A DNA stretch of 5,166 bases. Origin: a virus. Taxonomy: Duplodnaviria; Heunggongvirae; Uroviricota; Caudoviricetes. The notes beneath the pieces were generated by a model that saw only the letters and a program-made list of their open reading frames with translations, did no database searches and was not told the origin of the DNA. Of this stretch, positions 1-5,166 are shown in pieces (positions within the stretch are counted from its first letter, which is position 1; every line of letters starts with the position of its first letter). The translations under genes were made by a program, and so were the position numbers. The DNA lies in IMG/VR virus record IMGVR_UViG_2690316115_000017; one strand, 5' to 3'.

Positions 1-519
1 GGCAGGCACCGTCACCGCCTCCGTGATCCCGCAGTTCCGGTCCGGCGTGATGCGGTAGAACACCTCGCCGTCATCCGCCACCAGAGGTTCAACCCGGCTC
101 CAGTCCAGAATACGCAGTTCTTTGATCTGCCCCCGGGAGTTACGGATTTTCAGCACCACCGTATTGCCGTGACGCAGTTTGGCGTTCAGCCACAGTTCAA
201 AAAACTGGATACGATTCTGCTGTGCATTGGGACGACGACAGAGACGGGCAATATCCCCCTGCCGTTTTTCACGGCGGATCCCCTGTGTATCGGTCTGCAT
301 CAGGCGCAGTCGCATTTTGGCGATATCCTGGGATATCAGCGAAATGCAAGAAAACACCGCATGAAAGGAGAGGACACTTTCCGGATCGGCTTTCACGCCC
401 TGCTGCCAGGCACCGGCAAAAGGCTCAGCCACCGCCTGAAACAGGCTGGTCCAGCCCACCTCTTTTACATCACGTCCTGATTTCTGGTTTTTTCGGGTTC
501 GCCGCAAAAGGTTCCACAT
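1..519 (-). CDS. Phage portal protein (HK97-family-like), partial: N-terminal ~173 codons only, gene continues past the left edge of the window
   Basis: Not in the supplied ORF track because it has no stop in the window. My manual minus-strand translation in the frame of plus codons 1-3, 4-6, ... is open from the ATG at 517-519 to position 1, with an in-frame stop just upstream at 535-537. It gives MWNLLRRTRKNQKSGRDVKEVGWTSLFQAVAEPFAGAWQQGVKADPESVLSFHAVFSCISLISQDIAKMRLRLMQTDTQGIRREKRQGDIARLCRRPNAQQNRIQFFELWLNAKLRHGNTVVLKIRNSRGQIKELRILDWSRVEPLVADDGEVFYRITPDRNCGITEAVTVPA. This matches my memory of the conserved N-terminal region of HK97-type portals (pattern PE.AL..SAV.AC...I....A.LPL.LY.R, then GN.Y..I.R...G.I.EL..L.P..V....DG.V.Y). 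A GGAG lies 8 nt upstream of the ATG. The start is uncertain: an in-frame GTG at 457-459 is an alternative. Confidence 0.75.
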   Translation of the reverse strand, partial: MWNLLRRTRKNQKSGRDVKEVGWTSLFQAVAEPFAGAWQQGVKADPESVLSFHAVFSCISLISQDIAKMRLRLMQTDTQGIRREKRQGDIARLCRRPNAQQNRIQFFELWLNAKLRHGNTVVLKIRNSRGQIKELRILDWSRVEPLVADDGEVFYRITPDRNCGITEAVTVPA

Positions 520-686
520 TCGCCATGCTCCGCATCACGTTTCTTTTTCTGACCTGCCGGACGTCGCACTGTGATGTACTCCGCCTTCCCCAGGCGAACC
601 AGCACCTCCGCACACGGCTGTGCCACATCACGGATATCCCCGGCCCGGGCATCATGCGTGCCCTGCAGATATCGGATCTTTGCCAT
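465..686 (-). CDS. Hypothetical 73-aa protein between the capsid and portal genes; function unknown, may be spurious
   Basis: ORF-track entry with an ATG at 684-686, located 44 nt downstream of the capsid stop. It has only a weak SD (AGG about 2 nt before the ATG) and overlaps the putative portal start by about 55 nt in another frame. I recognise no family motif. The position, a small ORF just before portal, is where lambda-like phages encode gpW-type head-completion proteins, but I see no sequence similarity. Confidence 0.3.
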   Translation of the reverse strand: MAKIRYLQGTHDARAGDIRDVAQPCAEVLVRLGKAEYITVRRPAGQKKKRDAEHGECGTFCGEPEKTRNQDVM

Positions 687-694
687 AACCTGTT

Positions 695-716
695 ACGGGA
701 GGCGCACGCCTCCCGT
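695..716. repeat. Perfect GC-rich inverted repeat ACGGGAGGCG-CA-CGCCTCCCGT (about 9-bp stem, 4-nt loop), just downstream of the capsid stop codon
   Basis: Read directly from the sequence at 695-716. On the minus-strand transcript it lies 14 nt after the capsid TGA and 9 nt before the ATG of the 73-aa ORF. There is no U-tract after it, so it is not a canonical intrinsic terminator. Confidence 0.6.
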
Positions 717-730
717 CCTCCTCATCAGAC

Positions 731-2668
731 TCAGCCGCCGGACGCACTGCCGTAGTTCACTCCGGTGATCACCGCCACCGCCGCAGTACGGCGACGACGC
801 CAGTTGATCCAGCGCTCCGCACGGATGGCCACGCTGCCTGTCTGGAACATGGAAACCAGCTCCACCGGGGACGGCGTAGTACTGTCGCCGGTCGGTTCAG
901 ACTGCATCTCCAGTGACGCTTCACGGGACATATCCACCGCCACACCGCCGTCATCAGCCAGATAAATATCCGGCGCATTCACCAGCACCAGCTGGTCACC
1001 CACGTACTGGGAGACAATCACCGGCAGGCCCTGGAAGGTGCCGCCAAGCAGGGTCATGTCCGGGTATTCCTTCTGACCCAGCGCATTTTTACGCATGGAC
1101 AGCGCCAGGGCATTCGTGCTGGACATCAGCCAGACCGCACCGGTGGGCTGCAGGTTTGCTGCCACAAACTGTCCAAACGCAGCCTCTGCATCCGCATCCG
1201 GGTTACCGGTTGATGCCGTGCCCTTCACATCATGGGTGATGGACGCCGGGGAGACATCTGCCACTGCGGCTTTTTTCGGGTCCACAAAGTCTGTATCCAG
1301 ACGCGCCACCACCGCTTCCGCCAGCGCATTACGGACCAGTGCATCAGCAGCCGGACTGGAAAAACGGATCAATTCTTCCGTCAGTACCGCAATGGCCGAC
1401 ACTTTCGCATGACTGAAGGTGATGGATTCAAAATCAAACTTCGTCAGGGGTTTTGCCTTACCCTCACCCACCCAGCCGGCAGCACCGCCGGACACCTGGG
1501 CGTGCACACGGATATTGAACGGCACCTGACGAAGTGCAGGGATCCCGCCCTGACCAAATCGCCCGATAATGGTCTGCGGACGCAGGTAATCAATAAAGTC
1601 CTGTGCGTATTCCTGATATTCAGACAGGCTGCCTGCCCACTGCGGATCCGTGGTGGTCCCCGCGCCCACTGCCGATTTCAGGACATGATGCAGACGGCTG
1701 TCATCCGGATACTGACGACGGGCCACTTCCAGGGCTTCAGATCGGACGCCTTTAGCCGCAGCCAGCGATTTGGCAAAGCGGGCGAAGCCAATCCCCTTAT
1801 CCAGTTTCTGCTCCACACGGATCACCGGCGCAGAAGCCACCGCGGCCACATTCCCGTTACCGGCCTGTTTCACCGGCTGCGCCGTGGCGGCCTTACCGGC
1901 TTCCAGTTCACGCAGGCGCTTCAGGTGCGCATCCACCTGACGGATTTCCGCTGCGGTGTTGTCGTAATGCTCTTCCTCCTCCACATCCAGCGTGCGCCCT
2001 TCCTCTGCGGCTTTGGTCATGACCTCCTCAAGGGAGGCTGCCAGCGCTGCACGCTTGTTTTCAAAACTTTTAATCTGTTCGCCAGTATTCATTATGGTCT
2101 TTTCCTTATGAAAAACGGTTGTTGACTGTGCCGCAGCGCCGGCAGAAGATGCGATTTTCACCACCGGTTTCCGGTTGCCGGACGCGGCAGAAAACGGGCG
2201 GTCGTAAGATTTAATGGTCCGGATGGTGCATTCCGCATTCGCGGGCACGGTGACGGCAGACACCTCCATCAGTTCCCAGCGCAGAAAATGCAGTCCGCCT
2301 CCGTCCAGAAAGGTGTATTCATGGGGACGGAAGCCCACGGACAGCCCCCTGACCAGCCCGGTCTTAATGGCCGCCCAGACCTCATCCAGCCTGGCAGCCA
2401 GTTGCGACGGCATATCCGGTACGGGCTTCACCAGTGTTGCCGTGATTTCCAGCCCTTCCCTGACCCGACGCACCGTACACTGGCCTACAGGGCGGGAATG
2501 GTCATGCTGCCAGAGAAACGGGATCGTACTGCCAAACTCCGCCCCCTCCGGCTCCAGGATGTCACCATCCCGATCCGGAGAAGGCGTTGACGCAATCCCG
2601 GTGATCACCCGTTCATCCTCACTGAAGGATTTCACCGTCAGCAGGGAACAGGCCCGTTTAAGAGTCAC
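731..2668 (-). CDS. Prohead protease - scaffold/delta region - major capsid protein fusion polyprotein (HK97-type head maturation protease plus HK97-fold MCP), 645 aa
   Basis: ORF-track 645-aa ORF. The N-terminal ~160 aa carries HK97 prohead-protease (peptidase S78/U35) hallmarks: ITGIASTPSPDRDGDILEPEGAEF, IPFLWQHDHSRPVG, GLVRGLSVGFRP, LHFLRWELMEVSAVTVPAN. Residues ~195-290 are E/A/K/R-rich and coiled-coil-like (EQIKSFENKRAALAASLEEVMTKAAEEGRTLDVEEEEHYDNTAAEIRQVDAHLKRLRELEAGKA), typical of a scaffold or delta domain. The C-terminal ~350 aa resembles HK97-fold major capsid proteins. Start is GTG at 2666-2668, preceded by a perfect SD AGGAGG (plus 2674-2679) with a 5-nt spacer; no in-frame ATG is available upstream. 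Confidence 0.88.
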   Translation of the reverse strand: MTLKRACSLLTVKSFSEDERVITGIASTPSPDRDGDILEPEGAEFGSTIPFLWQHDHSRPVGQCTVRRVREGLEITATLVKPVPDMPSQLAARLDEVWAAIKTGLVRGLSVGFRPHEYTFLDGGGLHFLRWELMEVSAVTVPANAECTIRTIKSYDRPFSAASGNRKPVVKIASSAGAAAQSTTVFHKEKTIMNTGEQIKSFENKRAALAASLEEVMTKAAEEGRTLDVEEEEHYDNTAAEIRQVDAHLKRLRELEAGKAATAQPVKQAGNGNVAAVASAPVIRVEQKLDKGIGFARFAKSLAAAKGVRSEALEVARRQYPDDSRLHHVLKSAVGAGTTTDPQWAGSLSEYQEYAQDFIDYLRPQTIIGRFGQGGIPALRQVPFNIRVHAQVSGGAAGWVGEGKAKPLTKFDFESITFSHAKVSAIAVLTEELIRFSSPAADALVRNALAEAVVARLDTDFVDPKKAAVADVSPASITHDVKGTASTGNPDADAEAAFGQFVAANLQPTGAVWLMSSTNALALSMRKNALGQKEYPDMTLLGGTFQGLPVIVSQYVGDQLVLVNAPDIYLADDGGVAVDMSREASLEMQSEPTGDSTTPSPVELVSMFQTGSVAIRAERWINWRRRRTAAVAVITGVNYGSASGG

Positions 2669-2680
2669 ATCAGCCTCCTG

Positions 2681-2706
2681 AAAATAAAAAAACCGCCGCA
2701 GCGGTT
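2681..2706 (-). terminator. Intrinsic-terminator-like hairpin on the minus strand between terL and the capsid gene (AACCGC-UGCG-GCGGUU followed by UUUUUUUUAUUUU)
   Basis: Read directly from the sequence: plus-strand aaccgccgcagcggtt at 2691-2706, preceded on the plus strand by the A-run aaaataaaaa at 2681-2690, which is a U-run downstream of the hairpin on the minus transcript. The stem is short (6 bp), so strength is uncertain. It sits 26 nt after the terL stop and ends 1 nt upstream of the capsid-gene SD. Confidence 0.45.
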
Positions 2707-2731
2707 CATGATGGTTACAGGGTGAGCAGGG

Positions 2732-4393
2732 TTATATGAAAAAAACCTCATACGCTTTCTTTTTCGGTTCCGGATTCAGGGACATCAGGGACACCGCATT
2801 GAAGAGCGCCATCAGAGGGTCAATTTTTCCCCGTCCGCTGGCCTGTTTGGTGATAAGAATGGCGTTACCTTTAGGCTCCACCCGGGCATTGCCAACGCAC
2901 CAGGCCATCAGTGGCTGACCACCATGCACCAGCACTCCCTCAGCCAGTTTGCGCTCGGTGGTTTTGATGGCCCCGCCCAGCTTCCAGCCCTGGCTTATCC
3001 CCACCACACTCTCATCGGGGATCCCGGCTTCCGCCAGTGAATCCAGAATCTGCCCCACACCTGACGGGTCAATACCGATATGATCCAGTAACTCAGCCTC
3101 ATGAATACGACGCACATACTCCGCCACTTCCGCCGTGTCATCCCCGACCCGACGGACAATCGTCATGTCTCCACAGGCCACAAAATCCTGAAACCGGGAT
3201 GCCTCACTCTTCCGTCTGACCACCGCGGTTTCATGCACCCAGGCATGGCCCCAGCCCAGCCATTCGCGGGTTTCCCTGTCACGGCCAGTCACGTACATTC
3301 CCAGCAGATCATCCAGGCCCCCGCCGTCAATCCCCACCGTCACCACATCAGCGCGCTGCAGGATATCGTCCAGGCTGACGCGCCTGCCCTGCTGCTCCCA
3401 GAAATCCGCGCCCGCCCAGCGGTCAGAACGCAGGGCAAGACCGATTTCCACATTGGCGTGTTTTGACATGAAACCGCGGAAAGTCTCTTCCCCGGCTTCC
3501 CGGGCTTTACGATACTCCCGGTACAGAAAGGCCTCATCCACCGAATAACCGAGATTCGGGTTAACCATGGCGAGGTTTTCCATCAGCAGGTGAGCCCCGC
3601 TTTCCACCATTTCAGGAGGATGCTCAAATATCACCGGCAGAAAGTGCGGATCATGAATTTTGCCGTCACGGACATCCCGGGCGTACTGCAGTTTCTGCCT
3701 GAACACCCCGGCAGGCGGTTCATTCGACTGGGTGGTTGTGTACACCACAAACCCTTCCGGACGTGAAGCCAGCCCGCCGATGGCTTCACGTAGCATGTCT
3801 TCCGCTTTGTACTGCTTGCCAAACAGCCACAGTTCATCAATCAGTGTCCCCACGGACTTGATACCGGACACCGTATTCGGATCGGCTGCCACCACCTTCA
3901 GGGTGGTGTCCGTCACCCGATGGGTGATGGTCCGGATATGTGTCTGCACCTGACAGAGGTCATCCAGATCATCGTCCCGTCGTACCATATCCCTGGCAGG
4001 GTTGAAGGCGTTAGCCGCCACCTCCACGGTCGGGGCCAGAATGGTGTAGCCCGCCGCCTGCCGCCAGTTCAGTAACAGCGCCGTCATCATGATCCCCGCG
4101 GCCAGCGTGGACTTCGAGTTTTTCTTGGGGATAAGGATAAAAACTTCCTTGATATGGCGTACACCGGTCTGCGCATCATAGGAGCCAAACAGGGCCGCCA
4201 CCAGGTCAAACACCCACGGTGCACAGGACTCCCCGAACGTCGGGCTACCAGGTGCATCCACAATCCGCAGTTGTTTAAAAATCGCCAGGGCATGTGCGGC
4301 CTCGTCCGGATAAATCGGATCCGGAATAATCGACAGCCCCTTTTTCAGGCGCTCTGCCCAGTCCGGACATGCCGTGCTCCATACAGGTATCAT
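2732..4393 (-). CDS. terL: Phage terminase large subunit (Terminase_1-type ATPase/nuclease), 553 aa
   Basis: ORF-track 553-aa ORF. It has an N-terminal P-loop-like motif ILIPKKNSKSTLAAG, as in the Walker A region of terminase large subunits, and its overall length and architecture fit TerL. The ATG at 4391-4393 overlaps the terS stop (ATGA), consistent with translational coupling. SD GAGGA lies at plus 4400-4404 with a 6-nt spacer. Confidence 0.88.
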   Translation of the reverse strand: MIPVWSTACPDWAERLKKGLSIIPDPIYPDEAAHALAIFKQLRIVDAPGSPTFGESCAPWVFDLVAALFGSYDAQTGVRHIKEVFILIPKKNSKSTLAAGIMMTALLLNWRQAAGYTILAPTVEVAANAFNPARDMVRRDDDLDDLCQVQTHIRTITHRVTDTTLKVVAADPNTVSGIKSVGTLIDELWLFGKQYKAEDMLREAIGGLASRPEGFVVYTTTQSNEPPAGVFRQKLQYARDVRDGKIHDPHFLPVIFEHPPEMVESGAHLLMENLAMVNPNLGYSVDEAFLYREYRKAREAGEETFRGFMSKHANVEIGLALRSDRWAGADFWEQQGRRVSLDDILQRADVVTVGIDGGGLDDLLGMYVTGRDRETREWLGWGHAWVHETAVVRRKSEASRFQDFVACGDMTIVRRVGDDTAEVAEYVRRIHEAELLDHIGIDPSGVGQILDSLAEAGIPDESVVGISQGWKLGGAIKTTERKLAEGVLVHGGQPLMAWCVGNARVEPKGNAILITKQASGRGKIDPLMALFNAVSLMSLNPEPKKKAYEVFFI

Positions 4394-4953
4394 CCGCTTT
4401 CCTCATTCTGGTTATTCACCACCAGTCGGGGAGGTGGTGGCACCGCAAAACGGTTAGCCGCTTTTTTCGCGGCATCACCTTTTGCCGATTTTTTACCGGC
4501 ATCGCCTTTTTTATGGTGTGTGAACTGCGCCAGTCGCCAGGCCGCATCCAGTGCCAGTTTCGGGTCAATTATCAGGTTTTCCACCAGGATCTGCCCCATA
4601 GCTTTCACCGGATCGGGAAGACCATCCTCCATATATTCAATACCATGAGATATCACCGCGGGCGGAGGCATCTCCGGATTGTTTTCGTCCGGCTGTGGTA
4701 TTGCAGCCACCTCACGGCGACGGGGTTTATCCTCCTGCTCTGATTTTTTCTGCCGGTAAACAGGAACCTCATCCACCTCCACCGTTTCGCACTGTTTACG
4801 GGCTATAAACGCGAGCACCTCCGGATCTTTTGCCAGCTGCGAGCCTTTAACCCTGGCGGTCTTCGCCGAATAACCAGCGGCAATGGCTGACGCTGTTTTG
4901 TTTTTCCCGGACATGAGCGCCAGCGCAAATTTTCGTTTTTGCGTTGTCAGCAC
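4390..4953 (-). CDS. terS: Phage terminase small subunit (Terminase_2-type N-terminal HTH DNA-binding domain), 187 aa
   Basis: The N-terminus LTTQKRKFALALMSGKNKTASAIAAGYSAKTARVKGSQLAKDPEVLAFIA matches the characteristic Terminase_2 motif (LT.KQ..F...Y...GN.T.AAI.AGYS.KTA...G..L). It lies immediately upstream of terL and overlaps it. Start is GTG at 4951-4953 with SD GGAGG (plus 4959-4963) and a 5-nt spacer; an in-frame stop lies upstream at 5017-5019 with no ATG in between. The C-terminal part is a Lys/Ala/Gly/Pro-rich low-complexity tail. Confidence 0.82.
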   Translation of the reverse strand: MLTTQKRKFALALMSGKNKTASAIAAGYSAKTARVKGSQLAKDPEVLAFIARKQCETVEVDEVPVYRQKKSEQEDKPRRREVAAIPQPDENNPEMPPPAVISHGIEYMEDGLPDPVKAMGQILVENLIIDPKLALDAAWRLAQFTHHKKGDAGKKSAKGDAAKKAANRFAVPPPPRLVVNNQNEESG

Positions 4954-5033
4954 AGCCTCCTCCCGGGTCCAGAACGCACTCAGCCGGGTATGGTTCAGCC
5001 CATTTTTCCCGGCGTCTCATGCCGCAAATGTTA

Positions 5034-5166
5034 TGAGGTAGCCTGAGTTTAACGGACACTCCTTCCTGAAATAGAATGGCATCAGAAGGAGCTAATAATG
5101 AGCAGAAAAACCCAACGTTACTCTAAAGAGTTCAAAGCCGAAGCTGTCAGAACGGTTCTTGAAAAT
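5034..5166 (+). mobile_element. Left end of an IS3-family insertion sequence (IS600-like), partial: terminal inverted repeat beginning TGAGGTAGCC..., continuing past the right edge of the window
   Basis: The element starts with TG, as IS3-family ends do, and is followed by the RBS (AGGAG at about 5085-5089) and start of an OrfA-type transposase whose N-terminus I recall as IS600 OrfA. Composition changes sharply from the GC-rich phage DNA. The boundary is good to a few bp only; the right end and target-site duplication are outside the window. Confidence 0.75.
5098..5166 (+). CDS. IS3-family transposase OrfA (HTH subunit), N-terminal 23 codons only
   Basis: Manual translation from the ATG at 5098 gives MSRKTQRYSKEFKAEAVRTVLEN, which matches the N-terminus of IS600-type OrfA as I remember it. 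An AGGAG SD lies about 8 nt upstream. The ORF runs off the window. Confidence 0.8.
   Translation, partial: MSRKTQRYSKEFKAEAVRTVLEN

Follow-up and report, generated by a model that had tools for sequence, protein, structure and literature searches.

A portal-after-capsid head gene module, very probably from a lambdoid, long-tailed Escherichia coli prophage

INTRODUCTION

What kind of element encodes a head gene module in which the portal gene follows the capsid gene? The question is raised by a stretch of 5,166 nucleotides (nt), here called the window, which is one entire draft contig of Escherichia coli (CYAY01000095.1, assembly GCA_001286405.1), both ends included; this copy of the module is known from that contig alone. 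An earlier note, made from the letters of the window, had read the gene order as terminase small subunit (terS), terminase large subunit (terL), a protease-scaffold-capsid fusion, a small open reading frame (ORF), and portal. It called this order non-canonical and proposed a distinct lineage, either a capsid-forming satellite (cf-PICI-like) or a divergent or rearranged prophage. cf-PICIs are elements of 10 to 18 kb with integrase, regulator (alpA-type), and primase modules but neither tail nor lysis genes (PMC10085698; bioRxiv 10.1101/2025.02.11.637232); their definition counts tail and holin genes among the "forbidden components" (PMC10085698).

RESULTS

Gene order and portal identity

All five reading frames of the window are located on the minus strand, in the order terS, terL, protease-scaffold-capsid fusion, 73-amino-acid (aa) ORF, and N-terminal part of portal (Table 1). 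The order read in the earlier note is thereby borne out, including the position of the portal gene downstream of the capsid gene and its non-canonical character: HK97 is annotated as terS-terL-portal-protease-major capsid protein (MCP), an order that the window does not follow. The span of 1 to 2668 given there does cover the portal gene, the small ORF, and the fusion gene, but the portal start had to be corrected to the ATG at position 519. The terL start and the terS stop overlap by 4 nt, and the portal gene, with its start at 519, overlaps the small ORF by 55 nt.

Table 1. Features of the window (positions in nt)
Feature	Position	Strand	Basis
Portal, HK97 family, N-terminal 173 aa, cut by contig end	1-519	-	PF04860, TIGR01537
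Small ORF, 73 aa, conserved, between capsid and portal genes	465-686	-	PHROG 829 (function unknown), E 2e-39, full length
GC-rich 9-bp hairpin without T-run, directly 3' of the fusion gene stop	695-716	-	RNA fold
Protease-scaffold-capsid fusion, single gene, 645 aa	731-2668	-	PF04586, PF05065, TIGR01554, PHROG 617
Terminator-like hairpin and T-run in the 63-nt terL-fusion spacer	2680-2707	-	Consensus scan, weak
Terminase large subunit (terL), 553 aa, ATPase and nuclease domains	2732-4393	-	PF03354 and PF20441; PHROG 9
Terminase small subunit (terS), 187 aa	4390-4953	-	PF03592 Terminase_2, E 1.3e-8, above cutoff; PHROG 641 terS, E 5e-68; terS label also in JLK-2012 and RefSeq E. coli
IS600 left end (IS3 family), outside the phage module, marks contig/module boundary	5034-5166	+	Megablast

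The earlier note had named, as one result that would refute it, profile searches in which the ORF at the left edge proved not to be a portal gene; the portal identity holds. The reading frame starts with the ATG at 519, as in the gene calls, and stays open up to the contig end, and the 173-aa fragment matches both PF04860 Phage_portal (Pfam; E 5e-23, 82 bits versus a cutoff of 39) and the equivalog TIGR01537 portal_HK97 (NCBIfam; 119.9 bits versus a cutoff of 112). A full-length relative has 454 aa; the full-length orthologue of phage JLK-2012 spans the whole PF04860 and TIGR01537 profiles (354.9 bits for TIGR01537) and shares 28% identity with HK97 gp3 (E 4e-25). For the 73-aa ORF, Pfam and NCBIfam profile searches found no function. 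The ORF itself occupies this slot between the capsid and portal genes in the Enterobacterales loci; in Burkholderia phage vB_SBP39 the slot is filled by a 58-aa ORF, with which no similarity was detected.

A protease, scaffold, and capsid in one gene

The fusion protein matches PHROG 617, a profile of 626 positions, from end to end (E 1e-261). As judged from profile matches, its N-terminus is an S78 prohead serine protease with a candidate catalytic His/Ser pair: PF04586 Peptidase_S78 is matched at aa 48 to 152 (nt 2213 to 2527; 34.7 bits versus a cutoff of 21), while TIGR01543 stays below its NCBIfam cutoff (46.4 versus 59 bits). The candidate residues are H55 and S110, which align with H65 and S114, the catalytic pair of HK97 gp4, and both are invariant among 11 homologues with identities down to 41%. 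By the same kind of evidence, the remainder is an HK97-family major capsid protein with an N-terminal delta (scaffold) domain. PF05065 Phage_capsid (Pfam) is matched at aa 386 to 635, with the HK97-fold capsid domain running to aa 645, and TIGR01554 major_cap_HK97 is matched at aa 204 to 584 (79.2 bits versus a cutoff of 27.5). Because this match covers profile positions 3 to 355 of 385, it takes in the delta region, and the middle part of the protein (approximately aa 200 to 330) corresponds to a delta-like or scaffold segment.

By a weak analogy with HK97, the maturation cut probably falls near the conserved LK(S/A)AVxAGTTTD block at approximately aa 330 to 340; comparisons of the fusion with HK97 gp5 by BLASTP and hhalign were both non-significant, and the resulting placements of the HK97 N-arm differ by 14 residues. 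When the PDB was searched by sequence with the fusion, the one capsid match was marginal (E 0.0018), and a structural homologue was not assignable in this way. In 24 of the related loci described below, the fusion forms a single open frame, and its protein cluster at 90% identity has 9,916 members; those read are named E. coli "phage major capsid protein."

Two hairpins lie beside the fusion gene. A consensus scan of the window for promoters and terminators gave counts not above those of shuffled sequence (6 terminator-like sites versus 4.3 ± 2.5 expected by chance), which makes the site at 2680 to 2707 weak evidence; analogous putative terminators are annotated within the head operon of HK97. 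The hairpin in the region of 695 to 716 reads ACGGGAGGCG-UGCG-CGCCUCCCGU, and the fold of the whole 81-nt stretch that holds it has a non-significant z-score of −0.6. Any role of this hairpin would have to be inferred.

Near-identical modules in full-length lambdoid prophages

The phage part of the window comprises 5,033 of the 5,166 bases. Over these 5,033 bp its nucleotide identity to relatives is 97 to 98.6%, with 97.8% to JLK-2012 and up to 98.6% to prophages of E. coli O111:H8. The matching relatives include JLK-2012, Stx1a and Stx2a phages, and O111 and O157 prophages, and all are colinear throughout. The synteny comparison that the earlier note had recommended thus places the order of the window in full-size tailed prophages and in finished phage genomes alike. 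JLK-2012 (Marienburgvirus) and the Stx1a, Stx2a, and Stx2c prophages of enterohemorrhagic E. coli (EHEC; e.g., phage 1717, a Pankowvirus) equal the window in gene order and gene lengths, at 97 to 98% nucleotide identity in the phage part, and differ only at the far end, where the window has the IS600 end in place of the sequence leading to an HNH gene. The fusion protein of the window is 98.6 to 99.2% identical to those of JLK-2012 and the Stx-type relatives.

These relatives are lambdoid prophages and phages of 50 to 60 kb (49 to 57 kb for the phages) with lambda-type cI/cro/O/P/Q regions and with holin, endolysin, and spanin genes on the upstream side. In JLK-2012, E. coli 2013C-3252, and O111:H8 strain 8E, the series runs from Q through the lysis genes, HNH, terS, terL, the fusion, and the small ORF to portal, continues with an adaptor, head closure, a gp10-like protein, tail terminator, major tail protein, and the G/T chaperones, and then with tape measure, M, L, K, I, J, Lom, and tail fibre. 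Where these three loci reach that far, they also include integrase and cI/cro, and strain 8E carries stx1a. Stx2 phage 1717 has a matching late-region order from the spanin gene to tape measure. Among 5,426 complete E. coli genomes, 1,244 contain at least 80% of the window, and at least 464 contain the contiguous 13-kb block from terS to tape measure (at least 80%).

The window therefore very probably comes from the late operon of a long-tailed lambdoid prophage of E. coli, of which it holds the segment for DNA packaging and head assembly; the regulatory and tail regions are seen in the relatives. The lineage takes in many Stx1- and Stx2-converting phages (of Marienburgvirus and Pankowvirus type, with JLK-2012 and Stx2 phage 1717). 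Notes in the record of Stx2 phage 1717 also link BP-4795, O157 prophages such as CP-933V, and Sakai prophage genes.

The IS600 boundary and the state of this copy

The match of all relatives ends at position 5033. The IS600 inverted repeat (TGAGGTAGCC...) begins at 5034, and the transposase gene orfA starts with the ATG at 5098 and runs off the contig end; in a megablast of 4940 to 5166, thousands of E. coli records match at approximately 97% under the label "IS3-like element IS600 family transposase." IS600 borders on the module 80 bp upstream of the terS gene. Relatives have an HNH endonuclease gene directly upstream of terS; in the window, the IS600 end occupies this position, and then the contig stops. 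With IS600 in place of the sequence toward the HNH gene, this copy may be defective.

It is possible, though doubtful, that the copy is what remains of a decayed prophage, no longer inducible and with its head genes out of use; this reading is compatible with the family assignment and concerns current function only. In its favour, IS600 sits where relatives have the HNH-terS spacer, which holds cos in HK97-type phages; IS insertions and pseudogenes are found in related copies; and up to 39 places per E. coli strain match parts of the window. Against decay, terS, terL, the fusion, and the small ORF are all full length, with lengths equal to those in the JLK-2012 phage record, the fusion protein and its JLK-2012 counterpart share 99.2% identity, and a lone IS in an intergenic spacer need not disable the operon.

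Two further readings are, even taken together, very unlikely, and the present findings back neither: that the portal-after-capsid order and the capsid gene hairpin form a dedicated device for capsid:portal stoichiometry, or that the element is a satellite in the making, an IS-sculpted, tail-less lambdoid derivative that would make heads and obtain tails from co-resident prophages.

Satellite or prophage

It is no more than a remote possibility that the module comes from a capsid-forming, cf-PICI-like satellite, which would build its own HK97-type heads and take its tails from a helper phage. The likeness is real in several respects. The terS, terL, protease, capsid, and portal genes of the window are the gene kinds of a cf-PICI packaging operon, so the window does hold a module of its own, and cf-PICIs such as EcCIEDL933 likewise have an HK97-derived set of these genes. 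Protease-capsid fusions are known in some Firmicutes cf-PICIs (PMC10085698), tail genes are absent from the window, and one of its ends is an IS element.

These points are outweighed by the context of the relatives. The earlier note had proposed to inspect the flanking 10 to 20 kb and the total element size, and both checks, run on the relatives, fall on the prophage side: every near-identical copy examined (97 to 98.6% identity) sits in a full-length lambdoid prophage or phage of 50 to 60 kb, preceded by holin, endolysin, and spanin genes and followed by a complete set of tail genes, whereas cf-PICIs have 10 to 18 kb and neither tail nor lysis genes. Tail and holin genes exclude cf-PICI status, head and tail form a single block in the 464 complete genomes mentioned above, and an integrase-alpA-primase unit adjoins the module in no relative examined. 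Distant relatives from other genera also run on into tail genes. Because the same order occurs in ordinary full-length tailed prophages, an observation that the earlier note itself had named as decisive against a satellite, this reading is refuted for the lineage.

Age and distribution of the gene order

We compared 29 related loci from gamma-, alpha-, and betaproteobacteria (Enterobacterales, Hydrocarboniphaga, Marinobacter, Rhizobiales-type alphaproteobacteria, Caulobacteraceae, and Snodgrassella). In 27 of these, the portal gene comes after the protease/capsid gene or genes; terL was detected upstream in 26, and tape-measure or other tail genes are detectable downstream in most Enterobacterales loci. 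The tailed Burkholderia phage vB_SBP39 has the order as well. Like the window, vB_SBP39 and the Snodgrassella prophages run from terS, terL, protease, MCP, and a small ORF to portal and a head-tail connector and on into tail genes, with approximately 32 to 39% identity to the fusion protein; unlike the window, they have protease and scaffold-MCP as two ORFs in different frames. The portal-after-capsid order therefore occurs both with and without the fusion.

Because 27 of the 29 loci, in three classes, and a tailed Burkholderia phage share it, the order is an old lineage trait and not a local rearrangement. What stands of the suggested distinct lineage, or divergent or rearranged prophage, is a trait conserved in a widespread lineage related to HK97, neither recently rearranged nor new: such phages have been in databases for two decades. 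Our literature searches found no paper that explicitly discusses the portal-after-capsid order of these Stx phages. A recent rearrangement or an assembly misjoin of this strain or contig might be suspected, since the contig is a short draft bounded by a repeat (IS600) and IS elements do rearrange such prophages (e.g., IS629 within terL of Stx2 phage 1717), but the probability is negligible given that finished phage genomes and closed chromosomes show this order and these junctions in colinear form along 5,033 bp and that the order recurs at 32 to 77% protein identity in many genera of three proteobacterial classes.

DISCUSSION

The window and HK97 share the portal family, a two-domain TerL type (23% identity to HK97 gp2 across 490 aa, E 2e-12), an S78 protease with a matching His/Ser pair, and a capsid model that includes the delta region. 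The relatives further share with HK97 the HNH gene beside terS and the series of adaptor, head-closure, gp10-like, and tail-terminator genes, and differ from it by an extra repeat-containing ORF after portal. HK97 has its portal gene between terL and the protease gene and encodes protease and capsid separately; in the window, protease and capsid are one gene, and portal comes after it, past the small ORF.

From HK97 biology, we infer how the lambdoid head module might work. The head genes would be transcribed within the Q-antiterminated late transcript, and TerS and TerL, with the HNH endonuclease of the relatives, would cut and package cos DNA. The 645-aa polyprotein would co-assemble with a portal dodecamer into a prohead, so that protease and scaffold would be delivered in cis, 1:1 with the capsid subunit. 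The S78 domain (H55/S110) would then remove itself and the delta-like scaffold segment, and the cut would leave a mature HK97-fold subunit of approximately 305 to 315 aa. The portal gene simply occupies another operon slot than in HK97, after the capsid gene and the small ORF. If all genes are co-transcribed, its position would therefore alter at most relative expression, not function.

The portal-after-capsid order and the protease-capsid fusion are not by themselves signs of a satellite, because one of the most common prophage head modules of pathogenic E. coli shows both. Short, IS-bounded draft contigs cannot carry calls of satellite versus prophage; such calls need flanking tail and lysis genes, not head gene order. 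The order is also found in tailed prophages of three proteobacterial classes, and the finding has little weight beyond annotation hygiene.

Gene order of the head module

All biologically sensible long reading frames called in the window lie on the minus strand, and their profile assignments are unambiguous. The left-edge open reading frame (ORF), which the earlier note had read as a portal gene, matched the HK97-family portal profile PF04860 (E 5e-23) in a profile search and, with 173 residues only, also TIGR01537 (119.9 bits, above the cutoff of 112). The compact protease-scaffold-capsid fusion likewise held up: one ORF contains an S78 prohead protease domain in its N-terminal part (PF04586, aa 48-152) and an HK97-family capsid domain in its C-terminal part (PF05065, aa 386-635), and the TIGR01554 match (aa 204-584) begins at profile position 3, so that the delta/scaffold region is included. 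A single profile, PHROG 617, spans this ORF end to end. The proposed non-canonical order is correct: in the HK97 annotation (terS-terL-portal-protease-MCP), the portal gene lies between terL and the protease gene, whereas in the window it comes after the fusion gene and a small ORF.

Genes and sites of the window
Feature	Position	Strand	Length	Remarks
Window (entire contig CYAY01000095.1)			5,166 bp	Draft assembly
IS600 element, left end	5166-5034 in minus-strand reading			Inverted repeat from 5034; transposase orfA ATG at 5098 (+)
terS	4953-4390	-	187 aa	Pfam family match above cutoff
terL	4393-2732	-	553 aa	4-nt overlap with terS stop; Pfam match above cutoff
terL-fusion spacer		-	63 nt	Terminator-like hairpin plus T-run, 2680-2707
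Protease-scaffold-capsid fusion ORF	2668-731	-	645 aa	
Spacer after fusion gene		-	44 nt	9-bp GC-rich hairpin without T-run, 695-716, right after fusion stop
Small ORF	686-465	-	73 aa	
Portal, N-terminal part	ATG 519 to contig end	-	173 aa	55-nt overlap with small ORF

Relatives and their genomic context

Of the 5,166 bases of the window, 5,033 are phage DNA. Over this part, identity is 97.8% to Escherichia phage JLK-2012 and 96-97% to dozens of phages converting to Stx1a, Stx2a, or Stx2c, and it reaches 98.6% with prophages of closed E. coli chromosomes. Among 5,426 complete E. coli genomes, 1,244 contain 80% or more of the window, and the fusion protein falls in a 90%-identity cluster of 9,916 members. 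The module belongs to the long-sequenced Marienburgvirus- and Pankowvirus-type Stx phage group.

The context was inspected with 20-kb flanks in JLK-2012, E. coli 2013C-3252, and O111:H8 strain 8E, and with 6-kb flanks (late region only) in Stx2 phage 1717, whose record notes cite homologues in BP-4795, CP-933V, and Sakai prophage genes. Upstream of the module, these relatives carry genes for antiterminator Q, holin, endolysin, spanin, and an HNH endonuclease, in strain 8E also stx1a, with integrase, cI/cro, and O/P further upstream where the loci reach that far. Downstream, a repeat-containing ORF leads to the head-tail adaptor, head closure, gp10-like protein, and tail terminator, and then to a complete lambda-type tail (major tail protein, G/T chaperones, tape measure, M, L, K, I, J, Lom, and tail fibre).

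The earlier note had weighed a capsid-forming satellite of the cf-PICI type, suggested by the gene order and the fusion, against a divergent or rearranged prophage. Protease-capsid fusions do occur in Firmicutes cf-PICIs (PMC10085698), as they do in thaumarchaeal proviruses (PMC6563490), and NCBIfam has a model named "prohead protease/major capsid protein fusion protein." The satellite reading is nevertheless refuted. Near-identical copies of the module lie in phages and prophages with lysis genes upstream and a complete tail module downstream, an outcome that the note itself had named as refuting. A contiguous 13-kb block that starts at terS and reaches the tape-measure gene is present over 80% or more of its length in at least 464 complete genomes. 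Published criteria define cf-PICIs as elements of 10-18 kb that carry integrase, regulation, and replication modules but neither tail nor lysis genes (PMC10085698; bioRxiv 10.1101/2025.02.11.637232), with tail and holin profiles as forbidden components (PMC10085698); the tail and lysis genes of the relatives violate them.

Among the matches to the 13-kb query, the whole head-plus-tail block was also found at 93.7% identity on a 238-kb E. coli record (NZ_AP026904.1, 6471-19724; H95), presumably a plasmid or phage-plasmid because its size is far below that of a chromosome. In many O157 and other genomes (H96-H99), the match begins only midway through the post-portal ORF (query position 5961 of L004:20081-33166) and continues through the tail genes, which suggests, from the alignments, a mosaic (recombination) boundary within this ORF that joins different head modules to a common tail module.

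State of this copy

The four genes that are complete here (terS, terL, the fusion gene, and the small ORF) equal those of the JLK-2012 record in length, and the two fusion proteins share 99.2% identity. Phage sequence extends 80 bp upstream of terS, to 5033, and there gives way to the IS600 terminal inverted repeat; in relatives, the HNH endonuclease gene lies beyond this spacer. The IS600 end probably explains the contig break at this point. In HK97-type phages, the HNH-terS spacer holds cos. IS600 may disable packaging in this copy, which may be a prophage interrupted by a simple IS insertion or else a truncated remnant. In Stx2-converting phage 1717, IS629 sits at the terL position of the same module (L036 3591-4901), another case of IS damage to these head operons.

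The portal and the ORF that follows it

In these prophages, RefSeq treats the portal as a single long "frameshifted" pseudogene (L001 24515-27099; also L002, L004, and L007-L036), and the PHROG 2271 profile, with 859 positions, is likewise a fused "portal." Of 27 loci from many genera, 22 have two ORFs: a portal of 454 aa, which spans the portal profile in full, and a second, separate ORF of 200-556 aa whose ATG overlaps the portal stop, usually as ATGA. Four further loci have separate ORFs without such an overlap, and only one (L020) has an in-frame fusion, so that the frameshift label looks like an annotation artefact. The post-portal ORF contains a 162-bp (54-aa) tandem repeat (3.3 copies in L001 25876-27099), and differences in repeat copy number between strains give 353-556 aa. 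Its C-terminal part is conserved, with a CBM5/12-like match below threshold; that the product is a head decoration or fibre protein is speculation.

Predicted maturation and expression

The window's portal and TerL are recognisably like those of HK97 in sequence. The protease domain is 29% identical to HK97 gp4 (E 9e-8), with H55 aligned on H65 and S110 on S114, and both residues are invariant among 11 aligned family members down to 41% identity. By analogy with HK97 biology, the head genes would be expressed from a Q-antiterminated late transcript, and TerS, TerL, and the HNH protein encoded next to them would together cut and package cos DNA. The polyprotein would assemble on a portal dodecamer with protease and scaffold in cis, and the protease would then remove itself and a delta-like segment. 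The mature subunit would be ∼305-315 aa, probably starting near the strongly conserved LK(S/A)AVxAGTTTD block (aa 330-340); alignments of the fusion protein to HK97 gp5 for the cleavage site were not significant and disagreed with each other. Since all head genes would be cotranscribed, the position of the portal gene would alter relative expression at most. The hairpin after the fusion gene and the terminator-like site before it could contribute to this, and HK97 has putative terminators at comparable places; neither of the two sites was statistically above chance.

Age and spread of the arrangement

A scan of one genome per prokaryotic species yielded 29 loci with homologues of the fusion protein (32-81% identity), in Enterobacter, Kluyvera, Buttiauxella, Citrobacter, Atlantibacter, Phytobacter, Kosakonia, Pantoea, Rouxiella, Erwinia, Entomohabitans, Serratia, Hydrocarboniphaga, Marinobacter, Chelativorans, Mesorhizobium, Parasphingorhabdus, and Snodgrassella, as well as one Hyphomicrobiales and one Caulobacteraceae MAG. 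In 27 of the 29, the protease/capsid gene(s) have a portal homologue directly 3', and terL was detected directly upstream in 26 of these 27; adaptor, tape-measure, and other tail genes follow in most Enterobacterales loci. The two exceptions are L028, which ends just past the capsid gene, and the rearranged Parasphingorhabdus MAG locus (L033 9830-11709), with the capsid homologue ahead of the protease homologue and no portal found nearby, yet another arrangement of the same parts.

The fusion is a single open frame in 24 loci. In the two Snodgrassella loci (L031/L032 9989-12048) and in Burkholderia phage vB_SBP39 (L005 1905-3891), from the phage collection, protease and scaffold-MCP are separate ORFs in different frames and the order is unchanged (protease, capsid, small ORF, portal), so fusion and gene order are separable events. 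We found no paper explicitly discussing the portal-after-capsid order; many public genomes and annotations show it, and the order seen here is real but already known biology. Given its presence in 27 of 29 loci, in fused and unfused forms, and with tail genes downstream, the arrangement is, on these sequence comparisons, an old one of tailed phages that is common to both forms.

Follow-up and report, generated by a model that had tools for sequence, protein, structure and literature searches.

A fused protease-scaffold-capsid gene of Stx-converting phages carries a conserved candidate internal start for a nested capsid precursor

In a 5,166 nt stretch of the virus record IMGVR_UViG_2690316115_000017 (hereafter the window), a prohead protease, a scaffold-like region and a major capsid protein are encoded by one continuous ORF of 645 aa, which is probably expressed as two nested, in-frame cistrons, one for protease-scaffold-capsid and one for scaffold-capsid. 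The second cistron would begin at Met193, where comparison of related loci points to a conserved internal start codon with a ribosome-binding site of its own. The 453 aa product proposed to arise from it (731..2092 on the minus strand; 48.2 kDa) would be a complete HK97-type capsid precursor, including the delta domain.

The full-length ORF (731..2668, minus strand; 69.1 kDa) comprises an S78 protease, a linker, a delta/scaffold region and a major capsid protein of the HK97 fold, and is uninterrupted by any stop or frameshift in the window sequence. This single-ORF arrangement, proposed in the initial annotation, is confirmed by Pfam, PHROG, NCBIfam and AlphaFold2; the match to PHROG 617 ('major head protein') covers residues 1–639 and the full 626-position profile (E 1e-261). 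The start codon is a GTG (2668..2666), five nt after a Shine-Dalgarno sequence, AGGAGG (2674..2679), with an anti-SD duplex energy of −10.3 kcal/mol. All of the neighbouring genes are on the same strand. The large terminase subunit gene, terL (2732..4393), lies directly upstream, and the terL-capsid intergenic region has a terminator-like hairpin and T-run (2690..2707, minus strand), seen in a consensus scan only. A 73 aa ORF of PHROG 829 (465..686) sits between the capsid gene and the portal gene, which starts at 507 and continues past the window edge. A promoter scan, which is a weak test, found no internal sigma-70 promoter on the minus strand that could give a shorter transcript. The source of the gene is an HK97-like lambdoid prophage of the long-tailed, Stx1/Stx2-converting type of EHEC (Marienburgvirus-like).

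The N-terminal region (residues 1–162; 2183..2668, minus strand) is a prohead serine protease domain, as had been proposed. Pfam Peptidase_S78 (PF04586) matches residues 48–152 with 34.7 bits (cut-off 21), while the stricter equivalog model TIGR01543 is not reached (46.4 against a cut-off of 59). By BLASTP, HK97 gp4 aligns to this region (E 9e-8), with gp4 H65 opposite H55 and gp4 S114 opposite S110; the two gp4 residues are those we take to be the catalytic His and Ser of the HK97 protease. The dyad is intact (codons at 2506..2504 and 2341..2339, minus strand), and H55, S110 and E135 are invariant across sets of 48 and 37 diverse homologues. In the AlphaFold2 model, the region forms a beta-rich domain with pLDDT values of 80–90. 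The alignment to gp4 stops at gp4 residue 162 of 225, and the protease is not a stand-alone protein with its own C-terminal tail, being joined in frame to the capsid protein. No ClpP or S49 match was found in the ORF by Pfam search, and a profile of the protease domain gave no match to PDB sequences. Foldseek was run on the whole model, and the matches listed are all capsid proteins.

The AlphaFold2 model of the 645 aa protein has a mean pLDDT of 77.9. Between protease and capsid precursor lies a disordered linker (residues 163–192; 2093..2182, minus strand), with pLDDT below 50 at residues 166–193. In an alignment of 150 representatives, both its sequence and its length are hypervariable among fused relatives. 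The linker is followed by a predicted helical hairpin (residues 195–262; 1883..2086, minus strand) with helices at 195–223 and 229–262 and a pLDDT of about 85, suggesting that an N-terminal helical scaffold (delta) domain precedes the capsid body. After a second disordered stretch (264–285), the capsid shell region extends from residue 293 to residue 645 (734..1792, minus strand), as delineated by Pfam, AlphaFold2 and Foldseek, and consists of N-terminal helices (293–365), an E-loop with K406, a spine helix (439–462), and the A and P domains. Pfam Phage_capsid (PF05065) matches residues 386–635 (54.6 bits, cut-off 24.2). NCBIfam TIGR01554 (major_cap_HK97), which models the capsid precursor including the delta domain, matches residues 204–584 (79.2 bits, cut-off 27.5) over profile positions 3–355 of 385. 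The Foldseek matches of the capsid body are Bxb1 (E 3e-10), HK97 prohead I and II, D3 and T5, all with a probability of 1.00.

At the sequence level, the capsid parts are too diverged for BLASTP: HK97 gp5 gave no significant match to the ORF by this method, and hhalign of the family profile against gp5 returned just a 24-column C-terminal match. Residues 340–374 aligned weakly with gp5 107–141, which hints at a maturation cleavage near residues 336–340; more broadly, a cleavage site would be expected somewhere between about residue 264 and residue 340. The chainmail cross-link residues of HK97 are K169, N356 and E363. By local motif, within a weak alignment (hhalign probability 0.14%), K406-P407 may correspond to K169-P170 and E618 to E363. 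The position of the chainmail Asn in the same weak alignment is N in most of the family and G611 in the E. coli clade of this gene.

The fusion is widespread. At least 80% of the window is carried by 1244 complete E. coli genomes and by 167 phage records, and the same gene is found in more than 160 records of Stx-converting phages. The protein belongs to a 90%-identity cluster of 9916 members. Fused homologues at 35–78% identity occur across many bacterial phyla, and the fused form accounts for about 145 of the best 150 representatives of 50%-identity clusters. Both forms exist among relatives, with 58 of 80 loci from many phyla being fused and the capsid tree indicating at least 11 switches between fused and split; deep clades consisting of fused forms alone are also present in this tree. 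The junction of AAA-protease-capsid fusions was not captured in the viral and metagenome scans.

These data bear on whether the fusion could be an artefact, created by a sequencing or assembly error, or by the loss of one base that recently inactivated the gene in a decaying prophage. If a single base were gained or lost in the T5 run of the linker (2115..2111, minus strand), the junction would indeed become a classical stop-SD-start boundary, but 70 of the 82 loci compared (nearly all of them near-identical viral contigs) share the same junction sequence, the protein cluster has 9916 members, and isolated Stx-converting phages carry the gene, as do the 1244 complete genomes. Even orthologues at 35% identity are still fused, and the catalytic dyad is invariant among them. 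An error or pseudogene is almost certainly not the explanation.

The initial annotation had described the fusion as unusual rather than unprecedented, and this holds: the gene is labelled "major head protein/prohead proteinase" in GenBank, a curated NCBIfam model exists for such proteins (NF045541, 'prohead protease/major capsid protein fusion protein'), and protease-capsid fusions have been published for archaeal proviruses (PMC6563490) and, as reported in PMC12315714 citing Effantin 2010, for Gifsy-2. Since it is annotated in GenBank, spanned by PHROG 617 and has published analogues, the fusion was already known, and as such it is an ordinary, annotated feature of very common EHEC prophages.

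The candidate internal start is the ATG of Met193 (2092..2090, minus strand). It is preceded by a Shine-Dalgarno-like UAAGGA (2103..2108, minus strand) with an aligned spacing of 8 nt and a duplex energy of −6.2 kcal/mol. Among the fused representatives, 131 of 145 have a Met 1–9 residues before a conserved EQI motif, and those without it mostly have Val or Leu at that position. At the DNA level, ATG, GTG or TTG occupies the Met193 position in 57 of 58 diverse fused loci: both of the Val codons among these are GTG and the Leu codon is TTG. The Val codon of P0121, which was checked separately, is likewise GTG. Capsid-only homologues have their first residue at exactly the Met193 position, and the alignment to TIGR01554 opens soon after it, at residue 204. 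The junction of some split loci reads TAAGGA-N-ATG and its TAA is an in-frame stop, while the TAA of the window misses the frame by one base.

The sequences upstream of this codon resemble those of genuine start sites. The anti-SD duplex has a mean energy of −7.5 kcal/mol and reaches −5 or lower in 86% of loci, compared to a mean of −2.75 for 834 other in-frame ATGs, 18% of which reach −5 (Mann-Whitney p = 1e-23, a value that overstates independence because the loci are phylogenetically related, although the upstream 24-mers are unique in 56 of the 58 loci). The signal is no weaker than at the 5′ start (−6.8) and at the capsid start of split relatives (−5.8). An SD core is present in 55 loci; its distance from the start codon is 4–9 nt in 54 of them and 15 nt in the remaining one. 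Since the core is found in each of the three codon phases, and encodes at least 40 different tetrapeptides, it is the nucleotides that are constrained and not the peptide; AAGGAAA, for example, is kept in relatives from Salmonella, Serratia and Leclercia despite their different linker peptides. For the same reason, a conserved K-E-G-x-x-M peptide or cleavage motif was rejected, the GGAG core being found in all three phases and under at least 40 peptides. The mRNA is also open at this point. The 50 nt around the internal start are unusually unstructured (mean z +1.64, z > 0 in 98% of loci), and in the window they fold at −4.6 kcal/mol, compared with −14.3 kcal/mol for the background, and have a GC content of 32% against 61%. 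Taken with the conservation of the start codon, these features make it fairly likely that initiation at Met193 is real and functionally important.

Shine-Dalgarno-like sequences inside genes can act as mere pause sites. Part of the start-site signal could also be inherited from recent split ancestors, as fused and split forms interconvert often; this reading is weakened by the deep, all-fused clades, in which the start is kept and the surrounding linker is hypervariable.

A true 1:1 polyprotein has to be weighed against these observations. If the 645 aa product alone were made, each capsid subunit would bring its own protease and scaffold, to be digested after assembly, and the internal ATG and Shine-Dalgarno sequence would be relics of a former gene boundary. 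The uninterrupted ORF and its strong 5′ Shine-Dalgarno sequence fit such a scheme, and by a rough estimate that assumes T=7, 415 copies of residues 1–290 would take up about 30–55% of the procapsid interior, which leaves the scheme physically feasible. Frequent switching between fused and split forms could keep re-seeding relic starts, but relics would decay in deep all-fused clades. Nor do relics account well for a start codon kept in 57 of 58 fused loci amid a hypervariable linker, for Shine-Dalgarno sequences of canonical spacing that occur in all codon phases and are as strong as those of real starts, or for the open local mRNA. The initial annotation had left the choice between 1:1 stoichiometry and internal initiation open; the comparative data favour the second, at Met193, and speak against the first, which is unlikely.

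A second product might instead arise by programmed frameshifting. At the T5 run (GTTTTTC, 2116..2110, minus strand), a −1 slip would bring the ribosome to the TAA that lies out of frame in the linker (2108..2106, minus strand), giving a protease-only product besides the fusion. The homopolymeric run, with a stop in the −1 frame immediately after it, is suggestive, but read in the actual frame it does not form a canonical X XXY YYZ heptamer, and no stimulatory structure was found, the region being the least structured part of the ORF. Moreover, neither the T run nor the VFH peptide occurs outside the E. coli clade, and the linkers of relatives at 73–78% identity are quite different. Frameshifting is thus very improbable.

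Expression from two nested cistrons, the favoured reading, suggests the following model. Initiation at GTG 2668 would give the 69 kDa protease-scaffold-capsid fusion, and initiation at ATG 2092, with its own Shine-Dalgarno sequence, a 48 kDa scaffold-capsid protein equivalent to HK97 gp5. Because the capsid part is common to both, the two products would co-assemble in the procapsid, and how strong one initiation site is relative to the other would set the protease-to-capsid ratio. The covalent link would take the protease inside the procapsid, a task for which HK97 gp4 has a separate C-terminal targeting tail. After assembly, the protease would cut away both itself and the scaffold regions, and the mature shell protein would then be roughly 31–38 kDa in size. 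One-base changes in the linker may switch lineages between fused and split forms, and such switches would do little harm, as the capsid protein is translated autonomously in either form. The analysis itself shows the domain identities, the intact dyad and the conservation of the fusion and of the internal start codon with its Shine-Dalgarno sequence and open mRNA; that ribosomes start at this codon, in what ratio the products are made, that they co-assemble and where they are cleaved is inferred.

HK97 gp4 and gp5 share with this gene the S78 His/Ser dyad, the capsid family and fold, and an N-terminal helical scaffold domain that gets cut off. In HK97 they are two separate genes, as the initial annotation stated; the two are adjacent and located after the portal gene, whereas the single ORF here comes after terL and before the portal gene. 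For the tail of gp4 (residues 163–225) there is no counterpart, its place being taken by the covalent linker. For Gifsy-2, a ClpP-like protease and a capsid with gpD-like trimers have reportedly been described; the protease here is not ClpP-like but of the S78 type. The layout of the 645 aa ORF is nevertheless that of the 'tripartite' capsid gene of this lambdoid enterobacterial prophage, with protease, scaffold-like middle and coat in one gene, as presented in papers citing the original study (Effantin et al. 2010, Virology 402:355; cited in PMC8538268, PMC12315714). The same domain order is found in other lineages, including actinobacteriophages with a 'major capsid and protease fusion protein' (e.g., PMC12760985) and thaumarchaeal proviruses in which S78 is fused to the capsid protein (PMC6563490). 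The proteins of NF045541 are also of a different lineage, the present protein scoring 55.1 bits against a cut-off of 525, as are those of PHROG 4523, to which it has a weak match.

Phage Mu I/Z is a nested in-frame pair of protease and scaffold. In lambda C/Nu3, HSV-1 UL26/UL26.5 and HFTV1 gp17/gp17.5 (bioRxiv 10.64898/2026.09.13.751334), the long product is the protease, as here, and a shorter product, translated from an in-frame start within the gene, has the same C-terminus and is its assembly partner, the protease being co-assembled at a low ratio. In these C/Nu3-type systems, the nested product is scaffold alone with the capsid protein separate, and both products have been shown by experiment; here it would be scaffold plus capsid (residues 193–645), and the second product is predicted from comparative data. 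P2 gpO and T1-like phages (bioRxiv 10.1101/2023.05.21.541620) likewise tie the protease covalently to scaffold for entry into the procapsid, but these fusions are protease followed by scaffold and the capsid protein is encoded separately. Literature searches, with the original Gifsy-2 and HK97 protease papers outside their scope, found no report of internal initiation in protease-capsid fusions.

Taken by itself, the fusion alters nothing, being a standard annotated feature of very common EHEC prophages and of a family found across bacterial phyla. Annotation pipelines label the gene 'major capsid protein' or 'prohead protease' alone, and miss the probable second product from Met193. A conserved internal initiation site offers a simple, testable answer to the stoichiometry puzzle of protease-capsid fusions: the 'polyprotein' genes of this family would be nested pairs, in which the internal site makes the bulk of the capsid precursor and the rarer fusion carries the protease. 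In the repeated switching between fused and split forms, nature has run a clean experiment on the targeting of prohead proteases into capsids, with a covalent tether in one form and a separate tail in the other. If undescribed so far, the nested reading would bring the capsid protein itself under the principle known from lambda C/Nu3 and herpesvirus UL26/UL26.5.

The 645-aa ORF occupies window positions 2668..731 (minus strand), as the initial annotation had it, and starts at GTG 2668 with AGGAGG five nt upstream. The N-terminal prohead protease claimed there was confirmed: residues 1–162 are an S78 prohead serine protease (PF04586 above cut-off), and BLASTP aligned this region with residues 25–162 of the HK97 protease gp4 (E 9e-8). 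His55 and Ser110 align in the same comparison with gp4 His65 and Ser114, the catalytic residues of gp4. Two alignments of diverse homologues show no variation at His55, Ser110 or Glu135. Nothing in the 645-aa protein corresponds to the C-terminal 63 residues of gp4. The protease is followed by a linker (residues 163–192), hypervariable in sequence and length in the alignment and predicted to be disordered, then by a predicted helical hairpin (residues 193–262) that fits a delta/scaffold domain, a second stretch predicted to be disordered (residues 264–285), and a capsid body with the HK97 fold (residues 293–645), matched by Foldseek to the capsid proteins of Bxb1, HK97, D3, T5, GTA and cf-PICI at probability 1.00. 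Position 3 of the NCBIfam profile TIGR01554, a model of HK97-type capsid precursors with the delta domain included, aligns at residue 204, so that Met193 to the C-terminus makes up a complete precursor of the gp5 type. The hairpin, TIGR01554 and Foldseek bear out the earlier claim that a scaffold-like middle and the capsid protein share this ORF.

A weak alignment with HK97, together with Pfam coordinates, suggests a maturation cleavage near residues 336–340, though the site may fall at any point from about 264 to 340. By local motif, again in a weak alignment, an Asn position, Lys406-Pro and Glu618 resemble the HK97 cross-link residues N356, K169 and E363. The family consensus FQTNSVAIRAER carries this Asn, where the E. 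coli clade of the window has Gly611 (window codon 838-836, minus strand). If the alignment is right, chainmail cross-links would be possible in most of the family and impossible in the EHEC prophage clade.

Every gene of the window is on the minus strand. The small terminase gene (4953..4390) and large terminase gene, terL (4393..2732), precede the protease-capsid ORF, which is followed by a 73-aa ORF of PHROG 829, of unknown function (686..465), and by the 5′ part of the portal gene (from 507, extending beyond the window edge). The order of head genes (window 4953-1; homologous loci L083-L165) is unusual but conserved: small terminase, large terminase, protease-capsid gene, a short gap or small ORF, portal, a 347–407-aa protein and connector. 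Of 80 diverse loci obtained by scanning a single genome from each species, 74 keep the order capsid then portal and 55 have a recognisable terL upstream of the capsid gene. Unlike in HK97, the capsid gene here precedes the portal gene. The 347–407-aa protein downstream of portal has no Pfam match, and is annotated in phage JLK-2012 as a second 'portal protein'. The 73-aa ORF, lying between the capsid and portal genes with a 43-nt overlap with the portal start, has no Pfam or NCBIfam match and was detected by tblastn only within the E. coli clade; at its position, relatives have 200–400 nt, often without a called gene. Within the 63-nt terL-capsid gap, just upstream of the capsid Shine-Dalgarno (SD) sequence, is a terminator-like hairpin, GAACCGC-TGCG-GCGGTTT, followed by a T-run (2690-2707, minus strand); in HK97, putative terminators are annotated around the protease and capsid genes.

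Long-tailed lambdoid prophages and phages of enterohaemorrhagic E. coli have a head-gene module with 96–99% identity to the window. There are 167 matching phage records, mostly named Stx1a-, Stx2a- or Stx2c-converting phages and including Escherichia phage JLK-2012 (Marienburgvirus), and at least 80% of the window is present in 1244 of 5426 complete E. coli genomes, often in several copies. Almost all related phages and prophages match the window only up to 5033, and the last 133 bases (5034-5166), upstream of the small terminase gene, form a mosaic boundary where relatives carry an HNH endonuclease gene. The gene is annotated in GenBank JQ347801 as 'putative major head protein/prohead proteinase', and its protein cluster at 90% identity has 9916 members. 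P0001 and P0003, E. coli 'proteins' of 1079 and 784 aa that are each the only member of their cluster, have terminase or portal domains joined to the capsid polyprotein; in contrast to the conserved 645-aa form, they look like artefacts of frameshifts or gene calling.

The fusion of protease and capsid is conserved and evolutionarily old. Searching 1.84 billion cluster representatives gave 12,621 relatives, and about 145 of the top 150 representatives (38–54% identity) are full-length fusions of 620–680 aa. The 80 loci span Alpha-, Beta- and Gammaproteobacteria, Actinomycetota, Planctomycetota, Clostridia and others; the fusion is a single ORF in 58 of them. The remaining 22 lack one intact ORF: in 21, protease and capsid are separate genes, through a frame change in the linker (15 loci) or an in-frame stop codon directly ahead of the capsid start (six), and the other (L116) has a frameshift near the capsid C-terminus. 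Conservation across representatives and diverse loci excludes the fusion being an artefact. Two ~1090-aa homologues from distinct 50%-identity clusters (P0123 and P0132; loci L175, L178) carry an N-terminal region of ~440 aa, including an AAA ATPase domain (PF00004; Walker A GPPGTGKT), fused in frame to protease-scaffold-capsid. The P0123 junction keeps the canonical protease start Met; no contigs spanning the AAA-protease-capsid junction of either protein were recovered.

Capsid-only homologues start exactly at the equivalent of Met193 (ATG 2092..2090, minus strand). A Met lies 1–9 residues before the conserved EQI motif in 131 of the 145 fused representatives, and most of the remainder have Val or Leu at this position. 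At the DNA level, 57 of the 58 fused loci have ATG, GTG or TTG there; both Val codons among the loci are GTG, as is that of the homologue P0121 in a separate check, and Leu is encoded by TTG. Base-pairing between the 3′ end of 16S rRNA and the 20 nt before this codon is much stronger than expected, with a mean duplex energy of −7.5 kcal/mol (≤−5 in 86% of loci) versus −2.75 for 834 other in-frame ATGs of the same ORFs, 18% of which reach −5 (Mann-Whitney p = 1e-23). This signal is as strong as that of the 5′ start of the same ORFs (−6.8) and of the capsid start of split relatives (−5.8). In 54 of the 55 loci with an SD core, 4–9 nt separate it from the start codon. Its position varies over all three codon phases, and the tetrapeptides encoded across it number at least 40, so the constraint is on nucleotides. 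Within the ORF, the 50 nt around the internal start have the least structure and the highest AT content (mean fold z +1.64, positive in 98% of fused loci); the window has a fold energy of −4.6 there versus a background of −14.3 kcal/mol, and 32% GC versus 61%. At this site the window has cat aag gaa aag acc ata ATG; UAAGGA occupies 2108..2103 (minus strand). Relatives in Salmonella, Serratia and Leclercia have different linker peptides, yet the same AAAGGAAA 9–10 nt before the ATG. Our literature search, of incomplete coverage, found no paper on a conserved internal initiation site in protease-capsid fusions, and priority is not claimed.

From these conserved initiation signals, we infer that the 645-aa ORF comprises two nested in-frame cistrons, which would yield a 69.1-kDa protease-scaffold-capsid fusion and a 48.2-kDa scaffold-capsid protein. 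The two products would co-assemble via their shared capsid part, so that the covalent tether would bring the protease into the procapsid, and the protease would afterwards remove itself and the scaffold regions. A pure 1:1 polyprotein is a possible but less likely alternative. Its estimated packing, at 30–55% of an assumed T=7 interior, would be tight but not prohibitive, and it leaves the conservation of the start signals unexplained. Frameshifting at the T5 run was rejected, the run not being conserved.

The nested in-frame arrangement proposed here mirrors protease/scaffold gene pairs for which both products have been shown, i.e., lambda C/Nu3, HSV-1 UL26/UL26.5 and gp17/gp17.5 of the archaeal virus HFTV1 (bioRxiv 10.64898/2026.09.13.751334); unlike in those pairs, the nested product would contain the capsid protein. 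The initial annotation considered the fusion unusual rather than unprecedented, and this holds. Passages in PMC12315714 and PMC8538268, citing Effantin 2010, describe a protease-capsid fusion in Gifsy-2; thaumarchaeal proviruses have S78-capsid fusions (PMC6563490); actinobacteriophage annotation includes a 'major capsid and protease fusion protein'; NCBIfam NF045541 is a model of a further established fusion; and PHROG 617 covers the 645-aa gene end to end. The fusion itself is therefore already known, and interest rests mainly on the testable nested-cistron model.

In split relatives (L130-L162), the stand-alone protease ends in a conserved tail motif, VVKLD..PAR.RAKPFVIRxI, which may be a capsid-targeting peptide of the free protease. 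The stop codon of this protease frequently shares bases with the start of the capsid gene (ATGA or GTGA), suggestive of translational coupling. When the fused and split forms were mapped by parsimony onto a neighbour-joining tree built from the capsid part, at least 11 switches between them were required, the root being fused. Some split loci have TAA-GGA-N-ATG with an in-frame stop, whereas in the window the TAA of the same TAAGGA is one base out of frame, beside the T5 run; one-base indels therefore switch the forms. Such switching would be easily tolerated if capsid translation is autonomous in both.

Follow-up and report, generated by a model that had tools for sequence, protein, structure and literature searches.

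The stretch of DNA analysed here (5,166 nucleotides, hereafter the window) stems from a lambdoid E. coli prophage of the Stx type and corresponds to its head module. All genes in it are on the minus strand, TerS and TerL being followed by the protease-capsid fusion, a small ORF, and portal. The fusion gene, annotated by PGAP as one CDS for a 'phage major capsid protein', combines in a single ORF a prohead protease of the HK97 type, a linker, a scaffold domain resembling delta, and a major capsid protein (MCP) with the HK97 fold (Table 1). The gene is carried by 23% of the complete E. coli genomes (1255 of 5426), with the Stx1, Stx2a, and Stx2c prophages of O157:H7 among its carriers, and is always annotated in these genomes as a single 645-aa 'major capsid protein'.

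Two Pfam families are recognizable in the protein, namely Peptidase_S78 (PF04586) at residues 48-152 (34.7 bits as compared to a gathering score of 21) and Phage_capsid (PF05065) at residues 386-635 (54.6 bits as compared to 24.2). The capsid part additionally gave a weak PDB sequence match to the major capsid protein 9d9w. Within the protease domain, H55 (in LWQHD) and S110 (in GLSxGF) are invariant in alignments of relatives with 34-78% identity and, by analogy with HK97 gp4, presumably constitute the catalytic pair. The AlphaFold2 model is poor overall (mean pLDDT 43, shallow alignment) and was used for domain boundaries only; it predicts disorder for residues 141-193 (pLDDT <50), a better defined hairpin segment (pLDDT ~77), and M193 as the exact point at which the disordered linker gives way to the first helix. 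In the alignments, residues 165-192 carry indels and are poorly conserved, and sequence conservation begins at M193 and continues downstream.

Table 1. Features of the fusion gene and of its protease/scaffold junction in the window.
Feature	Coordinates	Strand	Description
Full-length ORF	731..2668	minus	GTG start, 645 aa, 69.1 kDa; from the ORF list
SD of full-length start	2674..2679	minus	AGGAGG, 5 nt upstream of GTG; dG -10.3 kcal/mol
Protease domain	2249..2668	minus	Residues ~1-140; Pfam; AlphaFold2 pLDDT 70-80
Linker	2093..2248	minus	Residues 141-192; variable in sequence and length; 3' end bears the candidate internal ribosome-binding site
AT-rich island	2057..2123	minus	GC 0.313 (~0.31), lowest 67 nt of the 5.2-kb window; mRNA predicted to be unstructured
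Internal SD	2103..2108	minus	TAAGGA over the Lys-Glu codons AAG/GAA; dG -6.2 kcal/mol
Internal in-frame start (candidate)	2090..2092	minus	ATG, codon 193 (M193)
Nested 3'-coterminal ORF	731..2092	minus	453 aa, 48.2 kDa; delta-like scaffold domain and MCP
Delta-like helical hairpin	1886..2092	minus	Residues 193-261; helices 195-222 and 229-261; presumed scaffold domain

The AT-rich junction and its in-frame ATG

In the minus-strand ORF, the junction between protease and scaffold reads ..VFHKEKTIMNTGEQIKSFENK.. and coincides with a low-GC patch, as the initial annotation had stated. The GC content of 2052-2118 amounts to 0.34, as compared to a gene mean of 0.596 and to 0.448 for the second-lowest stretch within the gene, and the minimum, located at 2057-2123, is lower even than in genuine intergenic DNA (0.358 and 0.403). 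The SD-like AAGGA, the in-frame ATG at residue 193 (spaced by 10 nt), and a frame that stays open across both were likewise recovered, as were two TAA triplets in one alternative frame (2108 and 2072). A third TAA (2094) lies in the other frame, and such triplets are unremarkable for AT-rich sequence.

The SD of the window is moderate in strength. About 10-12% of the gene's codon positions are equal or better in dG against the anti-SD, and an SD at least as strong precedes 7 of 50 other in-frame ATG, GTG, or TTG codons, so that the window alone proves little and the significance of an SD that is ordinary in a single sequence has to come from the comparison with relatives. Its GG is located at -13/-12, slightly farther out than the family mode. 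The predicted accessibility of positions -18 to +12 ranks within the top 4.3% of the gene's in-frame positions. M217, which is preceded by GAGGAGG, was also considered as a start and was discarded, as it lies too close to this motif and lacks conservation among distant relatives.

In principle, such a patch could also represent another kind of nucleic-acid element, for example, a promoter within the gene, a junction left by mosaic recombination, an RNA structure, or a site of frameshifting by which free protease is released; we regard this whole group of readings as exceedingly improbable. Neither a promoter-like site nor an Rfam family was found in the patch. The SNP density across it is average among E. 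coli alleles (10 sites observed, 9.6 expected), and a mosaic breakpoint is thus not indicated. Pairing around the patch is possible between its GC-rich flanks, 2145-2130 with 2053-2038 (MFE -35.8 kcal/mol, z = -2.3), but this flanking stem is devoid of covariation (0.067 vs 0.066 for shuffled sequences). Most enterobacterial relatives can form a long-range stem of this kind, which would place the start in a loop; as evidence it was rejected, since it shows no covariation and its upstream arm is still conserved where the partner has been lost. The linkers of 22 of 87 relatives show a 21-fold enrichment of slippery heptamers in frame; the window, however, contains no slippery heptamer, and a programmed -1 frameshift was dismissed for this gene.

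Fused and split relatives

The comparison encompassed 189 non-identical junctions (152 fused and 37 split) from phylogenetically linked sequences, the counts of which therefore overstate the number of independent events, an effect mitigated by clustering. Footprint and openness were assessed on 87 fused and 30 split representatives. Like the window gene, the 152 fused relatives feature one uninterrupted ORF with protease and MCP domains. In the 37 split-gene relatives, such as Burkholderia phage vB_FUBS1 (annotated MCP start 2557) and Snodgrassella L027 and L030, the start codon of the MCP gene itself aligns with M193, and in Acidovorax L026, where the MCP start is GTG, protease and MCP genes are parted by an in-frame stop only. 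This alignment shows that M193 is homologous to the MCP start of the split relatives and that the patch corresponds to their protease/MCP gene junction. E. coli TUM10008 was not retained as a split homolog, given that its match stops at nt 530, what is left of the gene after a deletion being joined to a tail gene.

At the M193 position, which marks the N-terminal edge of the scaffold helix, all 152 fused genes carry either ATG (138) or GTG (14), and residues other than Met or Val were not encountered among the fused relatives. Val occurs here in 13 fused representatives from 10 independent clusters and is encoded by GTG throughout, with GTG accounting for 37% of the Val codons in these genes (p ~5e-5 for all-GTG). 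Further upstream, positions -12 to -8 are 91-99% purine in the 87 fused representatives, with a G peak at -9 and flanks of ~50%, and the 30 split representatives exhibit the same footprint. The dG of the SD is similar in fused genes (median -5.6, mean -6.5) and at true MCP starts (median -5.4, mean -5.2). In fused genes, the predicted probability that the stretch from -18 to +12 is unpaired is 10^-4.7 vs a background of 10^-8.4 (~5000-fold), and in split genes it is 10^-3.6 vs 10^-8.1; the local GC content is 0.44 vs 0.60 for the gene in the fused and 0.46 vs 0.61 in the split state. Judging from the purine block, an SD dG on a par with that at true MCP starts, and the predicted open mRNA, the internal ribosome-binding site appears to be functional.

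A different explanation would place the constraint solely at the level of the protein. The stretch rich in Lys, Glu, and Gly might be needed there together with the Met, be it as a flexible, charged connection, as a site cut by the protease, or to cap the first scaffold helix, and the AT-richness would result from Lys, Asn, and Ile codons. This would be in line with the predicted disorder of the linker and its abundance of K, T, S, G, and N, with the widely conserved upstream peptide motif AGA(T/S)A, and with the structurally motivated invariance of other Met residues such as M607. However, codons -4/-3 within the purine block encode chemically unlike residues (K, E, G, R, and also N and D) that have nothing but purine-only codons in common, and the GG core occurs in differing codon phases (AAG/GAA in the window, AAA GGA elsewhere). 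Moreover, Gly in the block favours GGR against genome usage (5 times commoner than elsewhere in the gene; Fisher p = 3.5e-9), and the identical nucleotide footprint is found in split genes, where the stretch lies outside the MCP. Together with the exclusive use of GTG for Val, this renders a purely protein-level constraint very unlikely.

It had furthermore been proposed that the patch is a fossil intergenic region whose stop codon was lost. As a description of its history, this is well founded, the patch being homologous to the gene boundary of the split relatives. A dead relic, in which SD and ATG are decaying without function and the full-length protein is the only product, can nevertheless be given little probability, even though the SD of the window is only moderate and the tree requires the genes to have switched between fused and split at least 10 times, so that some fusions may be young. 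The signals are kept in 152 of 152 fused genes, among them the pure-fused clade to which the window belongs (64 tips, MCP divergence up to 56%), whereas the surrounding linker diverges freely, also by indels. GTG is the sole alternative to ATG, and SD strength and openness match those of live MCP starts, while the signals of a neutral relic would have decayed. The fused state itself is old, and across 40 E. coli alleles neither the SD nor the ATG varies, while the spacer changes from ACCATA to TCAGCA. In sum, the comparison shows that start codon, SD, and predicted local openness are under selection, and the notion of a fossil in the sense of a dead relic is thus unsupported.

Synonymous-site constraint just 3' of the internal ATG is modest (9th percentile). 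The strongest synonymous constraint lies upstream of this ATG, in the GCTGGCGCTACAGCA block.

A probable nested start as source of a protease-free capsid protein

With a ribosome-binding site and a start codon kept at the junction, the gene most likely gives rise to both the fusion and a protease-free capsid protein, and we consider it quite probable that a scaffold-capsid protein of 48 kDa arises from a live nested start beside the 69-kDa protease fusion. The initial annotation had put forward such a start, with a protease-free product of 453 aa, as its second reading of the patch, and comparative support for it is strong: the codon is ATG or GTG without exception, the footprint of the SD is tied to specific positions, and the mRNA is predicted to be open. 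All three features match genuine capsid-gene starts of split relatives and persist across deep divergence.

The fusion gene would accordingly comprise two nested, 3'-coterminal cistrons. Initiation at GTG 2668 (SD AGGAGG) would generate the 69-kDa protease-linker-scaffold-MCP, and independent ribosome binding at TAAGGA (2108..2103) and ATG (2092..2090) the 48-kDa scaffold-MCP, which would share its frame and C-terminus; the AT-rich island would serve to keep this internal site unstructured within a GC-rich translated message. The short product would then be the bulk building block of the procapsid, into which full-length subunits would co-assemble as a minority. Attached to the inward-pointing scaffold domain, the protease would be delivered inside without a separate targeting signal and, after assembly, would strip linker and scaffold off all subunits, as is the case in HK97. 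We infer that both proteins are produced, and likewise their ratio, co-assembly, and cleavage. The conserved initiation signals would predict the 453-aa protein to be the major product. Since the downstream cistron would retain its own start, fusion and fission could conceivably flip back and forth as often as the tree demands (at least 10 times) without loss of function.

In the window, the full-length SD is stronger than the internal one (-10.3 vs -6.2 kcal/mol), and dominance of the short product is therefore not predicted from the sequence alone. Elongating ribosomes that have initiated upstream also cross the internal site and could occlude it, which counts against a nested start. The argument from stoichiometry, i. 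e., that many capsid subunits but few proteases are needed, is plausible; a rough volume estimate, however, suggests that a procapsid could hold one protease per subunit, and the argument is thus not compelling alone. A weak full-length start in fused genes (GTG or TTG, for a lower protease dosage) had been expected and was not observed, since 70 of 75 use ATG, and the SDs of the full-length starts in fused genes resemble those in split genes.

Known nested and fused capsid genes

In phage lambda, C is a long ORF with an N-terminal head protease of the ClpP/S49 type, and Nu3 originates from an internal in-frame start and is 3'-coterminal, so that one DNA stretch provides a protease-bearing species in small and a scaffold species in large amounts. 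As a free scaffold, Nu3 is distinct from the capsid protein E, which has a gene of its own. The analogy to C/Nu3 drawn in the initial annotation is apt with regard to layout, as the window gene is likewise a protease-first long ORF with an in-frame start at a domain boundary and a putative 3'-coterminal product. It does not extend to homology: the protease is a Peptidase_S78, the nested product would be a capsid protein with a scaffold domain, and the sequences are unrelated. The gene would therefore work like C/Nu3 and not be a member by descent. In-frame 3'-coterminal pairs are also known from herpesvirus UL26/UL26.5, CMV UL80/UL80.5, and phage Mu I/Z, in which the long product combines protease and scaffold and the short one is the abundant scaffold; in the UL26-type and Mu I/Z pairs, the long product enters the procapsid via the shared C-terminal part. 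The herpesvirus short product is made from its own promoter and transcript. Unlike in the window, the part shared in the herpesvirus and Mu pairs is scaffold only, the MCP being separate, and the herpesvirus pairs lack an internal SD on the same mRNA.

HK97 gp4/gp5 belong to the same Pfam families (Peptidase_S78 and Phage_capsid) and show the same order of protease and MCP, the latter with an N-terminal scaffold domain, and the MCP start of the split relatives is homologous to M193. In HK97, unlike in the window, the two proteins have a gene each, and the protease is targeted without a covalent link. The stop between the genes is absent in the window, so that a covalent bond connects protease and capsid subunit, with the MCP's own start kept.

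Fusions of protease, (scaffold), and capsid protein have been published for the actinophage clusters EE, AN, AM/AU, and EL, for Rhodococcus phage RRH1, and for Pseudomonas MD8-like phages. One ORF for protease, scaffold, and MCP was called an 'unusual feature', and the gene was treated as having a single product, an internal start going unmentioned (PMC7302621, PMC5513430, PMC8508860, bioRxiv 10.1101/2020.01.10.891226). A full-text literature search likewise retrieved descriptions of fusions and neither an internal start nor data on one. Unlike the actinophage fusions, the family of the window is proteobacterial. In tblastn searches, the window protein as query retrieved no actinophage fusion, and RRH1 Orf7 as query no proteobacterial one; MD8 gp5, in turn, contains ClpP protease and Mu-like MCP domains. 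By sequence, the window-type fusions are independent of those in actinophages and MD8.

With somewhat less than even confidence, we propose that nested initiation is a general, so far unannotated rule for protease-scaffold-capsid fusions in tailed phages of several phyla, where translation would set the ratio of the products and thereby make a fusion workable. Some lineages may add a further layer, be it a hairpin that sequesters the SD and couples the internal start to upstream translation or a -1 frameshift in the linker that frees the protease. A live nested start would explain how fusions that were called puzzling in several phage-genomics papers supply many capsid subunits and few proteases, and it would constitute a covalent route for placing a protease inside the procapsid. 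If the nested start is live, current genome annotation misses the second product, and the true precursor of the major virion protein is unannotated in the E. coli prophages with this gene. This would have consequences for annotation rules, for how expression constructs for capsids and nanocages are designed, and for the reading of capsid-sensing defence triggers. Outside the family of the window, an obvious equivalent start was not found in 2 of 9 actinophage fusions, and MD8 gp5 is ambiguous, with no clear equivalent. In the actinophage fusions RRH1, GMA5, Rahul, Decurro, Adaia, and Penoan, an SD and an ATG directly follow the protease domain.

Gene order and the AT-rich patch

Of 5426 complete E. 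coli genomes, 1255 carry the head module with 94-99 % identity; the O157:H7 copy belongs to a lambdoid prophage, lies downstream of stx2c and lysis genes and contains a 2.6-kb portal CDS annotated as frameshifted. The fusion gene, which joins protease, linker, scaffold and major capsid protein (MCP), is labelled by PGAP as a single 'phage major capsid protein' and in phage records as 'major head protein/prohead protease'. The terminator-like hairpin upstream of it sits within the expected late operon, and a small ORF also occupies the equivalent capsid-portal position in Burkholderia phage vB_FUBS1 (loci compared: L002 13983-16734, L003 3944-5451). Among 40 E. coli alleles, the opening 60 nt of the fusion gene (2609-2668) hold 28 variable sites as compared to about 9 per 60 nt elsewhere, and a mosaic or recombination boundary is suggested at this 5' end, not at the AT-rich patch.

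Features of the window and start signals of actinophage fusion genes (M, methionine residue; L numbers, collected loci)
Feature	Position	Strand	Details
TerS	4953..4390	minus	
TerL	4393..2732	minus	
Terminator-like hairpin	2690-2707	minus	GAACCGC-TGCG-GCGGTTT, then T run; in 63-nt gap from TerL stop (2732) to fusion-gene start (2668)
645-aa fusion ORF	2668..731	minus	Pfam Peptidase_S78 residues 48-152, Phage_capsid residues 386-635
GC minimum (patch)	2123..2057	minus	67 nt
TAAGGA	2108..2103	minus	in patch
Internal ATG	2092..2090	minus	in patch, in frame, codon 193
M217	2018-2020	minus	in-frame ATG, rejected
73-aa ORF	686..465	minus	conserved, between capsid and portal genes; 55-nt overlap with portal start; no Pfam match
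Portal gene, start	519	minus	
RRH1 (L273)	M274		SD + ATG directly after protease domain, CCGGAAGGAACCCCAGCC-ATG at codon 274
GMA5 (L276)	M265		SD + ATG directly after protease domain
Rahul (L277)	M307		SD + ATG directly after protease domain
Decurro (L281)	M160		SD + ATG directly after protease domain
Adaia (L282)	M162		SD + ATG directly after protease domain
Penoan (L283)	M160		SD + ATG directly after protease domain
BlueFeather	M204		same signals, farther along, past Pro/Ala-rich linker

The initial annotation had described an AT-rich patch with a Shine-Dalgarno (SD)-like AAGGA, an in-frame ATG at residue 193 and an open frame, all of which was confirmed. With a GC content of 0.313, the patch is the minimum of the whole window, below the true intergenic regions (0.358 and 0.403), the fusion-gene mean (0.596) and the next-lowest intragenic stretch (0.448); the reading frame passes through it uninterrupted, and the nested ORF encodes 453 aa (48.2 kDa; full length, 69.1 kDa). 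Taken from the window alone, these signals prove little, since the pairing energy of the internal SD (dG -6.2 kcal/mol) is equalled at 12 % of the codon positions of the fusion gene. M217 was discarded as a start because its GAGGAGG (dG -8.1 kcal/mol, in GC-rich surroundings) is spaced too closely, just 2 nt upstream, and the Met is not kept in distant relatives.

That the patch represents another nucleic-acid element was rejected: no promoter-like site was found in it, no Rfam family matched, the 40 E. coli alleles revealed no mosaic breakpoint there, and the window contains no slippery heptamer. Its GC-rich flanks (2130-2145 and 2038-2053, minus strand) are complementary and could form a 14-16 bp stem, its ~75-nt loop holding SD and ATG (MFE -35.8 kcal/mol, z = -2.3). 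This stem is likewise foldable in most enterobacterial relatives; no covariation was found for it, and it was not retained as a supported element.

Relatives and origin of the junction

Protein searches returned thousands of homologs, with fused versions of 73-78 % identity throughout Enterobacterales. In 16 aligned fused enterobacterial homologs, the linker (residues 165-192) is variable with indels, and conservation restarts at M193, which is invariant together with N194. The DNA set comprised 28 genome loci; scans of IMG/VR and of metagenome data, seeded with distant members, contributed 160 more, and an earlier IMG/VR scan added 80 loci, mainly from close relatives. For genome and IMG/VR loci with a measured value, identity to the window protein ranged from 99 % down to ~32 %, and removal of identical junctions left 152 fused genes, 37 split ones and 1 unclear case. 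The fusion-gene copy of E. coli TUM10008 (L001, 1726-2256) is a deletion remnant rather than a naturally split gene: it breaks off at nt 530, 21 nt short of the patch, where a tail-protein fragment follows.

The MCP start codons of split relatives, namely Burkholderia phage vB_FUBS1 (annotated MCP start), Snodgrassella and Acidovorax, align with M193, and in Acidovorax one in-frame stop is all that separates the two genes. By alignment, the junction is homologous to a gene boundary. The earlier idea of an intergenic region that lost its stop codon thus holds as history, because these starts align with M193.

Conservation of the probable internal start signals

It is likely that M193 acts as a nested in-frame start giving a scaffold-MCP product alongside the full fusion, a reading also proposed initially and now favored by strong comparative evidence from start codon, SD footprint, openness and age. 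At the scaffold-helix edge, the codon is ATG in 138 and GTG in 14 of the 152 fused genes, among which neither Leu, Ile, Thr nor any residue besides Met or Val occurs. Val is found in 13 representatives from 10 independent clusters, always as GTG, which accounts for 37 % of Val codons in fusion genes (p about 5e-5). Anchored on the start codon, 87 fused representatives (clustered at 85 % identity or less) have 91-99 % purine at -12..-8 with a G peak at -9, as compared to ~50 % in the flanks, and 30 split representatives carry the same footprint at the same location. Genuine MCP starts have SD pairing energies (dG) with a median of -5.4 and a mean of -5.2; in fused genes, pairing is equal or stronger (median -5.6, mean -6.5).

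Conservation of the junction by protein-level constraint only is contradicted by these lines. Judged from codons, constraint on the SD block is at the nucleotide, not the protein, level: its residues (K, E, G, R, N, D) include opposite charges and have purine-only codons in common, the GG core falls in differing codon phases (the window has AAG|GAA, most relatives AAA GGA), and GGR is 5 times commoner among its Gly codons than elsewhere in fusion genes (p = 3.5e-9). In the 40 E. coli alleles, SD and ATG are invariant, and the intervening spacer shows a non-synonymous change, ACCATA to TCAGCA. According to AlphaFold2, whose overall model is poor and was relied on for boundaries alone, the linker is disordered over residues 141-193, residues 195-261 form a confidently predicted helical hairpin, and M193 lies where the two meet.

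The predicted probability of the region -18..+12 being unpaired is 10^-4.7 in fused genes vs 10^-8.4 at other in-frame positions (split genes: 10^-3.6 vs 10^-8.1), and the window's internal start ranks in the top 4.3 %. As this region is predicted to be far more unpaired than background, the AT-rich island would have a function, giving an unstructured landing pad within a GC-rich message.

A dead relic, in which the junction signals are leftovers of the former gene boundary, runs contrary to these lines, including age. In a neighbor-joining tree of the MCP part with at least 10 fused/split state changes, the window's clade is purely fused, with 64 tips and protein divergence up to 56 %; a neutral relic is not expected to last over such divergence while the neighboring linker diverges. 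The 'fossil' reading in this sense is unlikely.

Putative products, parallels and further linker signals

With the nested start, one ORF would yield two 3'-coterminal products: a minor 69-kDa protein from GTG 2668 (protease, linker, scaffold and MCP) and a 48-kDa scaffold-MCP protein from ATG 2092. By HK97 biology, the short form would build the shell, a few long forms would co-assemble, their inward-facing scaffold domain carrying the protease inside, and the protease would afterwards trim all subunits. In the window, the upstream SD is stronger than the internal one (-10.3 vs -6.2), and weak upstream starts are not a systematic feature of fused genes. Such a nested start would be widespread, would border on medicine through the Stx phages, and would be missing from annotation yet easily tested.

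Lambda C/Nu3, Mu I/Z and herpesvirus UL26/UL26.5 are parallels to this arrangement. The likeness is functional; the window protease is S78, not ClpP/S49, and the nested start would give, unlike in these systems, the capsid protein itself. Protease-scaffold-capsid fusions have been published for actinophage clusters EE, AN, AM/AU and EL, RRH1 and Pseudomonas MD8-like phages, where they were termed 'unusual' and handled as single products (PMC7302621, PMC5513430, PMC8508860, bioRxiv 10.1101/2020.01.10.891226). Within the limited literature covered, no mention of an internal start in such fusions was found. [quoted passage not shown] Two of the nine lack an equivalent start after the protease domain, and the MD8 fusion is ambiguous. 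In SallySpecial and EricDab, SD and ATG precede the protease domain, following an N-terminal membrane segment.

Further signals occur in the linker. A 15-nt block, GCTGGCGCTACAGCA (coding AGATA), located ~35-50 nt 5' of the internal ATG, is almost unchanged in nucleotide sequence among 33 enterobacterial relatives (L004-L020, L079-L111 and others), has the lowest synonymous diversity in the whole gene and is kept even in relatives that have lost its possible pairing partner; the window has GCCGGCGCTGCGGCA in its place (2131-2145). In-frame slippery heptamers (A_AAA_AAA, G_GGA_AAA, T_TTA_AAA) lie -63..-6 nt from the internal start in 22 of 87 fused representatives (L007, L014, L015, L019, L113, L149 and others), 21 times the background rate, with a -1 frame stop usually within 1-20 codons and in a few cases farther; they could allow frameshift release of free protease or mirror mere linker composition. 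In seven GC-rich distant relatives (L143, L173, L249, L251, L258, L262, L263), the predicted MFE structure of the region -66..-5 nt from the internal start has the SD (GGGAGGG or GAGGAGGG) base-paired to an upstream CCNGCCGGCGCTTCGGC segment, which suggests that internal initiation may be coupled there to translation of the protease part.
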